A DNA stretch of 64,000 bases. Origin: an uncultured Acidobacteriota bacterium. Its GTDB lineage: Bacteria > Acidobacteriota > Thermoanaerobaculia > Gp7-AA8. A program made the position numbers and the translations under genes. Positions 1-64,000 of the stretch are shown here, piece by piece. The notes under the pieces are model-generated. The model was not told the origin of the DNA, ran no database searches, and saw nothing but the letters and a program-made list of their open reading frames with translations. Position 1 is the first letter of the stretch, and the number at the start of each line of letters is the position of its first letter. The stretch spans positions 512,001 to 576,000 of the forward strand of contig CAVUKB010000005.1 of the NCBI GenBank assembly GCA_963741955.1. The letters are read 5' to 3'.

Positions 1-818
1 TGCGCGGTGAGAGCGAGAACTGCGAGGAGTCCCTTCTTCTCGTACTCCGTTCCCTTCCTCATCATGATTCCGAAGATCGCCAGCATGGCGAGGAACGCGA
101 GGACGACGATCCCGCGGGCGACGTCGCGATTCTGGATGATGAACGTGACTGCGACGGTTCCGATGGCGATCCCGATCAGCACGAGGAACAGCCTCTTGAA
201 GCTGAGCGGCTCGAAGTCGGGAGCGGATCCGACGTGGGAGAGGTGCTTCTGCATGATGAGGTAGTTGATGATGCCCACCACCAGACCGATCGCACTGACT
301 GCGAACGCGGTGTGCCATCCGTACGCGATGGCGATGAGCGGGGTGGCGATCTGCGAGAGGGTCGCGCCGATGTTGACCGCCATGTAGTACATGGTGAACG
401 CGCTGTCGATCTTCGCCGAGTCGCCTTCGTAGAGTTTCGAGATCAGGTTCGCAGGATTGGCCTTGAACACGCCGCCGCCGACTGCCACCAGCCCGAGGGC
501 CGGGAAGAGAAGCGCGTCGTAGTTGGGGATGGCGAGCATGGTGTAGCCGCCGGCGAGGAGCACCGCGCCGAGGATGGTGGTGCGGCGGCTCCCGAGGAGC
601 TTGTCACCGATCCAGCCGCCGATGGCCGGGATCGCGTACGCCAGGGCCGCGAACGCGCCGAACGTCAGGTTCGCGCGATCATCGGTGTAGGCGAGCTTCT
701 GGACCATGAAGAGGACGACCACTGCGGTCATGCCGTAGTAGCCGAACCTCTCCCACATCTCGATGAGGAAGAGCGTGGTGAATCCCATCGTCTTCGAAGA
801 GTTGCGAGGTTCTGTCAT
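1..818 (-). CDS. Proton-dependent oligopeptide transporter (POT/PTR family, MFS), partial (3' part runs off the window)
   Basis: Manual translation from ATG at 818 gives MTEPRNSSKTMGFTTLFLIEMWERFGYYGM (ExxERFxYY POT motif), then GGWIGDKLLGSRRT, FKANPANL and FTMYYMAVNIG. Confidence 0.92.
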   Translation of the reverse strand, partial: MTEPRNSSKTMGFTTLFLIEMWERFGYYGMTAVVVLFMVQKLAYTDDRANLTFGAFAALAYAIPAIGGWIGDKLLGSRRTTILGAVLLAGGYTMLAIPNYDALLFPALGLVAVGGGVFKANPANLISKLYEGDSAKIDSAFTMYYMAVNIGATLSQIATPLIAIAYGWHTAFAVSAIGLVVGIINYLIMQKHLSHVGSAPDFEPLSFKRLFLVLIGIAIGTVAVTFIIQNRDVARGIVVLAFLAMLAIFGIMMRKGTEYEKKGLLAVLALTA

Positions 819-1094
819 ACGAAATCGTCCTGTTCCTTCGTGTATTCAGGGGTTGAACGGAAGATGGACCGCATCCGAACACCCCGGGAATCGCATCATA
901 CCGCGTTCGCACGCGGAGTCCCCGTGACCGGTCGAGGCGCCGGGCGATCCAGCCGGAACGGCCGGAGCCGAGCGTCGCACTCTTCTCCCCGGATTGCTGA
1001 AAATTTTCGGAACATGCAACCGGGCGAAACAATTGCGGAAGGGAAACGACGGGTGGGTCGGACGCGCGGCGCACGGCCAGGTGCGATCGCATCT

Positions 1095-1715
1095 TCACGG
1101 CGCGAGACGCTCGATCCGCCATCCGTGCGGCTCGCGTGCGTACACCAGGCGGTCGTGCAGACGGCTTGGCTGTCCCTGCCAGAACTCGAAGCGTGACGGA
1201 ACGATCCGGTAGCCGCCCCAGTGCGGCGGACGAGGGACTTCGCGCCCTTCGAATTCCTTTTCGAATCGCGCGACGAGATCCTCGAGCTGTTCGCGCGTCG
1301 CGAGAACTTCGCTCTGTTCGGAAGCCCATGCACCGATCTGGCTCCCGCGCGGACGGCTCGCGAAATACGCGTCGGACTCCTCGGGGGTGACCATCTCCAC
1401 CGTTCCTTCGATGCGCACCTGGCGTCCGAGCTCCTTCCACCAGAAGAGCATCGATGCGCGGGGATTCAGCGCGAGCTCGTCTCCCTTGCGGCTGCGATAG
1501 TTCGTGAAGAAGACGAAGCCGAGCTGGTCGAAGCTCTTGAGCAGTACGGTGCGGGAGGAAGGAACGCCGTCGGGCGTCGCGGTCGAAACGACCACTCCGT
1601 CGTGGAACGGGATCTCGAGCCGCATCACTTCGTCGTACCAGCGGCGGAACTGCTCGACCGGATCGGGGGCGAGATCGTCTTCGAGGAACGGGTGCGGCTC
1701 GTACTGATCCACCAT
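1095..1715 (-). CDS. pdxH: Pyridoxamine 5'-phosphate oxidase
   Basis: C-terminal 206 aa of ORF 1095..2804, with motifs RTVLLK, FFTNYRSRKG, RQVRIEG, YFASRPRGSQIGAWASEQS, PPHWGGY and EFWQGQPSRLHDR. Start set at MVDQY (1715); the upstream extension is repeat-derived. Confidence 0.95.
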   Translation of the reverse strand: MVDQYEPHPFLEDDLAPDPVEQFRRWYDEVMRLEIPFHDGVVVSTATPDGVPSSRTVLLKSFDQLGFVFFTNYRSRKGDELALNPRASMLFWWKELGRQVRIEGTVEMVTPEESDAYFASRPRGSQIGAWASEQSEVLATREQLEDLVARFEKEFEGREVPRPPHWGGYRIVPSRFEFWQGQPSRLHDRLVYAREPHGWRIERLAP

Positions 1716-1722
1716 GTCGTGG

Positions 1723-1731
1723 ATAGTAGCA
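1723..1731 (-). promoter_or_regulatory. Candidate extended -10 (TGcTACTAT) 7 nt upstream of the pdxH ATG, suggesting a leaderless transcript
   Basis: Minus strand reads TGC TACTAT ccacgac ATG, with no Shine-Dalgarno. Confidence 0.45.
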
Positions 1732-1749
1732 GACGGGAATGGGGGTTGG

Positions 1750-4152
1750 GTCCCGCGACGCCCTGTTCGGTGCGAGATGCGAGGATCGTCCCGAAAGTCG
1801 AGAGATGAACGGACCGTGGCGCGAGAGGAGCGATCTGCGTTTCTTTGACGCCATCGCTCCCCGGCAGGATGCCGGGGAGCCTCGCGCGGGACGCGCGACC
1901 CACTTTCGCGCGACCCACCTGTAGTGGGTTGGACGTCCCGTCCGATGCCCAGTGGGTTGGACGTCTCGTCCGATGCAGGGCGGCGTCCCGCGCCGCCCTG
2001 TTCGGTGCGAGATGCGAGGATCGTCCCGAGAGTCGAGAGACACGAACGCACCACATCGCGAGAGGAGCAATCTGCGTTTCTTTGACGCCATCGCTCCCCG
2101 GCAGGATGCCGGGGAGCCTCGCGCGGGACGCGCGACCCACTCGGAGTGGGTTGGACGTCTCGTCCGATGCAGGGCGGCGTCCCGCGCCGCCCTGTTCGGT
2201 ACGAGATGCGAGGATCGTCCCGAGAGTCGAGAGCTGAACGCACCACATCGCGAGAGGAGCAATCTGCGTTTCTTTGACGCCATCGCTCCCCGGCAGGATG
2301 CCGGGGAGCCTCGCGCGGGACGCGCGACCCACTTTCGCGCCACCCACCTGTAGTGGGTTGGACGTCCCGTCCGATGCCCAGTGGGTTGGACGTCTCGTCC
2401 GATGCAGGGCGGCGTCCCGCGCCGCCCTGTTCGGTGCGAGATGCGAGGATCGTCCCGAGAGAAGAGAGCTGAACGCGCTGCGGCGCGAGAGGAGCGATGC
2501 GCGTTTCTTTGACGCCATCGCTCCCCGGCAGGATGCCGGGGAGCCTCGCGCGGGACGCGCGACCCACTTTCGCGCCACCCACTTGTAGTGGGTTGGACGT
2601 CCCGTCCGATGCCCAGTGGGTTGGACGTCTCGTCCGATGCAGGGCGGCGTCCCGCGCCGCCCTGTTACGGTGCGAGATGCGAGGATCGTCCCGAGAGTCG
2701 AGAGACCGAACGCACCACATCGCGAGAGCAACAATCTGCGTTTCTTTGACGCCATCGCTCCCCGGCAGGATGCCGGGGAGCCTCGCGCGGGACGCGCGAC
2801 CCACTTGGAGTGGGTTGGACGTCCCGTCCGATGCAGGGCGGCGTCCCGCGCCGCCCTGTTACGGGCAAGGTACGACGGTCGTCCCGAGAGTCGAGAGACC
2901 GAACGCACCACATCGCGAGAGCAACAATCTGCGTTTCTTTGACGCCATCGCTCCCCGGCAGGATGCCGGGGAGCCTCGCGCGGGACGCGCGACCCACTCC
3001 GCGCGCGACCCACTGTAGTGGGTTGGACGTCCCGTCCGATGCCCAGTGGGTTGGACGTCTCGTCCGATGCAGGGCGGCGTCCCGCGCCGCCCTGTTCGGT
3101 GCGAGATGCGAGGATCGTCCCGAGAGTCCAGAGCTGAACGCACCACATCGCGAGAGGAGCGATGCGCGTTTCTTTGACGCCATCGCTCCCCGGCAGGATG
3201 CCGGGGAGCCTCGCGCGGGACGCGCGACCCACTTGCAGTGGGTTGGACGTCTCGTCCGATGCAGGGCGGCGTCCCGCGCCGCCCTGTTCGGTACGAGATG
3301 CGAGGATCGTCCCGAGAGTCGAGAGACACGAACGCACCACATCGCGAGAGGAGCAATCTGCGTTTCTTTGACGCCATCGCTCCCCGGCAGGATGCCGGGG
3401 AGCCTCGCGCGAGACGCGCGACCCACTTGCAGTGGGTTGGACGTCCCGTCCGATGCAGGGCGGCGTCCCGCGCCGCCCTGTTCGGTACGAGATGCGAGGA
3501 TCGTCCCGAGAGTCGAGAGACACGAACGCACCACATCGCGAGAGGAGCAATCTGCGTTTCTTTGACGCCATCGCTCCCCGGCAGGATGCCGGGGAGCCTC
3601 GCGCGGGACGCGCGACCCACTCGGAGTGGGTTGGACGTCCCGTCCGATGCCCAGTGGGTTGGACGTCCCGTCCGATGCAGGGCGGCGTCCCGCGCCGCCC
3701 TGTTCGGTGCGAGATGCGAGGATCGTCCCGAGAGTCGAGAGCTGAACGCGCTCCGGCGCGAGAGGAGCGATGCGCGTTTCTTTGACGCCATCGCTCCCCG
3801 GCAGGATGCCGGGGAGCCTCGCGCGGGACGCGCGACCCACTTTCGCGCCACCCACCTGTAGTGGGTTGGACGTCCCGTCCGATGCAGGGCGGCGTCCCGC
3901 GCCGCCCTGTTACGGTGCGAGATGCGAAGATCGTCCCGAGAGAAGAGAGACACGAACGCACCACATCGCGAGAGGAGCAATCTGCGTTTCTTTGACGCCA
4001 TCGCTCCCCGGCAGGATGCCGGGGAGCCTCGCGCGGGACGCGCGACCCACTCCGCGCGCGACCCACTCGGCGCGACCCACTCGACGCGCGACCCACTTTC
4101 GCGCCACCCACTCGGCGCGCGACCCACTCCGCGCGCAACCCACCTGTAGTGG
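1750..4152. repeat. Tandem array 1 of REP/BIME-like composite palindromic units (11 units, period 192-237 bp)
   Basis: TTGACGCCATCGCTCCCCGGCAGGATGCCGGGGAGC recurs at 1845, 2082, 2274, 2509, 2746, 2939, 3174, 3368, 3562, 3782 and 3992. Each unit also has GTGGGTTGGACGTC(C/T)CGTCCGATGC and CAGGGCGGCGTCCCGCGCCGCCCTG hairpins. Confidence 0.95.
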
Positions 4153-4159
4153 ATTTGCG

Positions 4160-4447
4160 TTACACCCCTTCGATCAGGATCATCTCCGTCGACGCGCTCG
4201 CCTGGCGGAGTTTCTTCGCCTCGGCGTAGCCGGGAGAGCTCCACCACGCCCGTGCCGCGTCGCTGGTCGGGAACTCCAGAATCACCAGGCGGCGAGGCGA
4301 CCAACTCCCTTCGAGCGTCTCGACCTTCCCCCCTCGAACGACGAAGCGTCCGTCGAACGGAACGAGTGAGGGAGCGGTCATGCTCTTGTAACGGTCGTAG
4401 GTTTCCGGATCATGGACATCGATCTGAACGAGGACGAACGCGGGCAC
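4160..4447 (-). CDS. DUF1330 family protein
   Basis: 95 aa with the typical pattern YDRY...DGRFVVRGG..ETLEG.W.PRRLVILEFPT.DAARAWW.SPGY; GGAGG RBS. Confidence 0.88.
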   Translation of the reverse strand: MPAFVLVQIDVHDPETYDRYKSMTAPSLVPFDGRFVVRGGKVETLEGSWSPRRLVILEFPTSDAARAWWSSPGYAEAKKLRQASASTEMILIEGV

Positions 4448-4477
4448 GACAACCTCCGGTCTGAATTGGACGCGAGT

Positions 4478-7400
4478 CTACTTCTTCCCCTTCTGCAGGA
4501 TCTCGAGACGCTGCTTCGCGAGTGCCCAGGTGGAGACGGCAGTCCCCTCGTCGGCATCGGGCTTTTCGACCTTCCGGTACGCCGTCACTGCGGCGTCGTT
4601 CTCTCCGTAATCTTCCGCGATGCGGCCGAAGACGAACCAGTCGACGGCGCGCGGCTCATCGAGAGGCGACGCTGCGATGGCCCGCAGGATCACCTGATTC
4701 GCTTCGGCTGGGCGGCCGCTCGACGCGTAGATCGATGCGAGGGTGTGAAGCGTCGCGTAATTTCCCGGCGAGAGGAGGACGGCGCGCTGCCCGAGCTCCA
4801 CGTGATGAGGAGTGAGCCCGGTGAAGAGACCCAGCCACGCCGCGTCGTTGAAGATTCCGGGGGCCGGGTCTCCAGTTTCGATCATGGTCTTCAGGTAGCC
4901 CTCGGCCTCCTTCAGCTCTCCCCGCTGCTCCGCGGTGAGGATCAAGGACTGAAGCGCGTATGCGTCGCGGTCGTCCTTTTTCAACCGCGCCTTTGCCAGA
5001 GAGACCGCCTCGTCGTACCGCTTCAACTCGGTGAGCGCCCCGGTCCTGGCGGCGAAGAGCGTGACCGAGTCGGGATCGTCCTTCGCCAGTTCGTCCGCAA
5101 CCGCGAGCAGTTCCTTCGCCTGGTCGAGCCGCTGGTGCGCCCGCATCTCCGCGAGACGGATCGCGCGCTGCTCGTCCGTGGAGAGGGATTTCGTGTCGAT
5201 GGCGGAGAGTGAGGCGAGCGCTTCTTTCGCCAGCGCCTTCGTTCCGCCCGCCATCAGAGCCGCGACCGCACGGCGGATCGCGGGCTCTTCCGCTTTCGAG
5301 CCTTTGGTCCAGAGCCGCGCGAAGGGAGAGGTGCGGTACCAGTCGTCCCCCCCGCGGATGCTGATCTCCTCGCGAGCCCAGTCGAGCCAGTGGCGTGCGC
5401 CGTCGAGATCGTGTCGTTCGACCAGCTCGAGCACGTGCGGTCCCGTCAGTTCGACCACCTCGGACATCGCGAGCAGCCGGTAGTGGCCATCTTCCTTCAC
5501 CACGAAGTACTTCTCGTCGACTCCCTGCGCGCTCTTCGAGCGCATTCTCAACCGGTAGCCCGACGCTTCGTTTCCGTCACGGATGAACTCGAGGCTCGGG
5601 AGAGCGAGGTCCGCCACCAGGTCGCCACCCATCCCTGCGCTTCCGAGCATCTGCCGGACGAGCGACGCGAGCGCGACCATCCCTTCGAGATCCTCTTTCT
5701 CCACCAGCTCTTCACGGGTCCGGGCGGCGAAGAACGGGATGAGCGTCTCCCCCTCCAGCGACGGATCGGTGAGGACGGTGACGAGGAGCTTTCTGATCAA
5801 CCCCTCCGGCGTGGCATCGTCGATCTTCATCTCCTCGTGCTTCTTCGCCTTTCGGAGGGTGTCGATCAGGACTGCCTTCTCCGCCGCGTTCGATGCACCG
5901 TTGAGCGTCGCACTGAACATGTCGGCCGCGGGCTGGTAGAGCCGGAGGACCATCAGCGAGCCTCCGACGGCATCGAGCAGTTCGCGGCGCTTGTCGGGGT
6001 CCGACCTCAGCTTCTGCCCCTCGACGATGGCTGCCTCACTCCCCCGCTCCGCCGCGATGGCGGTGAGCCGGAGCTCATCGCGGACGGGAAAAGCGAACGT
6101 GGACGATTCCTCCTTTTCCACGTCCGCATACCGCCCCGCCCAGAGGAGCGCAGTGAGATAGAGCTGATCGAGATCACCGCTCTTTTCGAGCTTGCGCGCT
6201 TTCTCGAACGCCTCGATGGCTCCCTTCAGATCGGCGCCGGCACCGAAGCGGGCGCCGTGCTCGTCGAACTCGAGAAGGATGCCGAGGTTCCACGGAATGA
6301 GACCGTTCTCCGGGTCGAGCTCCATCGCTTTTCGATAGGCTTCGACGGCGCCGGCACGATCCCACCCGCTCTTGAACCTCCGGCCGATCATATCGAACTG
6401 GAGAATCCACGCGAGGGCCTCGTATCCGACGGACGACTTCGGGTCGGCCGCAATGGCCTGGTGTGCCTCGGCGCGCGCCAGCTCGCCCATACTTCCGGCG
6501 AGGAGCGCTCGCGCGATCCGGGCGTGATGCACCGCCTCTTTCGGGTAGGCCCTGGCCAGGCGCCTGAACTCCTTCAGCGCATCACCGACTTTCCCCGCGG
6601 CGAGATCCGCTTCTCCGATCTGGTCGAACCCGATCAGAATCGGCTTCCCGTCGAGATCGGCGAGAGCCTTCTTCGTCGCTTCGAATTCCGCAGGAGTCAA
6701 TCGTGCTTTCCCGGTGTCGAGGGTCAGGTGTGCAGTAACCGCTCCGGAAGGCTCGGTGACGAACTTCTTTTCGAAGCGCATCGTGCCGAGATCCTTCGAT
6801 TCATCGGGGGGAAGCGCGCGGGGGGCGAACCCGTCGGGAGCGACGATCCGGTAGGTCCACTCCTTGACGTACGGCTCGGGCAGCTCGAAATCGTTCTTTC
6901 TGGTCTTCTCTTCCTTCTTGTCGTCCTGATCGTCGCTCCCGGATCGGAGCACCCACGGCAACTCGGAGAAGAGCTCTCCCGGAAGGATTCCCACCACCGC
7001 CTCGGACTGGGTGGTGATGCCGCGCGATCCCTTCGGAATCTCGATCCGGATCCGGAAAGGGCGCGTCAGATCGTTCGGATCGCTGACGTCGATCTTCGGA
7101 TCTTCCTTGGCCACATACGCCGTTCGTGCGTATCCCTCGAGATTGCTCTTGATCGATTTGGCGTCGCGCGATGCGTACTCTGCCCGCATCTCGCTCTCCG
7201 GAGCGCCGGTGTACCGCGACGTCTCCACGATCTGCGCGGGGCCGCGCTGCGGGAGAGTGAACTCGCGCATCTCGGAGATCCGGTTGTCGGTGGAGACGGA
7301 GTGGGGTGTCCTGACCAGATCCTTCGTCGATGCCGCGGCGATCAGCGCCCAGTGCCCCTGATCGGCGATGGGCAGCTCCCCTGCCCGGGAGAATTCGTCC

Positions 7401-8596
7401 GTCGGATCGATCCAGAGGTCGACCGGTCGCGAAACGTGAACGATGGCGTGGTTGAAGCCGCCCATTCCGGGGAGCTCCGGATCGACGTACGCGCCGGCGC
7501 CGGAATCGAGGAGGACCACCGCTGCCTCCATCCCGGCGGCGCGGAGCATCCCGGTCAGGAGAGTCGCCTTGTCCTTACAGTCGCCGAAGCGCCGCGCGAG
7601 CGTCTCCGCAGGGGTGCGCGGAACGATGGAAGCCTCACTGAACTCGACTCCGGTGTAGCGCACCTGGGATTGCAGCAGCGCGAGAATGCGATCGATCTTT
7701 TCACGATCTCCTTTCGCGCCGCGGATCGCCGGCGCCACCACGGATTTGAGCTCGGCGCCGTCGAGCTGCTTCGCGACCACGGCCTCGTATGCGGTTGCGA
7801 CGTCGCCCCACGATTTTCCGGTGGTGAACGCGACATAGGGAAACTGATGGACGTCGGAGGGAGTGAGGAACTCGTAGTCTTCGATCGCGGGAACGGGTCC
7901 GAGTTGGAACTGGTACCGGATCCGTCCATCCTGCCGTGTTTCGATCGGTTCGATGGGAGGGGTGGTTCGCACCGCGAAGCGGAGCGGCACGTCCGCGGGA
8001 GCGTCGACCGTGAGGCGGATCTCCCGGGACGGCGCCCCGGCACTCATCGGCACGCGGGTCACCACTCCGGCCTCGAAGAGAGGCAGAGTCCCTCTCTTCG
8101 TGATCCTGAACTCGACCACCGACCCTTTCTTCACCGCCGGCAGAGGGGCGCGGGTCACGCGCGTATCGGTGTACATCCGATTCGAGATCTCCCGCGACGG
8201 GGCGTCGGCGATGGTCGACGGATCGAAGGGATGGACTGCGCCGTCCGGCGTGATCACCCGCGCCTCGATCTCCGGTCTTTGTTCATACCAGGAAGCCCAC
8301 CCTTGCGAGATACCGGACCAGTCTTCGACCGCGCTCTCGTCGAGGATGGTGTACACCTCGCGGCGGGTGAGAGTGATCGCACCCTTCGCGTCGATGCCGT
8401 ACGTGGTGTCGAGCAGAAGGACCTCGACGGGGTTCTGGGATCCGGCGGTCAATGTGTCGGCGCGCTCGAGGATTGCCCTGGTATCCGGCGCAAACGCCTG
8501 CGACCACGGTTCCTGATCGGCCGCAAGAAGTGAGCTGGAAAGAAGAACCGCAGAAAGCAGCAGCAATACGACCCGACCGCGGAGATCCCGAAGCAT
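4478..8596 (-). CDS. Large secreted DUF3857 / transglutaminase-like / TPR-repeat protein
   Basis: Signal peptide; DUF3857-type N-terminus; transglutaminase triad motifs GDCKDKATLL, FNHAIV and WIDPT; helical TPR-like C-terminal half. Confidence 0.85.
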   Translation of the reverse strand: MLRDLRGRVVLLLLSAVLLSSSLLAADQEPWSQAFAPDTRAILERADTLTAGSQNPVEVLLLDTTYGIDAKGAITLTRREVYTILDESAVEDWSGISQGWASWYEQRPEIEARVITPDGAVHPFDPSTIADAPSREISNRMYTDTRVTRAPLPAVKKGSVVEFRITKRGTLPLFEAGVVTRVPMSAGAPSREIRLTVDAPADVPLRFAVRTTPPIEPIETRQDGRIRYQFQLGPVPAIEDYEFLTPSDVHQFPYVAFTTGKSWGDVATAYEAVVAKQLDGAELKSVVAPAIRGAKGDREKIDRILALLQSQVRYTGVEFSEASIVPRTPAETLARRFGDCKDKATLLTGMLRAAGMEAAVVLLDSGAGAYVDPELPGMGGFNHAIVHVSRPVDLWIDPTDEFSRAGELPIADQGHWALIAAASTKDLVRTPHSVSTDNRISEMREFTLPQRGPAQIVETSRYTGAPESEMRAEYASRDAKSIKSNLEGYARTAYVAKEDPKIDVSDPNDLTRPFRIRIEIPKGSRGITTQSEAVVGILPGELFSELPWVLRSGSDDQDDKKEEKTRKNDFELPEPYVKEWTYRIVAPDGFAPRALPPDESKDLGTMRFEKKFVTEPSGAVTAHLTLDTGKARLTPAEFEATKKALADLDGKPILIGFDQIGEADLAAGKVGDALKEFRRLARAYPKEAVHHARIARALLAGSMGELARAEAHQAIAADPKSSVGYEALAWILQFDMIGRRFKSGWDRAGAVEAYRKAMELDPENGLIPWNLGILLEFDEHGARFGAGADLKGAIEAFEKARKLEKSGDLDQLYLTALLWAGRYADVEKEESSTFAFPVRDELRLTAIAAERGSEAAIVEGQKLRSDPDKRRELLDAVGGSLMVLRLYQPAADMFSATLNGASNAAEKAVLIDTLRKAKKHEEMKIDDATPEGLIRKLLVTVLTDPSLEGETLIPFFAARTREELVEKEDLEGMVALASLVRQMLGSAGMGGDLVADLALPSLEFIRDGNEASGYRLRMRSKSAQGVDEKYFVVKEDGHYRLLAMSEVVELTGPHVLELVERHDLDGARHWLDWAREEISIRGGDDWYRTSPFARLWTKGSKAEEPAIRRAVAALMAGGTKALAKEALASLSAIDTKSLSTDEQRAIRLAEMRAHQRLDQAKELLAVADELAKDDPDSVTLFAARTGALTELKRYDEAVSLAKARLKKDDRDAYALQSLILTAEQRGELKEAEGYLKTMIETGDPAPGIFNDAAWLGLFTGLTPHHVELGQRAVLLSPGNYATLHTLASIYASSGRPAEANQVILRAIAASPLDEPRAVDWFVFGRIAEDYGENDAAVTAYRKVEKPDADEGTAVSTWALAKQRLEILQKGKK

Positions 8597-8736
8597 TCAT
8601 CCTCCAAGGCGCGCGAAGCCCCAGTTCCGCGGACGCCGTTGTTTTCTGACAGCCATTCTACCGTGAGACAGAGACGCTGCCCGTCGAGCGGCGAAAATCG
8701 TCACGCACCACAATCCCTCCACTCGCCGAAGCGCAC

Positions 8737-11130
8737 TCAGTGGAGGGTGGTGCCCGTGAGCGCTCGCACCACGTCCGAATGCGGCTCCGAGGCGGTGATG
8801 GGGACGTCCAGCATCATCCCGAGCTGCTTGAGATGTGTGAAGGGGCTTCCCTCATAATGGAGCTTCGCCGACGGATTCGCAGGGCGGAAGCCGAAGTCGA
8901 CCAGTTTCTGCTGTGCGGGAACGTCGAGAAGAAAGTCGTCCAGCGCGCCGGCCGCGACCTTCTTCTCCGGCGTCACACCGGTGTCGTCGAGGACGTAGAA
9001 CGTCGCGTCGTTCCAGATGTTGATCTTCGGATAGACGACACGCACTTTCCCCCAACGGTCTTCGGCATTCTGCATCTTCGTGATCGCGTCACTTTCGTAG
9101 ACCAGCACACCGTCATACGCAGAGGGCCCTCGCACGACCATCGAGTCCATGATCTCAGTGCTGCTCCCCTCTGCCTGGATGGCAGGCGAGAAACCCTTCA
9201 GCCAGCTCAGGAAGTTCGGATCCTCCACTTCGGCAAGGGAGAGAGCCTGCTGATTCCTGAAGTGTTCGGCGGCGACGACCATCACCCCGGTCAGGCCACT
9301 GAGGTGCTTTGCCGGGTCGCCGATGGCGAATGTGAAGCGTCCCCAGTCGGGCTTCCCCGCGATGGTCGTCCAGCCGTCTTTCTGTCCAAGGGCATCGTGG
9401 ACATGATCGAACGTGACGCTGCCATAGTGTTTCACGAAGGCCTGATAACGGTCATCGAACATGACCACCACACTCGGTGTGAGCGAGATGAGATCCGCCC
9501 GGACGATCGCATCACGCCCGTATTTCGAACGGAACTCCTGCTCCAGGTCCTCCCGGAAGAGATTCGACGGTGCAATCCACGCGTCGATCTCGCGTTTGTC
9601 GTCGAGGATCACCTGGTGCGCCTGACCGGACGGAAGCTGGACGAGGTGAACGTCGATGTTGCGGCCTTCCGGCGACTTCTCGAATTCCGCCACCGCCCAC
9701 TTCAGCCAGTCTGCGTTTTCCCGCCCATGCGCCACCGCGATGCTCACGCGGTTCGTGGTCCCGGCCGCGCCGGTCATAGACGCCTCGGTCGCGGAGCCGC
9801 CACCCTTCCCCCGCTGCCAGAGGATTCCTCCGATCGCCACGAGTACGACGACGATGATCGCCGCGATCATCAGCGGCGGGATCCTGCGAGCCGGCGTGGA
9901 AGGTTTCGGCTGCTCGATCACGGTCGGCGCGTCGAGGTCGGACGTCTTCGGGACCGACGAGAGCCGCGCCTTTTCGCCGACCTCGCTCGCGTCGCGAAGC
10001 TCGGCGAGTCTGCCGAGGAGAGGTGCGGGCGCTCCGGTGGTCTCCCCGAGAGATTCACGACAGAGCTTCAGCGCTTCGAGGAGGGCGAACGCATCGACGA
10101 ATCGCTGCTCGGGATCCTTGTCGAGGCACGTGTCGAGGAGCACCACGATCGCGTCACTCACGTCCGGCCTCGCATCGCGAATCGGAGTGTGCGGGAGCTG
10201 GATCGTGGCCAGCATGATCGATGCGGACGATTCGCCGGTGAACGGCGCATGGCCCGCCAGGAGCGCATACAGAGTCGCGCCCATTCCGAACACGTCGGCA
10301 GGTTTCCCTGCTTTGCGTGCCGACATCGCCTGCTCCGGAGCCATGTATCCCGGCGTGCCCATCCCGGTCTGTGTTCCGGTCAGCGACTGCGCGACCTCCT
10401 CGGTGCGGGCGAGCCCGAGATCCGCGAGCTTCGCCTGGTCGAACCGGAGCTCGTCTGTGCCGCGTCCGTACGGGATCATCACGTTGTCGGGCTTGATGTC
10501 ACGATGGATCACACCCAGACGGTGTGCCGCCGCGAGTCCCTCCGTCGCTGCAATGCAGATGTCGAGCGCCGTCGCCTCGTCGAGATGCCGCCCTTCGCGC
10601 GCCGCCGCCTTCATCGCCGCTCCGGCGGAGACACCCCTCACGTACTCCATTACGAGATAGAAGAGTCCCGCTTCCTCGTTGACGTCGGTGACCCGCACGA
10701 GGTGGGACGACTCGATGTTCGCCGCGATCTGAGCTTCACGAATGAAGCGGTCCACCAGCTGCGGCTGGAGCTCCGCCAGATGAAGAGGGAGAACCTTGAC
10801 CGCGACCTCCTGCCGCAGCAGGGGTTTCACTCCGCGGTAGACGGCGCCCATTCCCCCCTGTCCGAGTTTCTCGAGGATCGGGATTCCGCCGAGCGAAGGG
10901 ATCTCCTTCCCATCGTATGTGACGCGCGGAACGTTCAGCAGGAGTCTGTCGGACGAGAGATCCTCGAGGATCGGAGGAAGTCCCGGGATGGGAGTGGGTC
11001 TCCCTGCAGGCACGACGGTCTCCGCACCACCCGACGCTTCAGGAGTGGGAGTGATTTTCGTCTTTTCCGGATCGTCGCCCGCATGACCGGGTTTCGGGGT
11101 TTCGTCCATCGGGTTCCGTCCTTCCGGCAT
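8737..11130 (-). CDS. Hanks-type Ser/Thr protein kinase with a TM helix and an extracytoplasmic solute-binding-like domain
   Basis: LGQGGMGAVY, VAVKVL, HRDIKPDNV, DLGLAR and GTPGYMAPEQ; TM IAAIIVVVLVAIGGILW; C-terminal ~330 aa resembles a substrate-binding protein. Start may be 11109. Confidence 0.88.
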   Translation of the reverse strand: MPEGRNPMDETPKPGHAGDDPEKTKITPTPEASGGAETVVPAGRPTPIPGLPPILEDLSSDRLLLNVPRVTYDGKEIPSLGGIPILEKLGQGGMGAVYRGVKPLLRQEVAVKVLPLHLAELQPQLVDRFIREAQIAANIESSHLVRVTDVNEEAGLFYLVMEYVRGVSAGAAMKAAAREGRHLDEATALDICIAATEGLAAAHRLGVIHRDIKPDNVMIPYGRGTDELRFDQAKLADLGLARTEEVAQSLTGTQTGMGTPGYMAPEQAMSARKAGKPADVFGMGATLYALLAGHAPFTGESSASIMLATIQLPHTPIRDARPDVSDAIVVLLDTCLDKDPEQRFVDAFALLEALKLCRESLGETTGAPAPLLGRLAELRDASEVGEKARLSSVPKTSDLDAPTVIEQPKPSTPARRIPPLMIAAIIVVVLVAIGGILWQRGKGGGSATEASMTGAAGTTNRVSIAVAHGRENADWLKWAVAEFEKSPEGRNIDVHLVQLPSGQAHQVILDDKREIDAWIAPSNLFREDLEQEFRSKYGRDAIVRADLISLTPSVVVMFDDRYQAFVKHYGSVTFDHVHDALGQKDGWTTIAGKPDWGRFTFAIGDPAKHLSGLTGVMVVAAEHFRNQQALSLAEVEDPNFLSWLKGFSPAIQAEGSSTEIMDSMVVRGPSAYDGVLVYESDAITKMQNAEDRWGKVRVVYPKINIWNDATFYVLDDTGVTPEKKVAAGALDDFLLDVPAQQKLVDFGFRPANPSAKLHYEGSPFTHLKQLGMMLDVPITASEPHSDVVRALTGTTLH

Positions 11131-11249
11131 TGATACGCGACAGTTTCAAAGGAGCTCATCTTAACGCAAAAAAGGAAGATCGGTTTTGGCCGGATGTATG
11201 CTTGCGTTTCGATCCGGTTTCTGTAAGGTTGACTCCCCGGAGGCTCCTG

Positions 11250-12317
11250 ATGGCCGGTGTGCTCTTCCGCAGCGTCAACAAGCGATACGGCGACGTCAGT
11301 GTGATCGACGATCTCGATCTCGAGATCCGCGACCGCGAGATGATGGTCCTGGTCGGCCCGTCCGGTTGCGGGAAATCGACCGCTCTGCGGATGATCGCGG
11401 GACTGGAAGAGATCACATCCGGGACCATCGCAATCGGGGATCACGTGGTGAACGACCTTCCGCCGAAGGAGCGCGACATCGCGATGGTCTTCCAGAGCTA
11501 CGCGCTCTACCCGCACATGACGGTGAGGGAAAATCTCGCATTCGGACTCAGGATGCGGAACGTACCGCGCCCGGAGATCGAGCGGCTCGTCTCGGATGCC
11601 GCAGAGATCCTCGAGATCACCCACCTCCTCGACCGGAAACCGAAGCAGCTCTCGGGCGGACAACGCCAGCGCGTGGCGGTCGGCCGGGCGATCGTCCGCC
11701 ACCCGGCCGTCTTCCTGTTCGACGAGCCGTTGTCGAACCTCGACGCGAAGCTCCGGGTCCAGATGCGTGCCGAGATCACCCGCCTGCAGAGAAGACTCGA
11801 GACGACCTCCGTTTACGTCACGCACGATCAGGTGGAGGCGATGACCATGGGCGACCGGATCGCGGTGATGCGCGCCGGGAAGATCCAGCAGGTCGGCCCT
11901 CCGCTCGAGGTCTACTCCAGCCCTGCCAACCTCTTCGTCGCGCAGTTCATCGGGACGCCGGAGATCAACATCCTCGACGCCCGGATCGGCGAGGACGGAG
12001 CGACGATGGTCTCGATGGGGGTCACGCTTCCCGCCCCGGCGAATCTTCCGGCAGGATCGGGAAGAGAGATCAAGCTCGGCGTCCGGCCGGAGCACGTGCT
12101 GCTCGCCGCGGCCGATTCGCCGGTACGACTCGAGGCGGTCGTGGAGATGGTCGAACCGCTCGGACATCAGTCGATCGTGCACACGTCCGTCGACGGGACG
12201 CGTCTGGTCGCCGCGCTTCCCGCCGAAGTACTGCCTCGCTCGGGAGACCGGATCGGGCTCACGTTCGATGCGCATGCGTTTCATCTCTTCGATGCCGCTA
12301 CCGGTGAGCGCATCTGA
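11250..12317 (+). CDS. Sugar ABC transporter ATP-binding protein (MalK/MsiK/UgpC-like)
   Basis: GPSGCGKST, LSGGQRQRVA, DEPLSNLDAKLR and YVTHDQVEAMT; C-terminal TOBE region; GGAGG RBS before ATG 11250. Confidence 0.93.
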   Translation: MAGVLFRSVNKRYGDVSVIDDLDLEIRDREMMVLVGPSGCGKSTALRMIAGLEEITSGTIAIGDHVVNDLPPKERDIAMVFQSYALYPHMTVRENLAFGLRMRNVPRPEIERLVSDAAEILEITHLLDRKPKQLSGGQRQRVAVGRAIVRHPAVFLFDEPLSNLDAKLRVQMRAEITRLQRRLETTSVYVTHDQVEAMTMGDRIAVMRAGKIQQVGPPLEVYSSPANLFVAQFIGTPEINILDARIGEDGATMVSMGVTLPAPANLPAGSGREIKLGVRPEHVLLAAADSPVRLEAVVEMVEPLGHQSIVHTSVDGTRLVAALPAEVLPRSGDRIGLTFDAHAFHLFDAATGERI

Positions 12318-12405
12318 TCCCGGCGATCGAGATTCCCGTATCGAAGACCTGACCCCGATCCATTGCGAAGCCGAGGCGTCAGGACGTATGCGAACGATTC
12401 GCCTT

Positions 12406-12684
12406 TCAGAACAACTTCGCCGCGAGACTCGGTTCCTTGTCCGTCCGCGTTCCGACTTTGATCGCGGTTGCGAGACGAGGCACTCCGTCGGCGTGAAGCA
12501 TCTCGTGGATCTTCTCGATCGCCGCGAAGATCTGGTGAAGATCCCCTTCGACGTTCGTCCCGTACGCGTGGAGCTGTGCGTGCAGTCCCGCCGCGGCGAG
12601 AATCTCGTGCGCCTTCTTGACCTGATCCCGCACTGAAGTTCCGACCCCGAGCGGGATCACTTGAATCTCGGCAGTAGCAATCAT
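12406..12684 (-). CDS. MTH1187/YkoF family thiamine-binding protein
   Basis: 92 aa, AEIQVIPLGVGTSV...LHAYGTNVEG...IKVGTRTDK; GAGGAG RBS. Confidence 0.85.
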   Translation of the reverse strand: MIATAEIQVIPLGVGTSVRDQVKKAHEILAAAGLHAQLHAYGTNVEGDLHQIFAAIEKIHEMLHADGVPRLATAIKVGTRTDKEPSLAAKLF

Positions 12685-12722
12685 GAGTCACTCCTCCTCG
12701 ACAGTGATATCACGGCGAGCGG

Positions 12723-12852
12723 CGAGAGACGAGAGACGAGAGACGAGAGACGAGAGACGAGAGACGAGAGACGAGAGACGAGAGACGAGAGACGAGAGAC
12801 GAGAGACGAGAGACGAGAGACGAGAGACGAGAGACGAGAGACGAGAGACGAG
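12723..12852. repeat. Perfect heptamer microsatellite (CGAGAGA)x18
   Basis: Directly visible: 18 full copies plus CGAG. Confidence 0.97.
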
Positions 12853-13025
12853 GAGAAGTCAATACGCAGAAGAGCATGTGGTCAAGAGATTTGAGAACAT
12901 AGGGAGATCTCCGGAGCGCCGGACGCGGGGGCGTTGAGGCACTCGAGGCTGTCCGCCGGGAGCGGTCCTCGTCGACACCGCTCCCTCGCCTCACGGTGCC
13001 AGCTCGAAAGAGTCGCGGAAGCGGC

Positions 13026-14633
13026 TCACCCGTTCGGATCGAGGAGAATGATCAGCGCGGAATCGCCCTGAAGCTCGAGCCGCTTCTCGATCCGTGTTCC
13101 CTCCAGGCTCCGGTCCGTCGCCAGGACGACCTCTCCCCGAACTTCGCGGTGCTCGAATTCGACGATCCCGGGGCGGTGCCCGAGGTTCAGCGCGACGAGG
13201 AAGCTTCGCTCGCCGTCGCGCCGTATGTAGGCCAGGAGATCGCCGTCGGTGTTGATCGGGATGAACGCGCCGACGTTGAGCGCCGGCTCGCTCTGGCGCA
13301 ACCGGATCAGCCTCCGGTAAAACGTCAGGAGCGAGCCGGGATCCGCAGATTCGTCTTCCACATTCACGGAGACGTGATCTTCGGGAACCGGCAACCACGG
13401 ATCGCCGGTGCTGAACCCGGCGTTCCCGCCGGACGTCCATTGCATCGGAGTCCGCTGCGGGTCGCGCCCGAGCCCGAGCCCTGGAGTGAGCTTCTCCTGA
13501 GGATCGTGCACCAGCTCGTGAGGGATCGCCACGTCGTGCATCCCGATCTCGTCGCCGTAATACATCGTCGGCGTTCCTCGGAGAGTCAGCAGGAGGGTCG
13601 CCGCCACCGGTGCCTGCTCCTTCCCGACGCGACTGAGCACGCGGGGCTTGTCGTGATTCCCGAGGACCCAGTTCGGCCATCCCCAGGGAGGAAGGGAACC
13701 TTCGTACTTGTCGATCGCGGCAGCGATCTTCCGCGCGTTCCACGGAAGGACGATCAGCTCGAAATTGAACGGGAGGTGTGCTCCGGAACCGTGGAGTCCG
13801 TAGTATTCGACGAGCTGGCCGATCGGGAGATAGATCTCCGCGATCATCACCCGCTGGTCGTATTCGTCGAGGAGAGAGCGCATCTCCGAGACGACGTCGT
13901 GCACTTCCTGCTGGTCGGTGGAGAAAGCGGGGATCACCTCGTGGTAGGGAGGATCGGTCTGCGGGTTGTAGTCGGGATTGGGAGGGTTGTCGCGGAACTG
14001 CGCGTCCTTGATCAAGTGCCACATGACGTCGACCCGGAAGCCGTCCACTCCCTTGTCGAGCCAGAACCGCATCACGTCGTACATCGCGTCGCGGACCTCG
14101 CGATTTCTCCAGTTGAGGTCCGGCTGTTCCTTCAGAAACGCGTGGTAGTAGTACTGCTCCGTCTTCTGGTCGTACTCCCAGGCCTTTCCGCCGAAAGCGC
14201 TCAGCCAGTTGTTCGGCGGCCCTCCCTCCTGGTCCGGATCGAGCCAGAGGTACCAGTCGCGCTTCGGACTGTCCCGCGACGATCGCGACTCGATGAACCA
14301 CGGGTGCTGGTCCGAAGTGTGGTTGGGGACGAAGTCGAGAATGAGCTTCATTCCCCGCCGGTGGACTTCTTCGAGAAGGCGGTCGAAGTCGTCCATCGTC
14401 CCGAACATCGGATGGATTCCGGTGTAGTCGGAGACGTCGTACCCGAAGTCCTTCATCGGCGAAGGGTAGATGGGAGAGATCCAGATCGCGTTCACGCCGA
14501 GGTCCTGGACGTAGTCGAGTTTGCGGACGATCCCTTCGAGATCGCCGATTCCGTCGCCGCTCGAGTCGAGGAACGACCGCGGATAGATCTGGTACACGAT
14601 TCCGTACTGCCACCAGAGATGTTTCTCTCCCAT
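13026..14633 (-). CDS. GH13 alpha-glucosidase / alpha-amylase family hydrolase
   Basis: WWQYGIVYQIYPRSFLDS.GDGIGDL.G, DFGYDVSDY, DFVPNHTS, GVDGFRVD, LGNHD, YYGDEIGM and RDPQRTPMQW. Confidence 0.93.
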   Translation of the reverse strand: MGEKHLWWQYGIVYQIYPRSFLDSSGDGIGDLEGIVRKLDYVQDLGVNAIWISPIYPSPMKDFGYDVSDYTGIHPMFGTMDDFDRLLEEVHRRGMKLILDFVPNHTSDQHPWFIESRSSRDSPKRDWYLWLDPDQEGGPPNNWLSAFGGKAWEYDQKTEQYYYHAFLKEQPDLNWRNREVRDAMYDVMRFWLDKGVDGFRVDVMWHLIKDAQFRDNPPNPDYNPQTDPPYHEVIPAFSTDQQEVHDVVSEMRSLLDEYDQRVMIAEIYLPIGQLVEYYGLHGSGAHLPFNFELIVLPWNARKIAAAIDKYEGSLPPWGWPNWVLGNHDKPRVLSRVGKEQAPVAATLLLTLRGTPTMYYGDEIGMHDVAIPHELVHDPQEKLTPGLGLGRDPQRTPMQWTSGGNAGFSTGDPWLPVPEDHVSVNVEDESADPGSLLTFYRRLIRLRQSEPALNVGAFIPINTDGDLLAYIRRDGERSFLVALNLGHRPGIVEFEHREVRGEVVLATDRSLEGTRIEKRLELQGDSALIILLDPNG

Positions 14634-14844
14634 TGCCAGCCCTCTCGCTGCCGGACATTGCAGAAATCGTTCACACGTCCCGGCCGCAACGCGGGAGGCT
14701 CGCCTGAATCGCTCCGCCAGCTTCCGTGAAGCCTCGGTCACGAACCGCGTTCCGGAGGCGGGAACCACGTCGATATGACGGCGATCCACGGTATGATCTC
14801 GGCGCGCGTACTGTTTACCCGGAGCGCTTCTCAGGAGAACCGGA

Positions 14845-15423
14845 ATGGCAAAAACACCCCCACCGAAACCGCAGTCGACGGCCAGAGGCTTCGCAGCCGG
14901 ATTACTCGTCGCGGCACTGATCGTGGCGATCGGCCTCGCAGTGGTCTGGTTCGTCCGGCGAGGACAACCGCAACAAACCGAGCCCGGACCGATGGCGACC
15001 GCGACCCCTCCCGCTGCACCTGCGCCATCCCCGACCGTGCAGCTTCCTCCGCCACTCCCTCCGGAGCCGTCGGAAGCGGAGATGGAATCCGTGCAGCGCA
15101 TCCCTCCCCCCGAACTTCAACAGAAGCTCGCGGACGGAACGGCGATCGCGATCGACACCCGGGACGTCCAGTCGTACGAAGAAGGGCACATTCCGGGAGC
15201 GCTTCAGATTCCGCTCGGATTCGTCCAGGGTGAGGTCCCGTGGTTCCCGAAGGACAAACTGATCGTCACGTACTGTACGTGACCGCACGAAGAGACGAGC
15301 GCCCGTGCGGCGCTGATCATTCGCGACGGTGGACTGACGAACGTGGCGGCTTTGGGCGGCGGCTTCGACGCCTGGAGAGCGAATGGATTCCCGGTCGATA
15401 CCGGGCTTCCGCAAAAACAATAG
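14845..15423 (+). CDS. Membrane-anchored rhodanese-like protein, probable selenoprotein (in-frame TGA at 15280-15282, motif YCT-U-PHEETSARAA)
   Basis: N-terminal TM helix and Pro-rich linker, then IDTR...YEEGHIPGA. The frame continues past TGA with PHEETSARAALIIRDGGLTNVAALGGGFDAWRANGFPV (canonical rhodanese C-terminus) to TAG 15423. Confidence 0.82.
15298..15314 (+). promoter_or_regulatory. Candidate bacterial SECIS hairpin of the rhodanese gene
   Basis: AGCGCC-CGTGC-GGCGCT stem-loop starts 16 nt after the UGA, with G in the loop. An alternative CCGCACG/CGTGCGG pairing is also possible. Confidence 0.5.
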
Positions 15424-15450
15424 AGACCTGGCCCCGGATCAATCATGGCC

Positions 15451-15508
15451 CCGGATCATTCACGGGATTTCTGATGCGGAGCGCGACGAAATCCCTCGAA
15501 TAGTCCGG
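15451..15508. repeat. Dispersed palindromic element, copy 1 (related copies at 40201-40258 and 48091-48136)
   Basis: CCGGATCATTCACGGGATTTC...GAAATCCCTCGAATAGTCCGG imperfect hairpin. Confidence 0.75.
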
Positions 15509-15641
15509 GCTGGGAGTCTGCGCGAGAGGAACGTCCTCGGGGCCTTTCCGTCTCTCGATCCGTCTGCTGTTTCAATCCGACTCTCGCCTCCCGGAGAATC
15601 GCACCCTAAATTGCTCGTGACGAGAACCGACGGAGGAATCG

Positions 15642-16757
15642 ATGTCCCCCAGCTCCGGCATCAGACGAATCGCCATCTCGACCGGCGGGGGCGATGCCCC
15701 CGGCCTGAACGCCGTGATCCGTGCCGCGGTTCTCGCCGCGTTGAACCGCGGCTGGCAGTGCGTCGGAATCCGCGACGGCTACAACGGACTCCTCCTCCCC
15801 GAGCAGTACGTCGGCGGGGGCCTGATTCCTCTCACCCGCGAGAGCGTGAGGGGGATCACTCCACTCGGTGGGACGATCCTCGGGACGACAAATCGTGGGA
15901 ATCCTCTCAAGTTCCCGGTCTGTGCCAGCGACGGGACGATGACGGAGGTCGACCGATGCGACGAGCTCGTACAGCTGTTCCGTCTGCACCAGATCGACGC
16001 GCTGATCTCGGTTGGCGGTGACGGGTCGCTCGGGATCGCCGCAGTCCTCGCGAACAAAGGGCTCCGCGTCGTCGGCGTGCCGAAGACCATCGACAATGAT
16101 CTCGACGGGACGGTGATCACGTTCGGCTTCGACACCGCGGTCGCGTTCGCGACCGAATCGATCGACCGGCTCCATTCCACCGCCGAAGCTCACAGAAGGG
16201 TGATGGTGGTCGAAGTGATGGGTCGCTACGCCGGTTGGATCGCGTTGAACGCCGGCGTCTCTGCGTCGGCGGACGCGATTCTGATTCCTGAGATCCCTTA
16301 CGATCTCGACATCGTGGCCAGGAGAATCCGCCGCTGCGAAGACGAAGGCCAGAAGCACGCGATCGTGGTGGTGGCGGAGGGTGCAAAGCCGAAGGGAGGA
16401 ACGATCTCTCTCGCCAGAGCGCGCGTGGCGGGCGCGGCGGAACGGCTGGGAGGAATCGGCGAGCACCTCACCGCGGATCTCGAGGCGCTGACCGGGCACG
16501 AAGCGCGTTGCGTGGTTCTCGGGCACCTCCTCCGCGGCGGTTCACCGAGTACGTTCGACCGGCTGCTCTCGCTCCGGTTCGGCGCCGCTGCGGTGCGGGC
16601 GCTCGAGGAGGGAGAGAGCGGAGTGATGGTCGCGCTCGACCCTCCGGTGGTGAAGTACGTTCCGCTGGAGGATGCGACCCGCAGGATGAAGACCGTCCCG
16701 CTCGACTGCGACTCGATCCGGACCGCCCGGGACGTGGGAATCTCGTTCGGCGACTGA
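15642..16757 (+). CDS. pfkA: 6-phosphofructokinase
   Basis: GGDAPGLNAVIR, GGTILGT, GGDGS, PKTIDNDL, VEVMGRYAGWIA and LGHLLRGG. Confidence 0.93.
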   Translation: MSPSSGIRRIAISTGGGDAPGLNAVIRAAVLAALNRGWQCVGIRDGYNGLLLPEQYVGGGLIPLTRESVRGITPLGGTILGTTNRGNPLKFPVCASDGTMTEVDRCDELVQLFRLHQIDALISVGGDGSLGIAAVLANKGLRVVGVPKTIDNDLDGTVITFGFDTAVAFATESIDRLHSTAEAHRRVMVVEVMGRYAGWIALNAGVSASADAILIPEIPYDLDIVARRIRRCEDEGQKHAIVVVAEGAKPKGGTISLARARVAGAAERLGGIGEHLTADLEALTGHEARCVVLGHLLRGGSPSTFDRLLSLRFGAAAVRALEEGESGVMVALDPPVVKYVPLEDATRRMKTVPLDCDSIRTARDVGISFGD

Positions 16758-16811
16758 GTTGCCTGCAGAATCGAACGACGTCGTCCTTCGCGCGAGTGAT
16801 CAAGGAGACGG

Positions 16812-16856
16812 CCAGGAGTCTGCGCGGTAGGAACGTCCTAACGCGCAGACGCCTGG
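16812..16856. terminator. Hairpin between convergent pfkA and dedA (REP-like or terminator)
   Basis: CCAGG-AGTCTGCGCG-gTAGGA..TCCTA-aCGCGCAGAC-GCCTGG. Confidence 0.55.
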
Positions 16857-16857
16857 C

Positions 16858-17493
16858 TCAACTCTGTCCCTTCCGCTTCAGTTTCACGACCCGGTAGACG
16901 TACCAGATGAAGAGGAGTCCGATCACGGCCCAGGTGATCGGCTGGACGTAATCGTGGATCTTCTTGAAGTGCTCGCCGAGCAATCGTCCACCCCATGCCA
17001 GAGCGGTGTTGAACGCGAAGGTCCCGACGAACGAGTAGAAGGCGAACGGTAGAAACGACATTTTCGAAAAGCCGGCCGGGATCGAGATGAATGTCCGGAT
17101 CGCAGGGATGAGGCGTCCGGTGAGGACCGCCAGGCCACCGTGCCTGTCGAACCACTTCTGAGCTTTGTCGAGATGCTTCGGCTCCATCGCCAGCCAGGCG
17201 CCGTGCCGCTGAACGAAGTGACGGAGTTTCTTCTGCGGAATCTTTCTTCCGACGACGTACCAGCCGAAGCTGCCGAGGTTCGCGCCGATGGTCCCGGCGA
17301 GGATCATGATCCAGACGGAATCGTGTCCGGCCGTGGAAAAGTAGCCGGCGAGAGGCATGATCAGTTCGGAGGGGATGAAGACGATGATGTTCTCGGCCAG
17401 CATCAGGACCGCAACCGCGAACCAGCCATGGGCCTCGACGAGCCCTGTAATCCAACCGCTCACGCCGCCACCGTCTGCCAGCGCTGTGCCCAC
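16858..17493 (-). CDS. DedA family membrane protein
   Basis: ENIIVFIPSELIMPLAGY, GRLIPAIRTFISIPAG. Confidence 0.92.
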   Translation of the reverse strand: MGTALADGGGVSGWITGLVEAHGWFAVAVLMLAENIIVFIPSELIMPLAGYFSTAGHDSVWIMILAGTIGANLGSFGWYVVGRKIPQKKLRHFVQRHGAWLAMEPKHLDKAQKWFDRHGGLAVLTGRLIPAIRTFISIPAGFSKMSFLPFAFYSFVGTFAFNTALAWGGRLLGEHFKKIHDYVQPITWAVIGLLFIWYVYRVVKLKRKGQS

Positions 17494-17565
17494 TCGATGG
17501 GATGACGGAAGAACCTCAGTGTTATAGTCGTCGTAAATAGACTGAAGTCATTCACCGCGAAATCG

Positions 17566-17880
17566 ATGAAGAAACTCATTTTTCTGATCCTGGTCATCCT
17601 CGCGATAGCCTTCGTTGTAAAACGGAAGGTCGAGGAGTATTCGCACAACGAAATGGCCGTGAAGCAGTATCTGATCGACCGCTGTCAGGGCGACAGCCAC
17701 TGCGAGGACCAGACCGAAACGCAGTTCGGCGAGTGTTTCACCCACGCCTACGAATTCAGCGTAATTCCGGGGAGAGACCGCATCCGGACCACCACCCTCG
17801 CGAGCTGCCTCTCCGAAAGGCGCGACTGGTTCCACGACAACGATTACGAGCATCCGAAGCTCCCGTTCCCTGCCGATTAG
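17566..17880 (+). CDS. Hypothetical exported or membrane-anchored protein with 4 Cys
   Basis: MKKLIFLILVILAIAFVV N-terminus; coding-like composition. Confidence 0.7.
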   Translation: MKKLIFLILVILAIAFVVKRKVEEYSHNEMAVKQYLIDRCQGDSHCEDQTETQFGECFTHAYEFSVIPGRDRIRTTTLASCLSERRDWFHDNDYEHPKLPFPAD

Positions 17881-18022
17881 CCCGGGCCAGCCCGCATTTC
17901 TCACATCGTCGCCGCTGCGTTCCGCCTCCTCTCGCGCGACTCTCCACCTCTTCGTCTCCGCACGAGGCCGTCACGCGGCGTTCCGGAATCCCCCTTGCAC
18001 GAACTTCGTGCAGGAGGAGCCG

Positions 18023-18925
18023 ATGAAGCGATGGTGGGGATATCTCAAAGAGACGGTGCACGAATTCTCGAAGGACAAATCACCCCGCCTCGCGGCTGCT
18101 CTCGCCTACTACACCCTCTTCTCCATCGCCCCCCTTCTGGTCATCGCCATTGCGATCGCCGGCTGGGTCTTCGGTCCGGCCGCGGCAGAGGGAAAGATCG
18201 TCGGCGAGCTGTCTCAGTTCCTCGGTCCGCGAGCGGCCTCGGGAATCCAGAACATGATCAAGGGGGCGAGTGACCAGCCGACCCAGGGGCTGATCGGAAC
18301 CATCATCGGCGTGGTCGTCCTCCTGTTCGGCGCATCGGGAGTGGTGACCCATCTGCAGGAGAGTCTCAACGCGATCTGGAACGTCCCCGAGTCGCAGAGC
18401 TCCGGGATCCTCGGGACGATCTGGCGAAGGCTCTGGTCGCTGGCGATGGTGCTCGCGATCGGTTTTCTCCTTCTCGTGTCGCTCCTTCTGAGCGCGGCGA
18501 TCTCTGCGCTCGGAACCTGGTTCCAGCAGGCCGTCGGTGTTCCTCAGTGGGTCTGGTTCATGGCCAACATCGTGATCTCGTTCGGAGTGATCACGCTGCT
18601 TTTCGCGCTCCTCTACAAGGTGATCCCGGAAGCGGATATCGAGTGGAGCGACGTCTGGGGCGGCGCGGTATTCACATCGCTGCTGTTCATCGTGGGAAAG
18701 TTTCTGATCGGGCTTTATCTCGGACAGTCGAGCGTCGCCTCCTCGTACGGCGCGGCCGGCTCGATCGTGATCGTCCTGATCTGGCTTTACTATTCGGGCC
18801 TGATCCTCTTCTTCGGCGCGGAGTTCACCGAGGTATGGGCGCGGCACCGGCACGGCCTCGGCTCCAGGGAGGAACGGGGATTGTCAGGGCTCGGGCGCGC
18901 AACTCCGGGGCCGCCACGGCGCTGA
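18023..18925 (+). CDS. YihY/BrkB family membrane protein
   Basis: LAAALAYYTLFSIAPLL, SSYGAAGSIVIVLIWLYYS..I.FFGAE; AGGAGG RBS. Confidence 0.92.
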   Translation: MKRWWGYLKETVHEFSKDKSPRLAAALAYYTLFSIAPLLVIAIAIAGWVFGPAAAEGKIVGELSQFLGPRAASGIQNMIKGASDQPTQGLIGTIIGVVVLLFGASGVVTHLQESLNAIWNVPESQSSGILGTIWRRLWSLAMVLAIGFLLLVSLLLSAAISALGTWFQQAVGVPQWVWFMANIVISFGVITLLFALLYKVIPEADIEWSDVWGGAVFTSLLFIVGKFLIGLYLGQSSVASSYGAAGSIVIVLIWLYYSGLILFFGAEFTEVWARHRHGLGSREERGLSGLGRATPGPPRR

Positions 18926-19085
18926 CCCCGACGGCTTTCCCCGTCGGTCTTCCACACCCCCGAAGCGCTGTCATCCTCTTCGTATGCACGCTCTCTCCGG
19001 CGCCGCATTTCCGGATGATTCGGAATTTTCGCTCGCCTCCCGTTTCGGAATAGATCAGTCTCGTCTGTTATTTTGACGTTCGACG

Positions 19086-19916
19086 ATGATGGGTCTTCGG
19101 TCCTCCCACCACCGCCGAAGCAGAGAATCGGTTTCTTCACGCTCTCGCGTGGTTCCGCGAAGCTTCAGGCGGTTTCATGCGCCCCTCGCTGCAGCTGGGG
19201 TCGCTGCGGTTCTCGTGACCGCGGCGCCTCTTCTCGTGGCTGCCCCGGCCCCGGGGAGTCGATCCGCCGATGCTGCCACGCAGGTCTCGAGCTCCCTCGT
19301 CGAGAGGCTGGTTCGTCAGGCTCCCGGTCTGAAGCCGGAAGTACTCCGCCTCGCCCTCGAGTCCGCGGGAAGAGCGGCGGAGAGGGGGCTGGTCCGGCGT
19401 ACCGACCTTCTGACGGTGATCGACTATTCGATCCCATCCACGAAGCCGCGTCTCTTCGTCTTCGACCTCTCCTCCCGCAAGCTTCTGTTCCGGGAACTGG
19501 TCGCTCATGGGAAGAACAGCGGAGGGAACGTTCCGACGCAGTTCTCCAATCGTTCCGGAAGTCTCGAATCGAGCCTCGGACTGTTCGTGACGGATTCGCC
19601 CTACTACGGGAAGAACGGTTATTCGCTTCGTCTCGACGGGTTGGAAGAGGGCGTCAACGATCGCGCGCGCTCCCGCGCCATCGTGGTTCACGGAGCGTCC
19701 TATGTGAGCAAATCCACCTCGCGCGCCATCGGCCGGCTCGGAAGAAGCTGGGGATGTCCCGCGGTCCGCACCAGCGTGGCCCGGAAGCTGATCGATACTC
19801 TGAAAGGCGGCTCTCCGATCTTCGCGTACTATCCGGATCACGACTGGCTGGCCTCTTCGCGATTCCTCGATCGCGATGGAGCCACGGTCAGCACCTTTCT
19901 CGCCGCGGCGCGTTGA
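19086..19916 (+). CDS. Murein L,D-transpeptidase catalytic domain protein (YkuD_2-type)
   Basis: IDYSIPS..PRLFVFDL, VAHGKNSG, FSN..GSLESSLG, RAIVVHGA and LGRSWGCPAV. Start uncertain. Confidence 0.88.
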   Translation: MMGLRSSHHRRSRESVSSRSRVVPRSFRRFHAPLAAAGVAAVLVTAAPLLVAAPAPGSRSADAATQVSSSLVERLVRQAPGLKPEVLRLALESAGRAAERGLVRRTDLLTVIDYSIPSTKPRLFVFDLSSRKLLFRELVAHGKNSGGNVPTQFSNRSGSLESSLGLFVTDSPYYGKNGYSLRLDGLEEGVNDRARSRAIVVHGASYVSKSTSRAIGRLGRSWGCPAVRTSVARKLIDTLKGGSPIFAYYPDHDWLASSRFLDRDGATVSTFLAAAR

Positions 19917-20163
19917 CCCGGCGACGGTCTCCTCCGCCACCCTCCCGACTCGGAAAGTCGCGTACGCACCGAATCACCAAACGCCGAAATCCGTCCGAGG
20001 ATCGTGTCGACCGCGATCAGGAGCGAGAGTGCGGACTCCCGCGGGGCGAACCCGGCCCGTCGCAGCCGCGAGAAGCGATGCCCCTGGCGGTACACTACGT
20101 GCAGGATGCCCGGCATCGTCGTTGCTCGACCGAGCAACGACTACACTGCCTGACGGAGCCCGA

Positions 20164-20775
20164 ATGCAGGACCCTCGCGACTATCACTTCGCTCTTCCTC
20201 CCTGGTACGGACCGGCGCCTGACGAACCTCCCGCAGAGCCGTATCCCGGGGTCGACGCGGTCCTTCCGTACTGCACCAGTTCCCGTGACGAACACTACGA
20301 TGGAATCATCCGCGCAATCGTCATCCACGCGACGGCCGAACCGAATTCCGAAATCTCGATGGGCGCGATGTTCTCCCACCGGGCGAGCTTTCACTGGCTC
20401 GTGCCCGGCCCGCGGGAAGCCGAGCATGGCCGCTTTTCCTGGAGGTGCGTCCCCGAGAATCTCGCGGCATGGCACGTCCGGAACAGCCGCAGCCATCCCG
20501 AGCTCTGGAACGGTCATCGATTCGTGAACTCATGGAGCATCGGAATCGAGGTCGTGAATATCCAGGACGGCGTCGAACCGTTCACCGAGTGGCAGGTGGA
20601 GCAGACCGCGGCTCTGGTACGCAGCGCGTGGAGCCGCCACCCGCAGATCCACGACGTGATCAGCCACGCGCGCCTCGATCCCGAGCGAAGAACCGATCCG
20701 GGGCCACAGTTCCCGTGGGACCGCTTCCGCGATCTCGTGCTCGCCAGAGACGAGGAGGAGATCGCGAACGCCTGA
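20164..20775 (+). CDS. N-acetylmuramoyl-L-alanine amidase (Amidase_2/AmpD-like)
   Basis: IVIHAT, ASFHWLV, AWHV, NSWSIGIEVVN and SHARLDPERRTDPG. Confidence 0.88.
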   Translation: MQDPRDYHFALPPWYGPAPDEPPAEPYPGVDAVLPYCTSSRDEHYDGIIRAIVIHATAEPNSEISMGAMFSHRASFHWLVPGPREAEHGRFSWRCVPENLAAWHVRNSRSHPELWNGHRFVNSWSIGIEVVNIQDGVEPFTEWQVEQTAALVRSAWSRHPQIHDVISHARLDPERRTDPGPQFPWDRFRDLVLARDEEEIANA

Positions 20776-20820
20776 TATCATGAGGGCCGGCACCCCGGAA
20801 TATCATCGCGCGAGGCAACG

Positions 20821-21465
20821 ATGACAGTCCGTCCGACATCCGAATCCGCATCGTCGATCCCGACCCTCTCGCTGAGTGCTCTTTTCGCGGCGCTCCCCGA
20901 TTTCGCCCTCGCAGGGACATTTCTCATCACCTGGATCCGCCCGGAGACGTTCGGAGTGGAGCTCGTGGGGCGACTGGTGACGCTGCTTCTCCTCGAGTTC
21001 ATCACCATCCATTCGGCGGCGTTCATGGGAATGGCGATGATGAGCCGCCGAGCCTCGCGAACCAAACGGGTCGGCGGCATTCTCTTTCTGACCGCCTTCT
21101 ATTCGCTCTTCGCCGGTGCGTTCTCGTTTTTTGCTCGTTCGTGGTGGCCGATTCTCAGCTTCTGGGGGCTGGTGGGAAATCGCCTCCTGCAGGTTCTGAT
21201 CGGACGGGTTCCGGAAGGGCGGGAGCAGGACGCGGTCATTGCAGGATGGGGGATCACCGGTGCTCTCTACGTCATCTGCGTATTCATCGTGACCATCGCC
21301 CCGATTCCCTCGCTCGGGGTCTCCCCGTCGGTGGTCGCCGCGCAGCATTTCTCCGCGACCGGGATTTGGATCGAACAGCCGTGGCGACCGCTCGCGGGCG
21401 GATTTCTCTACTATCTCCTGGTCGGCTGGAGTGAACTGAAGATGCAGCGCTTCAACGCGGCGTGA
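20821..21465 (+). CDS. Hypothetical multi-pass membrane protein
   Basis: About 6 hydrophobic segments in 214 aa. Confidence 0.8.
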   Translation: MTVRPTSESASSIPTLSLSALFAALPDFALAGTFLITWIRPETFGVELVGRLVTLLLLEFITIHSAAFMGMAMMSRRASRTKRVGGILFLTAFYSLFAGAFSFFARSWWPILSFWGLVGNRLLQVLIGRVPEGREQDAVIAGWGITGALYVICVFIVTIAPIPSLGVSPSVVAAQHFSATGIWIEQPWRPLAGGFLYYLLVGWSELKMQRFNAA

Positions 21466-21483
21466 GGAACCGTTCGGCAAAGC

Positions 21484-21511
21484 AAAAGGCCACGGGATCC
21501 CGTGGCCTTTC
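21484..21511. terminator. Bidirectional intrinsic terminator
   Basis: AAAAGGCCACGGGATCCCGTGGCCTTTC between convergent genes. Confidence 0.75.
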
Positions 21512-21545
21512 TGAGCTCCGCACTCGGGCGATCCGAGTGACGATC

Positions 21546-22973
21546 TTACTGTTCGACTTCTGATCCTAGCGCGCGCCGCAGGGCGAGCGCCAGCGCTCCG
21601 CCACCCGACGCGCTCTGCTCGGCAGCACGGGTCTCCTGAACGTACTTCTGGTAATCGCGGTGCGACGCCTCGTCCTTCGCCGCTTCGTGGCTGAGACTGA
21701 TGCGACGCCGGTTGGTGTCGAGCGAGAGGATCTTCACCGAGAGCTTCTGTCCCGGCTGGTGGACCCGCGAAGCATCGCTTCCGGGCGGAATGGAGAGCTC
21801 GGAGTTCGGGATCAGGCCGGTCAGGCCCGGTTCCAGCTCGACGAATACGCCGGGACCACCCGCACGCTCGACCGTTCCTTCGATGACTTTGCCGTAGTGA
21901 TAGCGGCTCTCGATGTTCTCCCACGGATCATTCACCGCGACTTCGCGCATGGCCAGAGATATCCGGCGGCGGTCGGCGTCGACCTCGCGGATCCAGCCGC
22001 GGATGACGGAACCAGCGGCGACGGAGGGGTCGTCCATCTTCATTCCGAGAGGAAGCTGGGAAACGTGCACCAGGCCATCGATGCCCGGCTCGAGCTCGAC
22101 GAAGAATCCGAATTCCGTGCTGCGAGCGACCGTACCGGTAAACGGCTCGCCTGGAACGAAGCGCTCCGCCACCGATTCCCATGGATCCGGCTCGAGATCC
22201 TTCATGGAGAGCGAGATTCGCTTTCCGTTGTTCTCGATCTTGATCACTTTGACGGTGACTTCCTGGCCGGCTGTTACGACCTCGTTCGGGTCGTTGACGC
22301 GGCGGCGGCTCAACTCGGAGACGTGGACGAGCCCTTCGAGCCCGCCGAGGTCGACGAACGCACCGAACGGAACGATGTTCTTGATCCGACCGGTCAGCTC
22401 CGCCCCGATCTCCAACCGCTCCCGCACTTCGTCGGCGCGCGCTGCGGCTTCTTCCTTCATCAGCTGAGCGCGGGAGACGACGAATTTCCGTCCGTTCTCC
22501 GAATACTCGGTGATCCGGAACTCGAAGGTCTTCCCGACGAACGAGTCAGGATCTTCGATTTTTCCGAGGGCGATCTGGGAGAGCGGACAGAAGGCGCGGT
22601 TGCCGTTGACGTTCACGTCGAAGCCGCCCTTGTTTCGTCCGCTGACTTTCCCTTCGACTGCCAGGCGATTCTCGAAAGCCCCGCGCAGCGCCTCGGCAGT
22701 CGCCTGCCGGATCAGCATCTGCCGCGAGAGCCGAACCATGGCTCCAGTCTGGATGACGGTCGCCTCGACCTCGTCTCCGACATCCACTCCTTCTTCGAGC
22801 TCTGAAACGGCGATCACCGCCTCGGTCGGCCCACCAAAAGCCACGTATGCGTCGTCACCCGAGATGGAAACGATGGAGCCCTTCAGTACGTCGCCCTGCT
22901 GGGGCTGATTGAAGTTGAGGCTGGCTTCCAGTGCTTCCGCGAAGTTCTCGGCGTGATCTCTAGATTGATCCAT
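21546..22973 (-). CDS. Multi-S1-domain RNA-binding protein (ribosomal protein S1-like, ~5 S1 domains)
   Basis: Repeated S1 motifs (FGAFVDLGGLEGLVHVSELS, FGFFVELEPGIDGLVHVSQL, GVFVELEPGLTGLIPNSEL), each followed by RISLS/RISLA. Confidence 0.88.
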   Translation of the reverse strand: MDQSRDHAENFAEALEASLNFNQPQQGDVLKGSIVSISGDDAYVAFGGPTEAVIAVSELEEGVDVGDEVEATVIQTGAMVRLSRQMLIRQATAEALRGAFENRLAVEGKVSGRNKGGFDVNVNGNRAFCPLSQIALGKIEDPDSFVGKTFEFRITEYSENGRKFVVSRAQLMKEEAAARADEVRERLEIGAELTGRIKNIVPFGAFVDLGGLEGLVHVSELSRRRVNDPNEVVTAGQEVTVKVIKIENNGKRISLSMKDLEPDPWESVAERFVPGEPFTGTVARSTEFGFFVELEPGIDGLVHVSQLPLGMKMDDPSVAAGSVIRGWIREVDADRRRISLAMREVAVNDPWENIESRYHYGKVIEGTVERAGGPGVFVELEPGLTGLIPNSELSIPPGSDASRVHQPGQKLSVKILSLDTNRRRISLSHEAAKDEASHRDYQKYVQETRAAEQSASGGGALALALRRALGSEVEQ

Positions 22974-23218
22974 GTATGAAACCTTCTTCTCTGTTCTTGG
23001 ATTTTTCGCTCGGTCCCTGAGATCGGGATGGGGTGCGTAGTGTACCCGAAAACCGGGCGAGAGGAAACGGCGCTAGCCAGTGACCTCAACGCCACGAAAG
23101 CATCGATGATTCCGTCTCCGGGATCAGCGTCATCGGTCACGCTGACCTGTGACGACGCGGCAACAAATTTCCTCCCTCTCAGCGCGTAGAATCGCGAAGA
23201 CTTCGGGAGGTCAGAACG

Positions 23219-25138
23219 ATGAAGAGACTCGTCATTTCCACTTTCGCGCTCCTGTTCGTCGTGACGCTCGCACCTGCTCAGGTGCCCGAGAGTATCGTCA
23301 CGCGCAATGTCCCCGAGATTTCACCGACCCTCGCACAGAACGTCGTCCCCTACCTCGAGTACCGATCCGCGTCGTTCCGCGACTGGCATCCGACCCGCCG
23401 GGAGATGCTCATCTCGACACGATTCGCCGACACACCTCAGATCCATCTCCTCCGCACACCTCTCGGCGCACGGCGCCAGCTCACGTTCTACGCAGACCGG
23501 GTCGGAGGAGCGGTCTACCAGCCGAAATCCGGCGACTACTTCGTCTTTTCGAAAGACACCGGCGGCGGTGAGTTCTACCAGATCTACCGGTACGATCTCC
23601 ACTCCGGCCAGGTCACGCTCCTGACGGACGGAAAATCGCGGAACGGGATCAACCGCTTCTCCCGCGACGGGAAGTGGCTCGCCTACGCTTCGACCCGCCG
23701 CAACGGTCGCGATTCCGACATCCGGCTGATCGATCCGGTTCACCCCGAGACCGACCGGATGTTCCTGCAGCTCGAAGGAGGCGGCTGGGGCGTCGCCGAT
23801 TTCTCCCCGGACGGGACGAAGCTCGCCGTCGGCAAGTACATCTCGGCGAATCAGAGCGTGCTTTACCTCGCAGACTTCGCGACCGGAAAGCTCGAGCGCC
23901 TCACGCCGGAAGGGAAAGTCCTCTATGGCGGCGCGCGCTTCTCTGCCGACGGAAAGTCGATCTTCCTCACCACCGACGCATCGTCGGAGTTCTCGCAACT
24001 CGCCCGCCTCGATCTGGCTACTCGCCGGTTCACGCCTCTGACTCCAAACCTCCAGTGGGATGTGGACGAGTTCGAGCTCTCGCCCGACGGAAGCCGCCTT
24101 GCGTTCGTGACGAACGAGGATGGTGTCGGCGTGCTGCACATGCTCGACACGCAAAGCGGTCACGAGGTGCCTGCACCGCGGCTTCCGATCGGCACGGTCC
24201 GCGGCCTCTCCTGGCATCCGGCCGGGAACGATCTTGCCTTCACTCTCACTTCCGCGAAATCTCCCTCCGACGTTTTCTCGGTCGAGGTTTCATCCGGAAA
24301 ACTCGAACGATGGACCTCCAGTGAGACCGGAGGGCTCGACACGAGCCGGAACGTCGAACCGGAGCTGGTCCACATGAAGAGCTTCGACGGCGTCGAGATC
24401 TCGGCATTCGTCTACCGCCCGGATCCTGCGAAGTTCCCCGGTGCCCGTCCCGCGATCATCAGCATTCACGGAGGCCCGGAGGGGCAGTATCAGCCCGGAT
24501 TCCTCGGGCGGAACAACTACTTCCTGAACGAGATGGGGATCGCGCTGGTCTACCCGAACGTGCGTGGGTCGAGCGGATACGGGAAGACGTATCTGACTCT
24601 CGACAACGGTTTCAAGCGCGAGGACTCCGTGCGCGACATCGGCACGGTCATCGACTGGGCCAGGACCGATCCGAAGCTCGACGGCGCCAGGATCGCGGTG
24701 ATGGGAGGGAGCTACGGAGGCTACATGACTCTCGCCAGCCTCACTCACTACAGCGACAGGCTCCGCGCCGGCGTCGACGTGGTCGGAATCTCGAACTTCG
24801 TAACGTTCCTCAAGAACACCCAGGATTACCGGCGTGACCTGCGCCGCGTCGAGTACGGCGACGAGCGCGAACCGAAAATGAACGAGTTCCTCCAGAAAGT
24901 CTCACCGTTGACGAACGTGGCGAAGATCCGTGTTCCTCTGATGGTGGTCCAGGGATTCAACGATCCCCGTGTCCCCTACACCGAGTCCGAGCAGATCGTG
25001 AAGGCGGTCGGCGAGAGCGGCCTGCCGGTCTGGTACATCATGGCGAAGGACGAGGGACACGGCTTCGGCAAGAAGGTCAACGCCGACTACCAGTTCCTCG
25101 CGACGATCGCGTTCCTCCAGGAACACCTGCTGAAGTAG
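23219..25138 (+). CDS. Secreted S9 family peptidase (TolB-like propeller plus prolyl oligopeptidase domain)
   Basis: Signal peptide; SPDG repeats; HGGPE, PNVRGSSGYG, GGSYGG nucleophile, DPRVP and DEGHGF. Confidence 0.93.
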   Translation: MKRLVISTFALLFVVTLAPAQVPESIVTRNVPEISPTLAQNVVPYLEYRSASFRDWHPTRREMLISTRFADTPQIHLLRTPLGARRQLTFYADRVGGAVYQPKSGDYFVFSKDTGGGEFYQIYRYDLHSGQVTLLTDGKSRNGINRFSRDGKWLAYASTRRNGRDSDIRLIDPVHPETDRMFLQLEGGGWGVADFSPDGTKLAVGKYISANQSVLYLADFATGKLERLTPEGKVLYGGARFSADGKSIFLTTDASSEFSQLARLDLATRRFTPLTPNLQWDVDEFELSPDGSRLAFVTNEDGVGVLHMLDTQSGHEVPAPRLPIGTVRGLSWHPAGNDLAFTLTSAKSPSDVFSVEVSSGKLERWTSSETGGLDTSRNVEPELVHMKSFDGVEISAFVYRPDPAKFPGARPAIISIHGGPEGQYQPGFLGRNNYFLNEMGIALVYPNVRGSSGYGKTYLTLDNGFKREDSVRDIGTVIDWARTDPKLDGARIAVMGGSYGGYMTLASLTHYSDRLRAGVDVVGISNFVTFLKNTQDYRRDLRRVEYGDEREPKMNEFLQKVSPLTNVAKIRVPLMVVQGFNDPRVPYTESEQIVKAVGESGLPVWYIMAKDEGHGFGKKVNADYQFLATIAFLQEHLLK

Positions 25139-25164
25139 ATGGAAGGAAGGGACGAATCCGCGAG

Positions 25165-27680
25165 GTAGTGGGTTGGACGTCTCGTCCGATGCAGGGTGGC
25201 GTCCCGCGCCGCCCTGCTACCGGGCGAGTTACGATGATCCTCCCCAGAGCGGAGACACGAACGCACCACAGCGCGAGAGGAACGATTCGCGTGTCGTTGA
25301 CGCCATCGCTCCCCGGCACGATGCCGGGGAGCCTCGCGCGGGACGCGCGACCCACTTGTGGGTTGGACGTCTCGTCCGATGCCCAGTGGGTTGGACGTCT
25401 CGTCCGATGCCCAGTGGGTTGGACGTCTCGTCCGATGCAGGGCGGCGTCCCGCGCCGCCCTGCTCCCGGCCAAGTCACGATGATCCTCCCCAGAGCGGAG
25501 ACACGAACTCACCGCCGCGCGAGAGGAACGATCTGCGTTTCTTTGACGCCATCGCTCCCCGGCAAGATGCCGGGGAGCCTCGCGCGAGACGCGCGACCCA
25601 CTTGTGCGTTGGACGTCTCGTCCGATGCCCAGTGGGTTGGACGTCTCGTCCGATGCAGGTGGCGTCCCGCGCCGCCCTGCTCCCGGCCAAGTCACGATGA
25701 TCCTCCCCAGAGCGGAGACACGAACTCACCGCCGCGCGAGAGGAACGATCTGCGTTTCTTTGACGCCATCGCTCCCCGGCAAGATGCCGGGGAGCCTCGC
25801 GCGAGACGCGCGACCCACTTGTGCGTTGGACGTCTCGTCCGATGCCCAGTGGGTTGGACGTCTCGTCCGATGCAGGTGGCGTCCCGCGCCGCCCTGCTCC
25901 CGGGCGAGTTACGATGATCCTCCCCAGAGCGGAGGCACGAACTCCCCACAGCGCGAGAGGATCGATTCGCGTGTCGTTGACGCCATCGCTCCCCGGCAAG
26001 ATGCCGGGGCGCCTCGCGCGAGACGCGCGACCCACTTGTGGGTTGGACGTCCCGTCCGATGCCCAGTGGGTTGGACGTCTCGTCCGATGCAGGGCGGCGT
26101 CTCGCGCCGCCCTGCTCCCGGGCGAGTTACGATGATCCTCCCCAGGGCGGAGACACGAACTCCCCACAGCGCGAGAGGACCGATTCGCGTGTCGTTGACG
26201 CCATCGCTCCCCGGCACGATGCCGGGGAGCCTCGCGCGGGACGCGCGACCCACTTGTGGGTTGGACGTCTCGTCCGATGCAGAGAGGCGTCCCGCGCCGC
26301 CCTGCTCCCGGGCGAGTTACGATGATCCTCCCCAGGGCGGAGACACGAACTCCCCACAGCGCGAGAGGACCGATTCGCGTGTCGTTGACGCCATCGCTCC
26401 CCGGCACGATGCCGGGGAGCCTCGCGCGGGACGCGCGACCCACTTGTGGGTTGGACGTCTCGTCCGATGCAGGGCGGCGTCCCGCGCCGCCCTGCTCCCG
26501 GCCAAGTCACGATGATCCTCCCCAGAGCGGAGACACGAACTCCCCACAGCGCGAGAGGATCGATTCGCGTGTCGTTGACGCCATCGCTCCCCGGCAAGAT
26601 GCCGCGGAGCCTCGCGCGGGACGCGCGACCCACTTGTGGGTTGGACGTCTCGTCCGATGCAGGGCGGCGTCTCGCGCCGCCCTGCTCCCGGCCGAGTTAC
26701 GATGATCCTCCCCAGAGCGGAGACACGAACTCCCCACAGCGCGAGAGGATCGATTCTCGTGTCGTTGACGCCATCGCTCCCCGGCACGATGCCGGGGAGC
26801 CTCGCGCGGGACGCGCGACCCACTTGTGGGTTGAACGTCCCGTCCGATGCAGGGTGGCGTCCCGCGCCGCCCTGCTACCGGGCGAGTTACGATGATCCTC
26901 CCCAGAGCGGAGACACGAACTCCCCACAGCGTGAGAGGATCGATTCGCGTGTCGTTGACGCCATCGCTCCCCGGCACGATGCCGGGGAGCCTCGCGCGGG
27001 ACGCGCGACCCACTTGTGGGTTGGACGTCCCGTCCGATGCCCAGTGGGTTGGACGTCTCGTCCGATGCAGGGAGGCGTCCCGCGCCGCCCTGCTACCGGG
27101 CGAGTTACGATGATCCTCCCCAGAGCGGAGACACGACTCCCCCCACAGCGCGAGAGGAACGATTCGCGTGTCGTTGACGCCATCGCTCCCCGGCACGATG
27201 CCGGGGAGCCTCGCGCGAGACGCGCGACCCACTTGTGGGTTGGACGTCTCGTCCGATGCAGGGCGGCGTCTCGCGCCGCCCTGCTCCCGGGCGAGTTACG
27301 ATAATCCTCCCCAGGGCGGAGACACGGACTCCTCACAGCGCGAGAGGATCGATTCGCGTGTCGTTGACGCCATCGCTCCCCGGCACGATGCCGGGGAGCC
27401 TCGCGCGGGACGCGCGACCCACTTGTGGGTTGGACGTCCCGTCCGATGCCCAGTGGGTTGGACGTCTCGTCCGATGCAGGGTGGCGTCCCGCGCCGCCCT
27501 GCTACCGGGCGAGTTACGATGATCCTCCCCAGAGCGGAGACACGAACTCACCGCCGCGCGAGAGGAACGATCTGCGTTTCTTTGACGCCATCGCTCCCCG
27601 GCACGATGCCGGGGAGCCTCGCGCGAGACGCGCGACCCACTTACGCGCGACCCACTTACGCGCGACCCACTTGTGGGTTG
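25165..27680. repeat. Tandem array 2 of REP/BIME-like composite units (12 units, period ~190/218/246 bp)
   Basis: TTGACGCCATCGCTCCCCGGC recurs at 25297, 25543, 25760, 25977, 26195, 26385, 26575, 26765, 26955, 27174, 27364 and 27582; same hairpin modules as array 1. Confidence 0.95.
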
Positions 27681-27695
27681 CGCGCCGAGCAGCGA

Positions 27696-30536
<2,841 letters not shown>

Positions 30537-30710
30537 GGCCCTTCCTGAACTGAAGATTGATCCGCGTGGAGATCGGGAGATCGGAGGGCGAACGAATCGC
30601 ACACTCCTGTGGAGTTGCGGGGATCATCTTATGCGCCACCCCGGAGGCGGTCAAGACGAGTCGCACGCACGTTACACTGACGAAACATCGATGAAGCGAG
30701 GAGGTACACG

Positions 30711-31610
30711 ATGAAGATCAGAACGACACCGATCGGGCCGCGCGGAGCGGCGCTCGCGGCTCTGGCCGCTCTCTTCATCGCGTCCGCTTGCGCGAGAAAC
30801 GAGTCGGTACCACCCGGGGAGGCGAACACGACCACGGTGGTCACCGAGTCGCCCACCCCGCGGATCACCGTCTCCGCTCCGACTGGCGCTTCGCCCGCGG
30901 CCGCGCCTGCCGCAGAGGGCCAGAGCAACGTCCGTCTCAACCGTCCCGCCGCCGGATCGGCCGTGACCGAAAATCCGATGACCGTCGAGGGTGAAGCTCG
31001 GACCTTCGAGAACGCCGTTACGATCCGGCTCCTCGATCAGCAGCAGCGTCTGATCTCCGAGACCCACGCGGTGGCAGAAGGCGAGATGGGCTCGTTCAAT
31101 CCTTTCTCGGCGCGGGTCTGGATTACGCGATGGCCCGGGACGTCGATGACCGTCGAAGCCCTCGAGATCTCTCCCAAAGACGGCAGCGTACGTTCCCGCG
31201 CCACGGCCGCGGTGCGCATCGCTCTGCCACAGGAGAAGGTGAAGCTCTATATGCCGAACAGCCGGATGGCGCCAACGGACTGTGACCAGGTGTTCCCTCT
31301 GGAGCGGGAGTTTCCGAAGACGGCGGCGATCGGACGCGTCGCGCTGGAGGCACTGATGAGCGGTCCGACCCCGGCGGAAAAGGCGGAGGGGTACTCGAAT
31401 CCGTTTCCTCCCGGAAGCGCAGTGGAGTCGCTGGAGATCGCGAACGGAGTGGCGATTGTCGACTTCAACGAGCGCCTGAAGAACGTCGGCGGATCGTGCC
31501 GGGCGCAGGCGATCCGGGCCGCGGTGGAAAACACTCTTCGGGCGATGCATACCGTCGACCGAGTCGAGATCCGCGCCGGCGGGAGCGAAGCGGAAGCGCT
31601 GCAGCCGTAG
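30711..31610 (+). CDS. Lipoprotein with Gmad2 Ig-like and GerMN domains
   Basis: Lipobox IASAC; VEGEARTFEN; ALEALMSGPT.AEKAEG; GGSCRAQAIRAAVENTL. Confidence 0.82.
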   Translation: MKIRTTPIGPRGAALAALAALFIASACARNESVPPGEANTTTVVTESPTPRITVSAPTGASPAAAPAAEGQSNVRLNRPAAGSAVTENPMTVEGEARTFENAVTIRLLDQQQRLISETHAVAEGEMGSFNPFSARVWITRWPGTSMTVEALEISPKDGSVRSRATAAVRIALPQEKVKLYMPNSRMAPTDCDQVFPLEREFPKTAAIGRVALEALMSGPTPAEKAEGYSNPFPPGSAVESLEIANGVAIVDFNERLKNVGGSCRAQAIRAAVENTLRAMHTVDRVEIRAGGSEAEALQP

Positions 31611-31830
31611 CTCGGATGCATCAATCGAGGTAACCCGCGATTCGGTGATCTGATTCGGATCGCCCTTCCGCTGCCGCCCTCTCCCGTACGACGGAAAGCC
31701 TGACCTGTGTGGCTCCGGCTCCGACGAGTCCAGGTGCCGATGATACCGGAGCGTCACGCCCACTTCTTTGGCATCCTTTTCAGCTTTCTTAAGAGCTTCC
31801 TTAGAACTCGAAGGGTCCAATTGCAGTTAA

Positions 31831-33333
31831 ATGATTCCGATGAGAATACCGAGCAAAGGCGTTGCTTCGTGGCTCGTGGCGCTGCTTCTCATCGCCGTGG
31901 TCACAACAGCGGGAAGGCTCCTGGACGCGAATCCAGGAGCGGTCGGATTCGCGTATCTGATCGCTGTGCTGCTAATCTCGCTACGCAGCGGGCTGCTCGT
32001 CGGTACCATCTCTTCCATCGCCGCCACCCTCTGCTACAACTTCTTCTTCTTTCCTCCTCTCTACACGTTCACCATCGCCGAACCGGCCAACTGGCTCGCT
32101 CTCCTCGCGTTCCTGGTCTGCTCGGTAACCGTGAATCGGCTCATCGTGACGGCGCGGACGAAGGCACGGGAAGCGGAGGCGAGCCGGGCGGAGCTGCAGG
32201 CACTCTACGGGTTGAGCATCGACCTGTTCGCCGCGACCAGCCGAGTGGGGGTACTCGGCGAGGCGGCCCAGCGCGCACTGACGCTACTCGGCGCGAGCGA
32301 AGGTGGCCTGGTTCTCTTCGCCGGCAGCCGGTCCCGGCAGCAGGAGGTCGTCTGGACCGGAGAGCGTTTCGAAGAGATCGAAGAGTTGATCGCGGGAGTC
32401 GGCCGCCATAAACGGCAGTTCGAGATTTCCTCGTCTCTCGGGCGCGACGTCTACCTCCCGCTGAACGTGGGTGGCAAGACAATCGGAGTCCTCGTCGCTC
32501 GCGGGACGGCTGCCACCAATCAGGCACTGGAGTCGGTGTCGCATCTCGTTGCCATGGCAGTCGAACGCGAACGATTCGTCGAGCAGACGGCTCACATCCA
32601 GGCGCTCCGTGAGAGTGATGCGCTGAAAACTTCACTCCTTCGGGCGATCTCGCACGACCTGACGACGCCGATCACGGCCGTGGGGATTCGGATCGAGTCG
32701 TTGCGGCGCGAGTCTGCGGGAAATGCCCGGATGACGGACGACGTGGACGTGATCGCCGAGGAGACCTCGCGGCTGCGACGCCGGATCGACAATCTCCTCG
32801 CGATGGCCCGTCTCGAAGCCGGGAAGGCCCAGCCGCACCGCGAGCCGACGCCGCCGGCCGATCTCTTTCGCGCCCTGCGTGAAAACCTCCCGCTGGTGTT
32901 CGCAGCGAGACCGGTGAGCGTGCGGGTCGATCCGGAGTGTCCCGACGCCCTCGTCGATCCTTCTCTCGCCCTCGAGATCCTGGTGAACCTCGTGGAGAAC
33001 GCCCATCGCGCATCACCCGCCGGAACGGGCATCGAGCTGGCGGCGCGAAGAAGTGAGCTGGATTCCGGAAAGATCCGGATCGAGATTCTCGACCGCGGTC
33101 CGGGGCTTCCCCCGGAGATGCTCGACGGCGAAGGGAGCGTCTCCCACCAGCGTACGGACGTCGCCCAGCGCGGACTCGGACTCGAGATCGCTCGAAATCT
33201 CGCCATTGCGAATGGAGGAAGCATCTCACTCGCACCACGGCCGGCGGGAGGAACGATTGCACGCATCGATCTCGCGGCCGCCGAGGTTCCTACGACGACC
33301 GTCGAAGCGGATGTGGAAACGGAGGTTCCATGA
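31831..33333 (+). CDS. kdpD: KdpD-type sensor histidine kinase lacking the N-terminal cytoplasmic domain (DUF4118 TM + HisKA + HATPase)
   Basis: 4-TM region with YNFFFFPPLYTFTI; H-box LLRAISHDLTTP; NLVENA, DRGPG and GLGLEIAR. Confidence 0.8.
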   Translation: MIPMRIPSKGVASWLVALLLIAVVTTAGRLLDANPGAVGFAYLIAVLLISLRSGLLVGTISSIAATLCYNFFFFPPLYTFTIAEPANWLALLAFLVCSVTVNRLIVTARTKAREAEASRAELQALYGLSIDLFAATSRVGVLGEAAQRALTLLGASEGGLVLFAGSRSRQQEVVWTGERFEEIEELIAGVGRHKRQFEISSSLGRDVYLPLNVGGKTIGVLVARGTAATNQALESVSHLVAMAVERERFVEQTAHIQALRESDALKTSLLRAISHDLTTPITAVGIRIESLRRESAGNARMTDDVDVIAEETSRLRRRIDNLLAMARLEAGKAQPHREPTPPADLFRALRENLPLVFAARPVSVRVDPECPDALVDPSLALEILVNLVENAHRASPAGTGIELAARRSELDSGKIRIEILDRGPGLPPEMLDGEGSVSHQRTDVAQRGLGLEIARNLAIANGGSISLAPRPAGGTIARIDLAAAEVPTTTVEADVETEVP

Positions 33334-34019
33334 GCATACCTCCACTGATTCTGGTAGTGGATGACGATCCCTCGATCCGCGAATCGCTGACCAAGGAACT
33401 GCGCACGGCGGGATACGCGACGCTCACCGCGAGCGACGGTCTCGACGGAGTCGGTGCCGTGCAGAGGCATTCCCCTGACCTCGTCCTGACGGACCTCGCG
33501 ATGCCGCGCTCGGACGGCTTCGAGCTCATCTCCGCGCTCCGTGCCTTCTCCCGCATTCCGACGATCGTCGTGTCGGTGCGCGGCGGCGATGCAGACAAGG
33601 TTCGCGCACTCGATCTCGGCGCCGACGACTTCGTGATCAAGCCGTTCTCGATGACCGAGCTTCTGGCCAGAGTCCGGGCGCAGCTGCGGCGTACGGAGTC
33701 ACCCGCGTCGTCGCCGCTGCAGTTTCCCGACCTGACCATCGACCTCGAACGGCGACGAGTCGTCCAGAACGGCCACGACGTACACCTGACCCCAACCGAA
33801 TACGCTCTCCTCGAGTTGCTTGCCACCAACGCAGGGAAACCGATGTTCAGCGAACAGATCATCGCCAGAGTCTGGCGCTCGGCGCCGGGGACCACGACCG
33901 ATGCTCTGCGCGTTCACATGAGCTCTCTGCGAAGGAAGGTCGAGCCCGATCCCTCCAACCCGATCTACATCGTGACGGAGCCGTGGGTCGGATACCGCTT
34001 CGTGGCCGAACCGGTATGA
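33330..34019 (+). CDS. kdpE: OmpR-family response regulator, KdpE-like
   Basis: ILVVDDD, DLAMP, KVRALDLGADDFVIKPF, HLTPTEY and LRRKVEPDPSNPIYIVTEPWVGYRF; overlaps the kinase stop. Confidence 0.85.
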   Translation: MSIPPLILVVDDDPSIRESLTKELRTAGYATLTASDGLDGVGAVQRHSPDLVLTDLAMPRSDGFELISALRAFSRIPTIVVSVRGGDADKVRALDLGADDFVIKPFSMTELLARVRAQLRRTESPASSPLQFPDLTIDLERRRVVQNGHDVHLTPTEYALLELLATNAGKPMFSEQIIARVWRSAPGTTTDALRVHMSSLRRKVEPDPSNPIYIVTEPWVGYRFVAEPV

Positions 34020-34053
34020 TTGCTCATCCATCATTCGTGTTGCTGACGGCTCG

Positions 34054-35718
34054 TCAGGACAGACGACGCGCCGCCTCCCGCTGCCAGATCTCGAATGCTT
34101 CCCGCTGACCACGAGCTCTGCCGAGCGCTTCGGGGAGACCCCCGCCTCGAAACATCCGCGCGGCCTCGGAGAGGAGACGGAGGCTGGCATCGGGCCGCTC
34201 TTCGGGGAGGAGAAGGAGGAGCGTGATCCGGCACTTCTCTTCGGTCGCCTGCGAGATGGCAAGTGCTGCCAGTGGTGAGACGAGTCCCGGAATCCGCGCG
34301 TGGGGAAGGGCGACGAGCTCCTCGAGCAGGGTCGACCCTTCCTCTTCGCGCCGTCGGACTCGACGCAGAATCATCTCGACGTCGAGCTCCGGGTGGGTCG
34401 CCGTGAGGCGTTGTACGAGCCGATCGGCGACCACGCCCCGATCTTCGTCTCCCCTCAGAAGGAGGACGACTTCCGGCGAGACGAGATCACCAAGTTTCGG
34501 TGACCCCACTTCCTCCCCTTTGGGGAGGCTCGTCTCCGGCGGCGGCGACAACGGACGGGGGATGGTTGCCGCTGTGCCCGGATCGACCACCACCAGAGTG
34601 AACCCGATCGCTCTTTCCACCAGTTCCTCGGCCACGCCGCGCCGCGCGAGCCACCACCGGAGACCCTTCTTCGCCCCGGATCGTCCGACCACGATGTGCC
34701 CCACTCCGTACTCGCCTGCAAACTTCAACAGCGCGCCCGCGACATCGGCACCCCGGACCGTGAAGACGGCCGCGCCGAGCTCCTGGGCGACCGCGAGGAC
34801 ATTGCCGACCTCCTCTTTGGTCGACGGATCGACCTTCCCGGGATGTTCCTCGGGAGTCTGCACGTAAACGGCAAGCCATTTGCGGTTCAATCGCCCGGCC
34901 AGCCGTGAGCCATAACGCAGCAATGCGGCGGCGTCCGGCCCCCTGGAGCTGAGGCATACCATCACCTGGTCTGGAGCTTGAACCACGCCTCCGTCCGCCT
35001 CCGGTCGACCGGCTCGCTGCACATGAGCAGCCGCCTCGCGGAACGTCAGCTCCCGTAGCTGCGCAAGGGCCTCTCCGCGGAAGAAATTGCCGAGAGCGGC
35101 TGGCACCCTTTCGCGGGGATAGACCTTCCCTTCCCCGAGCCGTTGCCGCAGGTCTTCGGTCGCGAGGTCGACGTTCACCACCTGATCGGCCTCCGCGACG
35201 ACCCAGTCGGGTACACGCTCGGTAACAGTGACGCCGATGAGCGCATGAACCGTGTCGTAGAGACTCTCGAGATGTTGGACATTGAGCGTAGTGAGTACGC
35301 TGATGCCTGCGTCGAGGATCTCGAGCACGTCCTGCCAGCGTTTTCCGTTGCGACCTCCCGTCGCGTTGGTGTGGGCCAGCTCGTCGACGATCGCGATCTC
35401 GGGGGCGCGACGGATCACGGCATCGAGATCCATCTCCTCGAGCTCGAGGCCGCGATAGTGAGTCACACGGGGTGGAACCGATTCGAGTCCGAGTGAGAGC
35501 GACAATGTGTCGGGACGGCCGTGGTTCTCGACCCATCCGATGACGACGTCCACGCAGTCATCGCGGAGACGCTGTGCCTCGAGAAGCATCCGATAGGTTT
35601 TTCCGACTCCGGGAGCGTATCCGAGATAGACCTTCAGCCGGCCGCGCCGGCTCTTGCGGATCAGGTGCAGGAAGCTTTCCGGCGAAGGGCGGCCGTCGGG
35701 CCGATCGGGTTGATTCAC
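34054..35718 (-). CDS. Stand-alone KdpD N-terminal sensor domain + Usp domain + C-terminal PTS EIIA-like domain
   Basis: GRLKVYLGYAPGVGKTYRML, DELAHTN, NVQHLESL and LRELT; Usp VMVCLSS; C-terminal RREEEGSTLLEELVALPHARI. Start placed at GTG 35718 (ORF is open to 35802). Confidence 0.85.
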   Translation of the reverse strand: MNQPDRPDGRPSPESFLHLIRKSRRGRLKVYLGYAPGVGKTYRMLLEAQRLRDDCVDVVIGWVENHGRPDTLSLSLGLESVPPRVTHYRGLELEEMDLDAVIRRAPEIAIVDELAHTNATGGRNGKRWQDVLEILDAGISVLTTLNVQHLESLYDTVHALIGVTVTERVPDWVVAEADQVVNVDLATEDLRQRLGEGKVYPRERVPAALGNFFRGEALAQLRELTFREAAAHVQRAGRPEADGGVVQAPDQVMVCLSSRGPDAAALLRYGSRLAGRLNRKWLAVYVQTPEEHPGKVDPSTKEEVGNVLAVAQELGAAVFTVRGADVAGALLKFAGEYGVGHIVVGRSGAKKGLRWWLARRGVAEELVERAIGFTLVVVDPGTAATIPRPLSPPPETSLPKGEEVGSPKLGDLVSPEVVLLLRGDEDRGVVADRLVQRLTATHPELDVEMILRRVRRREEEGSTLLEELVALPHARIPGLVSPLAALAISQATEEKCRITLLLLLPEERPDASLRLLSEAARMFRGGGLPEALGRARGQREAFEIWQREAARRLS

Positions 35719-35844
35719 GCTCGACTCCGATTCTTTCGCCGCGTGGAAGTGCTCCGCGAAACGGGTCGCGATCGCCACCAGGGCTCCATCATCGCAGGCC
35801 AAGGGGACAACCGTTCCGGGCTCATCGCAGTCGTTCCTTTCGAG

Positions 35845-37890
35845 TCACGCCAGTCGCAAAGCGACAAGCAGCATGTCGATGATCTTGATCCCCGCGAACG
35901 GCAGCAGGATACCCCCTACGCCGTACAGCAGCATGTTTCGGCGCAGAACCGCGGCCGCTCCCATCGGCCTGTACGCGACGCCCCGAAGCGCCAGTGGAAC
36001 CAGGGCGATGATGATGACGGCGTTGAAGATCACGGCGGAGAGAATCGCCGACTGCGGTGTTGCCAGCCGCATCACGTTCAACGCCGCGAGCTGCGGAAAT
36101 GCGAGGATGAACATCGCGGGAATGATCGCGAAATACTTTGCGACGTCGTTCGAGATGGAGAACGTGGTAAGAGCGCCCCGAGTCATCAGGAGCTGCTTGC
36201 CGATCTCGACGATCTCGATCAGTTTCGTCGGGTTCGAATCGAGGTCGACCATGTTTCCCGCTTCCTTCGCCGCCTGCGTCCCGGTGTTCATGGCGACGCC
36301 TACGTCGGCCTGCGCTAGAGCGGGAGCGTCGTTGGTTCCGTCGCCGGTCATCGCCACCAGGCGCCCACCGTGCTGTTCGCGACGGATCAGCTCGAGCTTG
36401 TCTTCCGGAGTGGCCTCCGCCAGCACGTCGTCGACGCCGGCCTCTCGAGCGATCGTTTCCGCCGTCAGGGGATTATCGCCGGTGATCATCACCGTACGGA
36501 TCCCCATCATCCGCAGTCTCTCGAAGCGTTCCCGCATGCCACCCTTGACGACATCCTTCAGGTGGATCACTCCCGCGACTCTCGCACCTTCGGCGACCAC
36601 GAGAGGAGTGCCGCCCGCGGCCGCGATGGTCGCCACCTCGCGCCGGACGGAGTCGGGAAGCGTCCCGCCATTTTCCCGCACGAACGCATCGATCGCGTCG
36701 GCCGCTCCTTTGCGCACCCGGCGCCCGTCGGGAAGGTCGACTCCGGACATACGCGTCTTCGCGGTGAACGGCACGAACCGACCACCGAGCTCGTGGAGCT
36801 CGCGGCCGCGAATCCCGAACTCCTCTTTCGCGAGAACGACGATCGATCGTCCTTCCGGCGTTTCGTCGGCAAGCGAGGAGAGCTGGGCCACCTCGGCGAG
36901 ACGGCGAGGATCGATCCCCGGTGCTGGCCGCAACTCGGTGGCCTGTCGATTGCCGAACGTGATCGTGCCGGTCTTGTCCAGCAGCAAGGTGTCGACGTCG
37001 CCGGCAGCTTCCACCGCTCGGCCCGACATCGCGAGCACGTTGTGCCGCACCAGCCGGTCCATCCCTGCAATCCCGATTGCCGAGATGAGTGCCCCGATGG
37101 TCGTCGGAATCAGACAGACCAGGAGCGCGATCAGAACCGGCACCGGGATGTGCGCACCGGCGTAGTTCGCGAATGGTTGCAGTGAAACGACCACGAGAAG
37201 GAAGACGAGCGTCAGGACCGCGAGCAGGATATTGAGCGCGATCTCGTTGGGCGTTTTCTGCCGCTCGGCACCTTCGACCAGACGGATCATCCGGTCGATG
37301 AATGTGTCACCGGGGTCGGACGTGATCTCGACCACGATCCGATCCGACAACACGGTGGTCCCTCCCGTCACTGCAGAGCGGTCGCCGCCTGCCTCGCGGA
37401 TGACCGGCGCCGATTCGCCGGTGATCGCCGCCTCGTTGACCGAGGCGATCCCCTCGATCACCGTCCCATCACCGGGGATGACCTGATTGGCCTCGACCAC
37501 GACGAGGTCGCCCTTGCGGAGCATCGACGCCGGCACGGTCTCTTCCCGCCTCTGCGGACCGACGAGCCTCCGTGCATTCGTCTCCGTCTTGGTCCGGCGC
37601 AGCGTGTCCGCCTGTGCCTTTCCTCGTCCCTCCGCCATCGCCTCGGCGAAGTTCGCGAACAGGACGGTGAACCAGAGCCAGAATGCCACCTGGCCGGTGA
37701 AGAGGGGCGTTCCCGTCCCGGTCACGAGCTCCTGAATGAATATCAGCGTCGTGATCAAGCTTCCGATCTCGACGATGAACATGACCGGATTCCTGAATTG
37801 ATTTCGCGGGTCGAGTTTCCGCACGGAGTCGATCACCGCACGCGAGAGTATCGCGCGATTCCAGAGTGAAGTCTTTCGTCCCCTGCTCAT
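35845..37890 (-). CDS. kdpB: K+-transporting P-type ATPase subunit B
   Basis: [32 protein letters not shown] and [11 protein letters not shown]. Confidence 0.97.
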
Positions 37891-38456
37891 CGAAGTTCCT
37901 CATCCATGGCGAGATTCAACTCGAGCACGTTCACGCGTGAGCGTCCGAAGACCCCGAACGCCGGACCCAGAGTGTGCGCCCGAACGAGCGCTCGGATCCG
38001 GTCCGGGTCGACGTTGCGGGCCCGCGCGATGCGGGGGATCTGCAGTTCGGCCGCGTACGGCGGAACGTGCGGATCGAGCCCGCCGCCGCTCGCAGTGACC
38101 ATTTCGGAGGGAACCTGCGCTGGCACGACATGATCAGTTGAAACGACCGCGTCGAGCCGCTCGCGAACGAGTTTCAGCTGATCGGAATTCGACGGACTGT
38201 AGTTGCTGCCACCCGCGGACGCAGCGTTGTAGTCGACCGCGGAAGGCCGAGGATGAAAATACCGAGGCTGACGGAACTTCTGCGCAATCAGCGACGAGCC
38301 AACCACCGTTCCGTCCGGTCGGCGAATGAGGCTGCCTTCCGCCTGGTGTGGAAAGAAGGTCAGGCCGATTCCTCGGATCAGCAGAGGATAGCCGCCTCCG
38401 AACAGAACCATCGTCACGAGCGTAAAGAGAACTCCACGTCTGATTTCTTTCAACAT
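37887..38456 (-). CDS. kdpC: K+-transporting ATPase subunit C
   Basis: [38 protein letters not shown] and VNVLELN. Confidence 0.95.
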
Positions 38457-38465
38457 TTCCGCACC

Positions 38466-40175
38466 TCAATGAATCGCCAGGAACTCGGCAATCGGACCGA
38501 GAACGGCGACGGGCATGAACATCAGGAGACCCAGGATGACCACCACCGACAAGAGCACGAAGCCGAAGGTCGCCGAGTCGACCCGAAGCGAACCAGATCC
38601 TTCGGGCGCAGCGGGTTTGGCCGCGAGTGCGGCCGCGAGTGCGAGTGGCGCGATGATCGGGATGTAACGGCCGAAGAGCATCGCCAGACCCGTCGCGATG
38701 TTCCAGAACGGCGTGTTGTCGCCGAGTCCCTCGAATCCCGAGCCGTTGTTCGCCGCGGCGGAGCTGAACTCGTACAGCATTTCGGAGAAGCCGTGGGCAC
38801 CGGGATTGTGGAGCCAGCCCAGCACGGCATCCGGGTTCGCGGTGGCAGCCAAGATCGCACACGCTAGCGCAGTGCCGCCGAGAACCAGCAGAGGATGAAG
38901 CAGCAGCGCGAGGCTGGCGAGCTTCATCTCCTTCCCCTCGACTTTCTTGCCGAGGAACTGAGGCGTGCGTCCGATCATCATTCCGGTGACGAAGACGGTC
39001 ACGATGATGAAGATGAGCATATTGATGAAACCGACGCCGACGCCGCCGAAGATGTTGTTGAGCCACATCCCGATCATCGGCATCAGTCCTCCGAGCGACG
39101 TCAGAGAGTCGTGCATCCCGTTGACGGAGCCGTTGGACGTACTGGTCGTGCTCACGGCCCAGAGCGCCGTGAGTGCCGCTCCGAACCGGACCTCCTTCCC
39201 TTCCATGGAGCCGGTCGACTGGTCGACACCCATTGCGGTGATGCCCGGGGTTCCTCGCAGCTCCTGCCTCACGGCGAACCCGGTCAACGGAAGGTAGAGT
39301 GCGAGCATGGTCGCAAAGATCACGACCGCCAGCCGGCGGCGATTCAACATGAAGCCCAGCGTCCAGACCATCCCCATCGGGATGATCAGGATCGACCACG
39401 TCTCCGTGAGGTTCGAGATCGGCGTCGGGTTCTCGTACGGATGCGACGAGTTCGGGCCGAAGAAGCCGCCGCCGTTCGTTCCGAGCTGCTTGATCGCAAC
39501 TTCCGCGGCGACCGGACCGCGTGCGATGGTCTGCTTCCGTCCTTCCAGGGTCTTCGCCGTCGCCGCACCGTCGAACGTCATCGGCGTTCCCTGCCAGATC
39601 AGAATCGTGGCCACGAGGATCGCAAGCGGCAAGAGCACCCGAACTGCGGCCCGCGTCGCATCGACGTAGAAATTGCCGAGCTTCGTCAGCCGGTTTCCGC
39701 CGAGCGCGCGAATGATGGCGACGAATGCCGCCATGCCGGTCGCTGCGGTCACGAACTGCAGGAAAGTGATCGCGATCATCTGCGAGAGGTACGACAGGCC
39801 CGTCTCACCACTGTAATGCTGCAGGTTCGTGTTACTCGTGAAGCTCGAAATGGTGTTGAAAGCGAGCGTCGGCTCCATGGATGCGACTTTGTCGGGGTTG
39901 AGCAACAGCACCCCCTGCAGCATCACCACTGCGAACGTCGCCAGCCACATGAAGACATTCGAGGCGACCAGCGACGTCGCGTAAGCCTTCCAGTCCTGCT
40001 CCTCGTCGGAATCGACCATCGACAGACGAAGCGCCACCCGTTCGATCGGCAGGAAGAGCGGGTCGAGCCAGGTCTTCCGTCCGCTGAACACACGGGCCAT
40101 GTAAAGGCCGACGGGGATACTGGTGGCAATGAGAATCGCGATCGTGACGATGACGGCGACGATTTCGAGGCCCAT
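38466..40175 (-). CDS. kdpA: K+-transporting ATPase subunit A
   Basis: NTNLQHYSGE, KQLGTNGGGFF, SNGSVNGMHDS, FGGVGVG and SAAANNGSGFEG. Confidence 0.97.
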   Translation of the reverse strand: MGLEIVAVIVTIAILIATSIPVGLYMARVFSGRKTWLDPLFLPIERVALRLSMVDSDEEQDWKAYATSLVASNVFMWLATFAVVMLQGVLLLNPDKVASMEPTLAFNTISSFTSNTNLQHYSGETGLSYLSQMIAITFLQFVTAATGMAAFVAIIRALGGNRLTKLGNFYVDATRAAVRVLLPLAILVATILIWQGTPMTFDGAATAKTLEGRKQTIARGPVAAEVAIKQLGTNGGGFFGPNSSHPYENPTPISNLTETWSILIIPMGMVWTLGFMLNRRRLAVVIFATMLALYLPLTGFAVRQELRGTPGITAMGVDQSTGSMEGKEVRFGAALTALWAVSTTSTSNGSVNGMHDSLTSLGGLMPMIGMWLNNIFGGVGVGFINMLIFIIVTVFVTGMMIGRTPQFLGKKVEGKEMKLASLALLLHPLLVLGGTALACAILAATANPDAVLGWLHNPGAHGFSEMLYEFSSAAANNGSGFEGLGDNTPFWNIATGLAMLFGRYIPIIAPLALAAALAAKPAAPEGSGSLRVDSATFGFVLLSVVVILGLLMFMPVAVLGPIAEFLAIH

Positions 40176-40200
40176 TTCAATCTCCTTCTAGCCCGCGAGC

Positions 40201-40258
40201 CCGGACTATTCACGGGGACTTCTGCTGCGGATCGACGAAATCCCCCGAATGATCCAGG
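40201..40258. repeat. Dispersed palindromic element, copy 2 (between kdpF and kdpA)
   Basis: CCGGACTATTCACGGGGACTTCTGCTGCGGATCGACGAAATCCCCCGAATGATCCAGG, similar to 15451-15508. Confidence 0.7.
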
Positions 40259-40345
40259 CTAAAACCGCTCGGGTCGGATCATGGCGTAGAAGAGGTAACC
40301 GCCGACGAGGAGGGAAAGTGCGAGAAGAATGACTTCCATCGTCAC
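40259..40345 (-). CDS. kdpF: K+-transporting ATPase subunit F
   Basis: Manual translation (VT)MEVILLALSLLVGGYLFYAMIRPERF* ends in the KdpF signature YLxYAxxxPExF. Start is GTG 40345 or ATG 40339. Confidence 0.9.
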   Translation of the reverse strand: MTMEVILLALSLLVGGYLFYAMIRPERF

Positions 40346-40425
40346 ACCCGCTCACAGAATCGAATGAATCCGAACAAGACGCCGAACGTCGCAAGAGCGA
40401 GCAGAATCATTCCCAGAGCCAGCAT
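40342..40425 (-). CDS. 27-aa hydrophobic peptide upstream of kdpF
   Basis: GAGGAGG RBS; MLALGMILLALATFGVLFGFIRFCERV*; its stop overlaps the kdpF GTG (GTGA). Confidence 0.75.
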   Translation of the reverse strand: MLALGMILLALATFGVLFGFIRFCERV

Positions 40426-40569
40426 TGTTTCCTCCTCAAAACATGACCCCGCGACCGATCGGCAGAAACTGCCGGCCGGTCGGCGTAGCCTTCACGAAAA
40501 TCGAATCGGCGCTCGATTGGTCGTGGCGCCTCTCTCGATCGAGAATCAGCTTTTCGCACGAGATGCGTT

Positions 40570-41004
40570 TCATCGATCCGTGCCTCCATCTTCAGATCTC
40601 CGCCGCACGAAGAGCGACGGAGCGAAGATCCAGCCGAGGACACAGATGTCGCGCAGGAACGGGCGGGAGGGGGAACCAAGCAGATCGACCGCTCCCTGCG
40701 CAGTCTTGCGCAGCGCCAACTCTGCCACGATCGAGAGCAGCAGCCAGGCGATTCCCACGCCGATTCCATGAGCGACGCCCGACTCTCGTGCAACGAGCCG
40801 GGTATAGCCATACGCGATGACACCCAGACCGGCGAGGGCCGCCGTTTCGCTTCCGGCCGCGGATTGCGCATCGAGCGCGGCATGTGCTCCCACGACGAGA
40901 ATCGCCGCTGGCAGCCAGAAGATCGCGACCAGTACGGCAGTCGTGACGAGGTGACGCGGAGACGAAGCGAAATGCGGCTTTGGCTGAGTCCTGGAGGGAG
41001 TCAT
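40570..41004 (-). CDS. Hypothetical membrane protein (~4 TM)
   Basis: 144 aa with four hydrophobic segments; co-oriented upstream of the kdp operon. Confidence 0.65.
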   Translation of the reverse strand: MTPSRTQPKPHFASSPRHLVTTAVLVAIFWLPAAILVVGAHAALDAQSAAGSETAALAGLGVIAYGYTRLVARESGVAHGIGVGIAWLLLSIVAELALRKTAQGAVDLLGSPSRPFLRDICVLGWIFAPSLFVRRRSEDGGTDR

Positions 41005-41207
41005 CTCGACACTCTGATGACTCCAACACTCGGCAGTGAGCGAGGTCGCGAAGGAGACGCAAGGATCGCACTCGAATTCCCGAAGAAATTCCTAAAGAGT
41101 GCGTGAAGGTTCCGCCGGAGCGATGCTTCTTCGCCCGTGGCTCAAAGAGTAGCTTTCGAGTACGCCTCGTTCGCGACTGCTCGCCGCACTCGCCGCATTC
41201 GTTTTCG

Positions 41208-43415
41208 CTACGCTTTCGGGCTTCCTTCGTCGTCGGTGAACGCCTCGATCCCGGGCCACTCGGTCGGCTCCAGCGGGTGTCCCGAGCGGCGCTTCTCCCT
41301 CCAGTCCACCACCCACTCTGCGATCTGGTCCGGAGTGAAGCCGATCTTGTCGGCGATGACTTCCGCCGGCGCGGAGGTCCCGAAGCGGTCCACACCGATG
41401 ACCAGCGCATCGTGGTTGACGTAGCGGTACCACCCGAGGGTGCGTCCCGCTTCGATCGCGACGATGCTGCTCCGGTCGGTTCCGAGAACGTGATTCTGGT
41501 ACTGCGGATCCTGCCGGTCGAAGAGGTCGAGGCAAGGCGCAGAGACCACGCGTGGACGCACACCCCGGCTGCGGAGGAGATCCGCAGTCGCGATTGCGAG
41601 AGGTACCTCCGATCCGCTCGCGAGCAGTGTGACCTCCCCTTCCTCGTATCCCTTCAGCAGATAGGCGCCTCGCCAGATCACCTTCGGCTCGAAGTCGGAG
41701 TCGCGACGGATCGGTTGCAGTTTCTGACGGGTGAGCGCCATGGCCGTCGGTCCCTTCGCCTGCGAGACTGCCCACGCCCACGCCATCGCCACCTCCGCGC
41801 CGTCGGCCGGGCGGAAGAGCGTCATGTTCGGAATCGCCCGAAGTGCGAAGAGGTGCTCGACCGGCTGATGAGTCGGACCGTCCTCCCCGAGGAAGATCGA
41901 ATCATGGGTGAAGACGAAGATCGAAGGGATGTTCATCAGCGCCGCGAGCCGGAGAGCCGGACGCATGTAGTCGGAGAAGATGAGGAACGTCGCTCCGTAC
42001 GCGCGCCACGAGCCGTAAAGCGTCATTCCGTTGATGATCGCCCCCATCGCGTGCTCCCGAATTCCGAAGTGGAGATTCCGGTTGCGGAAATCTTCCAGCG
42101 ACGGCGGAGGGGGCTCGTCCTCGTGCTTTCGTTCGATGCTTCCGGACGATTTGATGAGAGTATCCGTCGAAGGGGCCAGGTCTGCAGATCCTCCGGCCAC
42201 GAACGGCGCGATCGCCGCGAGCTTCTGGATCACCTGTCCGGACAGCGCCCGGGTGGCAGACGGCTTCTCGGAACGAGCAGCCTCCACGAGCTGCGTCACG
42301 AAATCGTGAGGCACGGAGTGACTCCAGTAGCGGTCCCACTCTTCGGAAAGGTCCGGATGGGTGCGCCGCCACGAGTCGAGCGACTTCTCCCACTGCTTGT
42401 GCGCGCGAGCCAGCTTCTTCGTCCGCCTGCGATACTCCTTCTTCACATCGTCCGGAACCAGAAAGGTCGGTTCCTCCGGCCAGCCGAGCGCCTTTTTCGT
42501 CGCCGCGGTCTCCTCGGCACCCAGTGGCGAGCCGTGCGCCGCCGCCGTTCCGTGGAGCTTCGGAGCGCCGTAACCGATCACCGTGCGCGCGATGATCATC
42601 GACGGCCGGTCAGTGACCTTCTGAGCCTTCCGGATCGCCTTGCGCACCGCGTCGCGGTCGTGCCCATCGATCTTCTGGACGTGCCAACCAACTGCTTCGA
42701 AACGTTTCTTCACGTCCTCGGAGAACGCGAGGCGCGTCGCGCCTTCGATCGAGATCTGATTGTCGTCGTAAAAGTAGATCAGGTTTCCGAGTCCGAGATG
42801 TCCGGCCAGAGACGCCGCTTCGCTGCTGATCCCTTCCATCAGATCGCCGTCCGAGCAGAAGACGTAGACGTAGTGGTCGACCGGAGAGAAGTCGTCGCTG
42901 TTGAAGCGCGCCGCCATCATTTTCGAGGCGAGCCCCATCCCGACCGCGTTGGCGAAGCCCTGCCCGAGCGGACCGGTGGTGACTTCGATCCCCGGCGCGT
43001 GGCCGTACTCGGGATGGCCCGCCGTTCTCGATCCCCACTGCCGGAAGTGCTTCAGCTGCTCGAGGGTCATCTCTTCATATCCGGTGAGGTGGAGAAGAGA
43101 GTAGAGCAGCATCGAGGCGTGGCCGGCGGAGAGGATGAAGCGGTCGCGGTTTTTCCATTCCGGCGACTGCGGGTCGTGCCGAAGGAACTCGGTCCAGAGG
43201 ACGAACGCCATGTCGGCCATTCCCATCGGAGTTCCGGGATGGCCGGAATTCGCTTTCTCGACCGCATCGACCGCGAGAAATCGGATCGTGTTGACACAGA
43301 GCTCCTCGAGCCTGTCCCGCTCGCTCTTCGGCTCGTTGCTCGATTCGGCCGACTTTACCGCGCGACTCGCACGCTCGGCCGTTCCGGACGCGTTCTTCCC
43401 CATTTCCTGACTCAT
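41208..43415 (-). CDS. tkt: Transketolase
   Basis: [41 protein letters not shown] and [11 protein letters not shown]. Confidence 0.96.
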
Positions 43416-43480
43416 CGAAACTCCTCCGAAGGTTTCGGATTATACTCACTCGACTCTCTCCGCATCGCGAGGATCCTCTG

Positions 43481-43936
43481 ATGAACCAGATCTTTCAGGC
43501 ACAATCGGATCATCCGCTTTTCCGTTATTTCGACGAGGCGGAGCGGCAACGCGTCGAATCGCTCGCTGAAATGCGACGGCTCGACGACGGCGACTACCTC
43601 ATTCGGGAAAGCGAAAGCGATTCCACTCTCTACGCAGTCGAGGATGGACGGCTGGAGATCGTCGTGAGGCGCGACGGGAAAGAGACCGTCACCGCCACGG
43701 TCGGGCCTGGCGACGTTCTCGGGGAGGTGTCGTTCATCGACGACTCGCCGCGGACCGTTTCGGTCCGCGCGGCGGAAGATGCAACGGCTGTGCGCGCCTG
43801 GAAGAAGAGTGCGCTCACCAACGACCTCGCCGGACGCCCGGACCTCCTCGCGAAGTTCGCCGTGGCGATGAGCGAGCTGCTGGTCGAGCGGCTTCGCGAC
43901 AGCGTCCGCCGCCAGGGGGCGTACCGCCCGATCTGA
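43481..43936 (+). CDS. Stand-alone cyclic nucleotide-binding domain protein
   Basis: GPGDVLGEVSFIDDSPRTVSVRA cNMP motif; no HTH. Confidence 0.87.
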   Translation: MNQIFQAQSDHPLFRYFDEAERQRVESLAEMRRLDDGDYLIRESESDSTLYAVEDGRLEIVVRRDGKETVTATVGPGDVLGEVSFIDDSPRTVSVRAAEDATAVRAWKKSALTNDLAGRPDLLAKFAVAMSELLVERLRDSVRRQGAYRPI

Positions 43937-44075
43937 AGACGATTTCGAATCTCGAATCTGCTGCGATTCTGCCGCAGGTGTCGTCTCGATCCGCGTGGAC
44001 GCGGGCTTCGATACCAAACGCATCCGCACTCGTCGGGCACGATCCAGGTTCAAATCCGAGATCGGAGATCCGAGA

Positions 44076-45371
44076 TCACTCCCGCTTCTCCCACGGGTGA
44101 TAGTGCAGCGAGAACTCGATCCGCTCCGCGAGCGATGGATGCGAATACGTCCACCACTCGATGAACTTCGGAGGCTCGGGGTCGACCTTCGAATTCTCGG
44201 CGAACTTGATGAATGCGCTCGCCGTCGGGCCGTTCATGTGCGTCAGCTCGAGCCCGAAGACGTCCGCCTGGTGCTCGATGTGCCTCGAGAAACCGGAGAA
44301 CACCGGAGAGAGGAGGAACATCGCAACCGAGAGAACGACCAGCAGCCAGGGGACGGCCGCCGGGTCGGAGGGCGCGTCGAACCCCCATTTCGGCCCCCAC
44401 CGCTTCGTCCCGCTCTCGATCGCGCGCTGCGCGAGAAGCATCACCACGAACATCACTCCGTAGCCGAAGGCGAGTCCTTTCCAGAGGTGGTGCATGACGT
44501 AGTGCCCCATCTCGTGCCCCATCACCGAGAGGATCTCGCGGTCGTTCAGCTTTTCGAGGAGGGTGTCCCAGAGGACGATCCGCTGCGTCGGTCCGAGCCC
44601 GTTGACATAAGCGTTCATCGTCTTCGTCTGCTTCGACTTGTCGACCTGATACACCCGGCCGGACGGAATGCCCGCCCGCTGTGCTTCAGCGAGGAGCTCG
44701 GCCCGGAGCTTCGGGTTTTTCAGCGGCTCGAAGTGGTTGAACAGCGGCTCGATGATCACCGGGGCGATCACGACGAGGAAAATCGCGATGGGGATGGAAC
44801 CCGCCCAAAGCGCCAGCCACCAGCCGCGGCGGAGCCTTCGAATGACCTGGAGTGCGAGCGCGCCGAGCGGTGCGCCGATCACCAAGGCCACCCCGAACCC
44901 CTTCACCCCTTCGAGCACCCACTGCGCGAGAGTCTGGTTCGACAACCCGAATTGCTGAGGGACGATCCAGCCGGCGTAGAGGTTCAGTGGGAGAGAAAGG
45001 AGCGTCGACACCCCGGAGAAGAAGGCGATGTACAACATCGCCGCGAGAAATCTCTTCCGTACCATTCTCTGCGCCAGATCGCGCATCCGGCGCGACCATC
45101 CGGTCGCGAGAATGACGAAGAGCACACCGATTCCCCACAGCGTTCCGATGAAGTAGAGGGCGTTGTTGATGCGGCTGTGGCGCTGCATCTCCGGAGTGAC
45201 CGTCACCTGGTACTCCGGAGGAACGTTGGCCGGAACTCTCTTCACCGCGTCCGGGGTCTCGGCGCCTTCGCGAGCACCCGGGGCCGGAGCGGCGGAGCTC
45301 ACCGCGGCGAACACCAGCGCGGCTCCCGCCGCGACCGCCACCGACGCGAGAACGAGCGTGCGCAATCTCAT
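44076..45371 (-). CDS. M48A (Ste24/CAAX-like) membrane metallopeptidase
   Basis: NAYVNGLG...RIVLWDTLL, HEMGH, EHQAD and YSHPSLAERI; multiple TM segments. Confidence 0.92.
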   Translation of the reverse strand: MRLRTLVLASVAVAAGAALVFAAVSSAAPAPGAREGAETPDAVKRVPANVPPEYQVTVTPEMQRHSRINNALYFIGTLWGIGVLFVILATGWSRRMRDLAQRMVRKRFLAAMLYIAFFSGVSTLLSLPLNLYAGWIVPQQFGLSNQTLAQWVLEGVKGFGVALVIGAPLGALALQVIRRLRRGWWLALWAGSIPIAIFLVVIAPVIIEPLFNHFEPLKNPKLRAELLAEAQRAGIPSGRVYQVDKSKQTKTMNAYVNGLGPTQRIVLWDTLLEKLNDREILSVMGHEMGHYVMHHLWKGLAFGYGVMFVVMLLAQRAIESGTKRWGPKWGFDAPSDPAAVPWLLVVLSVAMFLLSPVFSGFSRHIEHQADVFGLELTHMNGPTASAFIKFAENSKVDPEPPKFIEWWTYSHPSLAERIEFSLHYHPWEKRE

Positions 45372-45431
45372 CCGAAACTCACCTCCGTCGCCAGATCATC
45401 TCACCGTTTTCGCTGCGGTGACCGCGCCAGC

Positions 45432-47156
45432 TCAGAGGGGCACATCGAGGTCTGTGCCAATGTCGATCTTCTCGAACTGCGCGCCGAGGAAATGGACCGC
45501 CGCCCACGCCTCGAACCAGAGGAGCATCGCGGCCGGAATCGCGGCGACGGCGATGGGTTGAACTCCGAGAGCGCCGACACTGCTGGCGATGAAGGCTCCG
45601 ATCCCGATCACGAGAGCCGCGGGTATGAGCGCGATGCCGAGCGTGAACAACTGCCCGATCATCAACACGAGATTCTGTCCCATGGTGATGAAGCCGCGAG
45701 ATTGGTCGGAACGGCTCCATCCGGGGAGAATGATGACGATCGCGTTGTGGATGATCACCTGCAAGGAGACCAGACCGACGATCAGAAGCACCGCCGCCAC
45801 CGCTCCGCTCACGAACTGACCGGCGGAGAAATTGAGGAAGTCGTGCACGCTCGCGAAGCCGAGGGCCAGAAAGAGAATGGCCATGGCGCTGATGATCGCG
45901 GTCGGCGCCGCGACCTCCGCCGCCACCAGCCGCCACCCCGCGAGTGGATACGACTTGAGCGTCTCGATCCTCTCTCGATCCGCGCGGAGATCGTTGCGGA
46001 GCATCAGCGGTCCCATGAAAAGATAGAGAAACCCGAACGGGAACGCGAGAATCCCGATCACGCTCATCATGGTGTCGTACGCCCCCCCGATCCCCCCGAA
46101 GACGTTCAAGACGACGAAGATGAACGGAATCCCGAGGATCAGAAGAAGACGGACCGAGTAGACCCTCCCCGCCGCGATCAGGTTTTTCCAGAAGATCGCG
46201 AGCTCGGGAGGTCCAAGCGCACCGAGGGTGAAGGGTTTCGGCATCCGACGGAAAGTCACCTTCCCGTCGAGGGCCGCCAGACCGCCTCTCGCCTGCTCGA
46301 TCCGAGCGGCCTTCTTTTTGGAGAGATCGACCGATGTCTCTTCGAACGAGTAGTCGAGCCGGACCATGATGAAGAACGAGACGACCGCGAGCGAGAGCGC
46401 CGGCAGGAGGGAGATCGCGAGCTCGATCGGAGTCCTGGCGGAAAGTGGCCGCGCGAGCATCGACGGGACGAAGAGAATCGCGTGGAGCGGCGCCCAGGAG
46501 ATGGCATCCGTCACGACCTTCGTCGCGGCGCCGAGCTGCTGTTTCTGAAGGAGACCGAGAAGGACTGTCCGGACGGCCGGGCCGAAGCGCGATACGACCA
46601 GCGCGACCGTCCCGGCGAGGACAGCGAGAACCATTCCGATCCGAGGAAGCCACCCGATCCCCGCCTGACGCAGCCGTGCTCGTCCGAACGAAACCATCAT
46701 GAAATAGACGTTCAGCGCGTTGAACGTGAACCAGATTCCGACCAGGTTCGAGTGCCGGAAGATCAGAAGTCCGAACAGCACGGTCGAGAAGAGAAGCTGA
46801 AGTTGCGACCGGATGACCTTGTAGAGAAGCAGCTGCCGGCGTGAGACGGGTGCCGGAAAGAGAAACTGGATCTCGGCCTCGCTGAACTGCAGACCCGCAA
46901 CCGAAGTAGGGAGCGCCCAGGGGAGCAGAAGCGCTCCGAAAAGGAGGATGGTGAAGAGAAGCGCCCCGATCTCGGCGGTCAATCCAAACGTGCGCATCTC
47001 GTGTTCGCGCACCGCGTTCCGTAGAAAGACCATCCAGATGTACGCCATCCCCACCAGCGCAGAAATCAGGTAGCGCGGCTTCTTCAGGCGCCGGAGCTGA
47101 TGGAGGAGGCGGTTCTTCAGAGAGCGGGCGGTCAGCCAGAGGAAGTTGCCGATCAT
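45432..47156 (-). CDS. Putative ABC exporter permease
   Basis: 574 aa with many TM segments; FSEAEIQFLFPAPVSRRQLL; start overlaps the upstream ATPase stop. Confidence 0.8.
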   Translation of the reverse strand: MIGNFLWLTARSLKNRLLHQLRRLKKPRYLISALVGMAYIWMVFLRNAVREHEMRTFGLTAEIGALLFTILLFGALLLPWALPTSVAGLQFSEAEIQFLFPAPVSRRQLLLYKVIRSQLQLLFSTVLFGLLIFRHSNLVGIWFTFNALNVYFMMVSFGRARLRQAGIGWLPRIGMVLAVLAGTVALVVSRFGPAVRTVLLGLLQKQQLGAATKVVTDAISWAPLHAILFVPSMLARPLSARTPIELAISLLPALSLAVVSFFIMVRLDYSFEETSVDLSKKKAARIEQARGGLAALDGKVTFRRMPKPFTLGALGPPELAIFWKNLIAAGRVYSVRLLLILGIPFIFVVLNVFGGIGGAYDTMMSVIGILAFPFGFLYLFMGPLMLRNDLRADRERIETLKSYPLAGWRLVAAEVAAPTAIISAMAILFLALGFASVHDFLNFSAGQFVSGAVAAVLLIVGLVSLQVIIHNAIVIILPGWSRSDQSRGFITMGQNLVLMIGQLFTLGIALIPAALVIGIGAFIASSVGALGVQPIAVAAIPAAMLLWFEAWAAVHFLGAQFEKIDIGTDLDVPL

Positions 47157-47908
47157 CGAGTCGCCCCGACCTCCGGCGGCTCGGATGCGGTGATCCGAAT
47201 GAACGCTTCTTCCAGCGTCGTATCGCTCGTAGCCGCACTGATTCTCCGGATCTGGTCCAGCGTACCGAACGCGATGCTCCTCCCACGGTGAACGATCAGG
47301 AGCGTGTCGCACAGCTCTTCCACCAGATGAAGAAGGTGCGAGCTGATGAGAATCGCGGCTCCGTTCTCCTTCCGCCGCCGGATCGTTGCTTTCATCTTCC
47401 GGATGCCGAGCGGATCGAGCCCGGTGAGCGGCTCGTCGAAGATCAGAACGCGCGGATCGTGTACGAGACCACACGCGATCATCAGCTTCTGCTTCATTCC
47501 TCGAGAAAGCTCGGCGGGAAGTGCCTTCCGCTTCGGCGTGAGCTCGAGCTCTTCGAGCAGCGCCTCTGCCTGCGGCTTCCACTCGTTGACGCCGTAGATT
47601 TTCGCCACGAACTGCAGGTGCTCCTCGACCGTGAGATAGTCGAACAGCTTCGGCTCGTCGGAGAAGAACGCGAGGTGCTGTTTCGCTGCGACCGGCTGGT
47701 CCACCACGTCCGCTCCGCAAATGGTGATCTCTCCACGCGTGGGACGGTGGATCCCGGCCAGCGCCCTGAGCGTGGTCGTCTTCCCCGCTCCGTTCGGACC
47801 GACGAGACCGAGAATCTCTCCTTCACCCACCCAGAAACTGAGGTCCTCGATCGCAATCAGATCACCGTAGTTCTTCGTCAGATTGCGTACCTCGACCAGT
47901 CGATCCAT
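47153..47908 (-). CDS. ABC transporter ATP-binding protein
   Basis: GPNGAGKTT, LSRGMKQK, DEPLTGLD and SSHLL. Confidence 0.93.
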   Translation of the reverse strand: MDRLVEVRNLTKNYGDLIAIEDLSFWVGEGEILGLVGPNGAGKTTTLRALAGIHRPTRGEITICGADVVDQPVAAKQHLAFFSDEPKLFDYLTVEEHLQFVAKIYGVNEWKPQAEALLEELELTPKRKALPAELSRGMKQKLMIACGLVHDPRVLIFDEPLTGLDPLGIRKMKATIRRRKENGAAILISSHLLHLVEELCDTLLIVHRGRSIAFGTLDQIRRISAATSDTTLEEAFIRITASEPPEVGATR

Positions 47909-48042
47909 TCGTGAGCTCCTCCCCTGAGTCCGGCTGCATCCGGAAGGATACCGCGGCCCCACCCGGATTCCATACGGCGAGGGGGAGGTATTTGTTTCCG
48001 TGAATGCAAGGTCAGGGAGTGAGGAGGAGGAGGCGGTGCGAT

Positions 48043-48136
48043 GGCATCGGTGACGACGAGCGACGCCGGGACTGCGCCACGCCGGCTCCCGGCCCGGATC
48101 ATTCACGGGATTTCTGCTGCGGAGCGCAACCCGGGC
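48043..48136. repeat. Composite dispersed repeat (36-bp module shared with 52840-52875 plus a truncated palindromic element, copy 3)
   Basis: GGCATCGGTGACGACGAGCGACGCCGGGACTGCGCC is 33/36 identical to 52840-52875, followed by CCGGATCATTCACGGGATTTCTGCTGCGGAGCGC. Confidence 0.7.
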
Positions 48137-48296
48137 TAGAATATGGTTTCGGCCGGGCGACGGCCGAAACGCTTGAGCACCGATCTCGCATGACAGGGGA
48201 GGAGTGCGCCAGCCGCACACAATCCGAGCTCCCGATGCGGTCCCGCCGGACGGACATCGGATCAGAGCGGATACACGAGGAGGAGCAGGGATCATC

Positions 48297-49301
48297 ATGA
48301 AGAGGACCATCCGGAGTCTCGCCGTCTCTCTCGCATTCTTCACGCTGGCATCACCGCTGCTCGCGGCACGAATCCGCGCGTTCGACGCCGTCTACACGGC
48401 CACTCTGAGCGGGATCCCCGCCGGAACGAAGAATGTCCGGATCTGGATTCCGGTCCCTTCCTCGCGCGATCACCAGATCGTCTCGAACATCCGGATCGAC
48501 GCGCCGTTCGCATGGAAAGAAAACGTCGAGCCCGAGTTCGGCAATCACTATCTCTTCGCAACGCTTCCCGAAGCACCGGGTGGGGACGTGACGGTCACGA
48601 TCTCGTTCACGGTGCAGCGGAACGAGATCACGTTCGCCTCGCTCCAGGCGGGCAAGATCTCCGATCGAGAGCTCGAGCGCGATCTGAAGCCGGACCGTCT
48701 GGTCACCCTCTCCCCTCGGGTGCGGCAGCTCGCCGACCGCGTCGCGGGAGGCGCGAGCTCGACGCTCGATCAGGCCCACCGGATCTACGACTACCTCGTC
48801 ACCTCGATGACCTACGACAAGTCGACGCCGGGGTGGGGCCACGGCGACTCGGAGCGGGCGTGCGACATCAGGAAAGGGAACTGCACCGATTTCCACTCGC
48901 TCTTCATTTCGCTCGCGCGGGCACGGGGAATCCCGGCTCGTTTCGTGATCGGCTTTCCGGTCTCCGCCTCCCCCGACGGACAGATGAAGGGCTATCACTG
49001 CTGGGCCGAGTTCTGGGACGGATCGAAGGGTTGGGTCCCGATCGACGCTTCGGAGGCCTCCCAGTCGAAGGACCCCACGGTGAGGGCGTACCTGTTCGGC
49101 AATCTCGACCCCGACCGGGTCGCGTTCTCCATCGGCCGGGACATCCGCTTTCCGGAAGGGACGAAGGAGCCGTTGAACTACTTCGTCTACCCGTACGCAG
49201 AGTCGAACGGAGAGTCGGTAGGGAGAGGAAGCATCTCTCTTCAGTACCGTGAATCGAAGCCTCAGCAGCGCTCCGCCGCGACGTCGGCGGAGGGTCGTTG
49301 A
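48297..49301 (+). CDS. Secreted transglutaminase-like domain protein
   Basis: Signal peptide; GNCTDFHSLF (Cys), GYHCWAEF (His) and WVPID (Asp). Confidence 0.88.
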   Translation: MKRTIRSLAVSLAFFTLASPLLAARIRAFDAVYTATLSGIPAGTKNVRIWIPVPSSRDHQIVSNIRIDAPFAWKENVEPEFGNHYLFATLPEAPGGDVTVTISFTVQRNEITFASLQAGKISDRELERDLKPDRLVTLSPRVRQLADRVAGGASSTLDQAHRIYDYLVTSMTYDKSTPGWGHGDSERACDIRKGNCTDFHSLFISLARARGIPARFVIGFPVSASPDGQMKGYHCWAEFWDGSKGWVPIDASEASQSKDPTVRAYLFGNLDPDRVAFSIGRDIRFPEGTKEPLNYFVYPYAESNGESVGRGSISLQYRESKPQQRSAATSAEGR

Positions 49302-49380
49302 GCCGGTTCGCCACTCACCTTCCCGGTGCCGTCAGCTCTCCGGCCTCTCGCCTTTCACCAAAAGCGCGTGGGCGTCGAGA

Positions 49381-49893
49381 TCAGAGAGCGAGGGTGCGGA
49401 TACGCTTCAACTGCTCGGACGGATAGAGACGCGGGTTCACTGAGCCGTGCGCCTCGAGGATTCGCCCATCTTCCCCGATCAGATAGGCGATGCGGCGTGC
49501 GAAGAGATCGTGCGGTGAGCCGGCCGCTCCGTACGCCATCCCGATCGTCCGATCCGGATCAGAAAGCAGCGGGAAGGGGAACCCGTGCTTCGCGGCGAAT
49601 TCCTCCAGCGCGTCGCGCGAATCGAAACTCGAACCGATGATGACGACGTTCCGCGCCGTATAGGCGTCGTAGAGATTCCGGAACCCGGAACCTTCGGCCG
49701 CTCACCCCGGCGTGTTCGCTCTCGGAAAGAACCAGAGTACGACCTTCTTTCCGCGGAGGGACGAGAGGTGCACCCGCTCGCCACGATGGTCGAGGGCATC
49801 GAAGTCGGGAGCACTCTCTCCGACCGAGAGCATGTGCGGCTTCCGGCGAAGCACGGCATCGGCGACCAGTCTGAGAATTCCCTTCAGCGACAT
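49381..49893 (-). CDS. bcp: BCP/PrxQ-type peroxiredoxin, probable selenoprotein (in-frame TGA at 49702-49704 in PRANTPG-U)
   Basis: APDF..LD..G..V.LSSLRGKKVVLWFFPRANTPG, TGA, then AAEGSGFRNLY...IIGSSFD...FAAKHGFPFPLLSDPDR...RRIAYLIGEDGRI to TGA 49381; GGAGG RBS. Confidence 0.88.
49673..49693 (-). promoter_or_regulatory. Candidate bacterial SECIS hairpin of the peroxiredoxin gene
   Basis: mRNA: UGA GCGGCCGA AGGUUCCGG-GUU-CCGGAAUCU, a 9-bp stem whose loop begins with G ~18 nt after the UGA. Confidence 0.65.
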
Positions 49894-49967
49894 CAGTCCT
49901 CCGGCGGGATCGGGTTCATCGGATCCGGGGTTGCAGGTTCACGTCGAAAGAGGCTCGAAGCTCGAGT

Positions 49968-50444
49968 TCACTTCATCCATTCGTAGACCAGGTAATGCTC
50001 GCCGGACATGCCGAGTCGCTCGTAAACCAGCTGCGCGGGTCGGTTTCGCCGGTCGACGTAAAGCCGTACTCCGGCAATTGTATCGTCTGCATCCACGATC
50101 TCACGAACATGAGCGTAGAGACTCGCATAGACTCCGCGTCTCCGCATCGATTCGTCGACGAAAACGCTCTGAATCCACCATACCGTTCGGGCGCGCCAAT
50201 CGCTCCACTCGAAAGTGATCAGCAGCGATCCGACCACCTTTCCACCCGCTTCGGCGATGAAGTACCTCCCGAGCGACGGATCTGCAAAGACGCTCCGTAC
50301 ACCGCGGCGGCAGGTCTCGCCATCGAGCTCGACCTCCTCCGTCTCCCGCGCCATCCGCAACTGGAACGCGACGATCGTCTCGGCATCAGCCTCCACCGCA
50401 TCCCGGCAGCGGATCGAGTTTCCGTCAGGTCGAATCTCCGTCAT
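49968..50444 (-). CDS. GNAT family N-acetyltransferase
   Basis: LLITFEWSDWR...WWIQSVFV..SMRRRGVYASLY, LYVDRRN..AQ.VYERLGM. Confidence 0.88.
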   Translation of the reverse strand: MTEIRPDGNSIRCRDAVEADAETIVAFQLRMARETEEVELDGETCRRGVRSVFADPSLGRYFIAEAGGKVVGSLLITFEWSDWRARTVWWIQSVFVDESMRRRGVYASLYAHVREIVDADDTIAGVRLYVDRRNRPAQLVYERLGMSGEHYLVYEWMK

Positions 50445-50605
50445 ACCAAAGCACTCCCGATAAGTGAATCGTCGTTTACCACTTCCGCAACAGCGCCGAA
50501 CGGTGCGTTCTTTCTCCAACCCTCCCCGGCGCGGACCATTCAATCACGGAATGATGCAGTTGCATCATTCCGAATCGAAAAAATGAACCGAGAATTGGGA
50601 TGTGT

Positions 50606-50876
50606 GTGGGCCATAGAGGAAGAGAGTGCTGGTGAAGGACCCTTGAAGCGGTTCGAAAGGACCGCGGCCCGAACGCCTCGAGAGGAAGACCGAAGGTTGC
50701 GTGACGAAGCTCAGCGCCTTGCCGCGTAACGGATCCAAGTGACCCGCCGTGACCTTCGGAAGAGACGTCCGAGCACAACACGATGGTGCCAAGCCTGCCA
50801 ATCCATCGCTCCTTCCCGGGAAAGGGACTTCATCGAATCCGCACCTCCCTACTCGGCCGCAACCTCTATGGCCCAC
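50606..50876. repeat. 14-bp perfect inverted repeats flanking a 243-bp intergenic segment
   Basis: GTGGGCCATAGAGG (50606-50619) and CCTCTATGGCCCAC (50863-50876). Confidence 0.8.
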
Positions 50877-50995
50877 CTTTTTGATTCGAGGGATCAGGAG
50901 CTCGGGACGGAGCTCCGAGGCGTGGCGGGGAGTCACCGGCTGAAATACCGAACGGGTGCGCTGGGGAACCCCGATTTCGGGGTCAGGGCCGGGAC

Positions 50996-51691
50996 TCACC
51001 CGCCGATTTCGTGTCTCTCGCTCGCGCCGGCGGGGATTCCACGGAAACGAGCCGTCGCGGCAAGCCTGTTGTGCACTCCGAGCTTGGCCAGAATCCGCTG
51101 AACGTGATTCCGCACCGTCACCCGTGAGATCGAGAGGGTCGAGGCGATCACTTCGGTCGCTTCTCCCCGGTCCAGCATCCCGAGGATCTCTCGCTCCCGA
51201 GGAGTGAGAAGCCGTTCGACCTCCTGGGTCTGCTCGCATCCCGCAGCCTGATCACTCTCCATTCCTTCCGTGGCCTGTCGGATCGCTTCATCCGCCACGT
51301 CGGTAGGCATCTCGCCCTTCAGCACGGCTGGCGTGAGCGTATGCACGACGACCGGCGCCGCTGCGGGGGTTCGACGCTTCGACAGAGGCTCGACCACGAA
51401 CGGCAGATACTCGCCGCAGCTGTTGCGGTATCGCGCGATGAACGGGTGGACCTCGGCGTTCGGCATCTCCCGCACCTGATGGGAGATCGGACAGGAGCGG
51501 TAGCAGTGAACGTTCCCGAAAAGGTCTCTCCCCGCGAGGAGGTCATAGCACCGCTTCCCGAGCGCGTGATCGGCGTCGATCCCGAACTGCTCGGAACATG
51601 CGTCATTCCAGGAAACGATGCGGTTCTGATGGTCGATCGCAAATGCCGGCTGCTGGAGAGGGTCGGGGGCTTCTTTCGGTACATTACGCAT
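50996..51691 (-). CDS. PAS-domain LuxR-family transcriptional regulator
   Basis: N-terminal PAS (AFAID...IVSWNDA..E.FG); C-terminal LTPREREIL...IASTLSISRVTVRNHVQRILAKLGVHNR. Confidence 0.9.
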   Translation of the reverse strand: MRNVPKEAPDPLQQPAFAIDHQNRIVSWNDACSEQFGIDADHALGKRCYDLLAGRDLFGNVHCYRSCPISHQVREMPNAEVHPFIARYRNSCGEYLPFVVEPLSKRRTPAAAPVVVHTLTPAVLKGEMPTDVADEAIRQATEGMESDQAAGCEQTQEVERLLTPREREILGMLDRGEATEVIASTLSISRVTVRNHVQRILAKLGVHNRLAATARFRGIPAGASERHEIGG

Positions 51692-51851
51692 TTGTCAGAA
51701 ATATAGCGCTTCTCCGGCCGCGCGGCACGAAAAACTGATGCATCTGCACCAATTGTTCACAGTTTTCTGCTGAATCCGGGTGGTAGGATGCGCGCGGACT
51801 CCTCCCTGAGTTGCCGGCCGGCAACCGACACGTCCCCGGAGATGAGCGGAG

Positions 51852-52757
51852 TTGACTGACGATCACCTGAACACGCGTCTCGCCCCCCTGATGCTTCTCG
51901 GATCCTCCACTCTGTTCGGGGTGATGTCATTCCTGGCGAAGGTCGTCTCGGAGGTGATTCCCGGCTCAGAGGTCGCATTCGTCCGCTTCCTCGTGGGCAT
52001 CATTCCGATCCTTCTGCTCACCCGCGCGAGGAATGCGGCTTTCACGTTCCAGCGAGTCGACATCCTTTTCTATCGAGGATTCTTCGGCGGCGTGGCGGTG
52101 CTCTGTTTCTTCACCGCGATCGCGCACATCCCGGTCGGCGTCGCGACGCTGCTCAACTACATGGCGCCGATGTTCAGCGGCTTCTTCGCCGCGATCTTTC
52201 TCGACGAACCGCTGACCGCGCGCGTCCTGGTTCCGCTGGGAGTCGCGTTCGGCGGCGTGATCCTGGTCGTGAAGGCTCATGCGGCACCGGGAGAAATTCT
52301 CGGATTCGGAATCTGGCACCTGGTCGGGCTCCTCTCCGCAGTGCTCTCGGGTGCCGCCGTCACCGCGATCCGCGGAGCGAGGCGGACCGAGAACTCGTGG
52401 GCCATCTTCGGGAGCTTCTCGCTCTTCGGGCTTCTCGCCACCCTGCCGGTGGCTGCGTTCGAGTGGCACACGCCCACCCTCTTCCAATGGATGCTTCTCG
52501 TCGGGGTCGCCGCATTGTCGATCGTCGCTCAGCTGATCATGACCCATGCCTTCCGCTGGGTCGAAACGCTCATCGCGGGCGTCATATCCCAGTTCACCGT
52601 CGTCGTGGCAATGACCATGGGGGCAATCTGGCTCGGAGAGAAGATCACGCCGCTCTCACTGATCGGGAGTCTGCTGACGATCGGCGGTGTCGTCTCGGTG
52701 GTGGGATTCACGCCGCACAAATCGGCCGAGGACGCCGAGCTCGGACGGCCAGGGTAG
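51852..52757 (+). CDS. DMT/EamA family transporter
   Basis: About 10 TM segments with a duplicated EamA pattern (FLDEP.../WLGEKIT). Confidence 0.9.
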   Translation: MTDDHLNTRLAPLMLLGSSTLFGVMSFLAKVVSEVIPGSEVAFVRFLVGIIPILLLTRARNAAFTFQRVDILFYRGFFGGVAVLCFFTAIAHIPVGVATLLNYMAPMFSGFFAAIFLDEPLTARVLVPLGVAFGGVILVVKAHAAPGEILGFGIWHLVGLLSAVLSGAAVTAIRGARRTENSWAIFGSFSLFGLLATLPVAAFEWHTPTLFQWMLLVGVAALSIVAQLIMTHAFRWVETLIAGVISQFTVVVAMTMGAIWLGEKITPLSLIGSLLTIGGVVSVVGFTPHKSAEDAELGRPG

Positions 52758-52890
52758 GAGTCTGCGTGGTAGAAACGTCCGTAGCGAGAAAGCGGAGCAG
52801 CGAGGCCAGGATCAAGGAGCGAGGAGGCGCTGATACGGCGGCATCGTTGACGACGAGCGACGCCGCGATTGCGCCGTAATCCTCCCGGCT
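52757..52890. repeat. Intergenic REP/MITE-like element between convergent eamA and kup
   Basis: Begins GGAGTCTGCGTGGTAGAAACGTCC (similar to 15513-15536 and 16815-16838) and contains the 36-bp module shared with 48043-48078. Confidence 0.6.
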
Positions 52891-52910
52891 GACGCCGCAC
52901 GCCGGTCAGA

Positions 52911-54824
52911 TCAGATCTCGATCTGTGCACCCAGCTCGACGACTCGGTTCGGCGGGATGCGGAAGAAGAAGCCTGCGGACGCCGAGTTCCGGATCATCCA
53001 GGCGAAGAGCCTCTCCCTCCAGATCGCCATCCCCGGACGCCGAGTGGCGATCAGAGTCTCCCGTCCGAGGAAGAAGGTCGTCTCCTCGGGGACGAACTTG
53101 AGCCCCGGCACTTCGATGCGGCGGAGAACCTCCGGAATGTTCGGATCCTCCATGAAGCCGTAGCGGATCACGACCCGAAACACTCCCTCCCCTAGCCCTT
53201 CCACCTCGTAGCGCTCCCGCTCGATGAGGTGCGGCCGCTCCTCGGTGACGATCGAGAGAAGAACCACCCGTTCGTGCAGAATCTTGTTGTGTTTGATGTT
53301 GTGAAGGAGCGCCTGCGGAGTTCCCTGCGGGTTCCGATGCATGAACACTGCGGTCCCGGCGACTCGGACGGGCGGGTGACTCTTCATCGAGCGGAGAAAC
53401 AGCTCGATCGGAAGGGTGTCGCGACGGAGTCGCTGGTCGAGAATCTCACGTCCCCGCCGCCAGGTGGTCATCAGGGTGAAGATGAGGATCGCGACGGCCA
53501 GGGGGAACCAGCCACCATCCATCACCTTGATCATGTTCGCGCCGAAGAACGAGAGATCGAAAACGAGGAAGAAGGCGCAGACCGCGAGAGCCGCGAACCG
53601 GTTCCAGTGCCACAACTCCCTCTCGACGAAATAGAGAAGGACGGTGGTGATCACCATCGTGGTGGTGACCGCGACACCGTACGCGGCAGCGAGGCTGCTC
53701 GAGCTGCCGAACCCGATCACCAGTCCGATCGTTGCGAACATCAGGGCCCAGTTGATTCCCGGGATGTAAATCTGTCCGATCTCCCTCGCCGAGGTGTGCT
53801 CGATGTCCATGCGCGGTGAGTAACCGAGCTGCACGGCCTGTCGGGTGAGACTGAACGCGCCCGAGATCACCGCCTGAGATGCGATGACCGCAGCAGCCGT
53901 GGCGAGAACCACCAGAGGATAGAGCGCCCAGTCCGGCGCGAGCCTGTAGAACGGATTCTCGGCCGCATTCGGATTCTGGAGGAGAAGCGCACCCTGCCCG
54001 AAGTAGTTGATCAGGAGCGCCGGAAGCACCAGCGCGAACCACGCCAGACGGATCGGCCGCGTTCCGAAGTGGCCCATGTCGGCGTAGAGGGCTTCGCCGC
54101 CGGTCACCACGAGGAAAACCGAGCCGAGTACGAGAAATCCGCGTCCTCCGTTCTGGATGAAGAACGAGATCCCGTGGATCGGGTTCACTGCCCAGAGCAC
54201 TCGCGGCTCCTGCAGGATCGCGCGCATCCCGAGGACGGCGAGAACGATGAACCAGATCAGCGTGACCGGTCCGAACACTTTCCCCACTCCGGCAGTGCCG
54301 GTGCGCTGAAAGAAAAACAGCCCGATCAGGATCACGATCGTCACTGGAATGACGTAGGGAGAGAGGATCGGCGTGGCGATCTCCAGACCCTCGACTGCGG
54401 AAAGGACGGAAATCGCGGGAGTGATCATTCCGTCGCCGTAGAGAAGGGCGGCACCGAAGAGTCCGAGTGCGACCAGAACCCACTTCGTGCCGCGGTACGA
54501 CTCGGCTCCCGGCGCGATGAGCGACATCAGGGCCATGATTCCCCCTTCGCCGCGGTTGTCGGCCCTCATGACGAAGACGAGGTATTTGAAGGAGATGACG
54601 AGAATCAGGGCCCAGAAGATCAGCGAAAGAACGCCGAGCACATTGGCATGGGTCGGGGCGACCGCATGCTCTCCGTGAAAGCATTCCCGGAGGGCGTACA
54701 GCGGGCTGGTGCCGATGTCTCCGTACACGACGCCGAGCGCCGCGAGCGAGAGCACCGTCAGGTACCGGCCGGTGGGTTTTTTCCGTTCGAGATGGCTGTC
54801 GGTCGCTGGCATCGGCTGCATCAA
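52911..54824 (-). CDS. kup: Potassium uptake protein Kup
   Basis: LGVVYGDIGTSPLYA, ADNRGEGG, GDGMITPAISVLSAVEG, GGEALYADMGHFG and GQIYIP. Confidence 0.96.
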   Translation of the reverse strand: MMQPMPATDSHLERKKPTGRYLTVLSLAALGVVYGDIGTSPLYALRECFHGEHAVAPTHANVLGVLSLIFWALILVISFKYLVFVMRADNRGEGGIMALMSLIAPGAESYRGTKWVLVALGLFGAALLYGDGMITPAISVLSAVEGLEIATPILSPYVIPVTIVILIGLFFFQRTGTAGVGKVFGPVTLIWFIVLAVLGMRAILQEPRVLWAVNPIHGISFFIQNGGRGFLVLGSVFLVVTGGEALYADMGHFGTRPIRLAWFALVLPALLINYFGQGALLLQNPNAAENPFYRLAPDWALYPLVVLATAAAVIASQAVISGAFSLTRQAVQLGYSPRMDIEHTSAREIGQIYIPGINWALMFATIGLVIGFGSSSSLAAAYGVAVTTTMVITTVLLYFVERELWHWNRFAALAVCAFFLVFDLSFFGANMIKVMDGGWFPLAVAILIFTLMTTWRRGREILDQRLRRDTLPIELFLRSMKSHPPVRVAGTAVFMHRNPQGTPQALLHNIKHNKILHERVVLLSIVTEERPHLIERERYEVEGLGEGVFRVVIRYGFMEDPNIPEVLRRIEVPGLKFVPEETTFFLGRETLIATRRPGMAIWRERLFAWMIRNSASAGFFFRIPPNRVVELGAQIEI

Positions 54825-54953
54825 TCGCGTCCCGTCCGAATCCGCCGCCGGGCGCCCCCGCTGCGGCGCGGAATCATACAGATTGGATCGGTCCGGCGCA
54901 AACCGGGCCGCGGAGCTTCTGTGAACCGGCCGGCGGCTTCTCCTCGGGCGTCC

Positions 54954-56105
54954 TCAACCACCAGGATTCGTCACCGGTCGATTCTGCTCTGCAAGCGTCC
55001 GGCCGAACAGGCTCTTGTAGATCTGAATGGTGGTGACGAGAAGGGCGAAGACGAGAGGTCCGAGCACCAGTCCGACGAGGCCGAACGCCTGGATCCCACC
55101 GAGAATCGAGAAGAAGAGGAGAATCGCGGGCATGCGGGTTCCTCCGCGCATGGCCCAGGGACGGATCACGTTGTCGACCATCGAAACGACGGCGAACCCC
55201 CAGAGAAGAAGAAAGATCCCATAGCCATAGCCCCCTCCCCGGATACTCGCCGAGATCAGGAGATACGCTGCTGCGGGAAGCCACACCGCCGCCGCTCCAA
55301 CCATCGGAAGAAGTGAGAAGACCGATGCGACGGCGCCCCAGAAGAGTGCGCCCGGAATGTGTGCGATCGCCAGACCTATTGCGGTGACCGCCCCCTGCGC
55401 GATGGAAGTGAGAACCTGCCCCCGGAAGGTTGCGTCGACCACGCCTTTGAACTGCTCGAAGATCTCGCGGTCGTACTGGTCCGGGAGCGGCGAGAGATAG
55501 ATCAGCTCACCGACCAGGCCCTCTCCCTCGACGTAGAAGTAGTAGCAGGAGAGTAGGGTGAGAATGAACCCGAGCACCACGTTGGCAAACCCGCCGATGA
55601 ATTCTGCGCCGTGCGACGCCACCATCGCCGGGATCCGTCTGACCAGGCCGACGATGATCTCGTCGGGGTCGATCGTCTCGGGCTGAAATCCGGGGATGAA
55701 GTGCTGGATCATGGCCACCCGCTCGTGCAGATGCAGCGATGCGAGTACGGACTTGACGTCGGTCTCCTGGATGATCCGGAAGAGGTTGGTGGCCTGCTGG
55801 ATCAGGAGGAGCGTGAGGAGGAAGGCAGGAATCGCGAGGACGAGGGTGATCCCGAGCAGCATGATGGCCGCCGCGCCGTTGCGGCGACCTTTCATCTTCT
55901 CGACCAGACGCTGGTAGATGCGGTAAGTGAAGGTGGCGAGGATCGCGCCGAGGAGGATCGGGGTCAGGTATGGAGCGAGGATCCTCCAGGCGGCGGCGAC
56001 GACCACGGCCGCGAAAAGTGCGAACACGACCAGCGCGAGCACACGTGGGCGCGGGGCCGGACGGACTTCGGCCGGCGTGGGATCCTGCTCCGGATGCGAT
56101 TCCAT
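54954..56105 (-). CDS. AI-2E family transporter
   Basis: TM pattern with PILLG..LA, IAQG, DNVIRP and FGLVGLVLGP. Confidence 0.9.
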   Translation of the reverse strand: MESHPEQDPTPAEVRPAPRPRVLALVVFALFAAVVVAAAWRILAPYLTPILLGAILATFTYRIYQRLVEKMKGRRNGAAAIMLLGITLVLAIPAFLLTLLLIQQATNLFRIIQETDVKSVLASLHLHERVAMIQHFIPGFQPETIDPDEIIVGLVRRIPAMVASHGAEFIGGFANVVLGFILTLLSCYYFYVEGEGLVGELIYLSPLPDQYDREIFEQFKGVVDATFRGQVLTSIAQGAVTAIGLAIAHIPGALFWGAVASVFSLLPMVGAAAVWLPAAAYLLISASIRGGGYGYGIFLLLWGFAVVSMVDNVIRPWAMRGGTRMPAILLFFSILGGIQAFGLVGLVLGPLVFALLVTTIQIYKSLFGRTLAEQNRPVTNPGG

Positions 56106-56206
56106 CGCGTTGATTGTATCTCGCTCCGCTCTCCGATGACGCGCCGTCGCTCATCGGAGGAGTGGTGAATCACGTCACGAGTCGAACGCGATGGACCCGG
56201 GCGGGG

Positions 56207-56467
56207 TCAGTGGCTGACCTCCACCGAGCCCGGATAGAGCTGCAACACGTAGAATGCCCGGTCCCGCTTTGCAGTCGCGAGTGCCCGATCTCCCCGCTCG
56301 ATCACTTCACCGACCAGTTCCGACCCATCGGATCGAAGGAACTCCGAGACGGCTTCGCGCGCCGACTCCGCTTCCACCTGATGGAACGTGATCTTTTCGC
56401 TGGCCGAGAGGACCAACTCGGGACGGCTCGAGCTCGAGAGAGCGTTTTTCTCGATCGAGAATCGCAC
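56207..56467 (-). CDS. Hypothetical protein (86 aa)
   Basis: AGGAGG RBS before GTG 56467 within ORF 56207..56593. Confidence 0.6.
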   Translation of the reverse strand: MRFSIEKNALSSSSRPELVLSASEKITFHQVEAESAREAVSEFLRSDGSELVGEVIERGDRALATAKRDRAFYVLQLYPGSVEVSH

Positions 56468-56599
56468 GGTGTGACCTCCTGGGTTGAACAGCGCCAGTGA
56501 GAACGCACTCGTTTCGCCCCTGCTCCGCATAGTGCGCATTGGAAACATACGTCCGGACGCCGGGAACAACCATCGACGAATGGTAAAACTCACGCTGAT

Positions 56600-56983
56600 T
56601 CAGTCCGTGCGAGCGGCACACTCGGCGACCACCGCTGCAAGCTCGGAAATGTCGAAGGGTTTCCGCACCACTCCCTGGACGAGCGACGGCTCGAGCTGAC
56701 GGATCAGACCGTCAGTCGCGGCGGTCATCACCAGAATCATCGGTCGCTCTCCGGTCGGAATCTCCTCGGCGACGTGCTGGAGAAACGTGATCCCGTCCAT
56801 GCGAGGCATCATCAGGTCGAGCAGCACGACGGCATACTCGCGCCCGTGCACCATCGAGAGCGCAACCTCGCCGTCGGCCGCAGTTTCGACTTCGAAACTG
56901 TGACGGTGGAGGATCGTCCTCACGAGGTTACGGATCATCTCGTCGTCATCGACGACGAGAACGGGCCTGGGACGCTGATTCAT
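56600..56983 (-). CDS. Single-domain response regulator (receiver only)
   Basis: VLVVDDD, LLDLMMPRMDG, VMTA and RKPFD. Confidence 0.9.
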   Translation of the reverse strand: MNQRPRPVLVVDDDEMIRNLVRTILHRHSFEVETAADGEVALSMVHGREYAVVLLDLMMPRMDGITFLQHVAEEIPTGERPMILVMTAATDGLIRQLEPSLVQGVVRKPFDISELAAVVAECAARTD

Positions 56984-57094
56984 GGGCGCAGTCACATCTC
57001 CCCCGGACTCTGCTGCTGGCTCATCGGTCGCGGGAGGATATTTGGCTCTCCTGAAGAGAAGGAGCGCCATGCAAGGCACAGGCCGTTCCGAGCG

Positions 57095-59608
57095 TCACGA
57101 TGTCGCTTCACCGCTTTCCATTTCGATCGGGACCGATCGGGCGCCCCATATTTCGTCTGCGTATTGCCGGACCGTGCGGTCTCCGGAGAACTTCCCCATC
57201 CTCGCCACATTGAGGATCGAGAGCCGGTTCCACGCCTCCCGATCGAGGTAAAGGCGCGCGGCTCTTTGCTGCGCCTCCATGTACGAACCGAAATCGGCAC
57301 AGTGAAAGTAGCGGTCGCCTCCGACCAGAGCGTCGACGATCGGCCGGAACATTCCGGGGTCCTCGATGCCGAGTCCCTGGGAGAGCGCCGTGATGACTCT
57401 CGCGAGCGTCGGATCGCGGTCTATGTACTCACGCGGGTTGTATCCGGACGCACGAAGGGCATCGATCTCCTCCGCCGTCCGGCCGAAGATGAAGATGTTC
57501 TCCTCCCCCACCTCGTTGCGGATCTCGACGTTCGCACCGTCGAGAGTGCCGATGGTCAGGGCGCCGTTCAGTGACGCTTTCATATTCCCCGTTCCCGATG
57601 CTTCCATCCCGGCGGTGGAGATCTGTTCGGAGAGCTCGCATGCGGGGAAAATCCGCTCGGCGCAGCTCACTCCGTAGTTCGGCAGAAACACGACATTCAG
57701 TTTCGTCGAAGCGGCGGGGTGAGATCGAACCAGAGCACCGACCGAATGCACCAGCTTGATCACCAGCTTCGCCATCGCGTAGCTCGGAGCCGATTTTCCG
57801 GCGAAGAGCACGGTCCGCGGCACCACCGACTGGTCCCCGTCCACGATCCGATGGAACAGCGCGATCACGTGCAGCACGTTGAGCAGCTGACGTTTGTACT
57901 CGTGAATCCGTTTGACCTGCACGTCGAGGATGGTCTCCGGATCCGTGACGATGTCCCACGTGTCGTGAATCCATCCCGCGAGAGCGTGTTTGTTCGCATC
58001 CTTCACGCGCCCCCACCGCTCCCGGAATCCCGGATCTTCGGCAAATGGCTCGAGCCCTCGGAGCTGATCGAGATCCTTCACCCATCCGTCACCGATCGCT
58101 TCGCTGATCAGGGCTGCGAGCCGCGGATTACTCTGCAGCAGCCACCGGCGCGGCGTGATGCCGTTCGTCTTGTTGTTGAACCGCCCCGGAAAGAGCTCGT
58201 CGAACTCCGGGAAGATTTTCTGCCGGAGAATGTCGGTGTGCAGCTCGGCCACTCCGTTCACCGAATGGCTTCCGACGATCGCCAGGTTGGCCATCCGCAC
58301 CCCGCGGCCCACTTCGTCGATCACCGCCATCTTCCGCACGCGCTCGTAGTCGCCGGGATAGCGGGTGCTCACTTCCTGACGAAGCCGCCGATCGATCTCT
58401 TCGATGATCTGCAGGTGCCGTGGCAGCAGCCGACCGAAGATGTCGATCGGCCAGACCTCCAGCGCTTCGGGAAGGACGGTGTGATTGGTGTACCCGAAGA
58501 CTTTCTGGGTGATGCTCCAGGCCTTCTCCCAGTCGAGGCAGTAGCGGTCGACCAGCACCCGCATCAGTTCGGCGATCGCCACCGCAGGATGGGTATCGTT
58601 CAGCTGTATCGCGACCTTGTCCGGCAGTGACTCCCATCGCCTCCCCGGCTTCTTGCAGAAACGACGGATCACGTCCTGGATGGTTGCGGATACGAAGAAG
58701 TACTGCTGCTTGAGCCGCAGCTCCCGCCCGGCGTACTGGTCATCCGGCGGATAGAGAACTTTCGAGATGTTCTCGGTCTGCGTCTTGTCCTCGACTGCAG
58801 CGACGTACTGCCCCGCATTGAATCGGGCGAGGTCGAATTCGCGGCTCGACCTCGCGGCCCAGAGCCGCAGCGAATTGACGGTGTTGTTCCGATAACCGGG
58901 GACCGGCACGTCGTACGGCATCGCGTAGACGTCCTGCGTGTCGACCCAGTCGATGCGATCCCTCCCCTGCTCGTCCCGGTAGTACTGCACGCGACCGTAG
59001 AACTTGACCCGGAACAGCACGTCGGGACGAGGGACTTCCCACGGATTCCCGTACCGAAGCCAGTTGTCGGGCGCCTCTTCCTGGAACCCGTTCTGGATTC
59101 TCTGGCGAAAGATCCCGTACTCGTAGCGGATCCCGTAGCCGTAGAACGGAAGGGCGAGGGTCGAAGCCGAATCGAGGAAACATGCGGCGAGACGCCCCAG
59201 TCCTCCGTTTCCGAGACCGGCGTCCGCTTCCTTTTCCTCGATCTGTTCGAGGTTGTACCCGAGGAGCCTCATCGCTTCTGCGAACTGCGGCTCCGCACCG
59301 AGGTTCAGGACGAAGTTCAGCAGAGCGCGACCGAGGAGGAACTCGAGCGAGAGATAGTAGACGCGCTTGACATCCTTCCGGTAGAAGATGTCCTGGGTCC
59401 GGAACCACCGTTCCATCAGGCGGTCGCGCACCGTCATCGCCGTGGCGTTGAAGACGTCGAGATTCGACGCGGTGTACTGGTCCCGCGCCACGGTGTACAT
59501 CATGTGATGGGCAAACGTCTCGATGATCGCAGGAACGTCGATCCGCCCCGGCCGCGGACGAGGAATGAGCCCCTCGGCTTTCGTGATCTGCTGACGGTCA
59601 ATCGTCAC
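57095..59608 (-). CDS. glgP: Glycogen/starch phosphorylase
   Basis: DAGLGNGGLGRLAACFLDS, QLNDTHP, YTNHT, KRIHEYKRQ and EASGTGNMK. Confidence 0.96.
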   Translation of the reverse strand: MTIDRQQITKAEGLIPRPRPGRIDVPAIIETFAHHMMYTVARDQYTASNLDVFNATAMTVRDRLMERWFRTQDIFYRKDVKRVYYLSLEFLLGRALLNFVLNLGAEPQFAEAMRLLGYNLEQIEEKEADAGLGNGGLGRLAACFLDSASTLALPFYGYGIRYEYGIFRQRIQNGFQEEAPDNWLRYGNPWEVPRPDVLFRVKFYGRVQYYRDEQGRDRIDWVDTQDVYAMPYDVPVPGYRNNTVNSLRLWAARSSREFDLARFNAGQYVAAVEDKTQTENISKVLYPPDDQYAGRELRLKQQYFFVSATIQDVIRRFCKKPGRRWESLPDKVAIQLNDTHPAVAIAELMRVLVDRYCLDWEKAWSITQKVFGYTNHTVLPEALEVWPIDIFGRLLPRHLQIIEEIDRRLRQEVSTRYPGDYERVRKMAVIDEVGRGVRMANLAIVGSHSVNGVAELHTDILRQKIFPEFDELFPGRFNNKTNGITPRRWLLQSNPRLAALISEAIGDGWVKDLDQLRGLEPFAEDPGFRERWGRVKDANKHALAGWIHDTWDIVTDPETILDVQVKRIHEYKRQLLNVLHVIALFHRIVDGDQSVVPRTVLFAGKSAPSYAMAKLVIKLVHSVGALVRSHPAASTKLNVVFLPNYGVSCAERIFPACELSEQISTAGMEASGTGNMKASLNGALTIGTLDGANVEIRNEVGEENIFIFGRTAEEIDALRASGYNPREYIDRDPTLARVITALSQGLGIEDPGMFRPIVDALVGGDRYFHCADFGSYMEAQQRAARLYLDREAWNRLSILNVARMGKFSGDRTVRQYADEIWGARSVPIEMESGEATS

Positions 59609-59659
59609 GGCGCGCGATTCTACCCCTTTCTTCCACCACCCGCGTGCATTGTCACCCCT

Positions 59660-60112
59660 TCAGTCGAGGCGACGGAGAATCTTGACGAAGCAATCCTCGC
59701 GACCGACGAACAGAAGCAATCCGCGATCCTGCCACTCGTTCATCCGCCTCGAGAAACGCGGATCTTCGACTCCCTTTTCTCCGAAGAGCTCGACGAAAAG
59801 AAGCTTCGGAAGATCGAGAATCCCTTTCATCCGGAAGCGGTCGAGTGACACCAGCAGCGCGTCGAGCCGATACGCGAGATCTTCGTCACTCAGCACGCCA
59901 CTGTTCGGGTCGAGTGTCCGCTGCGTAAGGCTGATGAACTCTTCGAAGTCCATGGGGTGAAACTCGCGCACGCCCATCTGCGAGAGAAGCTCCGGCGCGA
60001 TTCCGTCCGCAGAGACGAGCCCCGGGATCTCCGTGCCGATGCCGTCGATGTCCCACCCGAGCCAACGCTCGCGTCCGGCTCCGAGCGCGATTTTCTGGAT
60101 GTACTTCGCCAT
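59660..60112 (-). CDS. Hypothetical protein
   Basis: ORF 59660..60136 with coding-like composition; probable ATG at 60112. Confidence 0.6.
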   Translation of the reverse strand: MAKYIQKIALGAGRERWLGWDIDGIGTEIPGLVSADGIAPELLSQMGVREFHPMDFEEFISLTQRTLDPNSGVLSDEDLAYRLDALLVSLDRFRMKGILDLPKLLFVELFGEKGVEDPRFSRRMNEWQDRGLLLFVGREDCFVKILRRLD

Positions 60113-60297
60113 CGAGAGATGCCAACTCCCGCTCACCTATAACGAGCGGCCGAAGAAACGTCAAGCGGAGGGCGCAGGATGCGTCCGTCCACGTTCGAAT
60201 CCAGGTTCTCGCGCTGATGCATTCCCATCACGTCGATCGATCCCGTTGTCCCTCCGCAATGTTCCGGAGTCGTGCGCAGCCGCGATTTGCCTTCCAG

Positions 60298-60532
60298 CCT
60301 GGCCCGGACGAGACGCTCCGCTTCTGCCACCGAGATCGTCTCGATCCGTTCTCAACACGATTGCCGCGGCGGATCAGAGGATCCGCACCCCTCGGAGACC
60401 TGTCGTCCTTCTGCGAAAACCGCGCAGACTCCTGGCCCGGACGAGACGCTCCGCTTCTGCCTCAGAGATCGTCTCGATCCGTTCTCAACGCGATTGCCGC
60501 GGCGGATCAGAGGATCCGCGCCCCTCGGAGAC
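60298..60532. repeat. Direct duplication of a ~102-bp structured sequence (period 133 bp)
   Basis: CCTGGCCCGGACGAGACG...CCCCTCGGAGAC at 60298-60399 and 60431-60532, with few mismatches. Confidence 0.9.
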
Positions 60533-60585
60533 GACGTGTCGTCCCGGGGTGCGGAACGCGCCCGGAGGGATGATGTAAGGACTTT

Positions 60586-61758
60586 ATGAAACACTACACT
60601 GGAATGGGTCTCATGCCTGACGGCGCGAGCCGCTTCTACTCCGGCGCTGCATTCCACCCGTCACTCCCGGACGGGCGCGAAGAGGGATCGATTCGCATCG
60701 GCGGCGGAGTGGTCCGGTTCGATTCGCCATCCGGATCGGTGGAGCTTCCGATTCGCGGGACCGCGCTCGAGATCGGCGGCGCGAGTGACCGCCTCGTCTT
60801 CCTCTCGAATCCCGCGTTTCCCGGCTGGTCGCTGTACACCTCCGATCAGAGCGTCCTTCGCGATCCCGATCTCCTCGCCGACCGTGATGTCGCCGCGCGA
60901 CTCTCCACGCTCCGCCGCGGACCGGCCGCGGCGAGACTTCTCACCGCCGCCGTACTCCTCCTCGTCGGAGCGATCCTCGCAGGCGTGTTCGTTCTACGCG
61001 GAACGATCGTCGCGGCCATCGCGGTCCGGATCCCTCCTTCGGTCGAGCAGCGACTCGGCGAGCTCGCGTTCCGGCAGATCACCCTCACCGGGAACGAGAT
61101 CACCGATCCGCGGGTGGTCGCTCCTCTCCAGAGGATCGTCGACCGCATCTCCAGATCGATCCCGGATGGAAGCGGCAATTTCCGCGTCCATGTCGTCGTC
61201 GATCACGAAGTGAACGCGTACGCGTTCCCCGGCGGGCCGATGGTGATCAACACCGGCCTCATCGAACGGGCGGGAAGCGGAAACGAGATCGCGGGAGTCC
61301 TCGCGCACGAGATGGCGCACGTGGCGCTGCATCACTCGACGCGTCAGATGATCGAATCCCTCGGCCTCTGGACCGTCATCCGCGCGCTCTTCGGCGATCT
61401 CACCGGTCTCGGGGCGGTTCTGATCGACAACAGCGGGCGCCTGGTGGACATGAAGTTCTCCCGCGATTTCGAGCGCGAAGCGGATCGCACCGGACTCCGC
61501 TACCTCGTCCGCGCCGGACTCGATCCACGCGGCATGCTCTCGTTTTTCGAGCGTCTCCGCCGGGACGAGAGCTCTCTTCTCGGAAGTGGCGCCCTGGCCC
61601 TGCTGCGCACCCATCCCGCCACACCAGAGCGGATCGCGGATCTGCAGAGCGAGATCGACCGGCTTCCGCAAATTCCGTCCGGACGGGTTGACATCGATCT
61701 CCTCCGGGTCCAAGAATGGATCGCACCGCAAAACGACAACCGAGGGAAACTACGATGA
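60586..61758 (+). CDS. M48 family (Oma1/BepA-like) membrane-anchored metallopeptidase
   Basis: TM helix; VNAYAFPGG, GVLAHEMAH, FSRDFEREAD and THPATPERI. Confidence 0.9.
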   Translation: MKHYTGMGLMPDGASRFYSGAAFHPSLPDGREEGSIRIGGGVVRFDSPSGSVELPIRGTALEIGGASDRLVFLSNPAFPGWSLYTSDQSVLRDPDLLADRDVAARLSTLRRGPAAARLLTAAVLLLVGAILAGVFVLRGTIVAAIAVRIPPSVEQRLGELAFRQITLTGNEITDPRVVAPLQRIVDRISRSIPDGSGNFRVHVVVDHEVNAYAFPGGPMVINTGLIERAGSGNEIAGVLAHEMAHVALHHSTRQMIESLGLWTVIRALFGDLTGLGAVLIDNSGRLVDMKFSRDFEREADRTGLRYLVRAGLDPRGMLSFFERLRRDESSLLGSGALALLRTHPATPERIADLQSEIDRLPQIPSGRVDIDLLRVQEWIAPQNDNRGKLR

Positions 61759-62414
61759 AAGCAGTCGTCAAGGGATCTCCTTCGTTCGCCCACATCGAGA
61801 TCGAGCTCGCTCCCGGAGAATCCGTCATCGCCGAATCCGACGCGATGTCGAGCATGGCCGCCGATCTCGACATGACGGCGAAGCTCAACGGAGGCTTCTT
61901 TTCCGCTCTGGCCAAGAGGTTTCTCGGAGGCGAGTCGCTCTTCGTCAACGAGTTCAAGAACAACACGAACGGGCCGCGCCTCCTCACCCTCGTACAGAAG
62001 CTCCCCGGAGACATCCGGCAGGTGCAGCTGAACGGCAACTCCATCTGCCTCCAGGAAGGCGCCTACATCGCATCGAGCCCCGGTCTCTCGCTCGGCGTGA
62101 AGTGGGCGGGGCTGGGTTCGTTCATCGGGCGGGAAGGATTGTTCAAACTCCAGGTCAGCGGCAACGGCACGCTCTGGTATGGCGCGTTCGGAGGTCTGCT
62201 GGAGAAGGAGATCAAGGGCGAGTACATCGTCGACACCTCGCACCTGGTCGCGTATGAGCCGCACATGAAACTCAAGGTCCAGCTCGCGGGAGGAATCTTC
62301 TCGAGCTTCTTCGGCGGCGAGGGTCTCGTGACCCGGGTCGAAGGCTCGGGCCGGATCACGCTTCAGACCCGCAGCCTGAGCGGCATGGTCGGCTGGCTGA
62401 ACCCCAAAATCTGA
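61755..62414 (+). CDS. TIGR00266/AIM24 family protein (1)
   Basis: L..GESV.AES.AM, GGESLFVNEF, GEGL and YIVDTSHLVAYE. Confidence 0.88.
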   Translation: MKAVVKGSPSFAHIEIELAPGESVIAESDAMSSMAADLDMTAKLNGGFFSALAKRFLGGESLFVNEFKNNTNGPRLLTLVQKLPGDIRQVQLNGNSICLQEGAYIASSPGLSLGVKWAGLGSFIGREGLFKLQVSGNGTLWYGAFGGLLEKEIKGEYIVDTSHLVAYEPHMKLKVQLAGGIFSSFFGGEGLVTRVEGSGRITLQTRSLSGMVGWLNPKI

Positions 62415-62432
62415 CCTGCGGAAGGAGATCAA

Positions 62433-63110
62433 ATGCAGATCGAGATCGTTCATGGTCCCGGGAACTCCGCCGCGAAGATACGACTCGGCGCGAATGAAAC
62501 CTGCGTCGCCGAGGGCGGCGCGATGATCGCGATGAGCGGCGACCTCACCATCCAGACCAATACTCAATCGAGAGGGGGCGGCGGGATCATGGCCGGCCTG
62601 AAACGGATGGTCGGCGGCGAGTCGTTTTTTCTCAACCATTTCACCGCCGGGGCGAACGGTGGTGAGCTCTTCCTCGCCACCACCCTTCCCGGCGACATGA
62701 TGCAGTACGAGATCAAAGGCGAGACGCTGATCGTTCAGGGCGGCTCCTTCGTCGCCTGTGATCCGGGCGTCTCGATCGATCTCGGATGGCAGGGATTCAA
62801 ATCCGTGCTCGCCGGGGAGCGCCTCTTCTGGCTCCGTCTGAACGGAACCGGAAAGGTCGTCGTCAACTCGTTCGGCGCCATCTATCCGATCGCAGTGGAT
62901 GGCGAGCACATCGTCGACACCGGACACATCGTCGCGTTCAACGAGACGCTCGGCTTCAACCTCGGAAAAGCGGGGAAGAGCTGGATCTCGTCCTTCCTCG
63001 GCGGCGAGGGTCTGGTCTGCAGATTCAAAGGGAAGGGAACCGTCTGGTGCCAGTCCCACAATCCAATCGGATTCGGGCGGACGCTCGGACCGATGCTCAA
63101 GCCGAGATAG
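62433..63110 (+). CDS. TIGR00266/AIM24 family protein (2)
   Basis: AEGGAMIAMS, GGESFFLNHF, IVDTGHIVAF and GGEGLVCRFKG.G.VW.QS. Confidence 0.88.
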   Translation: MQIEIVHGPGNSAAKIRLGANETCVAEGGAMIAMSGDLTIQTNTQSRGGGGIMAGLKRMVGGESFFLNHFTAGANGGELFLATTLPGDMMQYEIKGETLIVQGGSFVACDPGVSIDLGWQGFKSVLAGERLFWLRLNGTGKVVVNSFGAIYPIAVDGEHIVDTGHIVAFNETLGFNLGKAGKSWISSFLGGEGLVCRFKGKGTVWCQSHNPIGFGRTLGPMLKPR

Positions 63111-63121
63111 GAGGAGCGATC

Positions 63122-63814
63122 ATGAGTACGCCACAGCCCCAGACCGGCTTCTCTTACAACATCGACTGCAGGCCCGACTTCGCGTTTCTGACCGTTCGCG
63201 TTCCGGCCAATGAAACGCTGAAGGTCGAAGGCTCGGCCATGGCCGCCATGAGCACCAACATGAAGATGAAGACGAAGATGCGCGGAGGATTCTCGCGCCT
63301 ACTCACCGGCGAGTCGCTCTTCATCAACGAGTTCACCGCCGCCGGCGGACCGGGCGAGATTCAGATCGCCCCCGGCTCGCCGGGTGACATGGCCCACGTC
63401 GCCCTTCAGAACCAGACCATGTATCTCCAGAACTCCGCCTACGTCGCTTCGTCGATGGGGATCAACGTCGAATCGAAGTGGCAGGGGGTGATGAAAGGAT
63501 TCTTCTCCGGCGAGTCACTCTTCCTGATCCGCTGCTCCGGTTCGGGAGATCTCTGGTTCAATACGTATGGCGCAATGATCGAGATCGACGTCAACGGAAC
63601 ATACGTGGTCGACACCGGATACATCGTCGCATTCACTGAAGGACTCGACTATCAGGTGACGCGCGTCGGCGGATACAAGGCGCTCTTCTTTTCGGGTGAG
63701 GGACTGGTCTGCCGCTTCAGTGGACGGGGAAAACTCTGGATCCAGACCCGGCAGATTCCGTGGTTCGGCCACTGGATCTGGCCGTTCAGACCGGAGAAGA
63801 AGAGCAACGACTGA
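63122..63814 (+). CDS. TIGR00266/AIM24 family protein (3)
   Basis: VEGSAMAAM, TGESLFINEF, VVDTGYIVAF and SGEGLVCRFSG.G.LWIQTR. Confidence 0.88.
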   Translation: MSTPQPQTGFSYNIDCRPDFAFLTVRVPANETLKVEGSAMAAMSTNMKMKTKMRGGFSRLLTGESLFINEFTAAGGPGEIQIAPGSPGDMAHVALQNQTMYLQNSAYVASSMGINVESKWQGVMKGFFSGESLFLIRCSGSGDLWFNTYGAMIEIDVNGTYVVDTGYIVAFTEGLDYQVTRVGGYKALFFSGEGLVCRFSGRGKLWIQTRQIPWFGHWIWPFRPEKKSND

Positions 63815-63833
63815 AGATCTCGCCTCTGCAGCT

Positions 63834-63866
63834 GAGGGAGTGACACGCGACCTGCGTCACTCCCTC
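63834..63866. terminator. Hairpin downstream of the AIM24 operon
   Basis: GAGGGAGTGAC...GTCACTCCCTC between convergent genes. Confidence 0.55.
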
Positions 63867-63920
63867 CAAAGTGGACGCCGGCATGCGATGAGGTCGTAAA
63901 GCTCGAAGCTCGTACGACTC

Positions 63921-64000
63921 TCAGTCCACCTTGTCGAGTACCTTCAGGAATTTCTCGTACGGGAGCGCCTGCCATGTTTCCACCGTGGCGGCGCCTTCGG
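63921..64000 (-). CDS. 3' end of an unidentified CDS entering from the right edge
   Basis: ...EGAATVETWQALPYEKFLKVLDKVD* with stop at 63921-63923. Confidence 0.55.
   Translation of the reverse strand, partial: EGAATVETWQALPYEKFLKVLDKVD

Follow-up and report, generated by a model that had tools for sequence, protein, structure and literature searches.

The window analysed in this work, a stretch of 64,000 nucleotides from an uncultured Acidobacteriota bacterium, carries at 14845-15423 a gene whose product is almost certainly a membrane-tethered rhodanese of 192 residues containing selenocysteine (Sec), a protein that the databases cut at 145 residues. Its neighbours in the window code for an alpha-amylase family enzyme, a phosphofructokinase (PFK), a DedA/VTT protein and a BrkB-like protein. 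The features of the gene and of its upstream region are collected in Table 1.

Table 1. Features of the selenoprotein gene and its upstream region (positions of the window)
Feature	Position	Strand	Basis and remarks
Weak sigma-70-like promoter match (TCGATA-16-TATGAT)	14770..14797	+	Divergent intergenic region; 9/12 consensus positions; a consensus match alone, function not implied
Shine-Dalgarno-like AGGAG	14833..14837	+	7 nt upstream of ATG 14845; direct read
Full CDS of the 192-aa selenoprotein (almost certain)	14845..15423	+	ATG to TAG, TGA 15280-15282 taken as Sec; homologues show conservation before and after the TGA
N-terminal TM helix, residues 15-39	14887..14961	+	AF2 DSSP helix; hydrophobic core 16-34 (19 residues), Kyte-Doolittle mean 2.83
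Pro/Ala/Thr-rich linker, residues 40-87	14962..15105	+	pLDDT 61-67 over residues 41-60; final part is a short helix
Rhodanese domain, residues 88-179	15106..15381	+	Pfam PF00581, E 7.3e-15; AF2 pLDDT 94-98; Foldseek 3tp9_A, E 4.7e-10
TGT, Cys144, predicted canonical rhodanese catalytic position (first residue past the central strand)	15274..15276	+	AF2 and profile alignments; conserved in 20/20 loci
TGA, putative selenocysteine U146, two residues past C144	15280..15282	+	TGA in 17/20 and Cys in 3/20 relatives; Sec machinery in the genome
Core of the putative bSECIS hairpin, stem AGCGCC/GGCGCU, loop CGUGC	15298..15314	+	6-bp stem; 21 nt from UGA to loop; -10.7 kcal/mol; in 17/17 TGA forms
True stop TAG	15421..15423	+	Direct read of the sequence

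Read directly from the sequence, an ORF on the forward strand (14845-15282) ends in a TGA that lies inside the rhodanese domain. After ...KDKLIVTYCT and this TGA (15280-15282), 46 sense codons (PHEETSARAALIIRDGGLTNVAALGGGFDAWRANGFPVDTGLPQKQ) follow in the same frame before the TAG, and translation of the frame through the TGA yields 192 residues with U146. The Pfam Rhodanese match covers residues 88-179, so the domain runs straight across the TGA. Two observations of the initial annotation, that the ORF stops at IVTYCT exactly in the active-site loop of a rhodanese and that the same frame continues for 46 codons with a rhodanese C-terminus, were thus confirmed by re-reading and translating the frame and by a Pfam match that spans the TGA and extends to residue 179. 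A sequencing error, raised at that time as an alternative source of the TGA, finds no echo in a separate assembly of the probable source run, whose contig is identical over 14800-15480 (word depth 11.6); this is weak support, because the assembly derives from the same sample. Among the sequencing runs listed, one DNA run contains the stretch and no RNA run does.

The relatives of the protein provide the main evidence on how this TGA is read. A six-frame search of the genome itself and 40 related genomes gave matches in 36 of the 41 (a tally that counts the unpublished G022 and G030, from which no loci were taken), and most strong matches carried one in-frame TGA. Within the organism's own family and order, all 27 genomes matched at E <=0.001 and 26 of them at <=1e-18, and in a sample of the phylum 10 of 71 genomes matched the protein at E <=1e-18. 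From 20 of the genomes the top-scoring locus was then taken into an alignment, and the following column counts refer to these 20 loci. The column of U146 holds TGA in 17 loci and Cys in three (L027, L033 and L038), and the TGA forms share the motif Y-C-[TSA]-U-[PTQ]-x-E. Apart from the window's own locus, the proteins of the 20 loci are 35-53% identical to the query; the retention of TGA at one column in 17 of 20 genomes despite this degree of divergence excludes chance. The prediction that the UGA occupies a Cys position, with TGA paired to Cys among homologues, therefore holds, and so does the motif YCxCPxExxSA, which the initial annotation had given for related proteins: YC[TS]CPAEE[TS]SG is found in P0003-P0007, L027 and L033, and the third Cys form, L038, reads YCTCPHDEAAA. 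The residues beyond the TGA are also conserved as protein, with G163, G172, G173 and W177 invariant in 28 sequences and conservation along the C-terminal 46 residues, and neither the Pfam domain nor the AF2 fold would be complete in the absence of the residues past the TGA. In a family-profile search of 1.84 billion representatives, multi-rhodanese repeat proteins dominated the matches, and the CxCPx[ED] motif occurred in 15 of the best 150 representatives. All 15 are single-domain proteins, and 14 have an N-terminal hydrophobic anchor from the start, the remaining one (P0162) beginning within it.

Downstream of the TGA, the initial annotation had described a hairpin, AGCGCC-CGUGC-GGCGCU, beginning 16 nt after the UGA. 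The hairpin is real, but the distance from the UGA to its first base is 15 nt, a correction without consequence. Counted from the UGA, a stretch of 60 nt has a folding energy of -24.1 kcal/mol (z = -2.06 versus shuffles), and the core hairpin alone folds with -10.7 kcal/mol. As quoted in the Fig. 2 legend of a 2026 review (PMC13188914), the bSECIS model asks for a loop of 3-9 nt with G as its first or second base, a stem of 4-16 bp, 16-37 nt from UGA to loop and an MFE <= -7.5 kcal/mol. The structure at 15298-15314 falls within all of the constraints so quoted, with its 5-nt loop bearing G at position 2 followed by U, its 6-bp stem, its distance of 21 nt and its -10.7 kcal/mol. The pattern (G)AGCGCC-NGUGC-GGYGCU(C) is present in 17/17 TGA forms, most relatives having a stem of 7 bp where this gene has 6 bp. 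Across codons +5 to +10 the third positions are 94-100% conserved, Ser being written as AGC without exception, the first Ala as GCC and the one after it as GCG, whereas invariant residues elsewhere in the domain use 2-4 codons each. The hairpin sequence is absent from the three Cys forms, whose residues at this place are SG[HY]A and AAAE. No compensatory covariation was seen, as no pair changes on both sides and the sole switches are two from G-C to G-U; since the stem is almost invariant, this neither supports nor contradicts the fold. A scan of 14700-15600 against Rfam at E up to 10 gave chance-level matches alone and no SECIS family. With neither covariation nor an Rfam family, the support for the element is its conservation beyond coding need together with its loss in the Cys forms, and on these comparative grounds it is demonstrated, or nearly so, that the hairpin at 15298-15314, inside the CDS, directs Sec decoding.

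The machinery for Sec incorporation is encoded in the host genome (G000; 5.4 Mb, 99.1% complete). A tRNA-Sec scores 69.5 bits to RF01852 and is called by ARAGORN as SeC with anticodon TCA, and the protein genes score 475 bits (selA), 360 bits (selD, which has an in-frame TGA of its own) and 321 bits (selB, rising to 351 once its C-terminal piece is counted); all four components exceed the curated cut-offs. The genes on which the initial annotation had made the Sec reading depend are thus all present. The locus combines the traits by which a bacterial selenoprotein is recognized, namely a Sec/Cys pair among homologues, a bSECIS element and the set of tRNA-Sec, SelA, SelB and SelD. TGA is the commonest stop codon of this genome, ending 869 of 1219 long high-GC3 ORFs, which rules out a genome-wide reassignment. 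The Sec insertion proposed in the initial annotation is supported by the TGA/Cys column, the hairpin and the Sec genes, and the comparative evidence establishes as good as fully that the UGA at 15280-15282 would be decoded as selenocysteine by SelB and tRNA-Sec.

Two other readings of the codon have to be weighed against Sec. The TGA might be a genuine stop, leaving a rhodanese remnant or pseudogene of 145 residues with the downstream frame as a relic; gene callers do end the protein there (P0002, 145 aa), and TGA is after all the codon with which this genome most often terminates its genes. We regard this as very improbable, because the TGA is kept in 17/20 genomes, the 46 downstream codons are conserved as protein and run to a proper stop, the fold of a product of 145 residues would be left incomplete, its closing helix and strand missing, and a conserved hairpin is accompanied by a full Sec machinery. 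Read-through without Sec, by near-cognate suppression (Trp or Cys) or a locally altered code, is more improbable still, as nothing specific speaks for it and the homologues have Cys at the column and never Trp or Gly, TGA is a normal stop genome-wide, a SECIS-type hairpin with the right spacing is conserved in the TGA forms only, and both tRNA-Sec and SelB are encoded.

With the UGA read as Sec, the product would be built from a single TM helix at the N-terminus, a tether rich in Pro and Ala, and one rhodanese domain. An AF2 model built on an alignment of 28 sequences has a mean pLDDT of 89.4, with 94-98 over residues 71-190, and places a strand at 139-143 (LIVTY), a loop at 144-149 (C-T-U-P-H-E) and a helix at 150-161. 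The best Foldseek match of the model is 3tp9_A (E 4.7e-10), followed by BH2092, 6mxv and Alr3790, and in profile alignments to 6mxv and 3tp9 the YC of the family falls on the YC of their CxxGxRS loops, the targets being two residues shorter afterwards. Model and alignments together indicate that C144 corresponds to the canonical rhodanese cysteine and U146 to an extra residue at +2. In the predicted structure C144 would thus occupy the canonical position, with U146 two residues along the six-residue cradle loop, and the Cys that in the rhodanese superfamily stands first in the active-site loop, past the central beta-strand, is C144 in both the AF2 model and the alignments. The loop is acidic, with E149 in 17/17 TGA forms and E150 in 13/17, and none of the 20 loci has Lys or Arg at loop positions 145-149. 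The six-residue loop of TST/GlpE/PspE-type enzymes is cationic or neutral, as in CRKGVT. An acidic loop devoid of Lys and Arg argues against thiosulfate as the preferred substrate, and the loop composition is suggestive of a protein for which thiosulfate would be an unlikely substrate.

Rhodaneses with Sec in this arrangement have been described before. Two reviews list, in the portions available to us, a rhodanese-like selenoprotein 'form 3' (COG0607 form 2) with the motif CxU, represented by NCBIfam NF041203, and both attribute it to Zhang and Gladyshev 2005 (PMC13188914, PMC9312934). The rule stated there is that the same domain with the same motif makes the same subfamily (PMC9312934). The protein of 14845-15423 has a rhodanese domain (PF00581) with Sec in the C-x-U of its active-site loop (C144-T-U146) and, by this rule, belongs to the CxU type. 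Its best NCBIfam match is indeed NF041203 (rhodanese_LYCAU; E 2.6e-20, profile positions 15-124 of 126). The score of 72.4 bits, obtained with Cys standing in for Sec, lies below the cut-off of 115, and for this reason we file the protein under the broader CxU type and not as an NF041203 equivalog; read from the genome the score is 66.4 bits, the TGA taken as an unknown residue costing about 6 bits here. Like form 3 and NF041203, the protein has a single rhodanese domain, Sec two past the canonical Cys (Y-C-x-U) and an in-frame bSECIS directly downstream; it differs in adding a TM anchor and a tether of about 50 residues outside the 126-position model. Other CxU rhodaneses of the phylum (L052-L054) share a closely similar hairpin, AGCGCC-N5-GGCGC, and the module occurs there in further architectures, namely a secreted protein of 137 aa (L052), VTT/DedA fusions (L049-L051) and a fusion to a Na+/H+ exchanger (L054). 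The DedA(VTT)-rhodanese fusions of soil Acidobacteriota, which come from the same genome group and have the Y-C-T-U-P-x-E module and a similar hairpin, carry the module behind a basic linker that follows a VTT domain with several membrane passes, whereas the window protein stands alone with a single anchor and has lipoprotein paralogues.

More distant relationships set the type apart. Rhodanese selenoprotein forms 1, 2 and 4, with the motifs UxxS and UxxG as given in the available portions of the same reviews (PMC13188914, PMC9312934), resemble the present protein in fold and in having Sec in the active-site loop, but in them Sec appears, judged from the motifs against CxxGxR, to replace the canonical Cys, while here the Cys is kept and Sec is added at +2. 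These forms include the COG2897 'rhodanese-related sulfurtransferase' tabulated in the Sargasso Sea study (PMC1088965). The structures BH2092 (3nhv, 3o3w) and Alr3790 (3hix, 3ilm), both of unknown function, match the model in fold, with Foldseek E of 3e-9 to 5e-6, and contain no Sec, BH2092 having a Cys-to-helix stretch of equal length and a second Cys (YCWGPACNG). The single-domain sulfurtransferases GlpE, PspE and YgaP also share the fold and are likewise devoid of Sec; each has a single active-site Cys, YgaP is membrane-anchored and PspE is periplasmic. A literature search found no publication that pairs 'Thermoanaerobaculia' with 'selenocysteine', and Zhang and Gladyshev 2005 or the supplements of the reviews may already include CxU forms that are anchored or exported. 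A Sec in the rhodanese loop with a bSECIS right after the UGA is compatible with the textbook and already catalogued. Since this is so, we consider the find sound but incremental, and less novel than the title of the initial annotation implied: it is well supported that the gene is a new member of a known selenoprotein type with a membrane-tethered or lipoprotein architecture, and not a new system.

How these genes appear in the public records follows from the same scores. The NF041203 cut-off is reached in none of the 41 related genomes (range 59-96 bits) and in none of the 71 genomes of the phylum sample (best 107.4), and most related genes in both sets carry TGA; as no gene passes the cut-off, what the records contain is truncated. 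For this locus the deposited protein, P0002, has 145 aa. Among 17 relatives aligned with it, nine stop at ...YCT, another five have Cys and are of full length, and three are divergent. Two database relatives, P0010 and P0013, carry the NCBI name 'Thermoanaerobaculia bacterium'. The expectation that annotation pipelines would call such a protein truncated was therefore right, for P0002 itself and for at least nine database relatives ending in ...YCT.

On which side of the membrane the domain lies is suggested by the N-termini of the family. Classified by eye, those of the 20 loci comprise 15 TM anchors, four lipoboxes (LTGC, LAGC, LVSC and AVAC among L032, L039, L040 and L041) and one cleavable signal peptide (L042, ASA-Q). 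A paralogue with TGA in the same genome, outside the window on contig C5 at ~101.1-101.7 kb, begins with a signal bearing an LVGC lipobox, continues with a linker of Thr, Ala and Pro and has the motif AYCTUPDEETSARAA and a hairpin identical to that at 15298-15314. The TM anchor and the Pro/Ala linker of the window protein, which is of variable length among its relatives, taken with the lipoprotein and secretory signals of these relatives, favour an exported domain. The charges around the helix agree modestly: the window protein has three K/R before its hydrophobic core 16-34 and two after it, and among 28 anchored members the K/R count is higher on the N side than on the C side in 18, equal in six and lower in four, the N-side bias rising to 24/28 when the N-terminal amine is added to the count. 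From the relatives' signals and this modest charge bias we infer that the rhodanese domain would be exported and held at the outside of the cytoplasmic membrane by its tether, with the N-terminus in, so that the extracytoplasmic location claimed by the initial annotation stands as plausible, at that strength.

The same anchor could instead be N-out or re-entrant and leave the selenoprotein domain facing the cytoplasm, as in the CxU modules fused to DedA or to a Na+/H+ exchanger. Two Arg directly past the TM helix (VRRG) and a charge difference of just 3 versus 2 fit such an orientation. So does the DedA-rhodanese fusion of relatives, in which a strongly basic linker precedes the CxU module and a cytoplasmic location is probable, meaning that the module is not intrinsically extracytoplasmic, and a stand-alone DedA/VTT gene does lie 1.4 kb downstream of 14845-15423. 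We nevertheless think a cytoplasmic domain rather improbable, given that lipoprotein or secretory signals take the place of the anchor in five of the 20 close relatives and also in the genome's own paralogue, that the K/R bias of the family favours N-in (18/28 versus 4/28), and that the long Pro/Ala/Thr tether is common to the lipoprotein forms.

What would an exported Cys-x-Sec rhodanese do? The surroundings of the gene give no lead. Across the flanks of 19 relatives' loci and of the locus of the same-genome paralogue (81 candidate ORFs) no shared partner gene was found, the flanks yielding scattered pairs only (YceI, RtcB/archease, class II aldolase, BON and Crp, twice each), and no sulfur- or selenium-related neighbour is conserved across the 20 loci. 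As the neighbours vary between loci and have no link to sulfur or selenium, the chemistry can only be inferred, and the anatomy of the protein suggests that the Cys/Sec pair may work as a two-chalcogen redox or sulfur-relay site. We propose that the selenolate of U146 would be the nucleophile attacking sulfane sulfur, polysulfide or a disulfide, that C144 would act as the resolving residue to give an intramolecular selenenylsulfide, and that this would then be re-reduced. A recent precedent for a Sec enzyme acting on polysulfide, as presented in the part of the report available to us, is MccSep (PMC13510729). Taken as a whole, the explanation that joins Sec recoding, a TM helix with tether and rhodanese domain, an exported topology and Cys/Sec chemistry appears to us highly probable.

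An exported selenoprotein of this kind might also serve to bind or detoxify soft metals or chalcogen oxyanions (Hg, Cu, selenite, tellurite, arsenite) in place of sulfur transfer or thiol redox. A Cys-x-Sec pair with conserved Glu residues on its flanks could chelate soft cations, and a connection between proteins of the rhodanese type and the handling of selenite is drawn in a paper that describes the ExtH context and cites work on selenium-substituted rhodanese (PMC5877670). Against it, no metal-resistance or chalcogen-reduction genes adjoin the gene in the 20 loci, and the presence of several paralogues per genome suggests a housekeeping role, so we would give a metal or oxyanion function about the same small chance as a cytoplasmic domain. 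The preferred reading, an exported Cys/Sec site for sulfur transfer or thiol redox, also admits a broader and much more tentative form. The gene could be one of an order-wide, multi-paralogue set of exported Cys-x-Sec rhodaneses that form a periplasmic selenium-based relay for sulfane sulfur, polysulfide or disulfides, a possibility that we consider on balance unlikely. If it were true, the set would bring the Cys-x-Sec site into the periplasm of soil Acidobacteriota, whose database relatives are labelled Thermoanaerobaculia, in proteins that are membrane-tethered, lipoproteins or secreted, and current annotation would have missed it because every member falls below the NF041203 cut-off. To our knowledge, no such selenium-based extracytoplasmic relay has been described for the phylum.

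What does the locus mean for the annotation and study of these proteins? The entry for this gene is corrected from a fragment of 145 residues to a protein of 192 residues with an active-site Sec, and behind it lies a systematic gap, in that the curated NCBIfam CxU model catches none of these proteins in the 41 and 71 genomes while the databases are full of ...YCT fragments. The family offers natural Sec/Cys pairs and a range of targeting variants, with anchor, lipoprotein, secreted, DedA-fusion and antiporter-fusion forms, and is therefore well suited to studies of what a second chalcogen at +2 brings in return for the cost of Sec.

Besides the rhodanese gene of the window, the genome carries a second gene for a CxU rhodanese selenoprotein (L043; see table). 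This paralogue is a 200-aa lipoprotein form, with a lipobox (LVGC), a Thr/Ala/Pro linker and the motif AYCTUPDEETSARAA, and the hairpin sequence 3' of its TGA is identical to that of the window gene. As with the window protein, its score against NF041203, the NCBIfam model for CxU rhodanese selenoproteins, lies below the cut-off of 115 bits (95.5 bits). The selD gene of the same genome has an in-frame TGA as well (context …TTGGUACKLG…) and SelD is therefore Sec-containing; the hairpin downstream of this TGA is unlike the rhodanese hairpin.

Features in the window, elsewhere in the genome and in a relative
Feature	Location	Strand	Remarks
Stand-alone DedA/VTT-domain gene	window 16858-17493	-	1.4 kb downstream of rhodanese gene
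12-nt direct repeat GGCCCCGGATCA	window 15430-15458		two copies 5 nt apart, just 3' of the rhodanese TAG
selD (selenophosphate synthetase)	contig C7, L018 position 1528		in-frame TGA
CxU rhodanese selenoprotein paralogue	contig C5, about 101115-101714 (L043:1222-1821)		outside window
Na_H_Exchanger-rhodanese fusion	L054:1495-3180	-	562 aa; relative G072

On the + strand, the repeat region that follows the window rhodanese gene yielded no intrinsic terminator. Elsewhere in the window, positions 8737-11130 (-) code for a 797-aa protein whose residues 86-344 form a Ser/Thr protein kinase domain and whose C-terminal part (465-749) is an extracellular solute-binding domain, SBP_bac_11. The top of the family-profile search was occupied by very large public-metagenome proteins (P0044-P0048, up to 2327 aa), in which an N-terminal anchor is followed by 8-16 tandem rhodanese-like stretches; they have no bearing on the Sec question.

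In relatives, the CxU rhodanese module is also found fused to membrane proteins. The L054 protein consists of Na_H_Exchanger (PF00999) and a C-terminal rhodanese domain, and its gene has an in-frame TGA (motif IAYCAUPNEATSARVA) and a hairpin similar to the rhodanese one. Three further relatives (loci L049 of G024, L050 of G016 and L051 of G002) have genes for VTT/DedA-rhodanese fusions; here too a TGA lies in frame, and the motif around it reads VLYCTUPNEASAARVA. Given these fusions, the closeness of the stand-alone DedA/VTT gene to the window rhodanese gene, from which a phosphofructokinase gene separates it, may or may not be meaningful. The VTT/DedA fusions have a strongly basic linker behind their final TM helix, so that their rhodanese domain is probably cytoplasmic.

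Follow-up and report, generated by a model that had tools for sequence, protein, structure and literature searches.

A predicted selenocysteine-containing peroxiredoxin of the BCP/PrxQ type, without cysteine, in an uncultured Acidobacteriota bacterium

When a TGA codon falls inside a peroxiredoxin-like reading frame, does it mark a broken gene or a selenocysteine (Sec) at the catalytic position? This question is raised by a locus in a stretch of 64,000 nucleotides from an uncultured soil Acidobacteriota bacterium (the whole stretch is hereafter called the window), for which an earlier note had proposed a hidden selenoprotein, namely a peroxiredoxin (Prx) of the BCP/PrxQ type devoid of Cys and with Sec as the peroxidatic residue. 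From the comparative sequence evidence assembled here, it is highly probable that the gene is a genuine Sec-decoded BCP-type peroxiredoxin.

The interval 49381-49893 had been delimited correctly and the gene reads on the minus strand (Table 1); the plus-strand reading of the same interval gives a meaningless translation and no sensible protein. The start ATG is preceded at 4 nt by a Shine-Dalgarno-like GGAGG, which favours M1 over M21 as the start. The in-frame TGA is codon 64 and lies, as had been claimed, exactly at the peroxidatic position of PxxxTPG[C], in the context FFPRANTPG-U-AAEGSGF, where U takes the place of the peroxidatic Cys of PxxxTxxC. The ORF listing independently ends a 63-residue ORF at 49702. 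Beyond this codon, the frame runs intact, again in line with the earlier reading, through 106 further sense codons that include the Arg of RRIAYLI (R134), up to a terminal TGA at 49383-49381. The minus-strand translation also bears out the reported absence of Cys (0 in 170 residues) and the presence of Ser (Ser69) at the resolving position of the CxxxxC motif.

Table 1. Coordinates, in the window, of the peroxiredoxin gene and of its principal features.
Feature	Position	Strand	Basis or remark
BCP/PrxQ-type peroxiredoxin gene, complete	49381..49893	-	170 sense codons and terminal TGA; translation, Pfam, AF2 model
Shine-Dalgarno-like GGAGG	49898..49902	-	4 nt 5' of ATG 49893-49891; read directly
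20-residue N-terminal extension (residues 1-20)	49834..49893	-	solved BCP structures have no counterpart
Active-site motif P57-R-A-N-T61-P-G-U64	49702..49725	-	TGA (predicted Sec) codon 49704-49702
Candidate bacterial SECIS, 9-bp stem and GUU apical loop	49673..49693	-	MFE structure; comparative pairing
Ser69 (UCC), U+5 position	49687..49689	-	place of the resolving Cys in CxxxxC-type BCPs; codon inside the 5' arm of the hairpin
Conserved active-site Arg134 (RRIAYLI)	49492..49494	-	invariant in alignment A2; aligns with ARITFVI of PDB 3drn

Upstream of the gene and on the same strand are found a GNAT acetyltransferase (49968-50543) and a PAS/LuxR regulator, and downstream a converging transglutaminase-like gene on the plus strand (48204-49301), followed by an ABC ATPase and an ABC exporter. 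Over 81 loci, the gene is followed on its 3' side by a HlyD-type protein in 38 and by an ABC ATPase in 39. Neighbour clustering across the same 81 loci revealed no conserved thioredoxin or glutaredoxin neighbour, and several of the clusters consisted of antisense ORFs or of pieces of the Prx gene.

Regarding the conservation of the TGA, an ortholog was found at E <= 1e-45 in 22 of the 40 related genomes (one of the 22, G030, is unpublished), each time with an in-frame TGA. The next-best match, in G040, is 43% identical and has no in-frame TGA; its codon at the Sec column is TGC, within C-T-A-E-G-C. Twenty loci were translated, i.e., the window's own and 19 relatives from different genera that are 52-63% identical, and the TGA occupies the same T-P/G-G-U column in all 20. 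One of these loci, L039 of genome G025, whose C-terminus is aberrant, was omitted from the protein alignment (alignment A2), in which proteins 51-63% identical to that of the window share 39 invariant columns, P57, T61, U64 and R134 among them, indicating that the frame downstream of the TGA is under protein selection. The N-terminal extension is present in 17 of the 19 rows of this alignment; PDB matches begin at residue 21, and the extension is predicted as a helix over residues 3-15 with low confidence (pLDDT 62-67 for the first 20 residues).

A broader scan, with one genome per species, returned at least 566 relatives among 600 matched stretches. The best 80 of these relatives are all metagenome-assembled genomes (MAGs) of Acidobacteriota, mostly labelled Thermoanaerobaculia, and 77 of these 80 named loci carry the TGA, the Sec column being occupied by TGC or TGT in the three others (L058, L067 and L118). 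The TGA is therefore not a private nonsense mutation followed by a decaying frame, the outcome against which the earlier note had cautioned. The Cys homologues align TGC or TGT to the TGA column, which is the TGA/Cys pairing that the same note had put forward as a check. Indeed, a protein-database entry 57% identical (P0005) is a Cys form reading C-S-R-E-G-C, and the paralogs encoded by the window genome itself carry TGC, one of them reading C-T-A-E-A-C. The CxxxxC motif is present in the Cys homologues of G040, L058, L067, L118 and P0005 as well as in this last paralog, and is missing from the more distantly related Cys forms P0009 and P0013. Two further protein-database translations (P0004 and P0007) have W at the Sec position, which bears out the earlier remark that selenoproteins of the Prx-like kind are established in bacteria and commonly annotated wrongly.

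Sec insertion requires a dedicated machinery, and the earlier note had pointed to selABD and tRNA-Sec as the genes to look for in the genome. They were searched for genome-wide in the source assembly (5.44 Mb, 99.1% complete), and all four were found above curated cut-offs: selA (475 bits), selB (320.7 bits, rising to 350.6 when its C-terminal piece is included), selD (359.5 bits), which itself carries one in-frame TGA, and tRNA-Sec (69.5 bits with Rfam), typed as SeC with anticodon tca by ARAGORN. Over the whole genome, ARAGORN predicts 53 tRNAs with a single tca anticodon, that of tRNA-Sec. The remaining tRNA-Sec-like matches in Rfam were examined as possible competing decoders of UGA and proved to be ordinary tRNA-Ser or tRNA-Leu. 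Moreover, TGA is the stop of 344 of 511 long open frames of high GC3 in this genome, and hence its commonest stop, so that UGA is not reassigned; the peroxiredoxin gene ends in TGA too.

The hairpin AGGUUCCGG-GUU-CCGGAAUCU is separated from the TGA by 8 nt and is contained in codons E67-L74, with its 5' arm at 49693-49685, its loop at 49684-49682 and its 3' arm at 49681-49673 (minus strand). The G-initiated-loop hairpin described earlier is thus recovered, its 9-bp stem being capped by a GUU loop, and it has the form worded for bacterial SECIS elements in the available text of PMC1088965, i.e., a stem-loop that immediately follows the UGA and whose small apical loop contains G. With Rfam at E <= 10 over 49300-50000, no SECIS family was matched and three sub-threshold chance matches were obtained. 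The fold energy of the window's hairpin was not better than chance when compared with shuffled sequences over 66 nt (z = +0.05), and over 45 nt (z = -1.48) 17 of 200 shuffles folded as well; the support for the hairpin is hence comparative and not thermodynamic. In the 20 orthologs, synonymous sites are frozen inside the hairpin (Gly GGT 19/20, Ser TCC 18/18, Gly GGG 19/19, Phe TTC 20/20, Arg CGG 20/20 and Asp GAC 18/18), whereas invariant Gly columns elsewhere in the gene use 3-4 codons. The stem is paired in 97.2% of cells in this 20-sequence set, which contains no double compensatory changes. In the larger set of 78 Sec forms, of which 75 are distinct, pairing holds in 97.3% of 675 cells, as against 66.5% at most when the pairing is slid, and 17 cells hold double changes, a number reached in none of 500 shuffles. 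These cells come mostly from one clade of 14 rows and may therefore represent perhaps 3-4 independent events. They concern the pair 23-33 (CG 56, GC 15, AU 1, UA 1), the other eight pairs being without covariation. In the G-C variant of this pair, Ser UCC becomes Cys UGC at U+5 and the change is compensated by a synonymous CGG to CGC change in the opposite Arg codon. As the codon of the resolving position sits inside the stem of the candidate SECIS, protein change and RNA pairing are coupled there (UCC/CGG versus UGC/CGC). The three Cys-form genes (L058, L067 and L118) do not fold the hairpin. Taken as comparative evidence, these patterns indicate that the hairpin is under selection at the RNA level.

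To which peroxiredoxins does the protein belong? Pfam AhpC-TSA (PF00578) matches residues 24-145, across the TGA, with 109.5 bits (cut-off 26; 1.3e-31). Among the NCBIfam models, that for Bcp (PRK09437) scores best, and the scores stay below the equivalog cut-offs for E. coli Bcp (NF006960, 86.1 versus 140) and Deinococcus PrxQ (NF053650, 72.1 versus 260), so that the clade appears divergent and its protein is a subfamily relative and not an equivalog. The cut-offs of the models devoted to Sec-Prx, i.e., PrxU (NF040737, 47.9 bits versus 270) and Prx-SUH (NF045827, 15.5 versus 298), are not reached either. The best sequence matches in the PDB are BCPs, 3drn coming first with 85.6 bits, and in the alignment with the 3drn chain the TPG-U column stands opposite its peroxidatic residue, which is mutated in that chain. 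In peroxiredoxins, the peroxidatic residue occupies the opening turn of helix alpha-2 in the thioredoxin fold. In an AF2 model computed from the ortholog alignment (pLDDT 91.8, pTM 0.85), residue 64 is predicted in the first turn of a helix spanning residues 62-73, and the top Foldseek matches of this model are all BCP/PrxQ (9a4d_B, a BCP, then 3drn, 5epf, 5enu and 3hjp). The resolving Cys at CP+5, which is typical of BCP/PrxQ without being universal, is missing, Ser69 being found instead. By its closest relatives in sequence and in modelled structure, the protein is a BCP/PrxQ-type peroxiredoxin.

Cys content varies within the clade. At U+5, the 78 Sec forms have Ser in 56 cases, Cys in 12 and another residue in 10, whereas Cys is found at U+47 (PLLCD) in 62 and at U+60 in 19. 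Only six of the 78, the window's protein included, are entirely free of Cys, and this state is thus unusual within the clade. A quick maximum-likelihood tree puts Cys forms within groups of Sec forms: L058 has L066 as its sister (SH-aLRT 98), and the starred group that contains L067 and P0005 has 24 rows, of which 22 are Sec. In the same tree, the 12 UxxxxC forms are found together in a single group of 14 Sec forms. An AU test of the grouping of all 80 Sec rows as one clade gave a borderline p = 0.0497 for a group that had been named after the tree was seen; the nesting of the Cys forms and a reversion from Sec to Cys are therefore treated here as hypotheses only.

How would such an enzyme be made and work? 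The UGA of codon 64 would be decoded by Sec-tRNA(Sec), delivered by SelB upon recognition of the hairpin located 8 nt downstream, within the coding sequence. Following the mechanism of the Prx family, the selenolate of U64, activated by Thr61 and Arg134, would attack the peroxide to form a selenenic acid. Since the protein has no Cys and has Ser at the resolving position, this selenenic acid would be reduced directly by an external reductant, possibly thioredoxin, glutaredoxin or a low-molecular-weight thiol, in a '1-Sec' cycle analogous to that of 1-Cys Prx or GPx. The details of this cycle, drawn by analogy, are proposed with considerably lower confidence. The earlier description of a 1-Sec peroxiredoxin hence fits the protein of the window, with a mechanism that is presumed, and it is not typical of the clade, of which it may not be descriptive as a whole.

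Several other explanations were weighed against a genuine Sec-decoded peroxiredoxin. According to one, the locus is a pseudogene, in which the TGA either arose by nonsense mutation as a BCP gene decayed or reflects faulty assembly. Standard gene callers would indeed split the gene, as the 63-residue ORF illustrates, and the aberrant C-terminus of L039 suggests a frameshift in that ortholog. Nevertheless, the recurrence of the same TGA in all 20 translated loci and in 77 of the best 80 relatives, across different genera, effectively refutes this reading; together with the 106 intact and conserved codons that follow and with the complete Sec machinery, it leaves decay or error with a negligible probability. 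It is scarcely more plausible, and still very improbable, that the UGA is read as Cys (by a tRNA-Sec-like tRNA(Cys)), as Trp, as Gly or as unconverted Ser, yielding an ordinary or an inactive Prx. Such decoding has precedents, since tRNA-Sec-like opal suppressors and allo-tRNAs, some of them in Acidobacteria, appear in the available text of Mukai et al. (PMC5389517), and the W of the two database translations could be cited in its favour, being most simply a gene caller's choice of code. Against it stand the single tRNA with a UCA anticodon among 53, which both Rfam and ARAGORN type as tRNA-Sec, the presence of selA, selB and selD, the use of TGA as the main stop, and a SelB-type hairpin kept in the TGA forms only.

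The protein could also be a genuine selenoprotein that is not primarily a peroxidase, but a thiol/selenol oxidoreductase or a redox sensor built on the Prx fold, partnered by the conserved Cys at U+47 or by an external protein. Scores under the Bcp and PrxQ equivalog cut-offs, the clade-specific N-terminal extension of 20 residues and common downstream neighbours that are a HlyD-type protein and an ABC ATPase and not redox genes all lean in this direction. We nevertheless judge it unlikely, albeit the least unlikely of the alternatives, because the full peroxidatic triad context (P57, T61, U64 and R134) is invariant and the nearest relatives in sequence and fold are without exception BCP/PrxQ-type enzymes characterised as peroxidases. 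A Sec-decoded peroxiredoxin of this type thus remains the preferred explanation.

A more speculative extension concerns the evolution of the clade. Adoption of Sec may have made the resolving Cys dispensable in these Acidobacteriota, a reading that we offer tentatively and to which we give somewhat less than even chances. The pattern behind it consists of UxxxxC in 12 of the 14 members of one clade, UxxxxS in 56 of 78 and Cys-free proteins in 6 of 78. The Cys forms that the tree places among the Sec forms (L058, L067 and P0005) are all CxxxxC. If true, the clade would be a natural evolutionary experiment showing that, in contrast to a sulfenic acid, a selenenic acid can do without protection by an intramolecular disulfide, and it would include Sec-to-Cys reversions. 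In the available text of Zhang et al. (2006; PMC1794560), no such reversion is found in the Prx family.

Is the peroxiredoxin an isolated case in this genome? The earlier note had also named a rhodanese candidate in the window, and such a gene exists, with a TGA at 15280-15282 on the plus strand and a Pfam Rhodanese domain that spans it. The whole genome was scanned for in-frame TGA codons flanked on either side by coding signal and followed by a hairpin, the matches being passed through a redox-motif filter and then submitted to Pfam. Eight candidates have a Pfam domain across the TGA (an ArsC-family protein, a thioredoxin-like/NHL protein, a Thioredoxin_3 protein, a GrdB-like protein, a Thioredoxin_7/TPR protein, two rhodaneses and a second peroxiredoxin), and two of the 10 scan candidates (L137 and L139) had no Pfam match. 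With SelD and the peroxiredoxin itself, the candidates amount to at least 10, a rough lower bound from a crude scan and not a complete selenoproteome. The loosest search gave 227 raw matches, of which only the motif-filtered ones went to Pfam. The sensitivity of the scan is low; stricter settings missed the peroxiredoxin gene itself. The suspicion that the genome is rich in selenoproteins is supported at this level of resolution, at least six selenoproteins being the mark of a 'selenoprotein-rich' organism in the available text of Zhang et al. (2006; PMC1794560), where Acidobacteria are credited with 3 families and 4 selenoproteins. Thermoanaerobaculia and the genome of the window appear to use selenium far more than these 2006 figures suggest.

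For annotation, the consequence is that the gene would appear as two fragments, or else with residue 64 rendered as W, of which two public entries are examples, and no NCBIfam model reaches its cut-off on the clade, although at least 77 species-level genomes carry the gene. For enzymology, a natural Cys-free Prx having Sec as its only redox residue would be a clean system to learn what Sec buys a thiol peroxidase, the obvious candidates being resistance to over-oxidation and direct reduction, with close natural CxxxxC and UxxxxC relatives as comparators. Current understanding is not overturned and a specialist would not be surprised; an annotation is corrected and a selenium-rich lineage is indicated.

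Finally, how does the protein compare with known systems? Bcp1 of Sulfolobus solfataricus (PDB 3drn), PrxQ of Xanthomonas campestris (5iiz and related entries) and BcpB of Mycobacterium tuberculosis (5epf) share its predicted fold, with query-normalised TM scores of 0.79-0.82. This CxxxxC group has 28-35% identity with it and has in common the PxxxTxxC context and the conserved Arg, whereas the protein of the window has a predicted Sec for the peroxidatic Cys, Ser for the resolving Cys and an extra N-terminus of 20 residues. By analogy, it can be likened to 1-Cys Prx such as AhpE of M. tuberculosis (PDB 1xvw), which likewise have no resolving residue in the polypeptide and need external reduction; AhpE is among the fold matches, but it uses Cys and belongs to a different subfamily. 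PrxU of Eubacterium acidaminophilum also has Sec at the peroxidatic position, but in a different Prx subfamily. It is said to have been the first Sec-peroxiredoxin described biochemically, by Sohling and colleagues in 2001.

The closest precedent is the Prx (TxxU) selenoprotein family. We take COG1225 to be the Bcp-type COG. In the available text of the Sargasso Sea survey, 43 sequences of this Prx family are filed under COG1225 (PMC1088965), and 12 Sec-Prx are counted in complete genomes in that of 2006 (PMC1794560), the family having been catalogued since 2001-2006 in the surveys of Kryukov, Zhang and Gladyshev (PMC1088965, PMC1794560). A 2026 review lists the Prx selenoprotein family with PF00578, and its available text does not mention the phylum Acidobacteria (PMC13188914). 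In the open-access literature, supplementary tables apart, we found no description of the acidobacterial clade or of a Cys-free Sec-BCP. As far as the published descriptions go, the family shares with the protein of the window PF00578, T-x-x-U, a SECIS-type hairpin directly downstream whose small apical loop contains G, and widespread Cys homologues. Every defining feature that was tested was found, and we therefore regard the protein as a member of the established Sec-Prx family and as part of a large acidobacterial clade. Compared with the family as catalogued, this clade is distinguished by its acidobacterial (Thermoanaerobaculia) membership and by its mostly lacking the Cys at U+5, and the member in the window by having no Cys at all.

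A crude genome-wide scan combined with Pfam searches revealed at least ten candidate selenoprotein genes in the source genome (G000), including ArsC-like, Trx-like/NHL, Thioredoxin_3, GrdB-like and Trx_7/TPR proteins, two rhodaneses, two peroxiredoxins and SelD. No FdhA-type candidate was among the matches of this general scan for in-frame TGAs. The second peroxiredoxin is distinct from the BCP/PrxQ-type enzyme of the window, and its in-frame TGA occupies the peroxidatic position within the context W-T-P-V-U; in the search of related genomes, one-TGA matches to its family were also obtained in several relatives. Regarding the rhodaneses, the window gene has its TGA at the active-site position (YCT-U-P), with the Pfam Rhodanese match running across this codon, and a paralog elsewhere in the genome shares the same motif and TGA.

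Positions of candidate selenoprotein genes in G000 (contigs C1, C4, C5, C7 and C10) and of selected features of the window
Feature	Position	Strand	Evidence
Second peroxiredoxin with in-frame TGA	L045 (a G000 stretch):1426-1956 = G000:C10:264308-264700	- (in L045)	Pfam AhpC-TSA, 134 bits
Rhodanese-domain gene with in-frame TGA	window 14797-15420; TGA 15280-15282	+	Pfam Rhodanese, 55.5 bits
Rhodanese paralog, TGA	G000:C5:101589-101591		Same motif and TGA as window copy
Candidate selenoprotein genes of G000	C1:496292, C4:233696, C5:578319, C7:147896, C10:111308, C5:101589, C10:264308-264700, C7:622998		Crude scan and Pfam
Sigma-70-like promoter match	window 50077-50104	-	GTGAGA-16 nt-TACAAT
Ser codon at U+47 of the window peroxiredoxin	window ~49561-49563

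Orthologs of the window peroxiredoxin were compared using the best 80 of at least 566 relatives together with the window, which yielded 78 Sec forms. Counting from Sec, a Cys is found at U+47, in the PLLCD strand, in 62 of these 78 proteins and at U+60 in 19, the window copy having Ser at U+47. In the separate set of 19 orthologs fetched from related genomes, one (L039, from G025) keeps the conserved TGA and possesses a divergent, longer C-terminus (238 aa) with extra Cys, as might result from a frameshift or from faulty assembly.

In 48 of the 78 Sec-form genes, the start codon is preceded by a TANNNT box, mostly TACAAT, whose end lies 4-12 nt away from it, and an SD-like motif is present in only 14. 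A box so close to the start, combined with so few SD-like motifs, suggests that the mRNAs are leaderless in most relatives. The window copy has GGAGG instead and no TANNNT box; the only sigma-70-like match within 49250-50650 sits inside the upstream GNAT gene, ~185 nt 5' of the peroxiredoxin start. Directly downstream and on the same strand (e.g., L076:3589-4815), a gene for an HlyD-family membrane-fusion protein follows the peroxiredoxin in 38 of 81 loci and an ABC ATPase gene in 39 of 81. The ABC genes are retained in the window, where a convergent transglutaminase-like gene separates them from the peroxiredoxin.

Finally, two orthologs from public metagenome gene calls (P0004 and P0007), one of which is named 'thioredoxin-dependent peroxiredoxin' in the database, bear W at the Sec position, so the gene caller took TGA as Trp; these translations are a concrete case of mis-annotation.
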